Part shown: piece after piece, positions 1 to 64,000 of the stretch
Layout: each line of letters opens with the position of its first letter
Numbering within the stretch: position 1 is the first letter of the stretch
Assembly: GCA_964588465.1 (NCBI GenBank)
Contig: CAZPPL010000002.1
Span: 8,929 to 72,928, forward strand
Source: an uncultured Gammaproteobacteria bacterium
GTDB taxonomy: Bacteria > Patescibacteriota > Patescibacteriia > Patescibacteriales > UBA12465
Length of the DNA stretch: 64,000 nt
Reading direction: 5' to 3'
Position numbers and translations under genes: made by a program
The notes under the pieces: model-generated
Database searches by the model: none
Told to the model about the DNA's origin: nothing
Seen by the model: only the letters and a program-made list of their open reading frames with translations

Positions 1-71
1 CACTTAAGCCTATTATAAATAATATCAATCAAAGTTTTGCTTTAAATTAGCATGGGTCTTTAGGGAAATTT

Positions 72-2729
72 ATGTTTATGAAATATATGTTTAAAAATTT
101 AAAAATTTATGGAGGAGTGATTTTTTTGCTCTTTGCTCTGTCTTGGTTATCAGTTCCTCAAGCTCAAGCAGCTACTTGTTCGCAAAATACTAATTTAAAT
201 TTTGTAATTAGCGCTCCTAATGGAGCTTTTATTCCTAATGCTCAGGTAACGGTATATGAACAAGTAAGCGATGTTAATGGCCAGCCTAAGCCAGGGGCCT
301 TTGTAGCTAGTGCTAGAACAGATGCGGTTTTAGGTACAGCTCAGTTAAGTTGGCGAGCCAGTTCAGATAATAATGTTTACGCTATAAAAGTTCAGACTAT
401 AAATAATGATGCTGGGGCCTTTTGGTATTACAATGAGAGTCTAGCTTGTGGCCAGACTTCAACCATATCAGAAACTTTAAGTGGTATTTTATTTTCTTTA
501 CATAATTCTGATGGATCACCTTTAATTAATACTGGTTTTAATATTTATTCTCAAGTTTATGCAGGAAAAAATCCGCAAAAACAATTAAAACAATTTTTAG
601 TTAGTCTTAACTCGGGTGTTTCTGGCCAAGTTGTAGTTTATCTACCTCAGGGTAGCGTGCGGGATTTGAATCGTAGTTTTAGTGATGATTATGCTCTAGA
701 GATTAATCATAATTGGAAAAAATTTGATTTTTATAACATTAAAGTACAAGATAATAAACTAACTACTTTAAATTATTTTATTCCTTCTCTGCGAGTTAAA
801 TTCCAAGATGCTAGTGGGGCCCTATTTCCTAACGGCACTCAAGTTACTGTTTTTCTCCAGACGGTAGATAGTAATAATCTGCCTAAAGTCGGAGATCGGG
901 TGGGTGAATTTACTTTAGGATCTGCTGGCTCTGGTAATATAGATTTACCTACTGGTTTGTATGTTTTAGGTATTAGAAACCAAAATAATACCTATAACTA
1001 TTTCTGGAACCTGCAAGTGAGCTCTGGACAAGCCAACACTTATACGGTAACAGCTACTAATAATTCTGCTAATTTGAATTTAAATACTAGTTGCCAAAAT
1101 AATTCACAGTTTAGTCTAGTATTACAAAATATTGCTGGGGCTCTTATTCCTGGTATGCATTTTGCTTTATATGAACAACTTAGCAACGCCCGAGGCCTCC
1201 CTATTGCTGGCCAGCAAGTGACTAGTGGAGTGATTGGTAATACTGGTCAAGGTAGCTTTAGTTTTCGTCCTGATCCCTTACAGACCTACGCTCTAAAGGT
1301 TTGGGATCGCAATTCTAATTTAGGAGCTTTTTGGTTTTTTAACGCAGTTCGTTTTACCTGTAATAATAGTCAAACTATTACTGAAACTATTCCCGCCTTA
1401 CACATTGTATTGCGTGATAGCCAAGGGCAATTAAAACGTAATTATAGTTTTTCTCTATATGAACAGGAATATGATGCTGACAATCACCCCTTTTTTCAAA
1501 ATAATGATTTAGTGGCTAATCTACAGACCGACGGTGGCGGACAGACTACGGTATATGTAGCTCCCTATAACACCTATCTACCAGCTCAGTCTGGTATCTA
1601 TGCTATAAGTGTTCGTGATTCTAATGGTACTCAGATTCCTTTCTATAATATTAAAATACTAGCTAATAAAGATTATACTTTCCAATCAGTTTTAAGTGGG
1701 ATAAATGGAGAATTACGTAGTGCTCAATCCATTTTATTACCCAATCAAAGTTTACAACTCTATCAAGAAGATCGTAGCAAAACTTATTTAAGTCTAGCTA
1801 GCCCGATATTTAATATTCGTACGGATGCTAGGGGAAAATTTAGTTTTGAATATCCTGCTGGGCGTTATGCTTTAGTGTCACTAGATAGTTTTAATCGTCA
1901 AAATGTTTTTTGGAATATTACGGCTAAGGCTGGTAATAATTATCAATATCTAAAGACTAGTATGGCTAGTTTTAATTTAGCAGATCCGCAAGGGCAAGGC
2001 ATAGCAGCTAATCCTAGTTTAGTGCTTTATGCTTTAGTTCGGGGAAGCAGTGGAGCTTATTACCAGGGTAAACAGATTGGCACCATCGCTGTAAATAACA
2101 CTAAGCCTACAATTAAAACTTTAGCTTCTGGTACTTATTTAGCCATTTATAAAGGTTTGGGCAATCAACAATACGGGCAAGCTTTCTATCTTAAAACTGG
2201 CGAGTTTTATGTTGTTAAAGTAGTTTTAAATTCTAATGATTTAGTCTATTTCAATAAAGCTTTCTGGTTGCCTGGAGCTTCAAGCATCATACCTCTTAGT
2301 ACCGAGCATCATTCTACTAATAGCTCTCATAATTCTTCTGCTCATAGCTCAGTTTCTTTAGCCGTTCGTCTACAGGGTCGGATTCTATTACAAGTACAAG
2401 ATAAAGGGCAAGCTTGGTATGTTAATCCTACTAACCAAGAAAGATATGCTTTAGGAAAACCAGTAGATGCTTTTCGTATTATGCGTCGTTTCGCCCTAGG
2501 TATATCTAATAGTAATTTCCAACTAGTGCAAAATAATCCGCAGGACTGGAAACGTTTAGCTGGACGAATTTTGCTTAAAACTCAAGACCATGGCCGGGCT
2601 TATTATTTTGATCCAGTTAATTTTAAACTTTATTATCTAGGTCGTCCTGCCGATGCTTTTCGTATTATGCGCACTAGAGCCCTAGGCATTACTAATAGTA
2701 ATCTATTAAAAATTAGATTAGGAAACTAA
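72..2729 (+). CDS. Secreted repetitive surface protein (signal peptide, repeated Cys-bracketed modules, two C-terminal ~50-aa tandem repeats)
   Basis: 885-aa ORF with an N-terminal hydrophobic segment ending AQA-AT. The module ATCSQNTNLNF...YAIKVQTINNDAGAFWYYNESLACGQTSTISET recurs as NTSCQNNSQFS...YALKVWDRNSNLGAFWFFNAVRFTCNNSQTITET. The C-terminus carries GRILLQVQDKGQAWYVNP..DAFRIMRRFALGISNSN and GRILLKTQDHGRAYYFDP..DAFRIMRTRALGITNSN. Confidence 0.7.
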   Translation: MFMKYMFKNLKIYGGVIFLLFALSWLSVPQAQAATCSQNTNLNFVISAPNGAFIPNAQVTVYEQVSDVNGQPKPGAFVASARTDAVLGTAQLSWRASSDNNVYAIKVQTINNDAGAFWYYNESLACGQTSTISETLSGILFSLHNSDGSPLINTGFNIYSQVYAGKNPQKQLKQFLVSLNSGVSGQVVVYLPQGSVRDLNRSFSDDYALEINHNWKKFDFYNIKVQDNKLTTLNYFIPSLRVKFQDASGALFPNGTQVTVFLQTVDSNNLPKVGDRVGEFTLGSAGSGNIDLPTGLYVLGIRNQNNTYNYFWNLQVSSGQANTYTVTATNNSANLNLNTSCQNNSQFSLVLQNIAGALIPGMHFALYEQLSNARGLPIAGQQVTSGVIGNTGQGSFSFRPDPLQTYALKVWDRNSNLGAFWFFNAVRFTCNNSQTITETIPALHIVLRDSQGQLKRNYSFSLYEQEYDADNHPFFQNNDLVANLQTDGGGQTTVYVAPYNTYLPAQSGIYAISVRDSNGTQIPFYNIKILANKDYTFQSVLSGINGELRSAQSILLPNQSLQLYQEDRSKTYLSLASPIFNIRTDARGKFSFEYPAGRYALVSLDSFNRQNVFWNITAKAGNNYQYLKTSMASFNLADPQGQGIAANPSLVLYALVRGSSGAYYQGKQIGTIAVNNTKPTIKTLASGTYLAIYKGLGNQQYGQAFYLKTGEFYVVKVVLNSNDLVYFNKAFWLPGASSIIPLSTEHHSTNSSHNSSAHSSVSLAVRLQGRILLQVQDKGQAWYVNPTNQERYALGKPVDAFRIMRRFALGISNSNFQLVQNNPQDWKRLAGRILLKTQDHGRAYYFDPVNFKLYYLGRPADAFRIMRTRALGITNSNLLKIRLGN

Positions 2730-2738
2730 TAAATTTTT

Positions 2739-3722
2739 ATGGCAAAATCATTTAAATATCTTTGGCCAGAAATTGGTAATCAAGCTGTACTAGAATTTCT
2801 GGAGCGTAGTTTAATTAGTGGTAAAATAGCTCAGACTTATGTTTTTACTGGTACTAGTGATTTAGGTAAATTTACTATGGCTCTAGCTTTCGCTCGTAAT
2901 TTGCAAGGTAATCCTCAGGGTTTTAATAGTGATTTACATATATTACAACTAGAAGAAGGGAAGAAAAATATTAGTATTACCGCTACTAGACAATTTATTA
3001 AGACTTTAAATTTGAGTTCTTTCTTAAATTCCTATAAGATAGGAATTATTAAGCAAGCAAATTTATTAAGTCCTGAAGCCCAAAGTGCTTTACTAAAAAC
3101 CTTAGAAGAGCCTCAGGAAAAAGTAGTTATCATTTTATTAGTCAATGATGAGGATGATCTACCTGCCACAATTTTAAGCCGAGCTCAAATTATTTATTTC
3201 TATCCAGTAGCTTCTTCCCTCATTTATGATTATTTAATTACTAGCTATGGTACTAATCGTTCTTTTGCTAAAGATTTAGCGAATTTAGCCTTAGGTCGTC
3301 CGCTATTAGCGGTAAAGCTACTGGAAAAGCCTGAAGAGTATGAAACTTATTTGGAGAACGCTGAACTTTGGTTAACTCTGTCAGAACAGAATATTAATGA
3401 TCGTTTATTAGCCCTAGATGAAATTTTTAAAGATAGAACTTGGAGTAAACAAGCCGTAGATAGAGCTAAACAAGTACTTATTATGGCCGAAGGCCTGTCT
3501 CGTGATTTATTATTGCTTACTTGGGGACATCAAGAGCTTCTACAACATTCTGCGCTGTCCTCCAATTTAGAAAAAACTTTATTATTTTTAAATAAAGCTG
3601 GTAATCAGGATAACGTACTAACTATTTTAGAGCAATTAAAGCTTATTGCCCAAGCGCAAGAATATTTACAAGCCAACGTTAATCCCCATCTAATTTTAGA
3701 GCAAGTAGTTATTAATTTCTAA
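2739..3722 (+). CDS. holB: DNA polymerase III delta-prime subunit
   Basis: 327 aa. AAA+ clamp-loader motifs are present: YVFTGTSDLGKFTMALAFA (P-loop-like), SALLKTLEEPQEKVVIILL and ILSRAQ (SRC-like). Confidence 0.8.
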   Translation: MAKSFKYLWPEIGNQAVLEFLERSLISGKIAQTYVFTGTSDLGKFTMALAFARNLQGNPQGFNSDLHILQLEEGKKNISITATRQFIKTLNLSSFLNSYKIGIIKQANLLSPEAQSALLKTLEEPQEKVVIILLVNDEDDLPATILSRAQIIYFYPVASSLIYDYLITSYGTNRSFAKDLANLALGRPLLAVKLLEKPEEYETYLENAELWLTLSEQNINDRLLALDEIFKDRTWSKQAVDRAKQVLIMAEGLSRDLLLLTWGHQELLQHSALSSNLEKTLLFLNKAGNQDNVLTILEQLKLIAQAQEYLQANVNPHLILEQVVINF

Positions 3723-3731
3723 TTAAATTAT

Positions 3732-4859
3732 ATGTCAATAAAACTTTTAAAATTATTAGTCTTGTTAGGAGCTACGGTTTTTCTAACCTCAGCTTGTTCT
3801 TTAATCAAGGTTAATAATTCCCATAGCGGTTTAGCTAGTAAAGCTACTAATGTTAGTGTATTTTTTTCAGCTAATGGTGGAAATAAATGGCGTCCTATGG
3901 ACGCTGTGCCTACCACTAACGGTCAAATTGTCAGTATTGATGGTTTGAATGTTAAGGCTTTACGCGTTGACCCCGAAGATGGTTCAGCTGTTTATTTGGC
4001 TAGCTTTCACAAAGGTTTGTATTACACTTATAATATTGTTAAAGGTTGGAATCAGGTTACTAGCTTGCCTCAAGCTACGATTAATGATGTGCGAGTAGAT
4101 CCACAAAATAAATGTATTATTTATGCGGCTATTTCCAATCGTTTATATCGTTCTGAGGATTGTAATCGTAGTTGGTCACAAGTCTATTTTGATAGTTATC
4201 CTGGAACCCAAGTAAATACTATTGCTATTGACTATAATCATCCAGCTAACATCTATATAGGCACTTCGCGGGGGAATATTATTAAAAGTATTGATGGAGG
4301 AAATTCTTGGCGGACTATTCATCGTATGAAGGCTGGTATTGCTCAGCTTATTATTTCTCCTATAAATAGTAGTTTGTTATTTATGGCCACAGTCCAGAAT
4401 AAAATTTTTAGTTTTACTTCTAATAGTAATACTAATTCGGCTAAACCTCAGAATATTGATCAAAATTTTTCCATAAATAATTGGCGGGATTTTAATCCAG
4501 TTTTAGCAGGCTATAATTTAGGAAATAATTTTAGAGATATTATAGTAAACCCTAAATCTGGAGCAATATTTTTGGCTACGGATAGATTAATCCTACGTTC
4601 TCCAAATCAAGGAGTTAGTTGGCAAAAGATTAAATTGCTTTCCTCTACCACTGATACCGCCCTCACCGCACTAGCAATAAATCCCAAAAATTCCGCTGAT
4701 ATATACTACCTTACTCGTACTGCTATCATGCATTCTTTAGATGGAGGAATAAGTTGGAAAACTCAGAAGTTGCCAGCTGGACGTGCTGGGCAAGCCTTAT
4801 TAATTGATTGGCAAAATCCTAATAATATTTATTTAGGAACTATTAAGATAAATAATTAA
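3732..4859 (+). CDS. Lipoprotein with BNR/Asp-box repeats (beta-propeller, Ycf48/sialidase-like fold)
   Basis: Lipobox-like FLTSAC follows the signal segment. Repeated S-x-D-x-G-x-x-W motifs: SIDGGNSWRT, SLDGGISWKT, SPNQGVSWQK, SEDCNRSWSQ. Confidence 0.6.
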   Translation: MSIKLLKLLVLLGATVFLTSACSLIKVNNSHSGLASKATNVSVFFSANGGNKWRPMDAVPTTNGQIVSIDGLNVKALRVDPEDGSAVYLASFHKGLYYTYNIVKGWNQVTSLPQATINDVRVDPQNKCIIYAAISNRLYRSEDCNRSWSQVYFDSYPGTQVNTIAIDYNHPANIYIGTSRGNIIKSIDGGNSWRTIHRMKAGIAQLIISPINSSLLFMATVQNKIFSFTSNSNTNSAKPQNIDQNFSINNWRDFNPVLAGYNLGNNFRDIIVNPKSGAIFLATDRLILRSPNQGVSWQKIKLLSSTTDTALTALAINPKNSADIYYLTRTAIMHSLDGGISWKTQKLPAGRAGQALLIDWQNPNNIYLGTIKINN

Positions 4860-4888
4860 TTAATTTATAAATAATTGCTTATAATTAT

Positions 4889-5443
4889 ATGAATCAGTAT
4901 GTAGAGTCTGGAGAATCAAATTTTGTGAAGGCTTTAGACTTTTTCAAAAAAGAAATTGCTAATTTACGAACTGGACGAATTAACCCCTCCGTACTAGATA
5001 AAGTACAGGTAGAAGCCTATGATGTCCTTAACCCACTTAATGCGGTTAGTAATATTTCCATAGTTGATTCTCGCAGTATTTTAATTGCTCCTTGGGATAA
5101 GGGAGTAATTAAAAGTATAGAGAAAGCTATTGTGGAAGCTGATCTAGGCTTAGGAGTCGTTAATGAAGGGGATAAAATTCGTTTAACTGCTCCACCTTTA
5201 ACTGGAGAAAATCGTCAGGAATTAGTGAAAATATTAAATGAAAAAATGGAAAAGACCAGAATTATTTTACGTAGTGCTCGGGATAATGTTAAAAATTCCA
5301 TTGAAAAAGTATTTACGGCTAAAGACATTAGCGAAGATGATAAATTTCGTTTTGTTAAAGAGTTAGATGAGTTTTCTGCGAAAAAGAATGAAGAATTAAA
5401 AAATATCCGAGATCGCAAAGAACAGGATATTATGGAGATTTAA
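4889..5443 (+). CDS. frr: Ribosome recycling factor
   Basis: 184 aa with typical RRF sequence: LRTGRINPSVLDKVQVEAYD, LTGENRQELVKILNEKMEKTRIILRSARD. Confidence 0.9.
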   Translation: MNQYVESGESNFVKALDFFKKEIANLRTGRINPSVLDKVQVEAYDVLNPLNAVSNISIVDSRSILIAPWDKGVIKSIEKAIVEADLGLGVVNEGDKIRLTAPPLTGENRQELVKILNEKMEKTRIILRSARDNVKNSIEKVFTAKDISEDDKFRFVKELDEFSAKKNEELKNIRDRKEQDIMEI

Positions 5444-5465
5444 ATAAATTTTTGTTATCAATTTT

Positions 5466-6626
5466 ATGCTTTGGACCATTGTTATTTTTATAGTAGTCTT
5501 ATCAATTTTAGTTTTTGTTCATGAGTTGGGTCATTTTCTTACCGCCCGTAGTTTTGGGGTAAAAGCGGAAGAGTTTGGTTTTGGTTTTCCCCCTCGGGTT
5601 ATTGGTTGGTATCGTAATCGTCTAGGTCGTTGGCGTCGGGTGTTGGGTAATAAAAGTATAGAGACTCTGGAGAAAAATAGTGATGAAAGTCTGATTCCTG
5701 GTCCAGGTCGTACAGTTTATTCCCTTAATTGGTTACCTCTGGGTGGTTTTGTCAAAATTAAGGGAGAGAATGGAGAGGGTAAAAATGATAATGATAGTTT
5801 TGTTTCTAAAAGTATTTGGAAACGGATTATAATTCTAAGTGCTGGAGTTATTATGAATGTTGTTCTGGCTTGGTTTTTATTCTCTCTGGGTTATATGATG
5901 GGTATGCCTCAGTCCACTAGCAATCTTGGACCTAGAGCTCAAGTTAGTAAGTCGCAAGTTATGGTGGTTCAAGTAATGCCTAATTCGCCAGCATTTCGGG
6001 CTGGACTAAAAGAAGGAGATGAAATTTTACGTGCTGATAATATTCCTATTAAGACTGATCAGGATTTACAACAGGCAGTGGCTAGCAGAGTTAATCAAAA
6101 AGTTAATTTTCTTATTAAACGTGGAATTCGGGAAAAAAAAGTTAGTATCACTCCTCGCTCTAAAAAAGGTGGTAGGGCAGTTATTGGGGTAGGTATTGCC
6201 TATTCTGGATTGGTACGTTATCCTTTCTTTTCCGCTATTTGGGAGGGGGCGAAGACTGATGTTTGGATAGTTAAGCAGATTTTTGTGGCTTTTGGAAATT
6301 TATTTGTAGAAATTTTTCATGGTCAAAATGTAGGCAATCAATTTGCTGGTCCTATTGGTATTGCTAATATAACTGGTCAAGCTGCTCGTCTCGGTTTTTC
6401 TTATCTCTTGCAGTTTATGGCTATTCTGTCTTTAAATTTAGCGGTAATTAACATTTTACCTTTTCCGGCTTTAGACGGTGGTCGTATTTTATTTCTAATT
6501 ATCGGCAAGCTTAAAGGCAAGCCGGTTCGTCAAGAGATTGAGAATGCTATTCATAATGTAGGTTTCTTGCTGCTTATTGCTTTAATTTTGTTTATTACCT
6601 ATAAAGATATCGTGAGGTTATTTTAA
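5466..6626 (+). CDS. rseP: RIP metalloprotease RseP (M50 site-2 protease with PDZ domain)
   Basis: HELGH zinc motif near the N-terminus, a central PDZ-like segment (VMPNSPAFRAGLKEGDEIL), a C-terminal NILPFPALDGG motif, and multiple TM segments. Confidence 0.85.
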   Translation: MLWTIVIFIVVLSILVFVHELGHFLTARSFGVKAEEFGFGFPPRVIGWYRNRLGRWRRVLGNKSIETLEKNSDESLIPGPGRTVYSLNWLPLGGFVKIKGENGEGKNDNDSFVSKSIWKRIIILSAGVIMNVVLAWFLFSLGYMMGMPQSTSNLGPRAQVSKSQVMVVQVMPNSPAFRAGLKEGDEILRADNIPIKTDQDLQQAVASRVNQKVNFLIKRGIREKKVSITPRSKKGGRAVIGVGIAYSGLVRYPFFSAIWEGAKTDVWIVKQIFVAFGNLFVEIFHGQNVGNQFAGPIGIANITGQAARLGFSYLLQFMAILSLNLAVINILPFPALDGGRILFLIIGKLKGKPVRQEIENAIHNVGFLLLIALILFITYKDIVRLF

Positions 6627-6675
6627 ATAAGCTGGTGGGATTATTGTATCCAACAACTTTAAATTAATTAAATTT

Positions 6676-6999
6676 ATGAAAATTAATATTAAAGCTACTA
6701 AGCTTGAGCTAACTGAGGCTATTCGGAATTATTTTCAGATAAAAATGGATGCCTTGGAAAAATATTTAGGAGATGTTAAGGTTATTAACTGCGACGTAGA
6801 GATTGAGAGAACTTTAGGAGATCGTCGTAAGGGGCAAATTTTTAGAGCGGAAGTCAATTTGAGCGTACCGCATAGGTTATTACGAGTAGAAAAAACTGAA
6901 AAAGATTTATATAAAGCTATTGATAAAGTAAAGGACCACTTAGAATTAGTGATTAAAAAATATAAAGAAAAACAAATTGATAAACGGAGAGGAAAATAA
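6676..6999 (+). CDS. hpf: Ribosome hibernation promoting factor / RaiA (short form)
   Basis: 107 aa with the typical start MKINIKATKLELTEAIRNY and the DLYKAIDKVKDHLE motif. Confidence 0.8.
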   Translation: MKINIKATKLELTEAIRNYFQIKMDALEKYLGDVKVINCDVEIERTLGDRRKGQIFRAEVNLSVPHRLLRVEKTEKDLYKAIDKVKDHLELVIKKYKEKQIDKRRGK

Positions 7000-7029
7000 A
7001 TTTAGACCTTATTAAAGTCATAAAAGTTT

Positions 7030-9921
7030 ATGAATATTTTGAATATTTTTGGTGATGCCAATGAAAAAATAGTTAGGAAGATGAAACCTATTATTGATAA
7101 GATAGACGCTTTTGAGCCTGCTGTAAAGAAATTATCTGATGAGAAATTGAAGTCTAAAACAGTTAGGTTTAAAGAACGTCTAGAAAGTGGTGAAACCTTA
7201 GATGATCTTTTGCCCGAAGCTTTTGCCACTATACGGGAAGCCTCTGGACGAATTTTGCATCAGCGTCATTTTATGGTTCAGCTGATTGGTGGTATTGTTT
7301 TACATCGAGGTCAAATTGCGGAAATGAAAACTGGTGAAGGAAAAACTTTAGCCGCTGTTTTGCCTCTTTATCTTAATGCTCTAGAGGGTAAAGGAGTTCA
7401 TCTTATTACGGTTAATGATTATTTGGCTCGTTTAGGGGCAGGTTGGATGGCTCCAGTTTTTTATTCTTTAGGATTTTCCACTGGGGTAATTGTCCATGAA
7501 AATGCTTATATCTATGATCCAGAGTATGTAGATTCCAGCCAATATGACGAACGTTTAAAGCATTTCCGCTCTGTGTCTCGTCGTGAAGCTTATTATGCTG
7601 ATGTTACCTATGGAACTAATAATGAATTTGGTTTTGATTATTTGCGCGATAACATGGTATATAGCCTAGATCAAACCGTACAACGGTCTTTACATTATGC
7701 CATTGTTGATGAAATTGATTCAATTTTAATTGATGAAGCACGGACCCCCTTGATTATTAGCGGTTCGGCGGAAGAGTCGGTGGAAAAATATTCTAAATTT
7801 GCCCAGATTGTGGCTGGGCTAGACGAAGATACTGATTATAATATTGATGAGAAGATGCATGCTGCTACTTTAACTGAAAATGGTATAAACAAGGTAGAAA
7901 AGATATTAGGTTTAGGAAATATTTATGTAGAGACTGGAGTTAAAGAAGTACACCATTTAGAGCAAGCCCTGAAGGCCCGGGTTTTATTTAAACGAGATAA
8001 AGATTATGTAGTTAAAGATAACGAAATTGTTATTGTTGATGAGTTCACTGGACGTCTAATGCCTGGGCGACGTTATAGCGAAGGCTTGCACCAAGCCATT
8101 GAGGCTAAAGAAGGGGTAAAGATCCAAAAAGAATCTCAAACCATGGCTACTATTACTTTTCAAAACTTATTCCGTTTGTATAAAAAATTATCTGGTATGA
8201 CTGGTACAGCAGCCACTGAAGCTGAGGAATTTCATGAAATTTATAAATTAGAGACTATTGTTATCCCCACTAATCAACCTAATATTCGTAAAGATCATAA
8301 TGATCTTATCTATCGTACTGAAGAGAATAAATTTAAAGCGGTTATTGCGGACATTAAGAGGCGTCATGCTAAGGGTCAGCCGATTTTAATTGGCACTATT
8401 TCTATTGAAAAAAATGAGATTTTAGCTGAACTTATGGAACGTGAAGGATTACGCCCACAAATGTTAAACGCCAAGAATCATCAAAAGGAAGCGGAAGTTA
8501 TTGCTCAAGCTGGTCGGAAAGGAGCCATCACCTTGGCTACTAATATGGCTGGTCGTGGAGTAGATATTGTTTTGGGTGGCCATCCGCCTTTAGCTGCTGA
8601 ACAAAAAGAAGTTAAAAAAGCTGGTGGTTTACACGTGGTAGGTACTGAACGGCACGAATCTCGTAGAATTGATAATCAGTTGCGTGGTCGTTCTGGTCGT
8701 CAAGGTGACCCTGGTTCTTCACAGTTCTATGTTTCTACCGAGGATGATTTAATGCGTATTTTTGGCGGTGATAAAATGCGTAATCTTATGAAAACCCTAA
8801 AAGTGCCTGAAGATATGCCAATTGAGAATAAGATTATTTCTAAGTCAATAGAAAATGCCCAGAAGAAAGTGGAAGGTAATAATTTTGATATGCGTAAGCA
8901 ACTGGTAGAGTATGATGATGTCATCAATCGTCATAGGTCTAGTATTTATAATCGTCGCCGAGAAATTCTAGAGATTTCTGAAGGGGTGGAACTAGAGGAA
9001 ACAGAGAATAAAGAAGGAATCAAATTAGTTAAACAGGAAAAAGAAAAAATAGAGAAAATGGAGAATAGTCCAGATAAACCAGCGGTAGATAAGTTTGGCT
9101 CTCCTCTAGTTTTGAAAGAACAAACTGTTAAACAAAGTGCTATTGCCACTGAAGACGAAATTATATTAAAAGAACTTACCACAGAACGAAGTCTAAGTAG
9201 AATTATTTTAGAAATGGTTAGGAAAGAAATTGTAAATGTAGTAAATTTTCACACTGTTGCTGAGCATATAGATGAATGGAATATTAAGGAAATTTATGAA
9301 ACCATGCAAACTATTTGGAGTATTTCTAAAGAAGCCAACACGAAATTGGCGGAGTTCATTAAAAGTTCTAAACCTAAAGATACGGTTAGGACCGAGATTA
9401 TTAATTATTTATATCTTTTAGCCGTTAAGCGTTATGCTACTTTAACTGCTGATTTTATTCGCGCTAATCTACAATTCTCTGATGTGGAAAAAGGTATTTT
9501 AATTAAATCTATTGATGAATTATGGGTAGAACATTTAGAAACTATAGATTATTTGCGTCAAGGTATTGGTTTGCGCGGTTATGGACAGCACGATCCTTTG
9601 GTAGAGTATAAAAAAGAAGCCTATCGTCTATATCAAGAGTTAAATGGTTTGATTAATAAACAAGTAGTCTATTCTATTTATAAAACTGGTGATGCTTTAC
9701 GAATGACTGCTGGTCCAGAAATTAAACTTTTTACCAATCAAGATCAAAAAAAGTTGAATTTTAGCGGAGCAGCTAAAGAAATGCACCGTGAATCCGAAGG
9801 TCGTAATGACGTGGATTTAGTGCCAGAAAAATTGAAAAATGAGCAGGGTAAAAAGGTTGGCAGGAATGATCCTTGTCCTTGTGGCAGTGGCAAGAAGTAT
9901 AAGCATTGCCATGGTGCTTAA
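7030..9921 (+). CDS. secA: Preprotein translocase ATPase SecA
   Basis: 963 aa. Motifs: MKTGEGKTL Walker A, DEIDSILIDEARTPLIISG, TNMAGRGVDI, and a C-terminal zinc finger CPCGSGKKYKHCHG. Confidence 0.97.
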   Translation: MNILNIFGDANEKIVRKMKPIIDKIDAFEPAVKKLSDEKLKSKTVRFKERLESGETLDDLLPEAFATIREASGRILHQRHFMVQLIGGIVLHRGQIAEMKTGEGKTLAAVLPLYLNALEGKGVHLITVNDYLARLGAGWMAPVFYSLGFSTGVIVHENAYIYDPEYVDSSQYDERLKHFRSVSRREAYYADVTYGTNNEFGFDYLRDNMVYSLDQTVQRSLHYAIVDEIDSILIDEARTPLIISGSAEESVEKYSKFAQIVAGLDEDTDYNIDEKMHAATLTENGINKVEKILGLGNIYVETGVKEVHHLEQALKARVLFKRDKDYVVKDNEIVIVDEFTGRLMPGRRYSEGLHQAIEAKEGVKIQKESQTMATITFQNLFRLYKKLSGMTGTAATEAEEFHEIYKLETIVIPTNQPNIRKDHNDLIYRTEENKFKAVIADIKRRHAKGQPILIGTISIEKNEILAELMEREGLRPQMLNAKNHQKEAEVIAQAGRKGAITLATNMAGRGVDIVLGGHPPLAAEQKEVKKAGGLHVVGTERHESRRIDNQLRGRSGRQGDPGSSQFYVSTEDDLMRIFGGDKMRNLMKTLKVPEDMPIENKIISKSIENAQKKVEGNNFDMRKQLVEYDDVINRHRSSIYNRRREILEISEGVELEETENKEGIKLVKQEKEKIEKMENSPDKPAVDKFGSPLVLKEQTVKQSAIATEDEIILKELTTERSLSRIILEMVRKEIVNVVNFHTVAEHIDEWNIKEIYETMQTIWSISKEANTKLAEFIKSSKPKDTVRTEIINYLYLLAVKRYATLTADFIRANLQFSDVEKGILIKSIDELWVEHLETIDYLRQGIGLRGYGQHDPLVEYKKEAYRLYQELNGLINKQVVYSIYKTGDALRMTAGPEIKLFTNQDQKKLNFSGAAKEMHRESEGRNDVDLVPEKLKNEQGKKVGRNDPCPCGSGKKYKHCHGA

Positions 9922-9970
9922 ATTATTAATACTTGTATAGATTAGAATAATAAATTTAATTTATAACAAT

Positions 9971-10645
9971 ATGCCCAATAAACAATTAGATTTTTTAGAT
10001 ATCTTTGATCACCCCGTAAGATCCTTTGAAGCTAAGAAATCAGAAGCATCTTCTGCTAAACATAATAATATTAAGCCTTTATCTAAAGAAGAAATAGAAT
10101 TTGAACGAGAACAAAATGCTGACCGTCGTAAAGCTCAAGAAGCTAAACAAGTAGAACATCTTAAATATTTATTAGCTAGTAATTATTGGGATCTTTCACT
10201 AGATGATTTTAAGGAATTTACAGAAGAATTGTCGGCTTACCAGCAACGTTTATTAGGGTTTAAAAAAGAAGCTAGAAAAATTGAGCAAGAAATAAATGAA
10301 GGTAAGGGAAATACTAACGCTAAACAGAAAGAGATAGGAGAAAGCAATTTAGATTTACACTGGAAATCGGTTTTTCCAGAAGTTAATGATGATCCAGAAT
10401 ATAGAGATCTCGCTTTACTTTGGATAAAATATAAAAAAGTTTTGCAGCAGAGTAAAGCTCAAGCTAATACAGGGGTTGAAGTTCACAAAAAAACTAGAAA
10501 AACTAAATCTGGTGGTACTGCTAAAAAAATTAAAACTAAAGCTGATGATTATAATAATAACAATGATGATGATGACAATTCCCCTGATCCTTATGGAGAT
10601 ATTTATCCTTATAGTCGCAAGTTTCGTAGGAAGCGTAATTTTTAG
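9971..10645 (+). CDS. Hypothetical highly charged protein with poly-N/D tract and basic C-terminus
   Basis: 224-aa ORF with no recognisable motif. It contains K/E-rich coiled-coil-like segments, DDYNNNNDDDDNSPDP, and a terminal RKFRRKRNF. Confidence 0.5.
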   Translation: MPNKQLDFLDIFDHPVRSFEAKKSEASSAKHNNIKPLSKEEIEFEREQNADRRKAQEAKQVEHLKYLLASNYWDLSLDDFKEFTEELSAYQQRLLGFKKEARKIEQEINEGKGNTNAKQKEIGESNLDLHWKSVFPEVNDDPEYRDLALLWIKYKKVLQQSKAQANTGVEVHKKTRKTKSGGTAKKIKTKADDYNNNNDDDDNSPDPYGDIYPYSRKFRRKRNF

Positions 10646-10672
10646 TTGATTAGAAGGTATTATTTCCCTTGG

Positions 10673-10697
10673 AGAGCTTGAAAGAGTTCTCTTTTTT
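10673..10697 (+). terminator. Putative intrinsic terminator
   Basis: GAGAGC-ttgaaaga-GTTCTC stem (one G-T pair) followed by TTTTTT. Confidence 0.4.
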
Positions 10698-10700
10698 AGC

Positions 10701-10729
10701 TTGATTTTTCCGTAATCTTGTGATAAATT
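10701..10729 (+). promoter_or_regulatory. Putative sigma70-type promoter of ileS
   Basis: TTGATT, a 17-nt spacer ending TGA (extended -10), then TAAATT. It lies 34 nt upstream of the ileS ATG. Confidence 0.4.
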
Positions 10730-10762
10730 TAGTAAATAAAGTTATATAAGCAGTTAAAATAT

Positions 10763-13741
10763 ATGCCCGAGGAACAAAAGAAATCTCCTATAGAATCGGT
10801 CTCCCAACGGGAAGAAACCGTTTTAAAGTTCTGGGATCGGGCGGATATTTTTAATAAGACTCTACAACAGTCTGCTCCCCACGGTGAATATGTTTTTTAT
10901 GATGGGCCACCTTTTGCTACTGGTACGCCTCATTATGGGCATATAGTATCTAGCTTAATGAAAGATGTAATTCCTCGCTACCAAACTATGCGTGGTTATC
11001 ACGTGGAACGAAAATGGGGTTGGGATTGCCATGGATTACCGATTGAAAATATTGTAGAAAAAGAATTAGGCACCAAAAACAAAAAAGAAATTGAAGATTT
11101 GGGAATAACTCAATTTAATAGTTTATGTCGCAGTCGGGTTTCTACTTATGTAGATGATTGGAAAAAGATCATTAAACGTTTAGGCCGTTGGGCCGATATG
11201 GATCACGCCTATAAAACTATGGATCTTAATTTCATGGATTCAGTTTGGTGGGCTTTTAAACGTTTATGGGATCAAGGTTTGATTTATAAAGATTATCGTT
11301 CTATGCATATTTGTCCTCGTTGTGAAACTACTCTCTCTCAATCTGAGGTGGCTGAGGGCTATCGGGATATTAAAGATTTATCCGTAATTGCTAAATTTGA
11401 ATTAATTGATGAAGCTGGAACTTATATCCTAGCTTGGACTACTACCCCTTGGACTTTAATTGCTAATGTAGCTTTAGCAATAGGCCTAGAGATTAAGTAT
11501 GTGAAAGTTGAAGTTGATGATGCTTTCTATATTGTAGCTCAAGAACTTTTAGATCAAGTTTTCCCTGATGGAAATTATCAAATAGTTACTGAATATCAAG
11601 GAACGGATTTAGTGGGTCGTGTTTATAAACCCTTATTTAATTATTATAGTGAGGATAAATCTCTACAGAACAGGGAGCGAGGTTGGAAAATCTATGCTGC
11701 TGATTTTGTTACCACTACTGAAGGCACTGGTATTGTCCATATTGCTCCAGCTTTTGGTGAAGATGATATGGATTTAGGCAAGAAGAATAATTTACCTTTT
11801 ATTCAACATATTGGTTTAGATGGGGTTTTTAAACCCGAAGTAAAAGACTTTTCTGGTTTACAAGTTAAACCGGTAGCTGATCACAGCTCAACTGATGTAG
11901 AGATTATTAAATATTTAGCTGCCCATGGTACTCTATTTTATAAAGCTAAATATGAACATAGTTATCCTCATTGTTGGCGTTGTGATACTCCGCTTATAAA
12001 TTATGCTACTTCTTCTTGGTTTGTGGGAGTGAGCAAAATTAAAGAGCAATTACTTAAAAGTGCTAAAAATATAAATTGGTCGCCAGCCTATATCAAAGAG
12101 GGGCGTTTTGGTAATTGGTTAAATGGTGCCCGGGATTGGTCAATTTCTCGTCAGCGTTTTTGGGCTAGTGCTATACCAATTTGGCAGTGTAGTTGTGGAG
12201 AGCAAAAAGTAATTGGTAGTGTAGCTGAATTAGAAAAATTAACTGCTACTAAGATTACGGATATTCATAAAGATAAAGTTGATCTGCTTACTTTTAAATG
12301 TGATAAATGTGGTGGAGAAATGAAACGTATTAGTGATGTCCTAGATTGTTGGTTTGAATCCGCTTCTATGCCTTTTGCTCAACTGCATTACCCTACTGAA
12401 AATAAAGCTAAATTTGAACATAATTTTCCTGCTCAATTTATTGCTGAAGGTATTGATCAAACCAGAACTTGGTTTTATTATCTACACGTAATGGCGGTAG
12501 GTTTATTTAAAAAACGTGCTTTTAGTAATGTTATGGCCAATGGCATAGTGCTAGCTTCAGATGGTAAAAAGATGTCTAAACGTTTACAAAATTATCCTGA
12601 TCCTTCACTGATAATTGAGAAGTATGGCTCGGATGCTTTACGAGCTTATTTGCTTTCTTCTCCAGTTATGCAAGCTGAGAATTTAAACTTTTCCGAAAAA
12701 GATGTTCAAGAATCTTTACGTAAAAATGTCATGATTCTGTGGAATATTTATAAATTCTATCAGATGTTTGCTGGAGAGAATCCAGCGTCAGCTACTAATC
12801 TTAAAGCTAATAATACTGAGAGCAAGAATATTTTAGATCGTTGGATTATAATAAAATTAAATTTATTGATTAATCAGACTACTAGTGCTTTAGAAGCCTA
12901 TAACCTTCCTAAAGCTATACGACCAATCACTGAATTTATTGATGAATTATCTACTTGGTATTTGCGTCGTAGTCGGGATCGCTTTAAATCAGATAATTTA
13001 GTTGATAGAGATTTAGCTCTAGCTACCACCAAGCGAGTGTTAATAACTTTAGCCAAATTAATGGCCCCCTTCACCCCTTTTATTGCTGAAAGTTTATGGC
13101 AAAAAGTTAAGGGTTTTAATTTCACTAACGATGATCGTTCCGTACATTTAGAAACTTGGCCTCTTCAGCCTTCTAAGGCTAAGAGTTTAGTACAACAGGC
13201 TTTTAAGATATTTGGGCTAGGGAGAGAAGACCAGAAAATTTTGAATAATATGTCTTCAGTTCGTAGAATAGTAGAACTAGGACTAGCTCAGCGCGATGCT
13301 GTAGGAATTAAAACTCGTCAGATGTTAGCCAGTATTAAAGTTAGAGGTATGGCTATACTTGATTCTAAATATGTAGATTTAATAACTGCTGAATTAAATA
13401 TTCAAACTCTGAGTTTTACTGATTTATTGGCTGAAAAGTCAAGTGTAGAGTTAGACACTGTTCTAAGCCCAGAGCTCAAACGTCAAGGTCTAAAACGTGA
13501 GTTAATTCGTTCCATTAATTTGTTACGTAAGGAAAACGGCTTGACTCTACAGGATAGAGTTACTGTATATTATCAAGCTCCAGCTCAATTAGATCAAGCA
13601 TTGAAAACTATTGCCCCTGAAATTATTAGCGACACCTTGGCTTTAGATTTTATAGCCGGAATAGCTCTAAGTCAAAATGGACAGACTAAAAAAGAAATTA
13701 AATTTGCTGGTCAGGTAATAACAGTGAGTTTACAAAAGTAG
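10763..13741 (+). CDS. ileS: Isoleucyl-tRNA synthetase, type 2 (eukaryote-like)
   Basis: 992 aa. Motifs: PPFATGTPHYGH (HIGH variant), GWDCHGLPIE, KMSKR, and a Cys-rich insertion CPRCET...CWRCDT. Confidence 0.95.
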   Translation: MPEEQKKSPIESVSQREETVLKFWDRADIFNKTLQQSAPHGEYVFYDGPPFATGTPHYGHIVSSLMKDVIPRYQTMRGYHVERKWGWDCHGLPIENIVEKELGTKNKKEIEDLGITQFNSLCRSRVSTYVDDWKKIIKRLGRWADMDHAYKTMDLNFMDSVWWAFKRLWDQGLIYKDYRSMHICPRCETTLSQSEVAEGYRDIKDLSVIAKFELIDEAGTYILAWTTTPWTLIANVALAIGLEIKYVKVEVDDAFYIVAQELLDQVFPDGNYQIVTEYQGTDLVGRVYKPLFNYYSEDKSLQNRERGWKIYAADFVTTTEGTGIVHIAPAFGEDDMDLGKKNNLPFIQHIGLDGVFKPEVKDFSGLQVKPVADHSSTDVEIIKYLAAHGTLFYKAKYEHSYPHCWRCDTPLINYATSSWFVGVSKIKEQLLKSAKNINWSPAYIKEGRFGNWLNGARDWSISRQRFWASAIPIWQCSCGEQKVIGSVAELEKLTATKITDIHKDKVDLLTFKCDKCGGEMKRISDVLDCWFESASMPFAQLHYPTENKAKFEHNFPAQFIAEGIDQTRTWFYYLHVMAVGLFKKRAFSNVMANGIVLASDGKKMSKRLQNYPDPSLIIEKYGSDALRAYLLSSPVMQAENLNFSEKDVQESLRKNVMILWNIYKFYQMFAGENPASATNLKANNTESKNILDRWIIIKLNLLINQTTSALEAYNLPKAIRPITEFIDELSTWYLRRSRDRFKSDNLVDRDLALATTKRVLITLAKLMAPFTPFIAESLWQKVKGFNFTNDDRSVHLETWPLQPSKAKSLVQQAFKIFGLGREDQKILNNMSSVRRIVELGLAQRDAVGIKTRQMLASIKVRGMAILDSKYVDLITAELNIQTLSFTDLLAEKSSVELDTVLSPELKRQGLKRELIRSINLLRKENGLTLQDRVTVYYQAPAQLDQALKTIAPEIISDTLALDFIAGIALSQNGQTKKEIKFAGQVITVSLQK

Positions 13742-13839
13742 TTTAGTGGAATAGGCTTATTAAGCATATTAAGTAATTTAATAGTTATTGAGATGGTAAT
13801 AACTTTTTAGTTATTCTAAATCAATAATTAACTAAGTGT

Positions 13840-14397
13840 ATGATTATAGAAATTATTGTGGCCGTGGTTGTCATTTTATTATTACTAATGGCGGCTATGT
13901 ATAACGGTCTTATTCGCCTAAAAAACAGAGTGGGGGAAAGCTATAGCGATATGGAAGTACAGCTGAAACGACGCTATGATTTAATTCCTAATTTAGTAGA
14001 GACGGTTAAAGGTTATGCTGCTCATGAGCAGGGAACTTTTGAAAAAGTAGTAGCGGCTCGTAATCAAGCTATGGCTACTGGTGGTCAAGATATTGCTAAA
14101 AAGATGGCAGTTGAAAATGCTTTATCTTCAACTTTAAAATCTTTATTTGCTTTATCTGAAAGTTATCCAGATCTAAAAGCTAGCAAGAATTTTTTAGAAT
14201 TACAGCAAGAACTAACTGATACCGAAGATAAAATTATGGCTTCTCGTCGTTTCTATAATGCTAATGTCCGTGACTTTAATACTAAATTACAAATATTTCC
14301 TACCAATATATTTGCTAATATGTTAGGCTTTAGTGCTCAAAAGTTTTTTGAACTGGATAATTCTTCAGAAGCAAAAGCTATTGAAGTTAAATTTTAG
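13840..14397 (+). CDS. lemA: LemA family membrane protein
   Basis: 185 aa with an N-terminal TM segment, then YNGLIRLKNRV...QLKRRYDLIPNLVETVKGYA...RRFYNANVRDFN, which is typical of LemA. Confidence 0.85.
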   Translation: MIIEIIVAVVVILLLLMAAMYNGLIRLKNRVGESYSDMEVQLKRRYDLIPNLVETVKGYAAHEQGTFEKVVAARNQAMATGGQDIAKKMAVENALSSTLKSLFALSESYPDLKASKNFLELQQELTDTEDKIMASRRFYNANVRDFNTKLQIFPTNIFANMLGFSAQKFFELDNSSEAKAIEVKF

Positions 14398-14438
14398 TAT
14401 TCTAGCCGTTTAAAATTTTTAATTCTAGCTAATATATT

Positions 14439-15356
14439 ATGGCTTCCATATATACTCAAAGCGACTCTAATCGTCGTAAAACCTGGTGGTTATTAACTAT
14501 CTTTTTGGTAGTGGTAGTGATTTTAGCTTATATTTTTAGCTACGAATTTCAGAATTCTCTAATTTTATATGGAGTAGTTATTTTCGCGGTGGGTTTTAGT
14601 TTTTTTAGCTATTGGTATAGCGATAGAATGGTACTGGCTATGAGTAAGGCCCATAAAGTATCTAAACAGAGTGCCCGAGAACTTTATTTGTTGGTAGAAA
14701 ATCTTTGTATTACTGCTGGGCTTCCTTTACCACAAATTTATTTAATTGATGATTTAGCACCCAACGCTTTTGCTACTGGACGAGATAAAGAACACGCAGT
14801 TATTGTAGTTACTACTGGTTTGGTCCAAAAATTAGATAAGGTGGAACTGGAAGGGGTGATTGCTCATGAATTGTCTCATATCGGAAATAGAGATATCTTA
14901 TTAGCCACTCTAGTCACCGTGCTAGTGGGAGTGATTGTTTTGTTAGCAGATGGATTTCGTAATTGGACTTTTTTTGGTGGCCGGCGTAGCAGTAATAATT
15001 CTGGCGGAAATGATCAGATTGGTTTAATTATCATGATTGTAGCTATCGTTTTATCGATCTTAGCTCCTTTATTTGCCTATTTAATGCAGTTTGCCATTTC
15101 TCGTAAACGAGAATTTTTAGCAGACAGTGATGGAGCTCTGCTCACTAGGTATCCAGAGGGACTAGCTAGAGCTTTAGAAAAGATTTCCAAAGATCGTCAA
15201 CCTTTAAAAGAGGCTAACAGGGCTACAGCCCATCTATATATTGCCTCTCCTTTTAAAAACGATGTTCCGGGCAAAATTAAAACTAATTTTTTAGCTCGGG
15301 CCTTTGCCACCCATCCGCCTATAGCACAGAGGATTAAACGTTTACGAGCTATGTAA
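14439..15356 (+). CDS. htpX: Zinc metalloprotease HtpX (M48)
   Basis: HELSH zinc motif, four TM segments, NAFATG, EFLADSDGA, and a conserved THPPIAQRI C-terminus. The lemA-htpX pairing is typical. Confidence 0.9.
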   Translation: MASIYTQSDSNRRKTWWLLTIFLVVVVILAYIFSYEFQNSLILYGVVIFAVGFSFFSYWYSDRMVLAMSKAHKVSKQSARELYLLVENLCITAGLPLPQIYLIDDLAPNAFATGRDKEHAVIVVTTGLVQKLDKVELEGVIAHELSHIGNRDILLATLVTVLVGVIVLLADGFRNWTFFGGRRSSNNSGGNDQIGLIIMIVAIVLSILAPLFAYLMQFAISRKREFLADSDGALLTRYPEGLARALEKISKDRQPLKEANRATAHLYIASPFKNDVPGKIKTNFLARAFATHPPIAQRIKRLRAM

Positions 15357-15413
15357 ACAGAGGAATTAGTATAATTTATCAATTTAATTTATTTTTTTAT
15401 AATTTTAAAATAT

Positions 15414-16370
15414 ATGACCACTTCACAAATATATAATTTAGCTATTAAATTAGGAATTAGTCATGATTTGCGTGGGGAAAAAATAGTAGCTAAGAATTTA
15501 GCCCGAATTAAAAAGAATTATAACTCTTTAAGTGCTACAGACCAGAAAGAGTTTGATAAGGATAAATTAGTTAATCCCTATTCTGATTCTCTTATTCTAG
15601 TAGATAATAATAAGAAGAATATTCGTAAAGTTTTAGCAGGAATTGATATGGAAGGGCCAGAACTATTATTGGCCAAGCAATTAGTTGATATTGACTTAGT
15701 TATCACTCATCATCCTGCTGGTCCCGCCTTAGCTGATTTAGCTGATGTTATGCATTTACAAGCTCAAGTATTAGCTAATTATGGTGTGCCAATTAATGTG
15801 TCTGAAGCAATTAGTGCTCCACGTATTGCTGAAGTATTCAGGAGTCTATCTCCAATCAATCATAATAGGCCTTTAGATATTGCTAAGATTTTAGGTTTAG
15901 ATTTTATGTGTATTCATACTCCAGCTGATAATTTAGGAGCTGATTTTGTAATCAAGTTTATAAAGAAATCAGAGGATAAGGTAGAAACTATTGCTGAATT
16001 AATAAGTCTATTAAAAACTATTCCTGAATATAAACAAGCTCAAGCTCGTAAAGCTGGACCGATTATTTCTGTTGGTGCTCCTGAAAATAGTTGTGGTAAA
16101 ATTATAGTTAGCGAATTTACCGGAGGAACTAGTGGCTCTCTTGATATTTATGAAAAAATGGCTCAGCAGGGGATTGGTACTATTATTAGCATGCATATGA
16201 GTGAAAAACATAGGACCGAAGCGGAAAAACAGCATTTAAATGTTGTTGTCGCTGGTCATATAGCTTCGGATTCTTTAGGAATGAACTTATTTTTAGATGA
16301 AATTGAGAAAAAAGGAGTTGAAGTCGTGCCAGTCTCGGGGTTGATAAGAGTCAAGAGATTTAAAAAATAA
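15414..16370 (+). CDS. NIF3-like dinuclear metal-centre protein (tentative)
   Basis: 318 aa. DLVITHHP and CIHTPADN resemble the NIF3 HHP/HTN metal-ligand motifs. The overall match is weak. Confidence 0.45.
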   Translation: MTTSQIYNLAIKLGISHDLRGEKIVAKNLARIKKNYNSLSATDQKEFDKDKLVNPYSDSLILVDNNKKNIRKVLAGIDMEGPELLLAKQLVDIDLVITHHPAGPALADLADVMHLQAQVLANYGVPINVSEAISAPRIAEVFRSLSPINHNRPLDIAKILGLDFMCIHTPADNLGADFVIKFIKKSEDKVETIAELISLLKTIPEYKQAQARKAGPIISVGAPENSCGKIIVSEFTGGTSGSLDIYEKMAQQGIGTIISMHMSEKHRTEAEKQHLNVVVAGHIASDSLGMNLFLDEIEKKGVEVVPVSGLIRVKRFKK

Positions 16371-16401
16371 GCTCTAGCTGACTTTCAATTATTATAATTT
16401 T

Positions 16402-17718
16402 ATGACTAAGTTAGAACTTTTAGCCCCCGCGGGGAATAGATTAAAAATGGATACGGCTTTTGCCTATGGAGCTGATGCCGTTTATTTAGGTATCCCAGAT
16501 TTTTCTCTGCGAGTTAGAATTAATGACTTTGATTTAGCAGGGGTAAAACAAGCGGTTAAAGTGGCTCACGGACTACATAAAAAAGTCTATGTAACTATTA
16601 ATATTTTTGCTCATAATAGACATCTAAAGAAACTACCAGCCTATCTGCGACAACTTAGGAGTATGGCCGTTGACGCTTTAATTATTTCTGATCCCGGAAT
16701 TATTTTATTAGTTAAAGAGATTTGGCCTAAAGTAGAAATTCATTTGTCAACTCAGGCCAACTGTACTAATTTAGCTGCGGTTAAATTTTGGGCTCAACAG
16801 GGAATTAGCAGAATAATTTTGGGGAGAGAAGTTAGTTTAGCGGATATTTCAGAAATTCATCAGGCTCTGCCCCAGATAGAATTGGAATATTTTGTTCAGG
16901 GAGCAATGTGTATGGCCTATTCTGGGCGTTGTTTTCTGTCTAAGTTATTTGTTGATCGGAGTGCTAATCTAGGAGATTGTGCTCAACCTTGTCGGTGGCC
17001 TTATGAAATTCAAAAATTTAAATTAAAAACTGGTGAACACGCCGAAGAATTGGAATTAGTAGAAGAAGCTCACGGTACTTATCTTTTAAATTCTAAAGAT
17101 CTTTGTTTAATTAAATATTTATCCGCATTAGCTCAAGCTGGAGTAACTAGTTTTAAAATTGAAGGTCGTGCTAAGAGTGTCTATTATCAAGCCACAGTAG
17201 TGGGAATATATCGTCAAGCTATAAAATTACTAAATAAAAGAATATCTAAAAAAATATCTCAAGCAAAACTTAAGCTAGAACTTGATTATTTATATTCTGA
17301 ACTAGAAAGTAAATTAGTCAATCGGGGTTATACTGTTGGCTTTTTATTAGGGGCTAAAGCGGATCAGAACATTTTAGATGCTCATAATAAGAGTGAATGG
17401 GAGTTTTGTGGTCAAGTTATTGTTCCGGATAAAAGTTTTAAAAAATTTAAATTAAACCCCTCTATACAATTGGTCTATTTTAAAGTACACAATACTGTTA
17501 GGATTAAAGAGAAGATTGAATTGATTAGTCCTAACTATGATATAATTAAAATAAGCCCTAGAATTCTTTGGGATGCTAAGACTGGCGAGGAAATAACTGA
17601 GGCTCATGGTGGTGGTGGGGGTAGGATTGTTGTTTTGAAACTGGCGAAAGCTAAGGGGAACATTCCCGAATTTACGGTGATAAGAAGAAAAACTAATGAA
17701 GTTAAGAATAATAAGTAA
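16402..17718 (+). CDS. Peptidase U32 family protein
   Basis: 438 aa with the U32 signature E-x-F-x2-G-A-x-C-x4-G-x-C-x-x-S, seen here as EYFVQGAMCMAYSGRCFLS. Confidence 0.8.
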   Translation: MTKLELLAPAGNRLKMDTAFAYGADAVYLGIPDFSLRVRINDFDLAGVKQAVKVAHGLHKKVYVTINIFAHNRHLKKLPAYLRQLRSMAVDALIISDPGIILLVKEIWPKVEIHLSTQANCTNLAAVKFWAQQGISRIILGREVSLADISEIHQALPQIELEYFVQGAMCMAYSGRCFLSKLFVDRSANLGDCAQPCRWPYEIQKFKLKTGEHAEELELVEEAHGTYLLNSKDLCLIKYLSALAQAGVTSFKIEGRAKSVYYQATVVGIYRQAIKLLNKRISKKISQAKLKLELDYLYSELESKLVNRGYTVGFLLGAKADQNILDAHNKSEWEFCGQVIVPDKSFKKFKLNPSIQLVYFKVHNTVRIKEKIELISPNYDIIKISPRILWDAKTGEEITEAHGGGGGRIVVLKLAKAKGNIPEFTVIRRKTNEVKNNK

Positions 17719-17745
17719 ATTAAGTTTTTAATTAATAGTTCTTGT

Positions 17746-18327
17746 ATGATTTCATTTTTAAGGGGAAAAGTAATGAGTAAAACTCTAAATTATGTAATTA
17801 TTGAAGTTGCCAATATTGGTTATCAGGTTTTTATAGGAGAAACTTTTTTAAATGATTTGAAACTTAACACAGAACAGGAAATTTATATTCATCATCGGGT
17901 TAGGGAAGAAGCTAGTGATTTATATGGCTTTAAAACTTTAGAAGATTTAGAATTATTTGAATTATTATTAACAGTTTCTGGAGTGGGTCCTAAATCAGCT
18001 TTAGGGGTTTTAACTATTGCTAGCGCTAGAGATATTAAGGAAGCAATTATCCGAGGTGATGCTAATCTGTTGACTAAAGTATCTGGTATTGGCCAGAAAA
18101 CAGCAGAGCGTTTAGTTTTAGAATTAAAAAATAAAGTTTTACGTTCTAGTGTAAATAGTGATAAGTTTGGTTCTACGCCTTTGGGAAGTAGTGACGAAAT
18201 TGATGCTTTAATGTCTTTAGGCTATTCGCTTAGTGATGCTCGGAATGCTCTAAATGCCCTTGATCCGAAAATTATTGACAGTGGCGAACGAGTTAAAGCG
18301 GCTTTGAAAAAAATGGCCAAAGCTTAG
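17746..18327 (+). CDS. ruvA: Holliday junction DNA helicase subunit RuvA
   Basis: 193 aa. MISFLRGKV start, HhH motifs LLTVSGVGPKSALGVL and LTKVSGIGQKTAERLVLELK, and a C-terminal domain III. Confidence 0.85.
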   Translation: MISFLRGKVMSKTLNYVIIEVANIGYQVFIGETFLNDLKLNTEQEIYIHHRVREEASDLYGFKTLEDLELFELLLTVSGVGPKSALGVLTIASARDIKEAIIRGDANLLTKVSGIGQKTAERLVLELKNKVLRSSVNSDKFGSTPLGSSDEIDALMSLGYSLSDARNALNALDPKIIDSGERVKAALKKMAKA

Positions 18328-18401
18328 AATTGTTAGAGTTAATAGTATAAATTTACAGCTAATGTAGACTTGTTTAGCCTAAATTAGGCTAAATTAGCTA
18401 C

Positions 18402-18430
18402 TTTACAAGTACAATTTTCTAGGCTAAGAT
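18402..18430 (+). promoter_or_regulatory. Putative promoter of proS
   Basis: TTTACA, a 17-nt spacer, then TAAGAT, 12 nt upstream of the ATG. It is bracketed by TAGGCTAA repeats (see findings). Confidence 0.3.
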
Positions 18431-18442
18431 GAGAAATAATAT

Positions 18443-19879
18443 ATGTCTATTAATCATAAAAAAACAATTACTAAACAGAGTCATGATTTTCCCCAGTGGT
18501 ATCAAGATGTTATTAAAGAGGCTGAACTAGCCGAGACCTCGGAAGTACGTGGTTGTGGCATAGTTCGTCCTTATGGTTTAAAAATTTGGGAATTAATTAA
18601 AGCAGAACTCAGTAGACGTTTAGAAAATGATGGAGTAGAAAATGTGTATTTTCCTATTTTTGTTCCTTTGGAAAATCTAGAAGCAGAGCGAGATCATGTT
18701 AAAGGCTTTGCCCCTGAGTTAGCAATTGTCACTCATGCTGGAGGAGAAGAGTTAGCTAATAAATTAGTAATTCGTCCTACCAGTGAAGCTGCTATGTATA
18801 AAACTTATGCTCGTTGGATTCAAAGTTATAAAGATCTGCCTTTACGTTTAAATCAGTGGGCCAATGTAGTGCGTTGGGAGAAACGCCCTCGGGCTTTTTT
18901 GCGTTGGAGTGAATTTCTATGGCAAGAGGGACATACAGTTTTTGCTACAGAGTCAGAGGCGCGAGCTGAAGTTGATAAAATATTGAATTTATACCAAGAA
19001 GTTTATAAGTTCATGGCTATTCCTTCTTTCATTGGGCAGAAGTCAGAAAGTGAAAAATTTGCTGGGGCAGTTACTACCATGACTGTGGAAGTCATGGCTC
19101 GAGATGGTAAAGCTATCCAGGGCGCCACTAGTCATTATTTAGGAACTAATTTTGCCAAAGTATTTGATGTTAGTTATTTAGGAGCTGATGGCAAAACTCA
19201 TCTAGCTTATCAAAATAGCTGGGGTTTATCTTGGCGAGCCGTTGGCGCGGTAGTTATGGTCCATGGTGATGATAATGGTCTACGTCTGCCTCCTAATATT
19301 GCCCCCATTCAGATAGTTATAGTGCCAATTTATAAGAATCAAAATAATCGCCAAAAAGTTTTAGATTTTTCCAAACAAATAATTCAGAGTTTAAACGGGA
19401 AATATAGAATTAAAATTGATGAACGAGAAGGATCCACTCCAGGCTTTAAGTTTAACTATTGGGAAGTACGCGGGGTACCAGTCCGTTTAGAAATAGGTTT
19501 AAAAGAAATTCAGGAGAATAAACTTACGATTTTTAGGCGTGATAACGACACTAAGGAACAGATTGAGCTCTCGGATTTAAATTCTTATTTAGCTAAGTTG
19601 ATGGAGGATATACATAACAATTTATTTCAGCAAGCTAATGATTTTCATAAAGATCATATTTATCAAATTGAGGATTGGAAAGAAATTGATAATCGTTCTG
19701 GTTGGTTTGAGGCTAGTTGGAGCGAAGATGCGAATACTGAACAGCAGTTAAAAGAAAAATATGGAATGGTTTCGCGAGTTTTATTAAATAGCCAAGCTAA
19801 TAATAAACCTCATAATAAAAAGTGTTTTATTAGTGGGAAAGAAGCTAAGCATGATTGGTTGTTTGCTAAGAGTTATTAG
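18443..19879 (+). CDS. proS: Prolyl-tRNA synthetase, archaeal/eukaryote-like type
   Basis: 478 aa. FPQWYQDVIKEAELAE start, IRPTSEA, class II motifs, no bacterial INS editing insertion, and a C-terminal tyrosine. Confidence 0.92.
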   Translation: MSINHKKTITKQSHDFPQWYQDVIKEAELAETSEVRGCGIVRPYGLKIWELIKAELSRRLENDGVENVYFPIFVPLENLEAERDHVKGFAPELAIVTHAGGEELANKLVIRPTSEAAMYKTYARWIQSYKDLPLRLNQWANVVRWEKRPRAFLRWSEFLWQEGHTVFATESEARAEVDKILNLYQEVYKFMAIPSFIGQKSESEKFAGAVTTMTVEVMARDGKAIQGATSHYLGTNFAKVFDVSYLGADGKTHLAYQNSWGLSWRAVGAVVMVHGDDNGLRLPPNIAPIQIVIVPIYKNQNNRQKVLDFSKQIIQSLNGKYRIKIDEREGSTPGFKFNYWEVRGVPVRLEIGLKEIQENKLTIFRRDNDTKEQIELSDLNSYLAKLMEDIHNNLFQQANDFHKDHIYQIEDWKEIDNRSGWFEASWSEDANTEQQLKEKYGMVSRVLLNSQANNKPHNKKCFISGKEAKHDWLFAKSY

Positions 19880-19910
19880 AGTTTAGATGTTTAAAGTTTT
19901 AAAATAATTT

Positions 19911-20951
19911 ATGTTCAATAATTTTTTAGGAAAATTTAGTTATGATTTAGGTATTGATTTAGGCACGAAAAATACCTTAGTTTATGTTGCCGATAAAGGT
20001 ATTACTATTAATGAGCCTAGTGTGGTGGCTATTAATAAACGTACCAATGAAATTTTAGAAGTTGGTGAAGCTGCTAAAAAAATGGTGGGTAAAACCCCAG
20101 GGCATATTGAGGCTATCAAACCTTTAATTAATGGAGTAATTTCTGATTTTGAAATAACCGAGAAAATGTTAAAATATTTTATTAATAAAGTACATAATGA
20201 TAATTTTTCTTTAATTTCTCGTCCTCGAGTAGTTATTGGTATTCCCCTGGATTTAACTGAAGTAGAGAAAAGAGCGGTAGAAGATGCGGCTAAATCCGCT
20301 GGAGCTCGAAAAGTTTATTTAATTGATGAAGCTATGGCGGCAGCTATTGGAGCCCGTTTGCCAGTAACTGAGGCCATTGCCACTATGATGGTTGATATTG
20401 GCGGAGGGACTACAGAAATTGCCGTTATTTCTCTAAGTGGGGTGGTAACCTGGAAGTCTCTAAAAGCCGCTGGAAATGAATTTGATAGTAATATTATTGA
20501 ATATGTGCGGGAGGAATTTAATATTCTAATTGGTGAACAATTAGCCGAAAGTATTAAAATTGCCGTTGGTTCGGCCGTTCCTCTAGAAAGCCCTCAAGAA
20601 ATTGAAGTGCGAGGCAGAGATTTGTTAACTGGATTACCTAAAGCTTTAATGGCTAGCGATAAACAGATTAGAGAAGCCCTAAGCCGAACAGTTAATAGAA
20701 TTATTGAGAATATTAAAACTATTTTAGAGACCACTCCGCCAGAATTAGTTTCTGATATTTATGAACGGGGTTTATTCTTGTCTGGAGGGGGAAGTTTATT
20801 ACGAGGTTTAGATAAAGCAATTTCTACCGCTACTAAAATTCCAGTCAAGATAGTTGATGATCCTTTAACTTGTGTAGCTCGGGGGACAGGAATTCTATTG
20901 GACAATAAAGAGCTACTAGATAAAGTGATGATGCCTAGCCAACAGGATTAG
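19911..20951 (+). CDS. mreB: Rod shape-determining actin homologue MreB
   Basis: 346 aa. Motifs: GIDLGTKNTLVY, NEPSVVA, PLINGVISDF, VDIGGGTTEIAVISL, LSGGGSLLRGLD. Confidence 0.93.
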   Translation: MFNNFLGKFSYDLGIDLGTKNTLVYVADKGITINEPSVVAINKRTNEILEVGEAAKKMVGKTPGHIEAIKPLINGVISDFEITEKMLKYFINKVHNDNFSLISRPRVVIGIPLDLTEVEKRAVEDAAKSAGARKVYLIDEAMAAAIGARLPVTEAIATMMVDIGGGTTEIAVISLSGVVTWKSLKAAGNEFDSNIIEYVREEFNILIGEQLAESIKIAVGSAVPLESPQEIEVRGRDLLTGLPKALMASDKQIREALSRTVNRIIENIKTILETTPPELVSDIYERGLFLSGGGSLLRGLDKAISTATKIPVKIVDDPLTCVARGTGILLDNKELLDKVMMPSQQD

Positions 20952-20980
20952 GCAGGTTCATTATAATCCTAACTGTCAGT

Positions 20981-21781
20981 ATGATAAAAATTAATAAAAA
21001 TAATCCTGTAGTGATTTTTGGAGTCGTATTCATTTTATTATTTTTGTTGTATGTCACTGGTTTTTTAGCTCCACTAGGAGATTTTTTATTAAGCACTACT
21101 AAACCCTTGAATGCTAATTTATATAGATGGAGTTCTTCATCAAACAATTCTTATCATTCTAGCCGTGGCAGTAAAGTTCTACAAAATAGAATTTCCGAGC
21201 TCAATAAAAAAGTTCTTGCTTTAACAGTGGCTAACTCTCGTTGTTTAGAGATTGGAGCAGAGAATACCAAGCTACGTGCTAGTTTAAATTTTTTAAAAAT
21301 TAATAATTTTAAAGCGGTGACCGCCAGTATAATTGCTAAACAAGCACCGATTGATAATAATGGCGATTTAATTATTGATCGAGGCAGTCGCGATGGACTT
21401 CGTCCCGGGCTGGGGGTAATCAGTCAAGGAGTTATTATTGGTAAGATTATAGAAGTAAAAGATACTAGTGCTACGTTTTGTCTAACTACTAGTGCCAACT
21501 GTAAATTGGCTGCCACCATTCAAAATCAGACTAAAACTCGTGGTATTGTTAATGGCAATTTAGGTTTAACTATTGAAATGAATTATATTCCTCAATCAGA
21601 AAATATTAAAACTGGCGATATGGTTATTACTTCTGGTTTAGGAGGAAATATTCCCCGTGGGTTACTTATTGGTAAAATAAGTCGTATTTATAATACTAGT
21701 AATGAGGTATGGCAAACTGCCACCATTGAACCTTTATTGAATCCGGGTAGTTTAACTGTGGTATTAGTTATTATTACTTAA
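20981..21781 (+). CDS. mreC: Rod shape-determining protein MreC
   Basis: 266 aa with an N-terminal TM segment, a coiled coil (LQNRISELNKKVLALT, ENTKLRASL) and a beta-barrel domain (IDRGSRDGLRPGLGVI, VITSGLGGNIPRGLLIGKI). It lies directly after mreB. Confidence 0.8.
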   Translation: MIKINKNNPVVIFGVVFILLFLLYVTGFLAPLGDFLLSTTKPLNANLYRWSSSSNNSYHSSRGSKVLQNRISELNKKVLALTVANSRCLEIGAENTKLRASLNFLKINNFKAVTASIIAKQAPIDNNGDLIIDRGSRDGLRPGLGVISQGVIIGKIIEVKDTSATFCLTTSANCKLAATIQNQTKTRGIVNGNLGLTIEMNYIPQSENIKTGDMVITSGLGGNIPRGLLIGKISRIYNTSNEVWQTATIEPLLNPGSLTVVLVIIT

Positions 21782-21807
21782 TCAAGATTGGAATAGATAA
21801 TATACTT

Positions 21808-22338
21808 ATGTTTAAGAAAATAGGACAAATTGTTTTTTTTATTCTGTTTATCTCACTAGTAGCTATTGTCCAATTTTCTGGCATCTATGCTCTAGCTCCA
21901 TTTTTTCGTGATTTGAATTTATTGCTAATTATTTTAATATTTACCCTATTTTTTTATGATTTCCGTTCAGCGATTCAAGTGGTAATAATTGGTGGATTTT
22001 GGTTGGATATTCTATCTTTTAATTTCTTCGGCTTTAATCTTATTAGCTTGTTTTTAACCGTAGTTTTTACTAAATGGATATTGGACACTTGGCTCACTAA
22101 TCGTTCTTTATATTCTTTTGCTTTATTAATACTACTAGCCACAGTGTTTGATAATATCGTAGTGGGAGTTTTTTCTTATTTTTCTTCTAGCTTGACTAGT
22201 CCATTTTTTTTAACTGGTCATTTTTGGTTAACCCTTATTCATCAAATTATTTGGAGTGAAATTTTTGCTTTGCTACTATTTAGTGGAGCTAATGCTTTTA
22301 CTCGCCGTTGGCGGCCTTTCTTTTTGGAAAAGAAATAG
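21808..22338 (+). CDS. mreD: MreD-like polytopic membrane protein
   Basis: 176 aa with 5 hydrophobic segments. The call rests on its position directly after mreBC, since no diagnostic motif exists for MreD. Confidence 0.55.
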   Translation: MFKKIGQIVFFILFISLVAIVQFSGIYALAPFFRDLNLLLIILIFTLFFYDFRSAIQVVIIGGFWLDILSFNFFGFNLISLFLTVVFTKWILDTWLTNRSLYSFALLILLATVFDNIVVGVFSYFSSSLTSPFFLTGHFWLTLIHQIIWSEIFALLLFSGANAFTRRWRPFFLEKK

Positions 22339-22359
22339 TTTTTGTGTTATTATAAAAAT

Positions 22360-23376
22360 ATGATTTATGATTTTATTACTATTGGTGGCACTACTCGGGA
22401 TATATCTTTCTTTACCGACCAGGGGATTGCCATTAATAAGCGTTTAGATATTTTACACCAGAATGTTCTGGCTTTTGAGTCGGGAGCCAAGATTAAAGTA
22501 GATAAATTTTATTATTCCTATGGTGGTGGAGCTGCTAATGCGGCAGTTTGTTTGGCTAATTTCTCTTTGCGAGTAGCTTGTATTGCTCCAGTTGGAGATG
22601 ATTTGGAGGGTAAATTTATTAAGCAGAATTTACAAGCTAGGAAAGTTAATACCAGTTTAATACAAACCATTTCCCGAGAGGAAAGTGGGTCCTCTTTTAT
22701 ATTGATTTCTCCTTCTGGTGAACGCATTATATTTGCTCAACGGGGTGCTAATAATAAACTAAAAATTACCTCCCAGCATCTAAAAATTCTAAAGCGAGCA
22801 CATAATATTTATATTGCTTCTTTGGCTGGTAATTGGATTAGCAAACTTAAAAGTATTTTTTCTGTGGTAGTCAAAGGTGGACCGCAAATTTTTTGGAATC
22901 CGGGTATGACTCAATACCTACAAGGAGTTAAAAAGATTGCTCCTTATCTCAAAAAAGTTAAAGTTTTGGCTTCCAATAAAGACGAGGCAATTGAATTAGT
23001 TATGACTTCGCAACAGCATAAACATCTGGGGCGTAAATTTTTGAATAATCCCAAGAATTTAATTAAAATTATGCACAGTTTTGGCCCGCAAATAGTAGTG
23101 ATTACTCTAGGGTCAGAAGGGGTTATGGTTTATGATGGTGATAGATTTTATCGTCGGAAAATTATTAAAGGACGAAAAACTGTAGATACTACGGGTATTG
23201 GCGATATATTTAATTCTTCCTTTGCAGCTGGAATGGTATTATTTTCTGATGATATTGATAAAGCTCTAGATTTAGCTTTGCATAATGCTGCAGCTAAAGT
23301 AGCTCATTTAGGGGCTCAGAATGGTTTAATAGAATATAAAGCTAAAGCTAAAACTTTTTCCTCAAAAATAAACTAG
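22360..23376 (+). CDS. PfkB-family carbohydrate kinase
   Basis: GGGAANAA near the N-terminus and the DTTGIGDIFNSSFAAG signature near the C-terminus. I prefer the ATG at 22360 to the TTG at 22342. Confidence 0.8.
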   Translation: MIYDFITIGGTTRDISFFTDQGIAINKRLDILHQNVLAFESGAKIKVDKFYYSYGGGAANAAVCLANFSLRVACIAPVGDDLEGKFIKQNLQARKVNTSLIQTISREESGSSFILISPSGERIIFAQRGANNKLKITSQHLKILKRAHNIYIASLAGNWISKLKSIFSVVVKGGPQIFWNPGMTQYLQGVKKIAPYLKKVKVLASNKDEAIELVMTSQQHKHLGRKFLNNPKNLIKIMHSFGPQIVVITLGSEGVMVYDGDRFYRRKIIKGRKTVDTTGIGDIFNSSFAAGMVLFSDDIDKALDLALHNAAAKVAHLGAQNGLIEYKAKAKTFSSKIN

Positions 23377-23394
23377 ACTAACAATATTTTGCTT

Positions 23395-23847
23395 ATGTTA
23401 AATGGAGTGGTAATTAAGAAGATTAATAAATATAAGGATCAGCGAGGTTGCTTGATGGAAGTTTTTCGTCAGGACGAAATAGATTTTAAACCAGTCATGT
23501 CTTATGTTAGTTTCACTAATCCTGGGGTAAGTCGTGGGCCACATGAACATGTATTCCAGAGCGATTGTTTTATTTTTTTAGGTCCTGGTAGCTTTCGTTT
23601 ATATCTTTGGGATCGTCGTCCTAACTCTAAAACAGTGGGGCAATCTCTCCAAATAGAAGTTGGAGAAAATAATCCCAGTTTAGTCATAGTTCCTCCAGGA
23701 GTAGTTCATGGCTATAAATGTATTTCTCAAGTTCCAGCTTGGAGCATTAATTTACCGGATAAACTATATAAAGGAGTAGGGAAAAAGGAGAAAGTAGATG
23801 AAATTAGATGGGAAAAAGATGCTAACAGTCCCTACCGAATAGAATAA
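23395..23847 (+). CDS. RmlC-like cupin (dTDP-4-dehydrorhamnose 3,5-epimerase-related, short)
   Basis: About 150 aa. KDQRGCLMEVFR, RGPHEH and PPGVVHGY cupin motifs are present. It is shorter than canonical RmlC. Confidence 0.6.
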   Translation: MLNGVVIKKINKYKDQRGCLMEVFRQDEIDFKPVMSYVSFTNPGVSRGPHEHVFQSDCFIFLGPGSFRLYLWDRRPNSKTVGQSLQIEVGENNPSLVIVPPGVVHGYKCISQVPAWSINLPDKLYKGVGKKEKVDEIRWEKDANSPYRIE

Positions 23848-23868
23848 ATATTTTTTATAAATAACTAT

Positions 23869-24264
23869 ATGTGTATTTTTTGCGAAATCATAAAAGGCAA
23901 TATTCCAGCCTATAAAGTCTATGAAGATGATGATATTTTTGCTTTTTTAGATATTAAACCAATTAACCCAGGGCATACCTTAGTCGTACCTAAAAAACAT
24001 TATAAGAATTTAGAAGAAATACCTGAGGAAGATTTAAAAAAGTTAATTATAGCCGTAAAGAAAGTAGGCTACCTATTGAAGAGCAAGTTAGCTATAGTTG
24101 GCTATAATGCTTCGGTAAATAATGATCCAGTAGCAGGTCAAGTAATTCCTCATATACATTTTCATGTAATTCCCCGGCACATGGGAGATGGTCATCATTC
24201 TTGGCACCGAGGGGAATACGCTCCAGGCGAAGCCGATTCAATTATAAAAAAATTAGCAATTTAA
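23869..24264 (+). CDS. HIT (histidine triad) family protein
   Basis: 131 aa. CIFCEII start, NPGHTLVVPKKH, and the histidine triad HIHFHVIP. Confidence 0.85.
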   Translation: MCIFCEIIKGNIPAYKVYEDDDIFAFLDIKPINPGHTLVVPKKHYKNLEEIPEEDLKKLIIAVKKVGYLLKSKLAIVGYNASVNNDPVAGQVIPHIHFHVIPRHMGDGHHSWHRGEYAPGEADSIIKKLAI

Positions 24265-24265
24265 T

Positions 24266-25234
24266 ATGAAATTATTAGTTACTGGTGGAGCGGGTTTTAT
24301 CGGCTCTAACTTTATCCATTATTGGTTAAAGAATTATCCTAGCGATGAAATTATTAATTTAGATTTACTGACTTATGCTGGCAATTTAGATAACTTACAA
24401 GATATTAGTACTCAAGCTAATTATCAATTTGTTAAAGGTGATATTGTGGATGCTAATTTAGTTAATAGTTTAGTGCCTAAAATTGATTTAATTGTCCATT
24501 TTGCTGCTGAGAGTCATGTAGATCGTTCTATCCTAGATAGTGCTAGATTTATTCGGACTAATATAGAAGGTACTAGGGTTTTATTAGAAGCGGCTCGGAA
24601 AAATAATACTCATTTTCACCATATTTCTACCGATGAAGTCTTTGGCAGTTTAGGATTTGGTTCCAAGAAATTTAGCGAACAAAGCCCCTATAATCCTCAT
24701 TCCCCATATAGCGCTTCTAAAGCAGCAGCTGACCATTTAGTACGAGCTTATTTCTATACCTATAATTTACCGATAACTATCTCCAATTGTTCCAATAATT
24801 ATGGTCCTTATCAATATCCAGAAAAAATAATACCTTTATTTATTACTAATTTATTAAACAATCAAAGTGTACCAATTTATGGCAATGGAGATAATATTAG
24901 AGATTGGATCCAAGTTGATGATCATATTCGCGGTATAGATTTAATTATTAATAAAGGCAAAATTGGTGAGACCTATTGTTTAGGGAGTAACAATGAATAT
25001 AGCAATTTACAGATTACTAAGTTGATTCTAAAATTAATGGGGCAGTCAGAAGAAAAAATACAACATATTTCTGATCGCTTAGGGCACGACCGTCGTTATG
25101 CTATAGATTTTAGTAAAGCTCAGAAGGAACTAGGCTGGGAACCACGGGTTGATTTTGAGTCAGGTCTGAGAGCTACGATAGATTGGTATACAGAGCATGA
25201 AGTTTGGTGGAAAAAAATAAAAGTTAATAAATAA
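24266..25234 (+). CDS. rfbB: dTDP-glucose 4,6-dehydratase
   Basis: 322 aa. Motifs: VTGGAGFIGSNF, AAESHVDRS, STDEVFG, YSASKAAADHL and RHDRRYAID. Confidence 0.92.
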   Translation: MKLLVTGGAGFIGSNFIHYWLKNYPSDEIINLDLLTYAGNLDNLQDISTQANYQFVKGDIVDANLVNSLVPKIDLIVHFAAESHVDRSILDSARFIRTNIEGTRVLLEAARKNNTHFHHISTDEVFGSLGFGSKKFSEQSPYNPHSPYSASKAAADHLVRAYFYTYNLPITISNCSNNYGPYQYPEKIIPLFITNLLNNQSVPIYGNGDNIRDWIQVDDHIRGIDLIINKGKIGETYCLGSNNEYSNLQITKLILKLMGQSEEKIQHISDRLGHDRRYAIDFSKAQKELGWEPRVDFESGLRATIDWYTEHEVWWKKIKVNK

Positions 25235-25241
25235 TAAAAAT

Positions 25242-25661
25242 ATGAATAATAAAAAAATTTTTATTATTGAAGATGATGCGGATATTTTGTATGGTTTAGA
25301 AGCTCAGTTCGCTACTGCCGAGTTTGCAGTAGAGATGAGCTATGGTGATGAAGAACCAGAAGAGTTATTTAATCGTTTGCGTAGTTTTGCTCCTGACTAT
25401 ATTATTTTGGATTTAATTTTACCTAAGGTAGATGGTTTTGATATTATTAAGAAAATTAAAGCTGATGGAGAATTAGGTGATAAACAGATTTTTATTTTCA
25501 CTGATTTAAGCGTAGCTGATAGCCGTAGTCGTAGTTTAGAATTAGGGGCAGATTATTTTTTCTTTAAAGAAGAATTTGATACTTTTCAATTCGCGGAGAA
25601 GGTAAAAAAGATTATAAGTAATCAAGAACGGACTATTAATACCAGCCCGGATGATGAATAG
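25242..25661 (+). CDS. Stand-alone response-regulator receiver domain (CheY-like)
   Basis: 139 aa. IIEDD acidic pocket, YIILDLILPKVDG phospho-acceptor Asp context, and FIFTDL. There is no output domain and no histidine kinase in the window. Confidence 0.8.
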   Translation: MNNKKIFIIEDDADILYGLEAQFATAEFAVEMSYGDEEPEELFNRLRSFAPDYIILDLILPKVDGFDIIKKIKADGELGDKQIFIFTDLSVADSRSRSLELGADYFFFKEEFDTFQFAEKVKKIISNQERTINTSPDDE

Positions 25662-25725
25662 CTTTAGGGCTCCTGCTTAGTTGATAATTATAAGATTATA
25701 AATGATGGAAATTATTACAAATAGT

Positions 25726-25754
25726 TTGACTAATGCTCGGTAAAATACTAATAT
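25726..25754 (+). promoter_or_regulatory. Putative promoter of the second mreB
   Basis: TTGACT, a 17-nt spacer, then TAATAT, 24 nt upstream of the ATG. It overlaps the inverted repeat ATACTAAT-atga-ATTAGTAT. Confidence 0.45.
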
Positions 25755-25778
25755 GAATTAGTATTTAATAGAATTTTT

Positions 25779-26786
25779 ATGTTTATTAAACGAATCGGAA
25801 TTGATTTAGGGACAACTTATACTTTAATTTATGTACCGCGACGCGGGATTGTTATCAATGAACCTAGTGTGGTGGCGGTATCGGTTGATGATCAAAAGAT
25901 TTTAGCAGTAGGTAATGAAGCTAAAGATATGATTGGTAGAACTCCCGATACTATTACCGCAGTTCGTCCCTTAAAAGATGGAGTTATTGCCGATTATAAA
26001 GCAACCGAAGCTATGATTAGATATTTCATCAATAAAACTTTAGGGGGAATTCGTTTGTTTAGACCAGAAGTTATGGTTTCAGTACCAGCAGGCATATCTT
26101 CCACAGAACGACGAGCAGTGATTGAAGCTACTATTGCTTCAGGAGCTAAAGCAGCCTATATCATTAAAGAACCAGTATCAGCTGCTATTGGTGCGGATAT
26201 TCCTATTGGTTCTGCTACTGGACATATGATCATTGATATTGGCGGAGGAACAGCCGAAATGGCAGTGATTTCTCTGGGTGGTATCGTAGCTTCCACTTCG
26301 GTACGAGTTGGCGGTAATAAATTTGATGCCGCTATTTTGGAATTCGTTCGTAAAAAATATAATTTAGCTATTGGAGAGAGAACTGCGGAACAAATAAAAA
26401 TAAATATTGGCTCGGCTCTGTATATTGAAGATAAACTATATTTAGAAGTTCGCGGTCGTGATATTGTTACCGGATTGCCTCGCAGTATTACGGTTTCCAG
26501 CGATGATGTTACTGAAGCTATCCAAAATGAATTAGAAGCCATTATCTCTGTGGCTAAAAAAGTTTTACAGAAAACTCCACCTGAATTATCCGCTGATATT
26601 ATGGATAAAGGAATTATTTTAACTGGAGGTAGTTCTTTATTACGTAATATTGATCAGTTGATTGCTAGGACGACTGGAGTATCAGCCTATGTGGCTGATG
26701 ATGCTATGCTATGTGTAGCTAAAGGAACTGGCATTGCTCTAGATAATTTAGACTCCTATAAACGTAGCATCCTAGCAACTAAATAA
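25779..26786 (+). CDS. Second MreB paralogue
   Basis: 335 aa, collinear with the first MreB: GIDLGTTYTLIY, NEPSVVA, PLKDGVIADY, IDIGGGTAEMAVISL, LTGGSSLLRNID. Confidence 0.9.
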   Translation: MFIKRIGIDLGTTYTLIYVPRRGIVINEPSVVAVSVDDQKILAVGNEAKDMIGRTPDTITAVRPLKDGVIADYKATEAMIRYFINKTLGGIRLFRPEVMVSVPAGISSTERRAVIEATIASGAKAAYIIKEPVSAAIGADIPIGSATGHMIIDIGGGTAEMAVISLGGIVASTSVRVGGNKFDAAILEFVRKKYNLAIGERTAEQIKINIGSALYIEDKLYLEVRGRDIVTGLPRSITVSSDDVTEAIQNELEAIISVAKKVLQKTPPELSADIMDKGIILTGGSSLLRNIDQLIARTTGVSAYVADDAMLCVAKGTGIALDNLDSYKRSILATK

Positions 26787-26824
26787 TTAGCGGATTATAA
26801 ACAGATCGGCTAATTTTTATTTAT

Positions 26825-28036
26825 ATGATTATTGGCATAGACGCTTCACGCGCTAATTTACTTCATAAGACTGGGACTGAATGGTATTCTTTTTATCTAA
26901 TTAAGAATTTAGCCGAAATTGATACAGTTAATAAATATTATTTATATATTAATCAGCCAGTGCGCCCCGAGTTGCTTAAAATAATTAAATCTAATCCTAA
27001 TTTTTCTATTAAATTATTGAATTGGCCTTTCTACTCTTTTTGGACTCTAGGGAGATTAACTTGGGAAATGATTTGGTGGCGACCCGATGTCTTATTTGTG
27101 CCTGCTCATGCTTTGCCCCTATTTGGACCACTAAGGACAGTCAACACCATTCATGATTTAGCCTTTTGGCATGAAGGTAATTTATATCGTTCTTTTAAGG
27201 TGAAAACTAAAGGAATAGGGTCACGTCGGGTGATTAGTTTTTTAGTCAGAATTTTCACTAGAGGACGTTATCGTCCAAATTCGCTTGATTATTTATATTG
27301 GTCAACCTCTTTTGCTTTGCGTCACGCTAAAAAAATTATTGCTGTATCTGAAGCAACTAAACAAGAAATTTTAAAAGTTTATAAAGAAACTTCGCCCGAT
27401 AGAATAAAAGTTATCTATAATGGTTATAACGCAGATCTATATCCGCCTCTTGATGGACCAGAAAAAATTTCTCAGGTTTTAGCTAGGCATAATTTAAGTT
27501 CCCCTTATCTTTTATATGTTGGTCGTCTAGAAAAAAAGAAAAATACTGTTGCCCTAGTGGAAGCTTTTGCTTTACTGGTAGAGAATCATCCCGAGATTAA
27601 AATGAATCTAGTTTTAGCAGGCGATGCTAGTTTTGGTTATGATGAAGTAGAATATACCATTAACGAATATCATTTAGGAGATAGAGTATTCTTACCTGGA
27701 TGGATTAGTGAGGAAGATCTACCTTATATTTTCAGTGCAGCCAAGGCCTTTATTTTTCCTTCTAAATATGAAGGATTTGGTATTCCAATTTTAGAAGCTT
27801 TAGCTTGTGGAGTGCCAACGGCGGTCTCGAATTTGGCGGTTTTACGAGAAGTTGCTGGACAGTCGGTTTTATATTTTGATCAAAATAACAAACAATCAAT
27901 CTATGAAGCCATGTTAAAAATTATTAGTGATCAAACTTTACGAGAGAAATTAATTATTAAAGGTAAGGAGCGAGTTAAAGATTTCGCTTGGCGTAAATGC
28001 GCTATTGAAACTTTGAAAGTTTTAGAAAATTTATAA
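26825..28036 (+). CDS. Glycosyltransferase family 4 (GT-B, GT1-type C-terminal domain)
   Basis: 403 aa. YVGRLEKKKN, PSKYEGFGIPILEALACGVP (E-x7-E region). Confidence 0.8.
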   Translation: MIIGIDASRANLLHKTGTEWYSFYLIKNLAEIDTVNKYYLYINQPVRPELLKIIKSNPNFSIKLLNWPFYSFWTLGRLTWEMIWWRPDVLFVPAHALPLFGPLRTVNTIHDLAFWHEGNLYRSFKVKTKGIGSRRVISFLVRIFTRGRYRPNSLDYLYWSTSFALRHAKKIIAVSEATKQEILKVYKETSPDRIKVIYNGYNADLYPPLDGPEKISQVLARHNLSSPYLLYVGRLEKKKNTVALVEAFALLVENHPEIKMNLVLAGDASFGYDEVEYTINEYHLGDRVFLPGWISEEDLPYIFSAAKAFIFPSKYEGFGIPILEALACGVPTAVSNLAVLREVAGQSVLYFDQNNKQSIYEAMLKIISDQTLREKLIIKGKERVKDFAWRKCAIETLKVLENL

Positions 28037-28116
28037 ATTATTATTTTAGCTTATTACTACCTAAAGCTATTTAGCTTGTGATATTTCTTTAAGTTGTGAT
28101 ATTATTAAGATGTTAT

Positions 28117-30150
28117 ATGAAAAAAATACTAACATCTCTTTTTGTCTTAGCTCTATTCATAGCCCAGCCAGTTTCAGCAGCGGTTAAGCCTAATGATCCC
28201 TATTATAGTAATCAGTGGTATTTGGCTAAGATTAAGGCTAATAGTGCTTGGGATATTATCTCTGCTAGCCCAGATATAGTTATTGCGGTTATTGATGGCC
28301 GAATTCAGCTTAATCATCCAGATTTACGTAACAATATTTGGACTAATACTAAAGAGATTGCCAACGATGGTATAGATAATGATCATAATGGTTTTATTGA
28401 TGATGTCCATGGTTGGAATTTCGTTAATAATACGCCATATCCACCGGTTAAATTTGACCCAGGTTGGACTGAAGCTGGAGTGGATCACGGTACTATAGTA
28501 GCAGGTATTATTGCTGCCGTTGGAAATAATAAAATTGGAGTGGCTGGAGTAACTTGGTCGGCTCAAATTATGCCTCTGAGAGTTCTTAACGATAAAGGAC
28601 AAGGGAAAACGAGTGATGTTATTCGAGCTATTGATTATGCCACTAACAATGGAGCTGATATTATTAATTTGAGTTTTGTCTCCTTTCATTATAGTGAAGC
28701 TTTACAAGAAGCAATTGCTCGGGCTCATAAAGCTGGAGTGATTGTGGTAGCGGCTGCTGGTAATGAACGAGCCAGTGGAGTTGGTTATAATATTGATAAA
28801 ACTCCGATTTATCCTGCTTGCTATGATGGATCTTTAGGACAGAACATGGTTATTGGTGTAGCGGCTACTGATGCTTTAGATCAAAAAGCTAGATTTTCTA
28901 GTTATGGTTCGCGTTGTGTGGATATTAGTGCTCCGGGTATTAGTTTTTTTAGTACCATAACTGCTGGAAGTGATATTAATAATCCTCAAGCACTCTATGG
29001 AGGCTATTGGTCGGGCACCTCTATGGCTGCTCCCTTAGTTTCTGGTACTCTCGCTCTTATTGAACAAGCTAACCCAGAATTGACTCCGCGACAAGTAGTT
29101 AATATTCTATTTGCCTCTACTGATAATATTAACCGCTTAAATCCTAAATATATCGGTGAACTTGGTAATGGGCGTCTGGATGTTTTTAAGGCTGTGGAAA
29201 TGGCTAAAGCTGAATTATATAATCATTTGGCTCGTTTAGTAATAGTCAGTAATATCGGATCTAAAGCTTCCAAATTAACTGCAGTAAATGGTGATTTAAT
29301 CCATAAATTACCAGTGGCTAATATACCTAGTGGTTCTAGTGTGGCCTCTGGAGATGTTAATGGTGATGGTTTTAATGAGTTGGTAGTTGGTTCGGCATTG
29401 GGGCAAAAACCCCAAATTAAAATTCTTACTTCTACTGGTAAATTATTAAAACAGTTCTTAGCCTTTCCCATAAATTTTCAGGGGGGAGTTAATGTAGCGG
29501 TTAGTGATTTAAATGGTAGCGGAAAAGCCGATATTATTGCTACCGCTGCTTCTAGTGGTCATGGCCAAGTTCGTATTTTTAATGATAAGGGAAAACTATT
29601 AAATAAATTTTTTGTTGATAGTAAAAATTGGCGAGGGGGTTTGAGTGTGGCGGTTGGCGATTTAGACGGGAAGGGTAATAGAGAGATTGTGGTAGCTTAT
29701 GGTCAAGGCAAAGCCCCAGTTATAAAAATTTTCACTCCTCAGGGTCATATATTAAGCGCTTTCTATGCTTATGAAAAAAAATTTAGAGGAGGTATTAAGG
29801 TGGCGGTAAGTAATGTTTATGGTCGCCGGGATCATAATAAATCAGAGATAATTGTTGCTCCAGGGCCAGGGCGTAATCCGCAAATTAAGATTTTTACCAA
29901 TCGAGCAATATTGAAAAGACAATTTTTAGCTTTTCGTACTAATTGGCAGGGAGGAGTTAATTTAGCGGCGGGAGATATTAATAATAATGGTATCGGAGAC
30001 ATTATAACTGGTGCTGAATCTGGAGCTGCACCAGAAGTTAGAATTTTTGATGGTCAAGGAACTCTACTACAATCTTTTTATACCTGGAAAACTAGCTGGA
30101 ATGGTGGAGCAAATATTGGTATAATAAATATAAATAATAAATCCCTTTAA
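28117..30150 (+). CDS. Secreted subtilisin-like serine protease (S8) fused to five FG-GAP/VCBS-like repeats
   Basis: Signal peptide MKKILTSLFVLALFIAQPVSAA. Catalytic triad contexts VIAVIDGRI, DHGTIVAGIIAA and GTSMAAPLVSG. The C-terminus holds about five 55-aa repeats (GDVNGDGFNELVV.., SDLNGSGKADII.., GDLDGKGNREIVV.., GDINNNGIGDIIT..). The ATG at 28117 is preferred to the GTG at 28096. Confidence 0.85.
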   Translation: MKKILTSLFVLALFIAQPVSAAVKPNDPYYSNQWYLAKIKANSAWDIISASPDIVIAVIDGRIQLNHPDLRNNIWTNTKEIANDGIDNDHNGFIDDVHGWNFVNNTPYPPVKFDPGWTEAGVDHGTIVAGIIAAVGNNKIGVAGVTWSAQIMPLRVLNDKGQGKTSDVIRAIDYATNNGADIINLSFVSFHYSEALQEAIARAHKAGVIVVAAAGNERASGVGYNIDKTPIYPACYDGSLGQNMVIGVAATDALDQKARFSSYGSRCVDISAPGISFFSTITAGSDINNPQALYGGYWSGTSMAAPLVSGTLALIEQANPELTPRQVVNILFASTDNINRLNPKYIGELGNGRLDVFKAVEMAKAELYNHLARLVIVSNIGSKASKLTAVNGDLIHKLPVANIPSGSSVASGDVNGDGFNELVVGSALGQKPQIKILTSTGKLLKQFLAFPINFQGGVNVAVSDLNGSGKADIIATAASSGHGQVRIFNDKGKLLNKFFVDSKNWRGGLSVAVGDLDGKGNREIVVAYGQGKAPVIKIFTPQGHILSAFYAYEKKFRGGIKVAVSNVYGRRDHNKSEIIVAPGPGRNPQIKIFTNRAILKRQFLAFRTNWQGGVNLAAGDINNNGIGDIITGAESGAAPEVRIFDGQGTLLQSFYTWKTSWNGGANIGIININNKSL

Positions 30151-30151
30151 A

Positions 30152-31189
30152 ATGGATTTCAAAAATATGTCCAAACAAGTGATTTTCAATAAAAAGAACG
30201 TATTAGTGGCTGGTGGAGCTGGTTTTATCGGTTCTCATCTTTGTGATGAGTTAGTCAAAACTAATAAAGTTATTTGTGTAGATAATTTTGTTTCTGGTAG
30301 TGAACGTAATATTGACCATCTATTAGCTAATCCTAACTTTGTGTTTATTAATCATGATTTAAGTACTCCTTTAGATCTAGAGTCAATAGAAGATTTGAAA
30401 AAGTTTAAAGTAGAATTTCAGGGTTTGCAAGAAATTTATAATTTAGCTTGTCCCGCTTCTCCTAAACATTTTTTAACTAATCGTTTGGTTATGCTGTTAG
30501 CTAATTCCTTGGTGATTAAAAATTTGTTAGATTTAACTTTAAAGTATAAGACCAAATTTTTACAATTTTCTTCTGCAGTAGTCTATGGTCCACGTAATAT
30601 TACTAATGCGGAATTAAAATTTAAAGAAAGTGATTTAGGCTTTGTTGATCAATTGTCTTCACGATCTGCTTATGATGAAGGGAAGCGTTTCGCCGAGACT
30701 ATGGTGGCTAATTATCGTTTAATTTACAATATTGATGCTAGGATAATTAGATTGTTTAGGATATACGGTCCGCGTATGGCCACTAATGAACACCAGATAA
30801 TGCCCGACTATATTAATAGTGCTTTGGAAAATAAAGATATTATTATTCATGGCGATGCAAATTTCTCTTCTTCTTTTTGTTATATTGATGATCTGATTGA
30901 TGCTGTTTCTAAACTAATGCTTTCTGACCTTGCTGGTCCACTTAATATTGGTTCTGATGTAGATACTAATTTAACTGATTTAGTTAATCTCGTTATTCAA
31001 GAGACTAAATCTAAATCTAAAATTGTTTATACCAGTAGTAAGTTGTTTGTTAGTGAATTGGTATTGCCCGATATTCATTTAGCCAAAGATAGTTTAGCTT
31101 GGATGCCAGTAGTTACCCTACAAAACGGTTTAAAAAAGACTATTTTTGATTTACAAGCTAATAAAAAGTTGCAAGGTTTAGGCGAGTAG
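30152..31189 (+). CDS. NAD-dependent epimerase/dehydratase (UDP-glucuronate decarboxylase-like SDR)
   Basis: 345 aa. VAGGAGFIGSHLCDEL Rossmann motif and YDEGKRFAET (YxxxK). Confidence 0.8.
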   Translation: MDFKNMSKQVIFNKKNVLVAGGAGFIGSHLCDELVKTNKVICVDNFVSGSERNIDHLLANPNFVFINHDLSTPLDLESIEDLKKFKVEFQGLQEIYNLACPASPKHFLTNRLVMLLANSLVIKNLLDLTLKYKTKFLQFSSAVVYGPRNITNAELKFKESDLGFVDQLSSRSAYDEGKRFAETMVANYRLIYNIDARIIRLFRIYGPRMATNEHQIMPDYINSALENKDIIIHGDANFSSSFCYIDDLIDAVSKLMLSDLAGPLNIGSDVDTNLTDLVNLVIQETKSKSKIVYTSSKLFVSELVLPDIHLAKDSLAWMPVVTLQNGLKKTIFDLQANKKLQGLGE

Positions 31190-31225
31190 TACTTAATCAA
31201 TGTGGGGGTAATTTTAGACTCTAGT

Positions 31226-32296
31226 TTAGATTTTTAGGTTTAGTTTTTTGCTCAAGCACTGTTTAAAAGCCCTTTCACTGCCGGCGGTAAACAAATAGTC
31301 TCTGGAGCTAAGCATTTCAGGAATTCCTCCAATAGTGCTAGCAATTATGGGCAGATTTAAGGCTTGTGCTTCATAAATTACCGTAGGAGAGTTTTCATAA
31401 CATAATGAGGGAACTAGCAAATAATGACTTTTAGTCATTATTTTTTTAACTTCTTCTGAGTCTACCAGACCGCGTAATTCTATTCGTTTGTCTCCGCTAG
31501 TCAGTTGCCTAGCTTGCTCCAATCTTTTACCTTCGCCAATAATTATCAATTTTAAAGCTGGGTTGTTTAATTTTTTCCATATATTTATTAGCCATATAAT
31601 TCCTTTATGATCCTCTATTTGTCCTACGAATAGGAAAGTAATTGAAGAGAGATTTTCAGGCCTATCAGCAGTTGGATTAGGCTTATAAACAGGTAATTTA
31701 AATGGTCTAATCTCTAGTTTAGAATTTGGGAAAAATCCTCGTTTAGTATGTTCCTGTAGTAGCCACTTAGAAGGAGAGATAATTTTTTGGACTGAACTCC
31801 AAAGAGCTTTAGTATAGAATTGATAGATTCGTGCTGGTATTTTATCTATTTTAGCTTCCTCCCCTAAGAGCATTAGGCCAGAAGGATATAATAATTGAAT
31901 GTCGTGTAGTATATGTTCGTGAGGAATCTTTAATTTTTTTATGGCTCGGGGAGTTAAAAAGCCTAGCCCCATAAGATTATGAGTAATTACTAGATCAGGC
32001 TTCTGGTTGCTTAGTATTTTTTTTATTTGGTAATATTTTTTACAGGATAGTAGATTGCTTAATTGCCAAAAAAATCTAAAAATTACCGGAAACTGGTCTA
32101 ATTTATAAAAATTGGAGTTAAGATAATATATTTTTAGCTGTTTATTATTATCAATTATTGCTGAGGCTGGTTTAGTAGAAATTAAAAAGACTTCATGCCC
32201 AGAATTTTGTAATTCTAGAATCATTCTTTTAAGCACTTGTTCAGCTCCGCCTCGGTTAAAAGGAAAGTATAAATTATTTAGTACGGCTATTTTCAT
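31226..32296 (-). CDS. Glycosyltransferase family 4
   Basis: 356 aa. FPFNRGGAEQ N-terminus, FVGQIEDHKG, PSLCYENSPTVIYEAQALNLP. It overlaps the upstream GT4 gene by 23 nt. Confidence 0.75.
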   Translation of the reverse strand: MKIAVLNNLYFPFNRGGAEQVLKRMILELQNSGHEVFLISTKPASAIIDNNKQLKIYYLNSNFYKLDQFPVIFRFFWQLSNLLSCKKYYQIKKILSNQKPDLVITHNLMGLGFLTPRAIKKLKIPHEHILHDIQLLYPSGLMLLGEEAKIDKIPARIYQFYTKALWSSVQKIISPSKWLLQEHTKRGFFPNSKLEIRPFKLPVYKPNPTADRPENLSSITFLFVGQIEDHKGIIWLINIWKKLNNPALKLIIIGEGKRLEQARQLTSGDKRIELRGLVDSEEVKKIMTKSHYLLVPSLCYENSPTVIYEAQALNLPIIASTIGGIPEMLSSRDYLFTAGSERAFKQCLSKKLNLKI

Positions 32297-33422
32297 GGAA
32301 TAATTTTTCTAATGCTATTTTCATTTTATTCTGGTCATATTTTTTCTCAGCTAGTTTTCTAGTAGCTTGGGCCATCTCTCGTCGCAGATTTTCATGGTTG
32401 AAAATAAACTCCAATTTATTTTTTAAATCAGCGACATCTCCTGGAGCTACTAGCAATCCTTCTCGCCAGTTAGTAAATACCTGACGGACTCCTGGTAAAT
32501 CAGAAGCTATTAGGGGCACTCCACAAGCCAGAGCTTCAATTAAAACTAATCCAAAAGCTTCGTTGCTATTAATAGAGGGTAGAATTAATAAATCGGCGTT
32601 TTGATAATTGCGAATTAAGTCAGCATCATTTAGTTTGCCAGCAAAATACACCCTAGTGGTTAATTGTAGTTTAAGATTTAATTTTTCATAGCTAGCTCGT
32701 TTGTCTCCTTCGCCTATAATGGTTAATCGCCAATTTAGAGTTTTGAGCTTACTTAGTGCCAGTAATAGTATCTCTATCCCTTTAAAATAATGGGCTCGGT
32801 CTAGTCCTCCTACAAATAATAAGTTTAGCCGACTTTTTTTAATAAATTTGTCATTAATATAATGAATAATTTTTTTAGTGTAGGCTATAATTTCATTATT
32901 GGTAGCTTGGTTCAACCTTTTAGGTTGGAATTTATGAAGATCTAGACTGAAAGGAATTTCTCTGAATTTTTTTGGGTGAGCAAAATAGTATTTTTTAATT
33001 TGACTGCTTTTAATATAGTCCAGACTAGCGATTACAATAGTATCTGCTTGCTTAAGTAAAGTTTGGCGTAAAATTAAACTAGGCCAACTAAAGATTTTGG
33101 TTATTAGACCGCTAGGTTTAACATCCATATGATAATGGATAATTAATTTAGGTCTTTTTTTGTGGAATAATTTGAATAAGCATACTATTTCCGCAGTTCC
33201 AAAAAAAGGATAATGAAGATAAATATAATCAAAAGACTTTAGTCGCCAAAGTAATTGAGGTATAAAAGCTCCATGACCTTTTCTGAGCCAAGGTTTTATA
33301 GTCTCTGGGTTAAAGTCAACTACTTCTTCTTGTTCGGACAATAACTTACTAATTCTATAAGCGCTATTTCCTATACCACCAGCATTAGGTGGTCCAGCAC
33401 AGGCTATTGAAGCTATTTTCAT
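32274..33422 (-). CDS. Glycosyltransferase family 4
   Basis: 382 aa. FVGGLDRAHYFKG, PSINSNEAFGLVLIEALACGVPLIASDLPG. Confidence 0.75.
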   Translation of the reverse strand: MKIASIACAGPPNAGGIGNSAYRISKLLSEQEEVVDFNPETIKPWLRKGHGAFIPQLLWRLKSFDYIYLHYPFFGTAEIVCLFKLFHKKRPKLIIHYHMDVKPSGLITKIFSWPSLILRQTLLKQADTIVIASLDYIKSSQIKKYYFAHPKKFREIPFSLDLHKFQPKRLNQATNNEIIAYTKKIIHYINDKFIKKSRLNLLFVGGLDRAHYFKGIEILLLALSKLKTLNWRLTIIGEGDKRASYEKLNLKLQLTTRVYFAGKLNDADLIRNYQNADLLILPSINSNEAFGLVLIEALACGVPLIASDLPGVRQVFTNWREGLLVAPGDVADLKNKLEFIFNHENLRREMAQATRKLAEKKYDQNKMKIALEKLFHENSRTK

Positions 33423-33424
33423 AA

Positions 33425-33757
33425 TTATTTTTTATTTTCTTGATTTAAAGCTAATTCTCTAACTATTTTAGTAATATTCTTTTCCATTTTAGCTAAATTC
33501 AAGCGCAGACGGAAGATGGAATAAAATAGAATCAGAATAGCTAAATAAATTAGGAAGCTAATACCATCTCCAGAAAAACCTAAGTAGTGGACTAAACTAT
33601 CAATACGATGGATAAAGATCATCGCTAGAGCACCAAGTAGCCAAAATACTAGCCAAAGAGTAAACTCATTTTGATTAATTTGTTTTTTTCTTTTTTGTGA
33701 AAATAGACGCCAGAGAAAAATAGCGATTAAAATTAAAGCAATAGCTTGTTGAATCAT
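33425..33757 (-). CDS. DUF2304-like small membrane protein
   Basis: 110 aa with 3-4 TM segments and a terminal amphipathic KMEKNITKIVRELAL helix. This matches the pattern I recall for DUF2304 proteins that accompany GT2 genes. Confidence 0.6.
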   Translation of the reverse strand: MIQQAIALILIAIFLWRLFSQKRKKQINQNEFTLWLVFWLLGALAMIFIHRIDSLVHYLGFSGDGISFLIYLAILILFYSIFRLRLNLAKMEKNITKIVRELALNQENKK

Positions 33758-33831
33758 ATAATTAACATTAGTTATTTATTATGACATTATTTAATGAATA
33801 GTTCTTTAATATTAACAAAAAATAATAAGTC

Positions 33832-34242
33832 ATGAAAAAAAATTTTTTGAAGGAAGAAATTTTAGGGACATTAGTGTTCTTAATTTCTCTGTTCCTTCTG
33901 AACCATCTGCTAAAACAGATGGCGGTTGGAATATTTGTTGCACTTATAAGTGTGGCAGCTGTGACCGTTGTCATTAGTGTATTGCTGGACCTACAAGGGA
34001 ATCTGGCAAGATCCCAGACATTTAACATGAATGTTCTGGCGGTCGTCAGTTTGGCGGCTATATTGGCGTCAGAGTACGTCATAATATTCCTGATTTTGGG
34101 AATATCAATGATATTATTTACAATAATATCATATAAAGATATAATTAAGCTATGTAAAGATTATAGCTTATTTCCAGTCATAATGGCTGGACAATATGCA
34201 ATCGTTATTGCAATTGCATATTTCATGTTTCTATATTTATAG
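33832..34242 (+). CDS. Hypothetical polytopic membrane protein with atypical composition
   Basis: 136-aa ORF with 4-5 hydrophobic segments. Its central 180 nt are about 46 percent G+C by hand count (83/180), against 18 percent in the next 60 nt. It uses CTG and GCG codons that are rare elsewhere in the window. Confidence 0.45.
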   Translation: MKKNFLKEEILGTLVFLISLFLLNHLLKQMAVGIFVALISVAAVTVVISVLLDLQGNLARSQTFNMNVLAVVSLAAILASEYVIIFLILGISMILFTIISYKDIIKLCKDYSLFPVIMAGQYAIVIAIAYFMFLYL

Positions 34243-34265
34243 AAACATGAAAAGGCTATTAAATT

Positions 34266-34294
34266 AAGCTTCTTAATATAGGAGCTTTTTTTTA
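34266..34294. terminator. Putative bidirectional terminator between convergent genes
   Basis: AAGCTTCT-taatat-AGGAGCTT stem (one G-T pair) followed by a T run. It is flanked by A-rich sequence upstream. Confidence 0.45.
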
Positions 34295-34954
34295 TTCTAT
34301 TATTTTTTTAATGATTAAATCTTTGATTATTTTAAAACCTCCAGATAACTTTTGACCATATTCGTGATAGATAACCGTAATAGGTACTTCTTTTATTTTT
34401 ACTTTATATTTGGATAATTGCTGGAGTATTTCGCTACAGTGAGCCATACGATCATTTTCTATTTTTATTTTTTTAACTGTCTCTCTACTTAAAGCCCTAA
34501 AACCACTTTGGGGATCGCTCAGCTTGATATTAAAAAATAGTTTATTCACTGTTCTGGCTAAAGGCCAAATTATTATTTTTTTAAAAATTGGGAGCTGGGA
34601 TTTTTTATTAAGAAATCTAGAGCCTAGTACTACCTCGGCTTGTCCGTCTATGAGTGGTTTAATTATATCTGGTATTTCGCTAGCTAGAAATTGACCATCA
34701 GCATCAAAATGAATAATAATATCTGCTTGGTGCTTTAAGGCATAATCATCACCAGTTTGCAGGGAAGCACCTTGACCGCGGTTAATTAAATGACGCAGAA
34801 CAGTGGCTCCAGCAGTTTTGGCTAAGGTGGCGGTATGATCTGAGGAATTATCATCTATTACTACAATTTCTTGGACATAAGGACGCAAATCGTTAACTAC
34901 TTGTTGTATACTTTTAGCTTCATTAAAAGCTGGAATAACGCAGATTATATTCAT
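34292..34954 (-). CDS. Glycosyltransferase family 2 (polyprenol-phosphate sugar transferase-like)
   Basis: 220 aa. VIPAFNEAKSI, VIDDNSSDHT, DADGQ (DxD) and GFRAL. Confidence 0.85.
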   Translation of the reverse strand: MNIICVIPAFNEAKSIQQVVNDLRPYVQEIVVIDDNSSDHTATLAKTAGATVLRHLINRGQGASLQTGDDYALKHQADIIIHFDADGQFLASEIPDIIKPLIDGQAEVVLGSRFLNKKSQLPIFKKIIIWPLARTVNKLFFNIKLSDPQSGFRALSRETVKKIKIENDRMAHCSEILQQLSKYKVKIKEVPITVIYHEYGQKLSGGFKIIKDLIIKKIIE

Positions 34955-35817
34955 AATTTTATAAGCTCAAACTTACCAATGAGCTGACGATTTTTATGTA
35001 AGGAGCTGTTTCTAAGACTTAGTAGAGGAACTAAGTCTTGGCTAATAATCATTCTAAGTCCTTCATTTATTAAACGGGGAGATAGAGGTAGCTGTTTTAT
35101 TCGTTTAATAACTGTTTTAGCATCTTTAGCATTTATAGTGGCTACTACCAGACGCCCAGTAAGGGCAGTGAGCAAAGCTTGAGTTAGTTCCCAGTCTTTA
35201 TCCAGATCATCGGCCAAAATTATTTCTGAGTCATGCCCTCGTAGTCGCTCCCAGCTAGTGGCACTAGGATTTAATATATTTATTCCAGGGATTGATTTAG
35301 GAATATCTTTACTTAAAAAATATATATTGAATTTTGGATCATTAAGTAGAAGTGATATAGCGTATAGAGTACTGCTTTTTCCTTTCCCTGGAGGAGAAGT
35401 AATAATGATAAGGCCAGAGTGGCGAGTTAGAGTTTTTTTCAGAGTTTTTAAATCCATTGTTTTTAGTCCTAACTGGCTAAGACGCCAATACTCTTTAGGT
35501 CTTTTGAGCAGATCAATAATTATTTTTTCCTTATTTCGGTCGGGTAGAACAGTCAGATAAATTGCTAGAGTTTTATGGTGATGAGTAATTTTGTGATATT
35601 TTTTAGTTATTAATTCATTATTGCCAATAGCCATAATTTGCTTAAGGTCAGCAAAGAAATTATTCTCTAATTTATGAGGTAAACTCAAATGGCGTAGCTG
35701 ACCATTAGGCAGGTAACAGTCTAAAGAAATTTGCTCTTTTTGACGAGAAATTATTAGATGTTGGACTTCTTCTTGTTGAGCGTAATCTAGAAGATTGATA
35801 ATAATTTTTTTACTCAT
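34951..35817 (-). CDS. GspE/PilB-type secretion ATPase homologue with degenerate catalytic motifs
   Basis: 288 aa. Walker A-like SPPGKGKSSTLYA is retained. The Asp box, Walker B glutamate and His box are replaced (SKDIPKS, IILADDLDKD, TGRLVVATINAK). Its stop overlaps the GT2 start in an ATGA. Confidence 0.6.
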   Translation of the reverse strand: MSKKIIINLLDYAQQEEVQHLIISRQKEQISLDCYLPNGQLRHLSLPHKLENNFFADLKQIMAIGNNELITKKYHKITHHHKTLAIYLTVLPDRNKEKIIIDLLKRPKEYWRLSQLGLKTMDLKTLKKTLTRHSGLIIITSPPGKGKSSTLYAISLLLNDPKFNIYFLSKDIPKSIPGINILNPSATSWERLRGHDSEIILADDLDKDWELTQALLTALTGRLVVATINAKDAKTVIKRIKQLPLSPRLINEGLRMIISQDLVPLLSLRNSSLHKNRQLIGKFELIKL

Positions 35818-35857
35818 ATTGTTCTGATTATAGCATAGTTTGGTATTATTTTAAAAT

Positions 35858-36310
35858 GTGATAGACTTAAAAGAGTCAAGCTATTTATTTATTGCTATGG
35901 TTTATTCTAATTTTTATACCCGTCTTCATAATCAGACTAAACAATTTGTTTTGGCTTTAAAAGCGATATGGCATTTTCATTATAGCCGTTTTTATCTAGC
36001 AGTTTTTATTCTGTTGCAGGCTTTGGCTTGGAGACAAGCTTGGTTTATATTTCATCATCTAAGTGGCAAGATTCTAGTTCTACAGTATAATGTTGATTTA
36101 GGAATCACCTTGGTGGGCAATCCTGGTCGGGTTCTTATTTATCCGCTTTATGCTTTAGGAATTTTAGGGTTCAATGTTATTATTGCCGCTTTAAGTCATC
36201 GGCATAAATACTTTCAAGTATTTACTCATTTATTACTGGCCACTGTTTTATTATTTGCTTTATTTTTAAATTTGGTTTTATTATTTATTTATTTAATTAA
36301 TTTTAAATAA
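35858..36310 (+). CDS. Hypothetical membrane protein upstream of mraY
   Basis: 150-aa ORF with 3-4 TM segments and no recognised motif. The start is ambiguous (GTG at 35858 or ATG at 35897). Confidence 0.45.
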   Translation: MIDLKESSYLFIAMVYSNFYTRLHNQTKQFVLALKAIWHFHYSRFYLAVFILLQALAWRQAWFIFHHLSGKILVLQYNVDLGITLVGNPGRVLIYPLYALGILGFNVIIAALSHRHKYFQVFTHLLLATVLLFALFLNLVLLFIYLINFK

Positions 36311-36318
36311 GCATTTCT

Positions 36319-37368
36319 ATGATGCAGTTTCCGATTATCAAAATTTTATTTTTTGCTACCTTTGCTTTTATTTTTGCCATGGCTCTGACTCCACTCTTAA
36401 GTCATTTTTTGTATAAATATAATTTAGGAAAGAAAATTCGTAGTAATGGTTCTACTCCAATATTTACTAAACTACACGCTCATAAAGCAGGCACACCGAC
36501 TATGGGAGGGATTTTAGTTTGGGGGACACTCCTAATTCTTATTCTGTTGTTTTCGGTCCTAGGTAATTTATGGCCTAGCGGGATATGGGGTCAGTTGAAC
36601 TTTTTATCTAGGCAAGAAACCCTATTGCCATTAGGAGCCCTTATCATTACCGCTTTTATTGGATTGTTTGATGATTGGTTGGACGTACGAGGGAAAGGGG
36701 TGACCGGGGGTGGTGGTCTTAAATTGTATCATCGTTTACTTATTTATACTTTTATTGCTACTGCAGGGGCTCTATGGTTTTACTTTAAATTAGATTGGAC
36801 TATTTTTCATATTCCATTTTTAGGGAATTTTGAAATTGGCGCTTGGTATATTCCAATTTTTATTTTTATGATTGTAGCCACTGCTTTTTCAGTTAATGAA
36901 ACTGACGGTTTAGATGGTTTGGCTGGTGGAACTTTATTAATTGCTTTTGCAGCTTATGGTATTATTTCCTATTCTTTAGGATTGTATGATTTAGCGATTT
37001 TTTGTGCGGTTATTATTGGAGCCTTGTTAGCCTTCTTATGGTTTAATATCCCTCCAGCCCGATTTTATCTAGGAGACACTGGAGCCATGAGTTTAGGCGT
37101 TACTCTAGGTATTATTGCTATGCTTACTAATAGTTCTTTATTGTTAATATTTATTGGTTTAATTTTTTTAATAGAATCACTATCGGTAATTATTCAAACT
37201 ATATCTAAAGCTTGGCGCGGGAAAAAAGTCTGGCTATCTGCTCCTATTCATCACCATTATCAAGCAGTAGGTTGGTCTGAAGCTAAAGTGGTAATGCGGT
37301 TTTGGGTTATCTCGGCTATTGGAGCAGCTATTGGGTTAATTATTTTTTTATTGGATCTTAAAATTTAA
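36319..37368 (+). CDS. mraY: Phospho-N-acetylmuramoyl-pentapeptide transferase
   Basis: 349 aa. HAHKAGTPTMGG, NETDGLDGLAGG, FLGDTGAMSLG and APIHHH motifs. Confidence 0.93.
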   Translation: MMQFPIIKILFFATFAFIFAMALTPLLSHFLYKYNLGKKIRSNGSTPIFTKLHAHKAGTPTMGGILVWGTLLILILLFSVLGNLWPSGIWGQLNFLSRQETLLPLGALIITAFIGLFDDWLDVRGKGVTGGGGLKLYHRLLIYTFIATAGALWFYFKLDWTIFHIPFLGNFEIGAWYIPIFIFMIVATAFSVNETDGLDGLAGGTLLIAFAAYGIISYSLGLYDLAIFCAVIIGALLAFLWFNIPPARFYLGDTGAMSLGVTLGIIAMLTNSSLLLIFIGLIFLIESLSVIIQTISKAWRGKKVWLSAPIHHHYQAVGWSEAKVVMRFWVISAIGAAIGLIIFLLDLKI

Positions 37369-37386
37369 AGTTTTAGCCAATTTTTT

Positions 37387-38571
37387 ATGTGGCGATATTT
37401 TAAAAAAAAATTATTTGCAGCTAGGGCAGGGGAACATGAGCTGGATACTAGTTTGTTATTAGCTTTTGGCCTGTTGATTGTGTTTGGACTAGTTATGCTT
37501 TTTAGTGCTTCCTCAGTTATCTCTTATGCTAAATTTGGCAATACCTATCATTATTTATTAGCACAATTATTTAGTTTAAGTATCGGGGCTATTTTTTTCT
37601 TAGTTATATTGCACATAGATTATCATTGGTGGAAAAAATTTGCTAAGTTTTTCCTTTTTTTTTCTTTCCTGCTCTTAGTGGTCGTATTTATACCAGGTTT
37701 GCGTTCCAATTATGGAACCGCACATAGTTGGATTGTAATCTTTGGTTACTCTTTTCAAACTTCAGAATTAGTTAAAATTTCTTTTTTGATTTATTTGGCG
37801 ACCTGGTTAGAGTCTAGGCAAACAGATTTAGGAAATTTTCAAAAAACTATTATACCATTTTTAGCAATTCTAGGGACTATTAGTTTATTGATGGCCGCTC
37901 AGCCTAATTTAGGCACTTTATTCGTTATCCTTTCTATTGCTCTATCGGTTTTTTTTGTTGGTGGCGGCCGTTTAAGACATTTTGGTTTTATAATTCTACT
38001 AGGAGCAGTGGTTTTGTTTGTAATGTTAAGCTTGCATCCTTCCTCATATCAATCGGCTCGTTTTAAATGTTTTAAAAATTTAAATTATAGTCCCAAGCAT
38101 AGTTGTTATCAGGTGGATCAATCTTTAATTGCCGTAGGTTCAGGAGGGCTGTTTGGTCGTGGTCTGGGCAAAAGTAGACAGAAATTTTTATATTTGCCAG
38201 AAGTTTGGGCGGATTCTATATTTCCAGTAATTGCCGAAGAAACGGGTTTTATTGTTAGCTCTTTGTTAATTATTTTATATCTTTTTATTTTCTATCGTGG
38301 GCTATTAATTGCTCGAGCCGCTCCAGATTTATATGGTAGTATGTTGGCGGTGGGAATTGTGGTATGGTTTGCTGTGGAAAGTTTTATGAATATAGGGGGA
38401 ATGATTAATTTGATTCCGATGACTGGCGTACCTCTGCCCTTAGTGTCCGCTGGTGGTTCTGCTGCTTTGTCTTCGCTAATCGCTTTAGGTATCCTACTCA
38501 ATATTAGTAAGCAGACTCGTCGGTCTGGGGAACTGAGAAATAGAAGTAGAGTGCGTCAAATAAAAAATTAA
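37387..38571 (+). CDS. ftsW: SEDS peptidoglycan polymerase FtsW/RodA
   Basis: 394 aa and polytopic. QTSELVKI, LPEVWADSIFPVIAEETGF and PMTGVPLPLVSAGGSA are present. Confidence 0.85.
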   Translation: MWRYFKKKLFAARAGEHELDTSLLLAFGLLIVFGLVMLFSASSVISYAKFGNTYHYLLAQLFSLSIGAIFFLVILHIDYHWWKKFAKFFLFFSFLLLVVVFIPGLRSNYGTAHSWIVIFGYSFQTSELVKISFLIYLATWLESRQTDLGNFQKTIIPFLAILGTISLLMAAQPNLGTLFVILSIALSVFFVGGGRLRHFGFIILLGAVVLFVMLSLHPSSYQSARFKCFKNLNYSPKHSCYQVDQSLIAVGSGGLFGRGLGKSRQKFLYLPEVWADSIFPVIAEETGFIVSSLLIILYLFIFYRGLLIARAAPDLYGSMLAVGIVVWFAVESFMNIGGMINLIPMTGVPLPLVSAGGSAALSSLIALGILLNISKQTRRSGELRNRSRVRQIKN

Positions 38572-38602
38572 GTTTATATACCTTAGAAATTAAGTTCATT
38601 GT

Positions 38603-39739
38603 ATGTCTTCACATAATTATATTTCTAAAACTATCTTGTTCAGCGGTGGGGGCACTGGAGGATCCATTACTCCGCTGTTAGCGGTGGCTGAGGAATTGGC
38701 ACACAATAGCAATAAGTTTAATGTGAATTTGATTTTTGTAGGTAATCATTTTGGTCCAGATAGGGATATGGTTGCTAGTTTTAATGAAAATATTGCTCCC
38801 TTAAAATTTATCCCGCTTATTAGTGGAAAATGGCGTCGTTATTTTTCTTGGAAAAATTTTGGAGATATTTTTAGAATTATTATAGCCTATTTTAAATCCT
38901 TCAGCCTATTAAAACGGGAAGGTCCTGATGTAATAATTAGCGCTGGTGGATTTGTTAGCGTTCCTTTAATTTGGGCGGCAGCAAGTAAAGGAATTCCTGT
39001 TTTAATTCATCAACAGGATTCTCGTCCTGGATTAGCTAATTTGTTAACAGCTCGCTTTGCTCGGGTAATCACTGTTACTTTTGAGAAATCTTTAGCAGAC
39101 TACGGCCCCAAAGCAGTATGGATTGGTAATCCAGTAAAAAGCTTAAAAACTCTTAGCTTATCCGCTGATATCAGAGCTATAAAAAGTAAATATAATTTAG
39201 TTAACTCTCGGCCTTTACTAATGATAATAGGGGGAGGGACTGGTGCGGTAGCAATTAATGATTTAATTTTTTCCGCTAAACAGAGTTTAACCCAATTTTT
39301 TCAGGTAATACATTTAACTGGTTCAGGAAAATTACCTAAAGATGATCCCGTCCCTTATTATCATACTCAAGAGACACTTCCTCAACAAAATCTTTTAGAA
39401 TTGATGTCAGTAGCCGATATAGTAATATCTCGTTGTGGTCTAGCTACTCTTAGTGAATTATCTGCTCTAGATAAGGTGGCAATCTTGATCCCTATACCTA
39501 ACTCTCACCAGGAAGATAATGCTTTAATTTTTGCTCAACAAAAAGCAGCAGTAGTTTTAAAACAGAAAGAATTAAATCCTGAGAAACTAGCTACAGAAAT
39601 TAAACAGTTGTGGGATAATGGAACTCTTAGGACAGAATTAAAAAATAATATTGGGAAAGTTATTAAACGGGGGGCGAATTTAGCTATGCTGGATATAATT
39701 TTGGAGATTTTAGGACAGTCCAAACAAAAAATTAAATAA
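38603..39739 (+). CDS. murG: UDP-N-acetylglucosamine--N-acetylmuramyl-(pentapeptide) pyrophosphoryl-undecaprenol GlcNAc transferase
   Basis: 378 aa. SGGGTGGSITPLLAVAEEL, HQQDSRPGLANL, GGGTGA, and RCGLATLSEL with a downstream HQEDNA. Confidence 0.88.
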   Translation: MSSHNYISKTILFSGGGTGGSITPLLAVAEELAHNSNKFNVNLIFVGNHFGPDRDMVASFNENIAPLKFIPLISGKWRRYFSWKNFGDIFRIIIAYFKSFSLLKREGPDVIISAGGFVSVPLIWAAASKGIPVLIHQQDSRPGLANLLTARFARVITVTFEKSLADYGPKAVWIGNPVKSLKTLSLSADIRAIKSKYNLVNSRPLLMIIGGGTGAVAINDLIFSAKQSLTQFFQVIHLTGSGKLPKDDPVPYYHTQETLPQQNLLELMSVADIVISRCGLATLSELSALDKVAILIPIPNSHQEDNALIFAQQKAAVVLKQKELNPEKLATEIKQLWDNGTLRTELKNNIGKVIKRGANLAMLDIILEILGQSKQKIK

Positions 39740-39763
39740 GTCCATCAAAATATTAAACATAAT

Positions 39764-41194
39764 ATGCTTAGTACAGAATTTAGAAATAAGAATATCTACT
39801 TTATTGGTATTAAAGGAGTGGGAATGACTATGTTGGCTCAGTTTTTAGCTCAAAAAGGGAATAGTATCTCGGGTTCAGACATTACTGATATTTTTTTGAC
39901 TGATAAAATTTTACGAGCTAATAAAATAAAAATCTATTCGCCCTTTGCTCCGCAGAATATTCCCAGCAATTCTGATTTGATAATATATTCTTCTGCTTAT
40001 CAAGCTGATAATAATTCGGAGTTGAAATATATTAAGGAGCATCCAGAAGATTTTAAACAGCTTAAAATTTTATCTTATGCTTTCGCTCTGGCTACAATAT
40101 TTAATCAATATACTGGTTTAGCAGTTTGTGGCAGTCATGGTAAAACCACAACTTCAGCCTGGTTAGCCTATGTCCTATGGCGAGCTGGCCAACAACCTAA
40201 TGCTTTAATTGGTTCTTATGTCCCTCAATTTAAAGGCAGCATTCTATTAGGATCCTCCCCTCGTTTTATAGCCGAGGTAGATGAGTACCAAAATAAATTA
40301 CAGTATTTTAAACCCCGAGCAGTAGTTTTAAACAATATTGATTATGATCATCCCGATTTTTTTAAAACTAAGGCAGCCTATACTCGGGCCTTTGCTAATT
40401 TTATACAGAAGATTCCCCTTATGGGATTTCTAGTAATTAAGCATAGTGATAAATCAATTCAAAAAATAAAAAAATATTGTTTGGCAAAAATTATTAGTTA
40501 TGATTTAGTCACTGGATCCTACGGTACGGGGGCAGATTATTTAGCCTATGATTTAAAACAATCGTCTAGTTTCCAAATATTTAAAATAAGTTATCGGGGT
40601 CAAGACTTAGGTGAATTTAAGATAAGACTTTGGGGTGAACATAATGTTCTGAATGCTTTAGCGGTTATTGCTACCGCTCATCAATGGCGGGTTTCTTGGG
40701 TTCTTATCAAAAAATATTTATTGGCTTTTAAAGGCACAGATCGTCGGGGACAAGTTTTAGGAATTTATAAAGGAGCTATTATTGTAGATGATTATGCTCA
40801 TCATCCCACTGAAGTTAAAGCTAGTTTACAAGCCATGCGTCAGCATTATGGTCAGCAGAATTTAATTACTTTGTTTCACCCTCATACTTTTACTCGCACC
40901 AAAGCCTTGTTTTCTGATTTTGTTAAAAGTTTTTTTGCTAGCGATGAGTTAATAATTTTAGATATCTATGGTTCGGCTCGCGAACAACAAGGTGGAGTTT
41001 CTAGTCAGGATTTAGTTAGGGCTATTCGTAAATTTAATAAGCTCCATAAACGTAAACAGCCGATTAGACACATTAGTACTATTCCCCAAGCTATTACCTA
41101 TTTAAAGAGCAAGCTGAAAGTTAATGATGTCTTATTATTAATGGGAGCTGGCGATGTATTCCGCGTAGGAGAAGGTCTATTAGGAAAAAAATAA
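39764..41194 (+). CDS. murC: UDP-N-acetylmuramate--L-alanine ligase
   Basis: 476 aa. YFIGIKGVGMTMLAQFL..GSD N-terminus, GSHGKTTTSAW P-loop, and DDYAHHPTE. Confidence 0.9.
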   Translation: MLSTEFRNKNIYFIGIKGVGMTMLAQFLAQKGNSISGSDITDIFLTDKILRANKIKIYSPFAPQNIPSNSDLIIYSSAYQADNNSELKYIKEHPEDFKQLKILSYAFALATIFNQYTGLAVCGSHGKTTTSAWLAYVLWRAGQQPNALIGSYVPQFKGSILLGSSPRFIAEVDEYQNKLQYFKPRAVVLNNIDYDHPDFFKTKAAYTRAFANFIQKIPLMGFLVIKHSDKSIQKIKKYCLAKIISYDLVTGSYGTGADYLAYDLKQSSSFQIFKISYRGQDLGEFKIRLWGEHNVLNALAVIATAHQWRVSWVLIKKYLLAFKGTDRRGQVLGIYKGAIIVDDYAHHPTEVKASLQAMRQHYGQQNLITLFHPHTFTRTKALFSDFVKSFFASDELIILDIYGSAREQQGGVSSQDLVRAIRKFNKLHKRKQPIRHISTIPQAITYLKSKLKVNDVLLLMGAGDVFRVGEGLLGKK

Positions 41195-41241
41195 TTCTTT
41201 TTGGTTTAGACTTTTATCAGTTTTTTTATTATAATTTACTT

Positions 41242-42261
41242 ATGCTTAAAATAGAAAAAAATAAATCTTTAGCTCCTTATACTACTCTTAAAATAGGAGC
41301 TAAGGCTAAATTCTTTGCTGTTATAAAGAGCAGGGAAGACTTGCAACAAGCTATTTCTTGGGCTCAAATTAATAAGCAAAATATTTGGATTCTAGGAGGA
41401 GGTTCTAATGTGTTAATTAGTAGAAATATTCCCGCTTTAGTATTAAAAAATGAGCTAACTGGATTTGATATTTTAGAAAAAAATTTAGACTCTGCTTTAG
41501 TACAAGCATATTCAGGAGAATCATGGACTAAATTTGTTAATTTTACCATTAATCAGCAACTGTATGGTTTGGAAAATCTATTCTTAATCTATGGTACAGT
41601 GGGGGCAGCCCCTATTCAAAATATTGGTGCTTATGGAGTGGAATTAAAAGATATTTTTCATCATTTGACCGCTATTGATTTAAAAACTGGTAAAGAAAAG
41701 ATTTTTTCTATTGCTGATTGTCAGTTTGCTTATCGGGATAGTATTTTTAAACATAAATTAAAAAATCGTTATTTTATTTATTCCTTAGTAGTTAAATTGA
41801 AATATCAAGCTGAATTGAAACTAAATTATGGCTCAATTAAACAAGAATTATTAAAACAAGGAATTACACAGCCTAGTTTAGCTCAATTAGTAGTAGCTAT
41901 TGCTCGTATTCGTAATAGCAAGCTACCTAATCCAGCTTTGTGGCCTAATGCTGGTTCTTTTTTTAAGAATGCTGTAATTAGTTCTAAGCAGTTTAAAGCA
42001 ATTACAAAAAAATATTCTGAAGTTCCATATTTTTCTAGCCCTTCTGGAAAGATAAAAATTCCCACCGCTTGGTTAATAGAGCAAGTGGGGTTTAAGGGTA
42101 AAAGAATTGGACCAGTTGGTATGCATGATAAACAAGCTTTGATATTAGTTAACTATGGGGGAGCTAGTGCTCGCCAAGTTCTAAATTTAGTTAAACAGAT
42201 AAAAATACAGGTGAAAGAAAATTTTGGGATTAAATTACAAGAAGAAGTGAATATAATATAG
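41242..42261 (+). CDS. murB: UDP-N-acetylenolpyruvoylglucosamine reductase
   Basis: 339 aa. LAPYTTLKIGAKAKFF, ILGGGSNVL, VGAAPIQNIGAYGVE, PNAGSFFKN. Confidence 0.9.
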   Translation: MLKIEKNKSLAPYTTLKIGAKAKFFAVIKSREDLQQAISWAQINKQNIWILGGGSNVLISRNIPALVLKNELTGFDILEKNLDSALVQAYSGESWTKFVNFTINQQLYGLENLFLIYGTVGAAPIQNIGAYGVELKDIFHHLTAIDLKTGKEKIFSIADCQFAYRDSIFKHKLKNRYFIYSLVVKLKYQAELKLNYGSIKQELLKQGITQPSLAQLVVAIARIRNSKLPNPALWPNAGSFFKNAVISSKQFKAITKKYSEVPYFSSPSGKIKIPTAWLIEQVGFKGKRIGPVGMHDKQALILVNYGGASARQVLNLVKQIKIQVKENFGIKLQEEVNII

Positions 42262-42294
42262 AAGATATTTTAATTATTTAAGATGATATAGATT

Positions 42295-44139
42295 ATGAAT
42301 TCAATAGAATTACGTCAAAAATATTTAGATTTTTTTAAAGCTCGTGGTCATACCATTATTTCTAGTGCCTCATTAATACCTGAGAATGACCCCACGGTTT
42401 TATTTACTACCGCTGGTATGCATCCTCTAGTACCTTATTTATTAGGTGAGAGTCATCCAGCCGGATCGCGCTTAGTTAGTATTCAGAAGTGTATTCGTAC
42501 TGGCGATATTGATGAGGTAGGAGATCTGAGCCATCATACTTTTTTTGAAATGTTGGGTAATTGGTCCTTGGGTGATTATTTTAAAAAAACTGCCATTCAT
42601 TATAGCTGGGAATTTTTAACTGGTTCTAAGCAACTTAATTTGGATCCGAATCGTTTAGCAGTTTCAGTTTTTATGGGTGATGAAGATGCTCCTTTTGATG
42701 AGCAGGCTTATAATATTTGGAAAGAAATTTTTGTTAGTAATAATTTGCCTGTACAGCGGATTGCTAAATTACCTAAGGAAAATAATTGGTGGGGGCCAGC
42801 AGGCCATACTGGCCCTTGTGGCCCAGATACAGAAATTTTCTATTGGCTAGGTGATTTAGATAAAATACCGACTAGCTTTAATGATGATAATGATTCTTGG
42901 CTGGAAATTTGGAATAATGTTTTTATGCAATATATTAAAGATGAAGCGGGGAAGTATGAACCACTAGCTCAAAAAAATGTGGATACCGGTTTAGGTTTAG
43001 AACGGATTTTAGCAGTATTGAATGGTTTAAAAGATAATTATAGAACTGATTTATTTGCTCCCCTTATTAGCAAAATAGAAGAATTAAGTGGGCATAAATA
43101 TGCGGATAGCCTAGAAATTACGCGAGCAATACGAATTATTGCTGATCATATTAAAGCCGCAGTTATGATTATGGGCGATAATCAAGGGGTAGCTCCTTCT
43201 AACACTGATCAAGGCTATATCGTTAGGCGTCTGATTAGACGAGCGATTCGCTACGGACGACAATTAAATATATCTACTCAATTATGGACTTTAGAATTAG
43301 CCCAAGTAGTAATTAATAATTATCATGAGGCCTATCCAGAACTCCAGAATAATAAAAAATTTATTTTTGATAATTTGGAACAAGAAGAAATTAAATTTAG
43401 CCATACCTTAGAGTCTGGTTTAAAAGAGTTAGATAAATTAATTAAGGTTCGGCAGGACTTGAATGGTCACGATTTATTTACCCTGTATCAAAGTTATGGA
43501 TTTCCTTTAGAGTTGTCACTAGAAGAATTAGCTCAGCGACAGCTGATAATTTCTGAATCCGCTAAATTAAAATTAAAACAAGAATTTACAGCAGAGCTAA
43601 AGAAACATCAAGAGTTGTCTCGTACGGCTTCAGTGGGCAAGTTTAAAGGTGGACTGGCCGATGCTAGCGAAGAAACTACTAAGCTACATACGGCCGCTCA
43701 TTTGCTTCTAGCATCTTTGCGTCAAGTTCTAGGAAAGCAAGTAGTACAAAAAGGTAGTAATATAACTCCAGAAAGATTACGTTTAGATTTTTCCTATTCA
43801 CAGAAAATGACTTCCGAACAATTACAACAGGTAGAGGAGTTAGTTAATGGAGCTATTCAGGCGGATTACCCAGTAGTTAGCGAAGAACTATCTCTAGCTG
43901 ATGCTCAGCGTAGAGGAGCTATGGGGGTGTTTACTTCTAAATATGGGGAACGAGTAAAAGTATATACCATTACTACTCTTGATTCCCATGGGCATCCGAA
44001 TATAGAGCAAGCTTTTTCCCAAGAGATTTGTGGAGGTCCTCATGTTTCTCATACAGGCTTGCTAGGACATTTTGTAATTCAGAAAGAAATTTCTTCTAGT
44101 GCTGGAGTGAGGCGAATTAAGGCGATTCTTCAAAAATAG
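42295..44139 (+). CDS. alaS: Alanyl-tRNA synthetase, short form without C-Ala domain
   Basis: 614 aa. IRQKYLDFFKARGHTII start, FTTAGM, FFEMLGNWSLGDYFK, editing-domain HTAAHLL and CGGPHV. It ends about 30 aa after CGGPHV. Confidence 0.92.
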   Translation: MNSIELRQKYLDFFKARGHTIISSASLIPENDPTVLFTTAGMHPLVPYLLGESHPAGSRLVSIQKCIRTGDIDEVGDLSHHTFFEMLGNWSLGDYFKKTAIHYSWEFLTGSKQLNLDPNRLAVSVFMGDEDAPFDEQAYNIWKEIFVSNNLPVQRIAKLPKENNWWGPAGHTGPCGPDTEIFYWLGDLDKIPTSFNDDNDSWLEIWNNVFMQYIKDEAGKYEPLAQKNVDTGLGLERILAVLNGLKDNYRTDLFAPLISKIEELSGHKYADSLEITRAIRIIADHIKAAVMIMGDNQGVAPSNTDQGYIVRRLIRRAIRYGRQLNISTQLWTLELAQVVINNYHEAYPELQNNKKFIFDNLEQEEIKFSHTLESGLKELDKLIKVRQDLNGHDLFTLYQSYGFPLELSLEELAQRQLIISESAKLKLKQEFTAELKKHQELSRTASVGKFKGGLADASEETTKLHTAAHLLLASLRQVLGKQVVQKGSNITPERLRLDFSYSQKMTSEQLQQVEELVNGAIQADYPVVSEELSLADAQRRGAMGVFTSKYGERVKVYTITTLDSHGHPNIEQAFSQEICGGPHVSHTGLLGHFVIQKEISSSAGVRRIKAILQK

Positions 44140-44172
44140 TCTTAAGTTGTAATATTTTTACACTTTTTGCTA

Positions 44173-44201
44173 TTGACAAGCTTTCAGCTTATCTCTATAA
44201 T
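44173..44201 (+). promoter_or_regulatory. Consensus sigma70-type promoter upstream of infA and the ribosomal-protein operon
   Basis: Exact TTGACA (44173-44178), a 17-nt spacer, and exact TATAAT (44196-44201). Confidence 0.6.
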
Positions 44202-44248
44202 AAATTTATTAAGATTATAAAATATATAAATAAATAATTTTACAGAAT

Positions 44249-44285
44249 TTTGATAAGGCGGTGATGGTCTTTATCAAATTTTTTT
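44249..44285 (+). terminator. Terminator-like leader hairpin plus T7 tract abutting the infA start
   Basis: 10-bp stem TTTGATAAGG/CTTTATCAAA (one G-T pair), a 10-nt loop, then TTTTTTT ending 6 nt before the ATG at 44292. Confidence 0.45.
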
Positions 44286-44291
44286 GTGTTA

Positions 44292-44549
44292 ATGTCAAAA
44301 GGGAAAAAAAATAGCAACAATAATGCTCCTACTTTAAACGCTAAAGATTTTATTGAAATTCAAGGTGAAGTTACGGAATTGATGCCAGCGGCTAGTTTTA
44401 AGGTGGTCTTGGAAAATGGGCATGAAATCATGGCTCATCTGTCTGGTAAGATGCGAATGCATAAAATTCGTTTATTACCTGGCGATAAAGTCAAATTACA
44501 AATAAGTCCCTATGATTTAACTAAGGGGCGTATTACCTATCGTTTGTAA
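44292..44549 (+). CDS. infA: Translation initiation factor IF-1
   Basis: S1-like fold sequence [65 protein letters not shown], preceded by a short N-terminal K/N-rich extension. Confidence 0.9.
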
Positions 44550-44618
44550 ATCCTATTAGTTTGATAAGTCTGGATTAATTAGCTAAATTTATATTCGCAG
44601 AATTGGCGGAATAATAAT

Positions 44619-44732
44619 ATGAAAGTAAGATCAAGTGTTAAAAAAATTTGTAAAGATTGTAAAGTAGTGCGACGTAAGGGACGAGTCCATGTTATTTGTA
44701 AAAACCCTAAACATAAACAAAGGCAAGGTTAA
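44619..44732 (+). CDS. rpmJ: 50S ribosomal protein L36
   Basis: Absent from the ORF track because it is too short. My hand translation gives [37 protein letters not shown], the canonical L36 with its CxxC...C...H zinc ribbon. It lies between infA and rpsM as expected. Confidence 0.9.
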
Positions 44733-44761
44733 TTTTGTGCGCTATAGGCGCCTATAATATT

Positions 44762-45157
44762 ATGGCAGTAAGAATTGCGGGAGTAAATATTCCCAATGAT
44801 AAAAGAATTGAAATTGCTCTAACTTATATCTTCGGTATTGGTCGTACGCGATCCAATAAAATTTTAGCTGAGGCTAAAATTAATTTAGATAAACGAGTTA
44901 AAGAGCTTAGTGAGAAGGAAGTAAACACTTTACGGGGGATAATAGAAAAGAAGTATATCATTGAAGGTGATCTGCGTCGGGAAATACAAAGTAATATTAA
45001 ACGTTTAAGAGAAATTAATTGCTATCGGGGTTTGAGACATACTAAGCATTTACCTTCTCGAGGACAACGGACTAAAACTAACAGTCGTACGGTTCGTGGT
45101 AATAAGCGGGTAACCATGGGTAGTGGTAAGAATAAAGCTGGTTTGCAAAAAACTTAA
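44762..45157 (+). CDS. rpsM: 30S ribosomal protein S13
   Basis: [35 protein letters not shown]... The ATG at 44762 is preferred to the track start at 44735. Confidence 0.93.
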
Positions 45158-45197
45158 TTATCAAATAATTAATTCGCCGTTAGAGCGGAATGAACTT

Positions 45198-45803
45198 ATG
45201 TCTGAAGAAGTAAAAGTAAAAAAATCTAATCTCCAAGAAGAGAAAAAAGTAACCGGAGATAAGACTAAAGAAAATACTAAGGAAGAAAAGAATATTAATT
45301 CTAAACCTGAAGAAGAAAAGGTAGTTGAGGATTTTTCTTTTGATTCTAATGTGGAAGAACTCCCAGAAGAGATTAAGCAGAAACTGGAAAAAAATAAAGC
45401 TGCTAGGAGTAAGAAGCGATTAATTAAAAAGAAGAAAAAACGTACTGCTAGAATAGTTAAAGTAGGACGAGCTTATATTCATGCTACTTATAACAATACT
45501 ATGGTTACTATAACCGATAACAATGGTGATGTTATTTCTTGGGCTAGTGCTGGTTTGGCTGGTTTTAGAGGAGCTAAAAAAGCTACTCCCTACGCCGCTC
45601 AGATTATTACTAAGATAGCTACTCAGAAAGCTCGTGAAGAATATGGTTTGGAAGAGATAAGTGTTTTTGTTTCTGGCGTAGGTACTGGTCGCGAGGCTGC
45701 TATTAGAGCTTTAAATGCTAATGGTCTAAATGTATTAGCAGTTAAAGATACCACTCCGATACCCCATAATGGTTGTCGTCCCAAAAAGCCACGTAGAGTT
45801 TAA
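45198..45803 (+). CDS. rpsK: 30S ribosomal protein S11 with about 65-aa K/E-rich N-terminal extension
   Basis: Core sequence GRAYIHATYNNTMVTITDNNGDVISWASAGLAGFRGAKKATPYAAQ...PHNGCRPKKPRRV. The ATG at 45198 avoids overlap with rpsM. Confidence 0.9.
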   Translation: MSEEVKVKKSNLQEEKKVTGDKTKENTKEEKNINSKPEEEKVVEDFSFDSNVEELPEEIKQKLEKNKAARSKKRLIKKKKKRTARIVKVGRAYIHATYNNTMVTITDNNGDVISWASAGLAGFRGAKKATPYAAQIITKIATQKAREEYGLEEISVFVSGVGTGREAAIRALNANGLNVLAVKDTTPIPHNGCRPKKPRRV

Positions 45804-45893
45804 TTAAATTACAAGTTTCCGCGCTACAGCGGATTACCACTTAGAACTCAGCTGGACTGAAGTCTGAGGGAAAGATTATAATGTTATAAAGAT

Positions 45894-46526
45894 ATGGGTA
45901 GGAATATTGATAACAAATGCAAACAATGTCGTCGGATTGGTGAAAAACTATTTTTAAAAGGAGAACGTTGCCATACCCCTAAATGCGCTATGGTAAAACG
46001 TAATTATATTCCTGGTTTTCATGGTCCAAAAGTTCATAAAAAACGTTTGAGTGATTATGGTCTGCAATTAGCTCAAAAACAAAAGGCTAAGAAGTTTTAT
46101 GGTTTAATGGAAAAGCAATTTCGTTTAACCTTTGAGAAAGCCTCTAAGAAATCTGGTGATGCTGGTAAGAACTTTTTACGTGCTCTAGAAATGCGTTTAG
46201 ACAATGTAGTTTTTCGTTCTGGTTGGTCGCCTTCCAGAGCTTTAGCTCGTCAATTAGTTAATCATGGACATTTCACCGTTAATGGTAAAAAAACTGATAT
46301 TCCTTCTTTTGTAGTAAAACCTGGACAAATAATTAAAGTTAAGAAAACTAGTCAGAATTTGTTCTATTTTAGAACTATTCAAGAAAAATTTAAAAAAGTA
46401 GATCGTCCTAGTTGGTTAAATTTTGATTCTAGTGATTCTAGTATTAAGGTTTTACACGAACCACAAGAAACTGATTTGCCTCAGAATTTAGATGTTCAAG
46501 TTATTATAGAATATTATTCAAAATAA
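45894..46526 (+). CDS. rpsD: 30S ribosomal protein S4
   Basis: 210 aa. CKQCRRIGEKLFLKGERC zinc-finger-like N-terminus, YGLQLAQKQKAKKFYG, and an S4 RNA-binding domain RLDNVVFRSGWSPSRALARQLVNHGH. Confidence 0.93.
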   Translation: MGRNIDNKCKQCRRIGEKLFLKGERCHTPKCAMVKRNYIPGFHGPKVHKKRLSDYGLQLAQKQKAKKFYGLMEKQFRLTFEKASKKSGDAGKNFLRALEMRLDNVVFRSGWSPSRALARQLVNHGHFTVNGKKTDIPSFVVKPGQIIKVKKTSQNLFYFRTIQEKFKKVDRPSWLNFDSSDSSIKVLHEPQETDLPQNLDVQVIIEYYSK

Positions 46527-46574
46527 AATAATTTATTTTCGACGTATTTATTTCGTCGATGTTAATAACTTTTT

Positions 46575-47516
46575 ATGCAAAATATCGCCTTAGCTAAAAA
46601 AATTACTTTTAATCCTGGAGCTAATCCTTTAGAGGGAATCATCACCGTGGAACCTTTATTTCCTGGTTATGGTATGACTCTAGGGAATGCTTTACGTCGA
46701 GTTTTATTATCTTCTCTATCTGGAGCGGCTGTGGTTGGTGTAAAAATATCTGGAGCTAGCCATGAATTTATGGTTTTGCCCCGTATAAAAGAAGATGTTT
46801 TAGAATTAATTTTAAATTTAAAGCAATTACGTATTAAGGTGTATACCGAGGAAGAAATTAAATTAAGTTTAAAGATTGGAGGTAAGAAGACTGTCACGGC
46901 TGGCGATATAGCTAAGAATGCTCAAGTAGAAATTAAAAATAAAGATTTAGTTTTAGCCCATATTACTGATTCTAGTGGTAGTTTGGAAATGGAAATTACC
47001 GTTAAAGAAGGTCGGGGATATAAAATGGCTGAAGGTTTTAAAAAAGAGAATAGAGAAATTGGTTATATTGAGATGGATTCACTTTTTTCTCCAGTTACTC
47101 TAGTGAGCATTGAAGTGAGTAATACTCGGGTTGGTAAGATGACTAACTGGGATAAATTAGTTTTACATATAAAAACTGATGGGACTATCAGTGCCGAAGA
47201 AGCCTTTAACGAAGCGGTAAAAATTTTAGTTAATCAATACAAATCTTTCCTACCTCATAGTGACCAAGAAGCTCAATCTGAGCAAGAGACTAAACTTAAA
47301 GAATTATCAGAAGAGGAAGAGGGCAAAACCATAATAGTTGATTTGCCTCAAAGTGATAAAACTTTGATTGATTCAGAGATCGGATTGGAAGAATCACTCG
47401 GCAAGGAGGTCGGTAAAGAAGTAAAAGAGACTAAAAAGGAAATAGAAAAAAAAGAAAAGAAGGAAAAGAAGGAAAAGAAGGAGACCAATAAAAAGCTAGA
47501 AAAAAGTAAAAAATAA
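46575..47516 (+). CDS. rpoA: DNA-directed RNA polymerase alpha subunit, N-terminal domain only, with K/E-rich tail
   Basis: The first ~230 aa carry alpha-NTD motifs (PLFPGYGMTLGNALRRVLLSSLSGAAV, SPVTLVSIEV). The last ~80 aa are an acidic then EKK-repeat low-complexity tail with no HhH alpha-CTD motif. Confidence 0.85.
   Translation: MQNIALAKKITFNPGANPLEGIITVEPLFPGYGMTLGNALRRVLLSSLSGAAVVGVKISGASHEFMVLPRIKEDVLELILNLKQLRIKVYTEEEIKLSLKIGGKKTVTAGDIAKNAQVEIKNKDLVLAHITDSSGSLEMEITVKEGRGYKMAEGFKKENREIGYIEMDSLFSPVTLVSIEVSNTRVGKMTNWDKLVLHIKTDGTISAEEAFNEAVKILVNQYKSFLPHSDQEAQSEQETKLKELSEEEEGKTIIVDLPQSDKTLIDSEIGLEESLGKEVGKEVKETKKEIEKKEKKEKKEKKETNKKLEKSKK
47454..47480 (+). repeat. Tandem 9-nt repeat (GAAAAGAAG x3) inside the rpoA tail
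   Basis: Three perfect consecutive copies read directly from the sequence. They encode EKKEKKEKK. Confidence 0.85.
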
Positions 47517-47564
47517 TTTATCAATCTAAATGCTATTTTTCCATAGCTAGGGAATTAAACCGAT

Positions 47565-47915
47565 ATGCGTCACAGAAATAAAAATAAAATTTTAGATCGT
47601 AAGAAGGGACCGCGGGAACTTATGTTACGTAATTTAGCTTCTAGTATTCTGTTATACGAAAAAGTTAAAACTACCAAAGCTAAGGCTCAGGCGGTTCGTC
47701 CACTAGTAGAACGATTAATCACCGCTTCCAAAGCTGGTGATTTGAGTGCTCGTCGTGGACTCATTAAAGTATTACTTCAAAAAAATGCCGTTAAAAAGGC
47801 TATGGAAGTTTTAGGTAAACGCTATACAGACCGTCCAGGAGGCTATACTAGAATTACTAAATTAGGTTCTAGGGCTGGTGATGGTGCGGAAATAGTACAA
47901 ATTGAATTAGTATAA
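47565..47915 (+). CDS. rplQ: 50S ribosomal protein L17
   Basis: MRHRNKNKILDRKKGPRELMLRNLASSILLYEKVKTTKAKA...GGYTRITKLGSRAGDGAEIVQIELV. Confidence 0.92.
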   Translation: MRHRNKNKILDRKKGPRELMLRNLASSILLYEKVKTTKAKAQAVRPLVERLITASKAGDLSARRGLIKVLLQKNAVKKAMEVLGKRYTDRPGGYTRITKLGSRAGDGAEIVQIELV

Positions 47916-47920
47916 ACTAT

Positions 47921-48277
47921 ATGAAAAATATTGAAAGAAAATTACATAAACTGGATGCCAGTGGTCAAGCCATCGGGCGTTTAGCTACTCAAGTTGCTAC
48001 TTTATTACGTGGTAAAAATAAGCCAGAATTTCAACCCTATTTAGATTTAGGTGATATTGTGGAAGTGAGTAATATCATTAAGTTGAAAATTAGTGGTAAA
48101 AAGCTGGAACAAAAACAATATCATCACTATTCTGGTTATCAGGGAGGTCTAAGGAGCAGAAAAATGTCAGAAATATATAAAGATAATCCTGGAGAAGTTT
48201 TAGTTCGGGCAGTACGAGAAATGTTACCAGATATTAAATTACGAACTGCTATGCTTAAAAGATTAATTATTAAATAA
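47921..48277 (+). CDS. rplM: 50S ribosomal protein L13 (short)
   Basis: GRLATQVATLLRGKNKPEFQPYLDLGDIVEV, YHHYSGYQGGL, AVREMLP. At 118 aa it lacks the usual C-terminal ~20 aa. Confidence 0.88.
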   Translation: MKNIERKLHKLDASGQAIGRLATQVATLLRGKNKPEFQPYLDLGDIVEVSNIIKLKISGKKLEQKQYHHYSGYQGGLRSRKMSEIYKDNPGEVLVRAVREMLPDIKLRTAMLKRLIIK

Positions 48278-48279
48278 AT

Positions 48280-48807
48280 ATGGCAGATAAAAAACTTAAG
48301 GACACAAAAGCTAAAGACGAAAAAGCTAAAGACATTTTAATTACTGAAGTGGCGGGATCTTCTCAGGAGAAAGAAAAAGCTTCAACCCCTTTAGCCAATG
48401 GAGATATTATAGATTTTAAGGGTCGCTATATTAAAGCGATTGGTCGTCGCAAACGTTCAGTAGCTAGAGTTCGTTTATTCCAAGGAGGAAAGGGTATTAT
48501 TATGGTTAATGGTAAAAGAACTCAGGAATATTTTTCTGGTGAAGGGGCTAATTTATTAGCTCAGCCTTTGAAAGTTACTGGCCATGCTCGAGATTTTAAT
48601 TTTTCAATTCTAGTATCTGGTGGTGGAAAACAAGGACAAGTGGGAGCGGTTCGTTTAGGTATTAGCAGAACTTTGTTAATCTATGATCCAGAAAGTAAAG
48701 AAGCTTTGAAGGCTAATGGTTTTCTGACTCGCGATCCGCGTCAAGTGGAAAGAAAGAAACCAGGTTTGCGTAAGGCTCGTAAAGCCCCACAATGGAGTAA
48801 ACGGTAA
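48280..48807 (+). CDS. rpsI: 30S ribosomal protein S9 with about 45-aa N-terminal extension
   Basis: Core sequence AIGRRKRSVARVRL..., ending KKPGLRKARKAPQWSKR. It is preceded by the K/D/E-rich MADKKLKDTKAKDEKAKD... Confidence 0.9.
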   Translation: MADKKLKDTKAKDEKAKDILITEVAGSSQEKEKASTPLANGDIIDFKGRYIKAIGRRKRSVARVRLFQGGKGIIMVNGKRTQEYFSGEGANLLAQPLKVTGHARDFNFSILVSGGGKQGQVGAVRLGISRTLLIYDPESKEALKANGFLTRDPRQVERKKPGLRKARKAPQWSKR

Positions 48808-48824
48808 ATTAGAATATTTCATAT

Positions 48825-48854
48825 AAAACGTCCTATTTTTCTGGACGTTTTTTT
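48825..48854 (+). terminator. Intrinsic terminator after rpsI
   Basis: Perfect 9-bp stem AAAACGTCC/GGACGTTTT with a 9-nt loop, running into a T7 tract. Confidence 0.65.
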
Positions 48855-48868
48855 GTTATAATTTTATT

Positions 48869-49963
48869 ATGGAAACTTTATTAAAAAAACTAGAAGATTT
48901 AAGAGAACATTTTCTACGGGCTAAAACTTTTTCCGATATTAATCGTAAGATAGTAGAGGAACAGGAATTACGTGGGTATATGGCTAATCCCGCAATTTGG
49001 AACAACCGAGAAAAAGCGGTCAAGATTGGCCAGAGAATTGAAGAATTAGCTACTGAAACTAAAGAATGGTTAGTTTTAGAACAAGAAATCAGGGAAGCTG
49101 AAGAGTTAGGAGCTTTAGCTTTAAAAGAAGGAGGAGGAGATTTAACCGCTGAATTACAAAAAAAATATGATGAACTAGTAGAACGTTTTGAACATTTAGA
49201 ATTTAGTTCTTTATTCTCTGGGCACTATGATCGTGATAGTGTCCTGTTGACAATTCGTTCGGGGATTGGTGGAGTAGATGCTCAAGATTGGGCCCAGATT
49301 TTAGAAAGAATGTATTTACGATTTAGCGAGCGTCAAGCTTGGAAAACCGAAATTCTAGATAAAAATTATGGTAATGAAGCAGGGGTTAAAAATGTTATGA
49401 TGCGAATCTCTGGTCTTTGGGCTTATGGTTATTTAAAAAGCGAAAATGGTCTTCATCGTTTATTGCGTAATTCCCCTTTTAATTCTGATGGGCTCCGGCA
49501 CACTTCCTATGCCTCAGTAGAAGTTATTCCTGAAATAAAGGATAATAATACTATTATAATTAAAGACGAAGATTTACGAATTGATGTCTATCGTTCTAGT
49601 GGCCCAGGTGGTCAAGGGGTGAATACCACCGACTCTGCGGTGCGGGTAGTATATCTGCCTACTGGTCTAACAGTCACTTGTCAAAATGAACGTTCCCAAC
49701 ATCAAAATAAAGAGACTGCTTTAAAAGTTCTAAAAATTAAATTATATAAATTAGCTCTAGAGAAAAAAGAAGCTGAAGAACGAAGACTGAAAGGTAAAGT
49801 ATCCAAAACTGAATGGGGTAATCAGATTCGTTCCTATTTTCTATATGGTCGGCGTCTGATTAAAGACCACCGTACTAATTATGAAACTTCTAATGTGGAT
49901 AATGTTTTAGATGGTGCTTTAGAACCATTTATGGAAGCTTATTTACGTTGGTTAAAGAAATAA
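48869..49963 (+). CDS. prfB: Peptide chain release factor 2 (uninterrupted ORF)
   Basis: 364 aa. SPF tripeptide (RNSPFNS), GGQ motif (SGPGGQGVNTTDSAVR). There is no in-frame stop or frameshift site near the N-terminus. Confidence 0.92.
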   Translation: METLLKKLEDLREHFLRAKTFSDINRKIVEEQELRGYMANPAIWNNREKAVKIGQRIEELATETKEWLVLEQEIREAEELGALALKEGGGDLTAELQKKYDELVERFEHLEFSSLFSGHYDRDSVLLTIRSGIGGVDAQDWAQILERMYLRFSERQAWKTEILDKNYGNEAGVKNVMMRISGLWAYGYLKSENGLHRLLRNSPFNSDGLRHTSYASVEVIPEIKDNNTIIIKDEDLRIDVYRSSGPGGQGVNTTDSAVRVVYLPTGLTVTCQNERSQHQNKETALKVLKIKLYKLALEKKEAEERRLKGKVSKTEWGNQIRSYFLYGRRLIKDHRTNYETSNVDNVLDGALEPFMEAYLRWLKK

Positions 49964-50040
49964 AAAAATTTGTTTAGATACTTTTTAATCTTAATATCGT
50001 TTTAAATCTTAGTTTTTATTAATAAATAAATTATATTTTC

Positions 50041-50069
50041 TTGACTTTTTTTCAATTTCTTGTTATCAT
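50041..50069 (+). promoter_or_regulatory. Putative promoter of the CAP-domain gene
   Basis: TTGACT, a 17-nt spacer ending TGT (extended -10), then TATCAT. Confidence 0.45.
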
Positions 50070-50091
50070 GTATTAAGATTATTTGATTAAT

Positions 50092-51411
50092 ATGAATAAA
50101 AAAAGAGATAATTTAAAATTTTCTAGAAAATTTAAAGACTCGGATGGAGATGGTCTGTCAGATTATGATGAAGTTCATTATTTTGGCTCAGATCCCTATA
50201 ATGCTGATTCAGATGGTGATGGTATAGAAGATGGTGAAGCAGTCTTAAATGGTCGTGACCCAGTCGGTGGCGGTCGTCTTAAAAATTTTTTTATTCCTCA
50301 TGCTGGTAATAATTATGAACCCAGCATTCTAAGAACAAAACGAATTGTTTTTCATACTCTCAGTCTCATCACTATTAAATTGATTGTGGTCGCTTTTATT
50401 ATTTTTTATCCCTTGACTGCTTGGCTTAGTACTAGTGCTGCTTATGCTCAAACTCAAAAAATAATTGTCTTGACCAATAATCTCAGAAGTCAGGTTCATC
50501 TTGTGGCCTTAAAGGAAAATACTAAATTAGATGACGCAGCTTATGAAAAAGTTAATGATATGTTAGTTAAGCAATACTTTGCTCATGTCAGTCCGAGTGG
50601 TTTAACTTTAGCATACTGGATTAAACGAGTTGGTTATAATTATTCCACTGCTGGAGAAAATTTGGCTATTGGTTACGCCACGGCCGAAGAAGTTGTTGCC
50701 GCTTGGAGAAAAAGTCCAGAACATTATAGTAATATAATTGATCCCAATTTTAAAGATATAGGAGTTGCTATGAGTGACGGTCGTTTTGATAAGGTTAACA
50801 CCGTGATGGTTGCCCAGTATTTTGCTCGGCCGATGTTTAATTCCAAATCTTCGGTTATAAAACTGAAGACTCCCCTAACCTTAGTCAAAAAAATAATTAA
50901 ACCAGTAAGTGGTAAGTTGACGATTAAAGGAGACAATTTTACTGATGCTAAGGTTATTAAAGCGGCAGTATCTCTGCCACCAACTACGGTGGCCGCCAAG
51001 GTAATCGTTAGCAATAAGATTATCAAGTTGAATAAGGCTAGTAGTACTAGTTGGACGGGGACAGCTTTAGTTAGTAATAAAACTATAAAAAAACTTAATC
51101 AACCTCTAGTGCCAGCTACGATTGATGTGCAGAATAGTAAGGGGGTAATAACTCAAGAGCCCTTAGATTGGACCAAAATAAAACCAGTAAGCACCTCTCC
51201 GCTAGAACGCTATAATCTATTTAGAGAGCAACCGTCTTATGCTATGCTCCCAGTATTAATCGCGAGTAATGTTTATTTTGAAGTTATGCTCTTCTTGGCT
51301 ATAATTGCTTTTGCTCTTAATATTTTTATAGAAATTAAAAAGCAGAAATCTCATCTTATTTTTAAAAGTTTAGGGATGATAGTGCTATTAGTTCTCTTAA
51401 TTATCTTTTAA
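50092..51411 (+). CDS. Membrane-anchored CAP/SCP (PR-1-like) domain protein with thrombospondin-type-3-like Ca-binding repeats
   Basis: DSDGDGLSDYDEVHYFGSDPYNADSDGDGIEDGEA at the N-terminus, then a TM segment, a CAP-domain segment (HVSPSG...GENLAIGY...AAWRKSPEHYSNIIDPNFKDIGVA), and a C-terminal TM pair. The ATG at 50092 is preferred. Confidence 0.7.
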   Translation: MNKKRDNLKFSRKFKDSDGDGLSDYDEVHYFGSDPYNADSDGDGIEDGEAVLNGRDPVGGGRLKNFFIPHAGNNYEPSILRTKRIVFHTLSLITIKLIVVAFIIFYPLTAWLSTSAAYAQTQKIIVLTNNLRSQVHLVALKENTKLDDAAYEKVNDMLVKQYFAHVSPSGLTLAYWIKRVGYNYSTAGENLAIGYATAEEVVAAWRKSPEHYSNIIDPNFKDIGVAMSDGRFDKVNTVMVAQYFARPMFNSKSSVIKLKTPLTLVKKIIKPVSGKLTIKGDNFTDAKVIKAAVSLPPTTVAAKVIVSNKIIKLNKASSTSWTGTALVSNKTIKKLNQPLVPATIDVQNSKGVITQEPLDWTKIKPVSTSPLERYNLFREQPSYAMLPVLIASNVYFEVMLFLAIIAFALNIFIEIKKQKSHLIFKSLGMIVLLVLLIIF

Positions 51412-51482
51412 ATTGCACTCAATTTTTTTCAAACTATCTTATTACTATTTTATTTAGTTTTTACTTTTATTTTATCTTCTTC

Positions 51483-51511
51483 TTGACTTTTCTCAGGGAT
51501 AGATATAATAT
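51483..51511 (+). promoter_or_regulatory. Putative promoter of the beta-helix surface protein gene
   Basis: TTGACT, a 17-nt spacer, then TAATAT (alternatively a 15-nt spacer to TATAAT). The palindrome TGTCAATATTGACA follows immediately. Confidence 0.35.
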
Positions 51512-51632
51512 GTCAATATTGACAAAATCTTCTATTTCTATTAGAGAATAAAATCTCTAGAAATAAATTTTTGCACCATTTTAAATTTTTTAAAATTAAT
51601 TTATATATTTGAATAATTAACTATTAAAATCT

Positions 51633-54617
51633 ATGAAACATTTATTTCAAAGGAAAGGTTTTGCATTCTTAACGATTGCCACTTTTTTGATTGGTGGTTT
51701 TCTGTTATTTGGAGTCAATACGCCGGTGGTAAATGCTGCCACTAGTTCAACAGCTTCAACAACATTGTATGTGAATGGCAGTGCGACTAGTACGACTAGT
51801 ACGACGAGTACACTGGGTACACAGAATAATCCATATAAAACCATCCAATCCGCCATTACCGCCGCTTCAAGTGGTGATACAATTGATGTTGCCAATGGGA
51901 CATATACGCTAAACAAAGAACTGGATATTACTCAAGTCTTAACTCTTAAGGGAGAGGGAGAAGGTTCTGTGATTATTAAAGCAACTAGTTCATCATGGGT
52001 TGCTACTAATGAATCAAAGCATCTTGTAGAGGTTTCTGCAGGGGCAACTAGTTCGCCTGTTACTATTTCCAATATAACTTTTGATTCTAGTAACAATGCC
52101 TATGGTGTTCAAGCTTATGGCAATGTTCACCTTAACTTAGATAATGTCACCCTTAAAAACAGTAAAGGCGCTGGACTAACGGTTAATGGATCAAATGTGA
52201 CTGCTAACGGCCTGAATACAAAAGATAATGCTTGGGGTGCGGTGAATGTAGATCCAGGTTCTGGAGTTAAAACTCCTTCTGTTTTCACACTCTCTAGTAG
52301 TAATAGTAAGTTAGGAGAAGTTAACCAAATTTGGTCTGATGGTGAGTATGCTACAGGTACAGCAACAGTTGCAGTAAATGCTAACGGATATAATAAATAT
52401 AACGTTGCTATCAAAAGCCCTTCGTTTTTTATATGGACAAATAGACCATTAGCTAATGTAGCTACAATCACTAAAGATTCTGTAACTTCTATATATTATT
52501 CTATCCAATCCGCAATAGATGTCGCTTCAAGTGGCGATACAATTGCTGTCGCCAAGGGGACATATACTGGAAATGTAGATATTACTGAAGGAATCATTTT
52601 AAAATCAGTTTCTGGTGCTGCTAGTACAACTATATCAGGAACAACAGGGAATGTAGTAACGGTGAGTGCTGATAATGTGACCATTAACGGATTTACCATT
52701 ACAAACAACAAGACTGCTGGAACTGGAATCTATTCTTCAGATCACAGTAATTTAACTATCACAAATAATATTGTAACAAAGATTGGAAACAATAGTAATA
52801 ATATCGTCGGTAGAGGAATTGAGATAATATCTGCATCTTCGGCAGTTAAGGATATTTCAATTACTAATAATCAAATAAATAATATTACTTCTGGTTTGAG
52901 TAAGAATGGTAGTGTGAGTGGTGGTACAAGTGCTTCAGCAATTTCTATTGGGTGGCATAAAAAAGGAAATGGAAATATAACCAATCTTCTAATCCAGAAT
53001 AATACAATTTCTGATATTAATGCGGACACTACTGCTTGGACAAAAACAAGTGGGGGTTGGGCAACGGCAAATAGAGGTTATGGAGCATATGGTATTTTAA
53101 TTAACCACAAAACAAATGGAGCACAAATTTTAGGAAATACTATTAGCAATCTTACCGGTCTTTGGGCACACGCAATCGGGTTGGAAGGAGATACTCCGGA
53201 TGCAGTGGTAGCTGGTAATATTATTAGTAATTTAACTGATAATAAAACTCCCAGCGACGCGGTAGCGGTTCATTTTGAAGATAACCCAAATGCTGGGACG
53301 GCACTTGTTCATAATAATAGTTTCAGTGATGTACATGTTGGTGTTAATACTACAGGCACAAGTACAATTGATGCTATAGGTAACTGGTGGGGTATAAATC
53401 TTCCTAATTTCACAAGTATAGTTTCTGGCCATGTAACTTATTCCCCTTGGTTTACTAATTCTGATATGACCAACCTTGAATATACCACAGCCACCACTAG
53501 TACGACAACAACTGCTGAGACTGGTAGTAATCCCGAGATTTTAACTGGTACCAGTACGGTTGGAAGTTTAGTAGTTACAGCCAATATTCCAACGGGAACC
53601 ACTATAACTGGTGATGCTTTATGGAATGGAATTTTAAGCCCTCCAACTGCCACCACTGCCACGGTTTCATTATCGGGCTTTAATACAAAAGTTACTTCGG
53701 CAATTGAAATTGGTTCCAGTGATTCAGATTTAACTTTTAGTAATCCAGTAAAACTTACTTTTGCCGGGCAAGCAGGGAAGAGAGTCGGTTGGTATAATCA
53801 TGCTGGTACTTTTACAGAAATAACTGCCCCTTGTGGTACTTCAACTCCCCTAGCTTTAACAGCGGGAGCCTCATGTAAAACTAATAGTAGCCAAGATTTA
53901 ATCGTTTGGACTACACATTTTTCTAAGTTTGTAACTTATACTCAGAGTGCTATCCCTGCTCCAGCTCCAGTTAGTTCTGGCGGTGGTGGTGGTGGATATA
54001 TCCCTGCCACCTGTTCCAGTGTGGTTTATGGTGCTTGGGGTACTCCTTTCAACAATATTCAGTATCGTAATGTCATTAGCCGAGCTCCAAGTTCTTGTTC
54101 TTTAACTGCGAATCAGAGATCAGCTAGTTCTCGGACTTATGTTAGTCCAGTTAAGAAAACAGCTCCTAAGGTTACTCCTCAGCCTGTCACTAAGCCTCGA
54201 ACCAAGACTTCTACCACAAACAAAACTACAGTTAATAAAAAGACTGTGACGAAAGGACTTCAAAAAGTTTTAGGTGTCAAGATTTTTGCTAATGGTACTT
54301 TATTACGGGCGACTAATCATAGAATCTATGTAGTTAAAAATGGTGTATTACAGTATATCCATTCTTTGAAGGAATTATCTAATAACTATGCTGGCCAAGC
54401 TATTCTTAAAGTTAGTAGCAAAGTTATTACTTCTTATGGTCAAGAGGTTTTAGGAATTAAGGCTTATGCTAATGGTTCTCTAATCCGTGGGGCTAATAAG
54501 AAGGTGTATGTTATTACCAATGGTAAAAAAGTACATATTCTTAATCTTATTGAATTACGGAAATATACTGGTCGGGTGATTAACGATGTTTCGGCTGCGG
54601 TTTTGAATGAATATTAA
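51633..54617 (+). CDS. Large secreted right-handed beta-helix (pectate-lyase-fold) surface protein with two C-terminal ~55-aa repeats
   Basis: 994 aa with a signal/TM segment. Two copies of the NPYKTIQSAI..SGDTI.VA.GTYT start motif. Many N/T/G-rich beta-helix rungs (ITNN, ISNL). A GGGGGG hinge, a P/T/K linker, then LGVKIFANGTLLRATNHRIYVVKNGVLQYI and LGIKAYANGSLIRGANKKVYVITNGKKVHI. Confidence 0.7.
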   Translation: MKHLFQRKGFAFLTIATFLIGGFLLFGVNTPVVNAATSSTASTTLYVNGSATSTTSTTSTLGTQNNPYKTIQSAITAASSGDTIDVANGTYTLNKELDITQVLTLKGEGEGSVIIKATSSSWVATNESKHLVEVSAGATSSPVTISNITFDSSNNAYGVQAYGNVHLNLDNVTLKNSKGAGLTVNGSNVTANGLNTKDNAWGAVNVDPGSGVKTPSVFTLSSSNSKLGEVNQIWSDGEYATGTATVAVNANGYNKYNVAIKSPSFFIWTNRPLANVATITKDSVTSIYYSIQSAIDVASSGDTIAVAKGTYTGNVDITEGIILKSVSGAASTTISGTTGNVVTVSADNVTINGFTITNNKTAGTGIYSSDHSNLTITNNIVTKIGNNSNNIVGRGIEIISASSAVKDISITNNQINNITSGLSKNGSVSGGTSASAISIGWHKKGNGNITNLLIQNNTISDINADTTAWTKTSGGWATANRGYGAYGILINHKTNGAQILGNTISNLTGLWAHAIGLEGDTPDAVVAGNIISNLTDNKTPSDAVAVHFEDNPNAGTALVHNNSFSDVHVGVNTTGTSTIDAIGNWWGINLPNFTSIVSGHVTYSPWFTNSDMTNLEYTTATTSTTTTAETGSNPEILTGTSTVGSLVVTANIPTGTTITGDALWNGILSPPTATTATVSLSGFNTKVTSAIEIGSSDSDLTFSNPVKLTFAGQAGKRVGWYNHAGTFTEITAPCGTSTPLALTAGASCKTNSSQDLIVWTTHFSKFVTYTQSAIPAPAPVSSGGGGGGYIPATCSSVVYGAWGTPFNNIQYRNVISRAPSSCSLTANQRSASSRTYVSPVKKTAPKVTPQPVTKPRTKTSTTNKTTVNKKTVTKGLQKVLGVKIFANGTLLRATNHRIYVVKNGVLQYIHSLKELSNNYAGQAILKVSSKVITSYGQEVLGIKAYANGSLIRGANKKVYVITNGKKVHILNLIELRKYTGRVINDVSAAVLNEY

Positions 54618-54642
54618 TTTATAGAATTTATTCTTAAGATGT

Positions 54643-54672
54643 AAAAACGATCCTAAGGGGTCGTTTTTATTA
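54643..54672 (+). terminator. Intrinsic terminator after the beta-helix gene
   Basis: AAAAACGATCC-taag-GGGTCGTTTTT stem (one G-T pair) running into TTTTTATT. Confidence 0.65.
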
Positions 54673-54768
54673 GTGTAGAGAAGTAGCCTTCTTAATTTTG
54701 GAAACTTTATCTTTTCTTAAGCTCTCATATTATAAAATACCATTATTAAAATTAATAATGGTATTTTC

Positions 54769-56235
54769 ATGTTTTTAGGAATAGGGCCTTATTTAATCAA
54801 ATTATTCCGTTATTTTTTAGATTTTTGTCATTCTTTATCACCAACTAAAATATTTTTCTTTATTAATTTAGCCTTTATTGTTTTTATTTTTATTTTAGGA
54901 TTTCGTCCAGGAGCTTTTCATCCGAAGATTACTCAGCAGAACTTAGCCTATTATAATAATCGTTTGGCGACTGTTACAGGGAGAGTTTGTGAAGAAAGTA
55001 GAACAAATATAAAGAGTCAGCAATTAACAGTTTGTGCTTTAGGGCGAGTGTTAGTGACCACTAATTTATATCCAGTATATGATTATGGAGATTTTGTTAA
55101 AGTTACTGGTCGTTTACAAACTCCGATGAAGATTGAGGGTTTTGATTATGGAGCTTATTTAGCTCGTTATGACATTTATTCAGTGATGTATTATCCTCGT
55201 ATTAAAAAGATATCTGGTTCTCTTACCAAACCACAACAAGCCTACCGACTATTATTAGATTTTAAGCAAAGACTTCGTAGTATTATTAATTCTACCCTAC
55301 CAGAACCAGAAGCTGGTTTAGCTAATGCTCTACTACTAGGTTATCGTCGTTTACTTTCTAAAGCAGATTTACAAATTTTCGCTCGGGTGGGTTTAAGTCA
55401 TTTGATTGCTATTTCTGGTACCCACATTGCGATATTAAGTGCTTTAATAATTAATCTTTTTTTAGTTCTGGGTTTTCGCCGTAGGCAAACTTTTATAGCA
55501 GTTTTTATTTTTTTAATTCTATATCCCATTATTACTGGTTTAGGTGCTTCGGCCGTTCGTTCTGCTATTATGGGTAGTTTAGCTTTATTAGCAGTTTATT
55601 ATAAACGCAGTAATTCACTTATTAAAGCTTTAGTATTTTCAGCCACTCTAATGCTAATTTTTAATCCTCGGCTGTTACGAGATGATTTGGGTTTTCAATT
55701 ATCTTTTTTAGCTTTATTGGGTATCATTTATATTTATCCGGTACTAAGTTTATTTACCAATTGGCTACTTACTAAAATCAAACTAGCTGGCAGAGCCAAA
55801 AATATATTTAAAATAATTTTGGAGATATTAGTTTTAACTTTAGCAGTACAGATCACTATTTTGCCAATTATGATAATTAATTTTAAACAATTATCTTTAA
55901 TAGCTCCCTTATCTAATATTTTAGTGCTCTGGGCTTTTCCGCCATTATTGGCTAGTTTAATAGGAGCTTTAATACTCAGTGCTTTAATTCCTAGCGGAGC
56001 AGTATTATGGTTTAGTCCCGCCTACCTGTTACTTAAATTTATTTTTACAGTGGCCTACCGATTAGCTCAATTAAATTTTGCCGCAGTTGGTTACTCCAAT
56101 TTTAATTGGTATTGGGGTATTTTGTATTATGCAATATTGATAGCGGGAACCTATTTTCTATCTCTTAGTTTTAGTTCTGGGAAAACAGATTTTAAAAAAA
56201 CGGCCTTAGATTCGGCCGATTTTTTAAAACTCTAA
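54769..56235 (+). CDS. comEC: ComEC/Rec2-family DNA internalisation channel protein, without metallo-beta-lactamase domain
   Basis: 488 aa and polytopic. N-terminal OB-like segment (GDFVKVTGRLQTP), then a competence-domain segment (FARVGLSHLIAISGTHIAIL, TGLGASAVRSAIMG). Confidence 0.75.
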   Translation: MFLGIGPYLIKLFRYFLDFCHSLSPTKIFFFINLAFIVFIFILGFRPGAFHPKITQQNLAYYNNRLATVTGRVCEESRTNIKSQQLTVCALGRVLVTTNLYPVYDYGDFVKVTGRLQTPMKIEGFDYGAYLARYDIYSVMYYPRIKKISGSLTKPQQAYRLLLDFKQRLRSIINSTLPEPEAGLANALLLGYRRLLSKADLQIFARVGLSHLIAISGTHIAILSALIINLFLVLGFRRRQTFIAVFIFLILYPIITGLGASAVRSAIMGSLALLAVYYKRSNSLIKALVFSATLMLIFNPRLLRDDLGFQLSFLALLGIIYIYPVLSLFTNWLLTKIKLAGRAKNIFKIILEILVLTLAVQITILPIMIINFKQLSLIAPLSNILVLWAFPPLLASLIGALILSALIPSGAVLWFSPAYLLLKFIFTVAYRLAQLNFAAVGYSNFNWYWGILYYAILIAGTYFLSLSFSSGKTDFKKTALDSADFLKL

Positions 56236-56251
56236 TTGTTTGATACAATAA

Positions 56252-56536
56252 TTATTTCTTAGGGATAGCTTTATTCTTGCTAGGTTTCTTAGTTTTAATT
56301 CTTTTAGTTTTAGGAGCCTTAAGTTCACCCGATTTTAAAGCTGGCTTTCGCTTAGTTTTAATTCGTTCTGGTTTATTCATGGTGCGCAGACAAGCAATAC
56401 AAATTTTAAGTTTAACCCCATCAATAGTTCTACTTTGTAGATTGATATTTTGTCTTTTAAGAGTTTTAACTCGGGAATGAGATCTACTAGCCCCCTTAGT
56501 TGATCCTCGTCCACATAAATCACATCTTTTCGACAT
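56252..56536 (-). CDS. rpmB: 50S ribosomal protein L28 with K-rich C-terminal extension
   Basis: MSKRCDLCGRGSTKGASRSHSRVKTLKRQNINLQ matches the L28 N-terminal consensus. About 39 extra K/P-rich residues follow at the C-terminus. Confidence 0.85.
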   Translation of the reverse strand: MSKRCDLCGRGSTKGASRSHSRVKTLKRQNINLQSRTIDGVKLKICIACLRTMNKPERIKTKRKPALKSGELKAPKTKRIKTKKPSKNKAIPKK

Positions 56537-56654
56537 ATTAGTTATAGTTATCTTTTTTATGGCTTAAGCCTAGCAGTATTTTTAAAATTAATCAAGCTGT
56601 GTTAGAATATATTAATATTAAATTTGGTTTATAATATAGTTTACTATACAATTT

Positions 56655-57257
56655 ATGATTCAAGCCTTTGAAATTATTGTGTTGATTTTTTCAGCAGTAG
56701 CACATGAATATATGCATGGCTGGGTAGCTTATCGTTTAGGTGATCCGACTGCTAAAAATGCTGGTCGTTTAACTGTAAATCCTTTAGCACATTTAGAATG
56801 GTTTGGATCTCTTTTTTTGCCCTTATTGATGATAATTACTAAAATGCCCTTTATTTTTGGTTGGGCCAAACCCGTGCCTTATAATCCCTATAACTTGCGA
56901 GATCAAAAATATGGTGATGCTAAGGTAGCGATAGCTGGGCCTTTGACTAATCTAGGAATTGCCATAGCTTTTGGTTTATTTTTACGATTTTTACCCAGTT
57001 TTAATCTTATCTTCTCTAGCCTATTAATGTCTATTGTCTATATTAACTTAGTTCTAATGGTGTTCAACTTAATTCCTATTCCCCCCTTAGACGGTTCTAA
57101 AGTTTTAGCAGTGTTTTTGCCAGCGGATTTACGAGAACGTTATTTAAATGCTGGACGTATGGGTTTTGTTTTGGTAATTTTATTTGTTATATTTGCTGGC
57201 AGTTTAATTTTGCCGATTGTTAACTCATTATTTAGAATCATTGTAGGTGGAGCTTAA
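56655..57257 (+). CDS. Small M50-family (site-2 protease-like) membrane metalloprotease
   Basis: 200 aa. HEYMHG zinc motif, NLIPIPPLDGSKV second motif, and 5-6 TM segments. Confidence 0.75.
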   Translation: MIQAFEIIVLIFSAVAHEYMHGWVAYRLGDPTAKNAGRLTVNPLAHLEWFGSLFLPLLMIITKMPFIFGWAKPVPYNPYNLRDQKYGDAKVAIAGPLTNLGIAIAFGLFLRFLPSFNLIFSSLLMSIVYINLVLMVFNLIPIPPLDGSKVLAVFLPADLRERYLNAGRMGFVLVILFVIFAGSLILPIVNSLFRIIVGGA

Positions 57258-57317
57258 ACTATAGCAATATAAAACTTAGGATATTTTAAATTATTTGGAT
57301 AATACTAATAGTTGTTC

Positions 57318-57346
57318 TTGACTTATATTTTATATTTTGTTAAATT
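57318..57346 (+). promoter_or_regulatory. Putative promoter of the str operon
   Basis: TTGACT, a 17-nt spacer ending TGT (extended -10), then TAAATT. It lies about 105 nt upstream of rpsL. Confidence 0.4.
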
Positions 57347-57450
57347 AAATTCATAAAATAGATAGTAGTAAATTCATCCTGGCTATTCAGGATTATTTTT
57401 AATATTTTAATCAAGCTTCTATTTATAGACAGTTTATTACTCTAAACATT

Positions 57451-57870
57451 ATGCCAACTACAAATCAATTAATACGTAAAGGACGTAAAAAAATAACTGC
57501 TAAACGAAAGTCTTTAGCACTTCACACTACTTTAGATTCTTTACATCGTCGTAAAAGAAATTCTGCTAAAGGAGCTCCTTTTAAGCAAGGAGTCTGTTTA
57601 AAGGTAACTACTACCACCCCTAAAAAACCAAACTCGGCTTTACGGAAAATTGCTAGGGTTCGTTTATCTAATGGTATAGAGGTAACCGCTTATATTCCAG
57701 GTATGGGACATAATCTACAAGAGCACTCTATTGTTCTAGTCAAAGGTGGTAAGACTAAAGATCTACCAGGGGTTCGTTATAAAGTAGTTAGAGGTGTCTT
57801 TGATGCCTCTGGGGTAGAAGCTAGACGCCAAGGGAGAAGTCGTTATGGTACTAAGAAACCAAAAAAATAA
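57451..57870 (+). CDS. rpsL: 30S ribosomal protein S12
   Basis: [14 protein letters not shown]..., [27 protein letters not shown], and VRGV with a DLPGVRYK context. Confidence 0.95.
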
Positions 57871-57885
57871 TTAATATTAAATACT

Positions 57886-58365
57886 ATGAGAGGTAAATCA
57901 GCCACTAAAAGAGACATTGAAGGCGACGCTAAATATAATGATAAAAATATTGCTAAGTTTATTAATTATGTTATGGAGCGGGGCAAAAAGAGTGTTGCCG
58001 AACAAATTGTCTATGGTGCTTTTGAGATTATAAAAGAGAAGACTAAACAAGACCCTAGACATATCTTTAATAAAGCTATTAAAAAAGCTTCGCCTTTAGT
58101 AGAAGTACGAGGGAAACGAGTTGGGGGAGCTAATTATCAAGTGCCTTTTCAAGTTCGCGGTGAACGTCGATATTTTTTAGCCTGTAATTGGATTATCAGT
58201 GCGACTCACAAAAGGAAAGGCTTGGCTACCGCTAAGAAATTAGCTAATGAGATTTTAGACGCTTCTAACGGAGAGGGAACCGCTATTAAAAAACGAGAAG
58301 CGGTTCATAAAATGGCTGAGGCTAATAAAGCTTTTGCTCATTTTTCTAGAAGTAGAAGGAAATAA
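57886..58365 (+). CDS. rpsG: 30S ribosomal protein S7
   Basis: 159 aa. KFINYVMERGKKSVAEQIVYGA, VEVRGKRVGGANYQVP, KREAVHKMAEANKAFAHF. Confidence 0.95.
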   Translation: MRGKSATKRDIEGDAKYNDKNIAKFINYVMERGKKSVAEQIVYGAFEIIKEKTKQDPRHIFNKAIKKASPLVEVRGKRVGGANYQVPFQVRGERRYFLACNWIISATHKRKGLATAKKLANEILDASNGEGTAIKKREAVHKMAEANKAFAHFSRSRRK

Positions 58366-58383
58366 TAAATTTATATTTAAAAT

Positions 58384-60462
58384 ATGGCCCGAGATTACGA
58401 ATTAGAAAATATTAGAAATATTGGTATTATGGCTCACATTGATGCCGGCAAAACTACTTTTACCGAACGAGTTTTGTTTTATACTGGTAAGAAACATAAA
58501 TTGGGCGAAGTCCACGAAGGTAAAGCTGAAATGGATTGGATGGAACAGGAAAAAGAGCGGGGAATTACCATTACTTCCGCTGCCACTACTTGTTTTTGGA
58601 AACATACTAAAATTAATATTATTGATACCCCAGGGCATGTAGACTTTACTGTAGAAGTTGAACGTTCTTTGCGAGTATTAGATGGAGCGGTGGCGGTTTT
58701 TGATGGTCAGGCGGGAGTAGAACCCCAGTCGGAAACAGTTTGGCGTCAAGCAGATAAATATAATGTGCCCCGTTTATGTTTTATCAATAAAATGGATAAG
58801 ATGGGAGCGAATTTTTATACTAGTTTAGATTCTATCCGTACCCGTTTGAATCAAAAAGCCGTAGCTATACAACTACCAATAGGATCGGAGAGTAATTTTA
58901 CTGGAATAATTGATTTATTAACCCAGAAAGCTTATAAATTTTCTGGTAATTTAGGCGTGAATATTGATGAGATTCCTATCCCTGATAATCTGAAATCCAA
59001 GGTTGAGAAATATCATAATGAATTAATAGAAAAGGCCGTAGAATGTGATGAAAAAACTCTAGAAAAATATTTAGGGGGGCAAGAGATAAGTATAGAAGAG
59101 TTAAAAAAAGCTATTCGTCAGGGAGTAATTGCTAACGATATCTATCCAGTTTTATGTGGTAGCGCTTTACAAAATATCGGCGTACAATTAGTTTTAGATG
59201 CTATTAATGCTTATTTACCTTCACCTTTGGATGTACCAGATATTGAAGCCTCAGCGATTCGTGATGAAGATAAAAAAATTATTGTTAGTGCTGATGACAA
59301 TAAACCCTTTGTGGGCTTAGCTTTTAAAATTGCTACTGATCCTTTTGTGGGAAAACTTTGTTTTATTAGAGTCTATCAAGGAGTATTAGCTGCGGGTTCT
59401 TATATTGTAAATTCTACTAAAGATAATAAAGAACGAGTAGGACGCATAGTGCGTATGCATGCTAATCATCGCGAAGAAATTAAAGAAGTTTTTGCTGGTG
59501 ATATTGCTGCGGTTATTGGTTTAAAAAATACCACTACTGGGAATACTCTTTGTGAAGAAAATCATCCCGTATTATTGGAATCAATTACTTTCCCAGAGCC
59601 AGTAATTAAAATTGCTGTGGAACCTAAAACTAAAGCTGATTCTGAGAAAATGGGAGTTGCCCTACAACGTCTAGCCGAAGAAGATCCTACTTTTAGAGTA
59701 GAGACCGATGAAGAAACTAATCAAGTTTTAATTTCTGGTATGGGTGAACTTCACTTAGAAATTATTGTAGATAGAATGAAACGAGAATTTGGGGTAGAAG
59801 CTAGTGTGGGTAATCCCCAAGTATCCTATCGCGAAACTATTACTAAAACTGCCGAAGCTGAACATAAATATATTAAACAGACTGGTGGTCGAGGTCAATA
59901 TGGCCATTGTTCTTTGCGGGTTGAACCCTTAGAGGCTGGTAAAGGTTTTGAATTCGTAGATGAGATTAAAGGGGGAATTATTCCTCGGGAATATATTCCT
60001 GCGGTTGAGAAAGGAGTTAAAGAAGCTTTTCTCAGTGGAACTGTCGCTGGTTATCCTATGGTAGATGTTAAGACGGCGGTTTTCTATGGTTCTTATCATG
60101 AAGTTGATTCTTCAGAAATTGCCTTTAAAATGGCGGCTATTTTTGCTTTTAAAGAGGCTTGTCAACAGGCGGGTCCAATACTACTAGAACCAATTATGAA
60201 AGTAGAAGTTACTACCCCTGAGGAATATATGGGTAATATTATTGGTGATTTAAGTAGTAAACGGGGACAGATTGAAGAAATGTCAGATCGGGCAAATATT
60301 AAATTAGTAGAGGCAAAAGTACCTCTGGCCGAAATGTTTGGTTACTCTACTTCCTTGCGCTCTATGAGTCAAGGACGAGCTAATTATACTATGGAATTTT
60401 CTCATTATCACGAAGTGCCAAATAGCATTTTAGAAAAGATTAAAGAGAAACAGGGTAAATAA
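58384..60462 (+). CDS. fusA: Elongation factor G
   Basis: 692 aa. [29 protein letters not shown], domain IV and V motifs. Confidence 0.97.
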
Positions 60463-60468
60463 TTATAT

Positions 60469-61095
60469 ATGTCCTTTAGTCCTGGAAAGCTAAATCTTAA
60501 TAATAGAGATTCTTTTGACTCTCTATTAGGTAGAAATGATAAACCGATTCCTGTACCAGAGCGTCAACAAGAATTAATTGCTTTTGCTGTAAAACATGGT
60601 AATCCCTTAGAATTTATTGAGTCTGGTTTCCAGGAGGTTTCAATACCTACATTGAAAATCTCAACAGAAAATAGTTTGGAAGTCACTAGTTATATTAATA
60701 ACGTCTTAGAAACTATACAAAAGTTTATTAGCTCTCCCTTATTTACCGATCAATTTCATCGTGATCATAAATCAAGACGAGTTTGGGAGAGTAATAATTT
60801 ATTGTATTTAAGTCCAGAATTAAAAGAATATTATAGTTCTAATAAATTAAATACTAATAGCTTTTGGGCTATATTATCATTTATAGAACTTATTATAGAA
60901 CATCTTAATAATACTGAGATTAAAAAGACTCTTAGTAGTATCTTAGAGAGATTTCCTAGTATCCTTAGTGAGGTAGACAAAAATAAAGTTTTGGAGTACA
61001 ATAAAGTGTCTGATAAAGAAAAGATATTAGCCATTCAGGAGACTACGAAATTATTTCAGGAAATAATAAATTTGTTCACGACCATAGAGATGTAG
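60469..61095 (+). CDS. Hypothetical protein inserted between fusA and tuf
   Basis: 208-aa ORF starting 6 nt after the fusA stop. It is predicted soluble and helical, and I recognise no motif. Confidence 0.5.
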   Translation: MSFSPGKLNLNNRDSFDSLLGRNDKPIPVPERQQELIAFAVKHGNPLEFIESGFQEVSIPTLKISTENSLEVTSYINNVLETIQKFISSPLFTDQFHRDHKSRRVWESNNLLYLSPELKEYYSSNKLNTNSFWAILSFIELIIEHLNNTEIKKTLSSILERFPSILSEVDKNKVLEYNKVSDKEKILAIQETTKLFQEIINLFTTIEM

Positions 61096-61144
61096 ATAAA
61101 AATTGGTAAAAGATAATTATTTGATTAGATTATAATTAATTAAT

Positions 61145-61546
61145 ATGTTTTCTGAACAATTAAAAAAAATTTTTAAAATAATCAAGCAGACTAATAATCC
61201 AGTAATTATTTATGATTCTAATACTTCTGAGCAGTCTTATGTTCTTATGACTTTAGATTACTATACTGATTTAATTTTAGACAAAAAAACTAAAACCCAG
61301 AAAAAGCTTGAAGTTAAAAATAGTTTTAGTAAATTATCTCGGAGCGAACCAGAATCTGCGATGGGATCAGAAGAAAATATTGGAACTAAGAATTTGACAG
61401 AAGAAGATGTAACTGATAAAATTAATCGCGAAATATCAGAGTATAGTAATTCAAACGCTGAGCCCTATTTGGCTGAAGAAAATGGGGCTAGAAAAGCTTG
61501 GAAAATCCCCGGAAAAGTTATAGATAAGGCTCAAGAGGTTGCTTAA
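61145..61546 (+). CDS. Hypothetical protein; N-terminus weakly Phd/YefM-antitoxin-like, acidic disordered tail
   Basis: 133-aa ORF. NNPVIIYDSNTSEQSYVLMTLDYYTDLI resembles the P-V-x-I-t-x-x-G-x-x-x-x-V-L-M-S-x-E-E-Y pattern of Phd/YefM. The rest is E/K/S-rich. Confidence 0.4.
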   Translation: MFSEQLKKIFKIIKQTNNPVIIYDSNTSEQSYVLMTLDYYTDLILDKKTKTQKKLEVKNSFSKLSRSEPESAMGSEENIGTKNLTEEDVTDKINREISEYSNSNAEPYLAEENGARKAWKIPGKVIDKAQEVA

Positions 61547-61653
61547 AAATATTTAGATAATTTAAATAAAAAATAATTATAATTAATTAAGTTCGGCTGG
61601 TTTCCTAATTCAGGGAAGAAACTCCGTTAACTCGGGGGCCGCACACCAAAAAC

Positions 61654-62844
61654 ATGGCAGCAGAAAAATTTAAACGAAACAAACCTCATATTAACGTTGG
61701 TACTATTGGCCACGTTGATCATGGAAAAACTACTTTAACCGCCGCGATGTTGGCTGTTTTCAATTCTAAAGGAATGAACGCCTCTCATAAAAATGTTGAT
61801 GAGATTGATGCTGCTCCTGAGGAAAAAGCTCGGGGGATTACTATTGCCACTGCACACGTTGAGTATGAGTCAGACAAACGCCACTATGCGCACGTTGATT
61901 GTCCAGGGCACGCCGATTATGTTAAAAATATGATTACTGGCGCTGCTCAAATGGATGGAGCTATTTTAGTAGTAGCCGCTACTGATGGTCCTATGCCTCA
62001 AACTAGAGAGCATATTTTATTGGCTCGTCAAGTAGGAGTGCCTTATATTGTGGTTTTTTTAAATAAATGTGATTTAGTGGAAGATAAAGAATTAATTGAT
62101 TTAGTGGAAGAAGAAATTCGTGATTTATTAAAAAAATATGAATTCCCTGGTGATACTATACCAATTATTCGTGGAAGTGCCTTAAAAGCTTTGGAAAATC
62201 CCAGTGGTCCTGACGCTGAACCGATTATGGAATTGATGAAAGCTCTAGACGAATATATTCCTGATCCAGTTCGGGATATTGATCACCCTTACTTAATGCC
62301 TATAGAAGATATTTTTTCTATTGAAGGTCGGGGGACAGTAGTAACTGGTCGTATTGAGAGAGGTATAGTGAAAATTGGTGATGAAGTGGAAATTGTCGGT
62401 TTAAGAGATACTAAGAAAACTACGGTTACTGGTATTGAAATGTTTAATAAATCCTTAGACGAAGGCCAAGCTGGAGATAATGCTGGAATCTTATTACGGG
62501 GAATCAAAAAAGATGAGGTAGAACGTGGTCAAGTTTTATGTAAACCTGGTTCTATCACTCCGCATACTGAGTTTTCCGCAGAAGTCTATGTTTTGTCTAA
62601 AGATGAAGGCGGACGTCATAAGCCATTCTTTAATGGTTATAAACCTCAATTCTACTTTAAGACTACAGACGTAACTGGTGATATTACTTTGCCTAGTGGA
62701 ACCGAAATGGTTATGCCTGGCGATACGGTTAATTTAAATATCAAATTAATTGCTCCGATTGCCCTAGAAGATAAACAAAAGTTTACCATTCGTGAAGGTG
62801 GACGAACTGTTGGAGCTGGAGTAGTCACTAAAATATTAAAGTAA
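61654..62844 (+). CDS. tuf: Elongation factor Tu
   Basis: 396 aa. [44 protein letters not shown]. Confidence 0.98.
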
Positions 62845-62852
62845 TACTTAAG

Positions 62853-62879
62853 GCCTGCTCTTTAGATTAAAGAGCAGGC
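62853..62879 (+). terminator. Strong stem-loop between tuf and rpsJ (terminator or attenuator)
   Basis: Perfect 12-bp stem GCCTGCTCTTTA/TAAAGAGCAGGC with a 3-nt loop. A T6 tract follows only after 12 nt. Confidence 0.5.
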
Positions 62880-62931
62880 TGGTAAGGTTTATTTTTTGAC
62901 ATTAAGAAGTTTTAAGTTATTTACTATTACT

Positions 62932-63267
62932 ATGTCCGAAACCAAAAAAGAAGAGAAAGATTTTAAGCAAAGAATCAGAATCAAAATTCGTGCTTTTGAT
63001 CATAAAATTATTGATCAATCTACTAAGATTATTATTGAAACTATTGAACGTAGTGATGCTAAATTTTTAGGACCGATTCCTTTACCTACTGAGATAAGAA
63101 AATATACGGTTAATCGTTCAACCTTTGTGCATAAAGATGCTAGAGATCAGTATGAAATGCGTACCCATAAACGAATGATTGATATCATTGATCCGACCGC
63201 TAAGACTATTGAAGATCTTACCACTCTCACTCTGCCAGCTGGTGTTGACGTAGAAATAAAAATGTAG
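62932..63267 (+). CDS. rpsJ: 30S ribosomal protein S10
   Basis: [42 protein letters not shown]...RTHKRMIDI. The ATG at 62932 is preferred to the track TTG at 62896. Confidence 0.93.
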
Positions 63268-63443
63268 TAGAATAAATAAGTAATATTAAATTAACTAAGG
63301 AAGGTTTAAATAACTCTAAATGCACCTCAATACACCAGAAAGTGTTTAAGCGAAAATTAGTTGAATTTGGAGGGAAATCAGTAAAACAATCCATTAAAAT
63401 AAAAAGAGAAAAAGATTTCGTTTTTTATTGTTTGGTTTTCGAG

Positions 63444-63468
63444 CTGGTTTTGAAACCAGTTTTTATTT
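63444..63468 (+). terminator. Weak terminator-like hairpin inside the rpsJ-rplC spacer
   Basis: CTGGTT-ttga-AACCAG followed by TTTTTATTTT. Confidence 0.35.
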
Positions 63469-63507
63469 TATAAATTGAATCCTTAGAAATTCTTTAATTG
63501 GCATTAT

Positions 63508-64000
63508 ATGAAATTTATTAGCGGTAAAAAATTAAGCATGACCCAAATTTGGGTTGATGATAAAGTCATGGCAGTTACACCAGTATTAGCTGGACCTTGT
63601 ACTATTACTCAAGTTAAAAGTAAAGTTCCAGATGGTTATGAAGCTTTACAATTGGCCTATGGGAAACGTAAATCTAAAAATATCCATAAACCGCAATTAG
63701 GTCATTATAAGAAAACTAAAGTTTTTCCCCAGTATGTTAGAGAGTTTAGAACTACAGAGGCGAGTAAATTCAAAGAAGGAGATGTGGTGAGTGTAGGAAC
63801 TTTTGCGGTTGGCGATATAGTTAGAGTTACGGGGACTTCTAAAGGACGAGGTTTTCAAGGAGTGATAAAACGTCACCATTTCCACGGATTTAAAAAAACT
63901 CATGGTAATAAGGATCAGGAGAGAATGCCTGGTTCTATTGGGGCTAAAGGCCCAGCGCATGTTTTTAAAGGTACTAAGATGGGTGGTCGCATGGGAAATG
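63508..64000 (+). CDS. rplC: 50S ribosomal protein L3 (3' end beyond window)
   Basis: Absent from the ORF track because it is open at the window edge. My hand translation gives MKFISGKKLSMTQIWVDDKVMAVTPVLAGPCTITQVK...TSKGRGFQGVIKRHHFHGFKKTHGNKDQERMPGSIGAKGPAHVFKGTKMGGRMG, matching the L3 signature. Confidence 0.9.
   Translation, partial: MKFISGKKLSMTQIWVDDKVMAVTPVLAGPCTITQVKSKVPDGYEALQLAYGKRKSKNIHKPQLGHYKKTKVFPQYVREFRTTEASKFKEGDVVSVGTFAVGDIVRVTGTSKGRGFQGVIKRHHFHGFKKTHGNKDQERMPGSIGAKGPAHVFKGTKMGGRMGN

What the first reader, a model, noticed from the sequence alone, without database searches (positions are those of the whole stretch)
47268..47516. RpoA lacks the alpha C-terminal domain and ends in an acidic then (EKK)n tail
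The first ~230 residues are a normal alpha-NTD. The remaining ~80 residues (SDQEAQSEQETKLKELSEEEEG...KKEIEKKEKKEKKEKKETNKKLEKSKK) contain nothing like the helix-hairpin-helix alpha-CTD that binds UP elements and class I activators. Only 48 nt separate the stop from rplQ, so a split CTD gene is not hiding there. The tail includes three perfect tandem GAAAAGAAG units (47454-47480), a slippage-prone tract. Loss of alpha-CTD would remove a major route of transcription activation.
Basis: partly seen in the sequence, partly recalled or inferred. Interest (0 to 1): 0.55.

Follow-up and report, generated by a model that had tools for sequence, protein, structure and literature searches.

The report
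RNA polymerase alpha with CTD replaced
In this candidate-phyla-radiation bacterium and hundreds of related species, the RNA polymerase alpha subunit has lost its usual DNA- and activator-binding C-terminal domain; a disordered acidic stretch ending in a short lysine-rich tip sits there instead, and a sister clade has a classic AT-hook DNA-binding motif at the same spot.

Summary
rpoA (46575-47516, 313 aa) has a complete alpha N-terminal domain and an 87-residue tail with no alpha-CTD. Pfam, a local CTD HMM, a profile-profile comparison and AlphaFold2 all agree, and the other reading frames are closed. It is not an artefact. All 120 closest database homologues and all 78 readable rpoA genes from related species (Falkowbacteria-like Patescibacteria) share the layout: NTD, acidic stretch, basic end finishing in KK. 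The loss is lineage-specific, because other Patescibacteria keep the CTD.

The new point is that this is a replacement, not only a loss. In a sister clade, 107 of 120 alpha subunits carry a canonical AT-hook (KKRGRPKK) 3-6 residues from the C-terminus, where the window has (EKK)4...KSKK.

My best reading, which is inferred, is that the basic tip is a minimal tethered DNA-binding peptide. It would keep non-specific or AT-preferring upstream DNA contacts, while activator docking on alpha-CTD is gone. Myxococcus CarD (acidic segment plus AT-hooks) is a precedent.

Caveats: DNA binding is untested. A stand-alone CTD elsewhere in the genome could not be excluded. One conserved promoter family shows no UP-like A/T enrichment. 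I found no prior report in the searchable library.

The parts
46575..47516 (+). rpoA coding sequence (313 aa plus stop)
   Evidence: ORF. TIGR02027 scores 248.6 bits against a cut-off of 227.8. PDB alpha subunits match at E=5e-53.
46575..47252 (+). Alpha N-terminal domain, residues 1-226 (dimerisation and insert domains)
   Evidence: PF01193 covers residues 26-221 and PF01000 covers 56-172. It aligns to E. coli alpha residues 25-241. AF2 block pLDDT is mostly 80-93.
47253..47423 (+). Net-acidic, predicted-disordered linker, residues 227-283. It includes a lineage-specific insert with hydrophobic residues (about 251-283, GKTIIVDLPQSDKTLIDSEIGLEESLGKEVGKEV).
   Evidence: The first 62 tail residues have net charge -9. 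AF2 pLDDT is 44-50. hhalign against an alpha-CTD profile gives probability 0.1%.
47424..47513 (+). Lysine-rich basic C-terminal end, residues 284-313 (KETKKEIEKKEKKEKKEKKETNKKLEKSKK). This is the proposed DNA-contacting tip.
   Evidence: The last 25 residues have net charge +6. 114 of 116 clade tails end in KK or KKx. A sister clade has KKRGRPKK at this position. AF2 gives a low-confidence helix over 279-309.
47445..47482 (+). 9-nt tandem repeat (GAAAAAAAA, then three perfect GAAAAGAAG at 47454-47480) encoding (EKK)4, residues 291-302
   Evidence: TRF reports period 9, 4.2 copies and 93% matches. The sequence was read directly. EKK run length varies from 0 to 6 across related species.
47517..47564 (+). 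48-nt rpoA-rplQ intergenic spacer with no coding capacity for a CTD
   Evidence: rplQ is at 47565..47915.

Best explanation
**Shown.** This Falkowbacteria-like Patescibacteria genome encodes an RNA polymerase alpha subunit with a complete assembly domain (NTD) and no alpha-CTD fold. In place of the CTD is an 87-residue, predicted-disordered tail with a net-acidic proximal part and a lysine-rich end, (EKK)4...KSKK. The architecture is conserved across the clade. In a sister clade the same position holds a single canonical AT-hook (KKRGRPKK).

**Inferred.** The basic tip is a minimal DNA-binding peptide held on a flexible acidic tether. Each of the two alpha protomers would provide a low-specificity electrostatic or minor-groove contact with DNA upstream of the -35 element. 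That would retain the generic upstream-DNA-anchoring role of alpha-CTD. The folded surface that class I activators, UP-element recognition and other CTD partners use would be gone. The acidic stretch would serve as a DNA-repelled spacer, and possibly as an intramolecular damper of the basic tip. Loss of the CTD fits a lineage with tiny genomes and few activators.

My confidence is about 0.95 that the CTD is truly absent from this polypeptide and that this is a clade trait. It is about 0.5 that the tip binds DNA.
For: **No CTD in the protein**
- Pfam gives no PF03118 hit.
- A local CTD HMM scores 87 positive controls at a median of 69 bits. It gives nothing below E=0.33 in the six-frame translation of the window plus 80 loci.
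- hhalign gives probability 0.1%.
- AF2 gives pLDDT 44-56 for residues 231-313.
- The other two reading frames are full of stops.

**A clade-wide trait**
- 120 of 120 close homologues lack PF03118.
- 78 of 78 related species genomes have the acidic-then-basic tail.
- The charge segregation is non-random, and 114 of 116 tails end in KK.
- The tail is a strong compositional outlier among the window's proteins.

**Support for DNA binding**
- 107 of 120 relatives of P0122 end in KK[KR]RGRPKK, 3-6 residues from the C-terminus, after an acidic linker.
- AT-hook ends also occur in more distant CTD-less alphas: P0130, P0137, P0146 and P0187.
- They also occur in L062 and L077 among the window-clade loci.
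- A UPGMA tree needs at least 4 switches between AT-hook and K-rich ends.

**Precedent and context**
- M. xanthus CarD binds RNAP. It has an unfolded C-terminal domain made of an acidic segment followed by AT-hooks.
- Full-length CRP/FNR proteins are absent from the CPR group (PMC12531629).
- From established knowledge, not tested here: an E. coli alpha subunit truncated at about residue 235 still assembles core enzyme and supports basal transcription. Alpha-CTD contacts the minor groove of A/T-rich UP elements.
Against: - No DNA-binding experiment or structure exists for these tails.
- The window's own tail has no RGRP core, only E/K repeats. It is nearly charge-balanced overall (net -3), and its last 25 residues carry only +6.
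- At the one promoter family I could align (upstream of infA, 65 loci), A/T content upstream of -35 is 0.50-0.73, which is not enriched. The upstream alaS gene often ends 10-35 nt from -35. So no conserved UP-like target is visible.
- Pfam's AT_hook model scores the sister-clade tails below its gathering score (10.7-13.1 bits against 17.4).
- Lysine-rich tails can also bind RNA or acidic proteins.
- Some CTD-less relatives have purely acidic tails, for example P0128, P0144 and P0167. A basic tip is therefore not universal.
Confidence: 0.55

Rival explanations
1. The tail is a functionless low-complexity remnant. After the CTD was lost under relaxed selection, AT-rich codon bias and replication slippage produced a drifting E/K-rich tail with no role.
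For: - The genome is 34.5% GC.
- GAA/AAG 9-nt repeats are present, and EKK copy number varies from 0 to 6.
- Tail length ranges from 21 to 90 residues and the sequence is poorly conserved.
- Ribosomal proteins S11 and S9 in the window also carry charged extensions.
- Some distant CTD-less alphas have other tail types.
Against: - The charge order is conserved: 109 of 116 tails are significantly segregated and 114 of 116 end in KK.
- All 78 readable rpoA genes among 80 related loci show the acidic-then-basic tail.
- A sister clade keeps an exact KRGRPKK motif in 107 of 120 sequences.
- The tail is a strong outlier among 60 ORFs of the same genome. Codon bias alone does not produce it elsewhere.
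Confidence: 0.13
2. The acidic stretch is the working part. It would act as a nucleic-acid mimic, like the disordered acidic C-terminal region of the Firmicutes delta subunit (RpoE) or sigma70 region 1.1. Such a region would modulate promoter selectivity or help RNAP recycling, with the lysines tuning its conformation.
For: - The proximal tail is net acidic in nearly all members, with a median of -6.
- It is predicted to be disordered.
- Some CTD-less relatives have purely acidic tails.
- The delta subunit's role in RNAP recycling is documented (PMC7749165, listed). The detail of a lysine tract within delta's acidic region is from my own knowledge and was not verified here.
Against: - The most conserved feature is the basic tip, not the acidic sequence.
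- An AT-hook is a recognised DNA-binding motif, not a mimic.
- The tether starts at the alpha-NTD, which sits at the upstream face of RNAP, far from the main channel where delta and region 1.1 act. That is structural knowledge and was not tested here.
Confidence: 0.12
3. The basic tip binds RNA or a protein partner rather than DNA. Candidates are nascent RNA, the ribosome, or an acidic regulator that substitutes for classical activator-CTD contacts.
For: Lysine-rich disordered tails bind polyanions promiscuously. AT-hook-like motifs are also reported to bind RNA, which is my own knowledge and was not tested. rpoA lies within a ribosomal protein operon.
Against: [quoted passage not shown] I saw no conserved partner gene next to rpoA. 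Synteny is simply rpsD-rpoA-rplQ.
Confidence: 0.1
4. The CTD is not lost but split off. A stand-alone alpha-CTD protein would be encoded elsewhere in the genome and would work in trans or dock onto RNAP.
For: Only about 6-8% of a genome of roughly 0.8-1 Mb is in the window. Whole genomes could not be scanned with these tools.
Against: - No CTD-like ORF appears in 64 kb of the window plus 80 loci of about 6.5 kb each, about 541,000 translated residues. The best hit is E=0.33.
- None lies in the 48-nt gap.
- A conserved replacement module at the alpha C-terminus across hundreds of species argues that the old function was substituted rather than relocated.
Confidence: 0.05
5. A sequencing or assembly artefact, such as a frameshift in the A-rich repeat, truncates a normal rpoA.
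For: The tail DNA is A-rich and repetitive, which makes it error-prone.
Against: Both alternative frames are full of stops and encode nothing CTD-like. The same architecture appears in independent assemblies from many studies.
Confidence: 0.01

Closest known systems
Canonical bacterial RNA polymerase alpha subunit (RpoA: NTD, flexible linker, alpha-CTD PF03118)
   Same: The NTD is orthologous: TIGR02027 scores above its cut-off, and the best match to solved alpha subunits is E=5e-53. The gene position is the same (rpsD-rpoA-rplQ). A flexible segment follows the NTD, and a nucleic-acid-binding-type element sits at the far C-terminus.
   Different: There is no helix-hairpin-helix CTD fold. The linker is long and acidic (25-60 residues here, against roughly 15-20 in canonical alpha). 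The terminal element is a 10-30 residue lysine-rich peptide, or a single AT-hook in the sister clade. It offers no folded surface for activators.
[quoted passage not shown]
   Same: An RNAP-associated polypeptide ends in an intrinsically disordered acidic segment followed by a basic DNA-binding region. In CarD, AT-hook and other basic disordered versions are interchangeable, and the domain binds AT-rich DNA upstream of a promoter (PMC4374960). The two CPR clades mirror the AT-hook and lysine-rich alternatives.
   Different: CarD is an accessory factor that binds the beta subunit, not a core subunit. It has four AT-hooks rather than one or none. It is found only in myxobacteria and shares no sequence homology with alpha. 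DNA binding by the alpha tails has not been demonstrated.
Archaeal RpoD and eukaryotic Rpb3/AC40 (alpha-like subunits without a CTD)
   Same: These assembly-platform subunits consist essentially of the alpha-NTD-like dimerisation and insert domains (PF01193, PF01000) and have no alpha-CTD.
   Different: The window protein is clearly of the bacterial alpha type. Archaeal RpoD models hit only at E of about 1e-4 over residues 190-236. It would form a homodimer encoded in a bacterial ribosomal operon.
Delta subunit (RpoE) of Firmicutes RNA polymerase
   Same: An RNAP-bound protein with a long, disordered, strongly acidic C-terminal region that affects promoter selectivity and recycling (PMC7749165).
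   Different: Delta is a separate subunit with a folded N-terminal domain of a different family. Here the most conserved element is the basic tip, not the acidic tract.
Eukaryotic HMGA proteins and the AT-hook motif (PF02178)
   Same: The sister-clade tails carry the K/R-flanked RGRP core. As in HMGA, an acidic segment lies in the same disordered polypeptide.
   Different: The window's own tail has no RGRP. There is a single motif at the extreme C-terminus. Pfam scores are below threshold. In HMGA the acidic tail follows the hooks, whereas here it precedes the basic end.

Membership tests
Bacterial RNAP alpha subunit (RpoA) | Alpha-NTD: Rpb3/Rpb11-type dimerisation domain plus insert domain | tested here: met
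   PF01193 at E=3e-20, PF01000 at E=1e-27. TIGR02027 scores 248.6 bits against a cut-off of 227.8. PDB alpha subunits match at E=5e-53. AF2 is confident over this region.
Bacterial RNAP alpha subunit (RpoA) | Alpha-CTD helix-hairpin-helix domain (PF03118) after a flexible linker | tested here: not met
   No PF03118 hit at E<=10. The local CTD HMM gives no hit. hhalign probability is 0.1%. AF2 pLDDT is 44-56 with no globular fold.
Bacterial RNAP alpha subunit (RpoA) | Conserved operon position between rpsD and rplQ | tested here: met
   The order is S13, S11, S4, rpoA, L17 in the window. An L17-like start lies 2-115 nt downstream of rpoA in 77 of 78 related loci.
AT-hook motif (PF02178 / HMGA-type) | R-G-R-P core flanked by basic residues | tested here: not met
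   The window tail contains no GRP. The core is present in 107 of 120 sister-clade proteins, but Pfam scores there are below the gathering score (10.7-13.1 bits against 17.4).
AT-hook motif (PF02178 / HMGA-type) | [quoted passage not shown] | not testable with these tools
   This needs EMSA or footprinting. The only indirect test, A/T content upstream of a conserved promoter, showed no enrichment.
CarD-type HMGA-like / H1-like disordered DNA-binding domain | Intrinsically disordered acidic segment followed by a basic region, attached to an RNAP-associated module | tested here: met
   The charge order is -9 then +6, and the same pattern holds in 109 of 116 clade tails. AF2 predicts disorder. 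The family description comes from PMC4374960. This is a resemblance in architecture only.
CarD-type HMGA-like / H1-like disordered DNA-binding domain | CarD_CdnL_TRCF N-terminal domain and multiple RGRP repeats | tested here: not met
   The N-terminal part is an alpha-NTD, and Pfam shows no CarD_TRCF domain. There are no RGRP repeats in the window and only one in the sister clade.
Archaeal RpoD / eukaryotic Rpb3 (CTD-less alpha-like subunits) | Best match to RpoD/Rpb3 family models | tested here: not met
   The RpoD and RpoL NCBIfam models hit only at E of about 4e-4, far below their cut-offs. Bacterial rpoA models hit at E=1e-74 or better.
Single alpha-helix (SAH) E/K-rich domain | A long, stable, isolated charged helix | tested here: inconclusive
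   AF2 draws a helix over residues 279-309, but at pLDDT of about 53-56. There are no experimental data.

The most novel reading that the evidence does not exclude
A large radiation of Patescibacteria (Falkowbacteria-like lineages and probably several others independently) runs transcription with a core RNA polymerase that has no alpha-CTD. In its place evolved a tethered, disordered mini DNA-binding module. This is a single AT-hook in one clade and an oligo-lysine (EKK)n-KKxKK tip in the window's clade. It would take over upstream-DNA anchoring by a eukaryote-like minor-groove or electrostatic mechanism. Classical class I, CTD-dependent activation would therefore not exist in these organisms.
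Probability: 0.4. Interest if true: 0.8.

Novelty: new variant of a known kind. Interest (0 to 1): 0.62.

Why it matters
Alpha-CTD is treated as a universal feature of bacterial RNA polymerase. It reads UP elements, is the docking site for class I activators such as CRP, and contacts several elongation and termination factors.

A large natural clade that dispenses with it would show that this layer of regulation is optional in bacteria with minimal genomes. It would help explain the sparse set of regulators in CPR bacteria. It would also provide a natural experiment on what upstream DNA contacts minimally require.

The AT-hook and oligo-lysine replacement would be a case of a folded DNA-binding domain being swapped for a disordered, eukaryote-style motif within a core enzyme subunit. 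It is directly testable with chimeric E. coli alpha subunits.

On the practical side, annotation pipelines and marker sets that expect PF03118 in rpoA will mis-score these genomes.

Tried and rejected
1. **Frameshift hiding a CTD.** The two other frames of 47200-47600 are full of stops. Rejected.
2. **Degenerate CTD in the tail.** NCBIfam NF003519 and TIGR02027, and the B. subtilis alignment, run through the tail. The tail columns share no conserved residues. The Pfam, HMM and hhalign tests are all negative. I treat the end-to-end alignment as low-complexity padding.
3. **Stand-alone CTD nearby.** The CTD HMM was run with --max against the six-frame translation of the window plus 80 loci. Nothing scored below E=0.33.
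4. **General K/E richness of the proteome.** Rejected, because RpoA is a strong outlier.
5. **UP-like A/T enrichment upstream of the conserved infA-operon promoter in 65 loci.** No signal. This does not support a sequence-specific UP-reader role.
6. **Looking up the window's exact protein to find its contig.** Not on record.
7. **Literature.** Five searches found nothing that reports CTD loss in CPR or an AT-hook on alpha. They combined alpha-CTD, alphaCTD or 'alpha C-terminal domain' with Patescibacteria or CPR. A sixth search combined AT-hook with rpoA. The library lacks most subscription-journal papers, so prior description cannot be excluded.
9. **A third large protein search with a CPR CTD to look for stand-alone CTD proteins.** Not run. 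Only the top 120 hits are listed, and full-length RpoAs would dominate them.

Full report
**1. Observation**

The ORF at 46575..47516 (+) encodes a 313-residue protein that lies between rpsD (45894..46526) and rplQ (47565..47915). TRF reports a 9-nt period with 4.2 copies over 47445-47482.

Pfam finds PF01000 (residues 56-172) and PF01193 (26-221). It finds no alpha-CTD (PF03118) even at E<=10, either in the whole protein or in the isolated tail. TIGR02027 (rpoA) scores above its cut-off. Solved alpha subunits match at up to E=5e-53, with conserved residues only as far as about residue 226.

**2. Is the CTD really missing?**

- The other two reading frames of 47200-47600 are closed by many stops.
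- That HMM recognises 87 of 150 diverse alpha representatives at a median of 69 bits. It hits none of the 120 close homologues of the window protein.
- It gives nothing below E=0.33 in the six-frame translation of the whole 64-kb window plus 80 related loci.
- A profile of 116 clade tails compared with a profile of 74 linker-plus-CTD regions gives an hhalign probability of 0.1%.
- AlphaFold2, run with a 56-sequence alignment, models the NTD confidently. Residues 231-313 get pLDDT 44-56, with only a low-confidence helix over 279-309.

So the tail is neither a CTD nor a degenerate CTD. The end-to-end alignments are padding.

**3. An artefact, or a trait of the lineage?**

All 120 best database hits (60-80% identical, mostly labelled Patescibacteria or Falkowbacteria, 247-316 aa) carry only the two NTD domains. 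A scan of one genome per GTDB species with two clade-specific peptides found 242 relatives. Of the best 80 loci, 78 yielded a complete rpoA of 264-300 aa, and every one had an acidic stretch followed by a basic end.

In the combined set:
- 101 of 121 proteins have a net-acidic proximal tail and a net-basic last 25 residues.
- 109 of 116 distinct tails are more charge-segregated than 95% of their own shuffles.
- 114 of 116 end in KK or KKx.
- For the window's own tail the charges are -9 then +6, and 388 of 20000 shuffles reach that segregation.

The tail is not a by-product of proteome composition. Its last 40 residues are 70% K+E, against 13% for the window's proteins overall and 42% for the runner-up among 60 ORFs.

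**4. How far does the loss extend?**

I searched with the NTD alone against 1.84 billion cluster representatives. Of the best 150, 87 had a CTD and 63 did not.

Some of the 63 are fragments or obvious frameshift products. Most of the genuine ones end in lysine-rich or AT-hook sequences.

Source labels show that both kinds occur within the Patescibacteria/Parcubacteria group:
- P0131, P0136 and P0143 keep the CTD.
- P0122 and P0146 lack it.

On a rough NJ tree, the window's clade sits in a subtree of 14 representative clusters that are all CTD-less. Further K-tailed, CTD-less representatives are scattered among CTD-bearing ones.

The loss is therefore lineage-specific within CPR and was probably repeated. 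The tree is crude and that count is only suggestive.

**5. The key comparative result**

Two of the 78 loci (L062, L077) end in KKKRGRPKK, and several distant CTD-less representatives do the same. A search with P0122, the nearest such representative, returned 120 proteins that all lack PF03118. Of these, 107 end in an acidic linker followed by KK[KR]RGRPKK, placed 3-6 residues from the C-terminus.

This is the canonical AT-hook core. Pfam's 13-residue AT_hook model does hit it, but below the gathering score, as expected for a single motif cut off by the C-terminus.

The window's (EKK)4...KSKK end therefore occupies the exact position of an AT-hook in a sister clade. On a UPGMA tree of 221 NTDs, the two end types are strongly clade-structured, with at least four switches against about 71 for shuffled labels.

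**6. Mechanism**

*Shown:* the polypeptide has an assembly-competent NTD, no CTD, and a conserved disordered tail that is acidic and then basic.

*Inferred:* the basic tip is a minimal DNA-binding peptide on an acidic tether. The two alpha protomers would give RNAP low-specificity contacts with upstream DNA, AT-preferring in the AT-hook clade. The folded surface used by class I activators would be gone.

The closest documented precedent is M. xanthus CarD:
- It is an RNAP-binding protein whose unfolded C-terminal domain is 'an acidic segment followed by ... RGRP or AT-hook repeats'.
- That domain binds the minor groove of an AT-rich site upstream of a promoter.
[quoted passage not shown] 2009 on HMGA/H1-like equivalence).

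Full-length CRP/FNR proteins are reported absent from the CPR group (PMC12531629). That fits a lineage without CTD-dependent activation.

Two points are established knowledge that I did not test: E. coli alpha truncated near residue 235 assembles core and supports basal transcription, and alpha-CTD contacts the minor groove of A/T-rich UP elements.

**7. Evidence against, and limits**

- No binding data exist.
- The window's tail lacks RGRP and is nearly charge-neutral overall.
- A perfect-consensus promoter upstream of infA (window 44173-44201) is conserved in 65 of 69 related loci with infA.
- It shows no A/T enrichment upstream of -35 (0.50-0.73). The alaS coding region often ends 10-35 nt from it.
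- So no conserved UP-like target is visible at that promoter.
- Some CTD-less relatives have purely acidic tails.
- A stand-alone CTD elsewhere in the genome could not be excluded, because whole genomes cannot be scanned with these tools.

**8. The repeat**

EKK run length varies from 0 to 6 between species. Only 3 of 79 tails have three or more perfect 9-nt copies. That is consistent with occasional in-frame slippage that changes tail length. Because the unit is 9 nt, it cannot switch the protein off by frameshift.

**9. Novelty**

Six literature searches found no report of alpha-CTD loss in CPR or of an AT-hook on alpha. The library omits most subscription-journal papers, so this is absence of evidence only.

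I classify the finding as a new variant of a known kind: a bacterial alpha subunit with its C-terminal domain replaced. Interest is moderately high. The loss itself is solid and clade-wide, and the replacement hypothesis is specific and testable.

Noticed in passing
window 44173-44201 (+); the equivalent position in 65 of loci L001-L080: A perfect sigma70 consensus promoter (TTGACA-17-TATAAT) lies upstream of infA-rpmJ-rpsM-rpsK-rpsD-rpoA-rplQ. It is conserved nearly 12/12 across 65 related species. The spacer (..CTTATCTC) and the downstream AATTTTATTAAGAATA are also conserved, which suggests a conserved leader or regulatory element beyond the hexamers.
   Followed up: partly
window 45123-45803 (rpsK/S11) and 48280-48807 (rpsI/S9): Both ribosomal proteins have K/E/D-rich N-terminal extensions ahead of the conserved core, about 65-85 aa in S11 and about 45 aa in S9. 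The true S11 start is uncertain, because the GTG at 45123 overlaps rpsM and MSEEVKV.. begins about 75 nt further in.
   Followed up: no
window 47325-47423 (RpoA residues about 251-283): The window's tail is unusually long (87 aa against a clade median of 50). This is due to an insert with hydrophobic residues (GKTIIVDLPQSDKTLIDSEIGLEESLGKEVGKEV). Only the closest homologue, P0001, has something similar (..EDTVDLNLVTEKTTKIKVV..). It could be a short linear motif, and AF2 gives it low confidence.
   Followed up: no
loci L002, L003, L008, L010-L012 and others; P0005: Many species-representative MAGs of this Patescibacteria clade are titled 'uncultured Gammaproteobacteria bacterium' (TPA_asm records). 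One homologue is named as from a 'Methanomicrobia archaeon'. These are almost certainly taxonomic mislabels in the source records.
   Followed up: no
P0121 (569 aa), P0123 (526 aa), P0140 (664 aa), P0187 (475 aa): Some alpha representatives are much longer than normal. They have either two NTD-matching stretches or an NTD that starts at residue 226-346. These could be tandem alpha-alpha fusions, upstream-gene-alpha fusions, or gene-calling errors. P0187 also ends in an AT-hook.
   Followed up: no
window 56252-56536 (-): A 94-aa ORF has the second most basic C-terminus in the window (..KPERIKTKRKPALKSGELKAPKTKRIKTKKPSKNKAIPKK). It may be a small nucleic-acid-binding protein.
   Followed up: no
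P0128, P0144, P0167, P0203: A few CTD-less alpha representatives have purely acidic tails with no basic tip. P0203 has a 108-aa tail with an internal repeat (..SSDWLKDDLIEYAEKENI.. / ..SSWLKDELVEYAEQQDV..) that looks like a different, possibly folded, replacement module.
   Followed up: no
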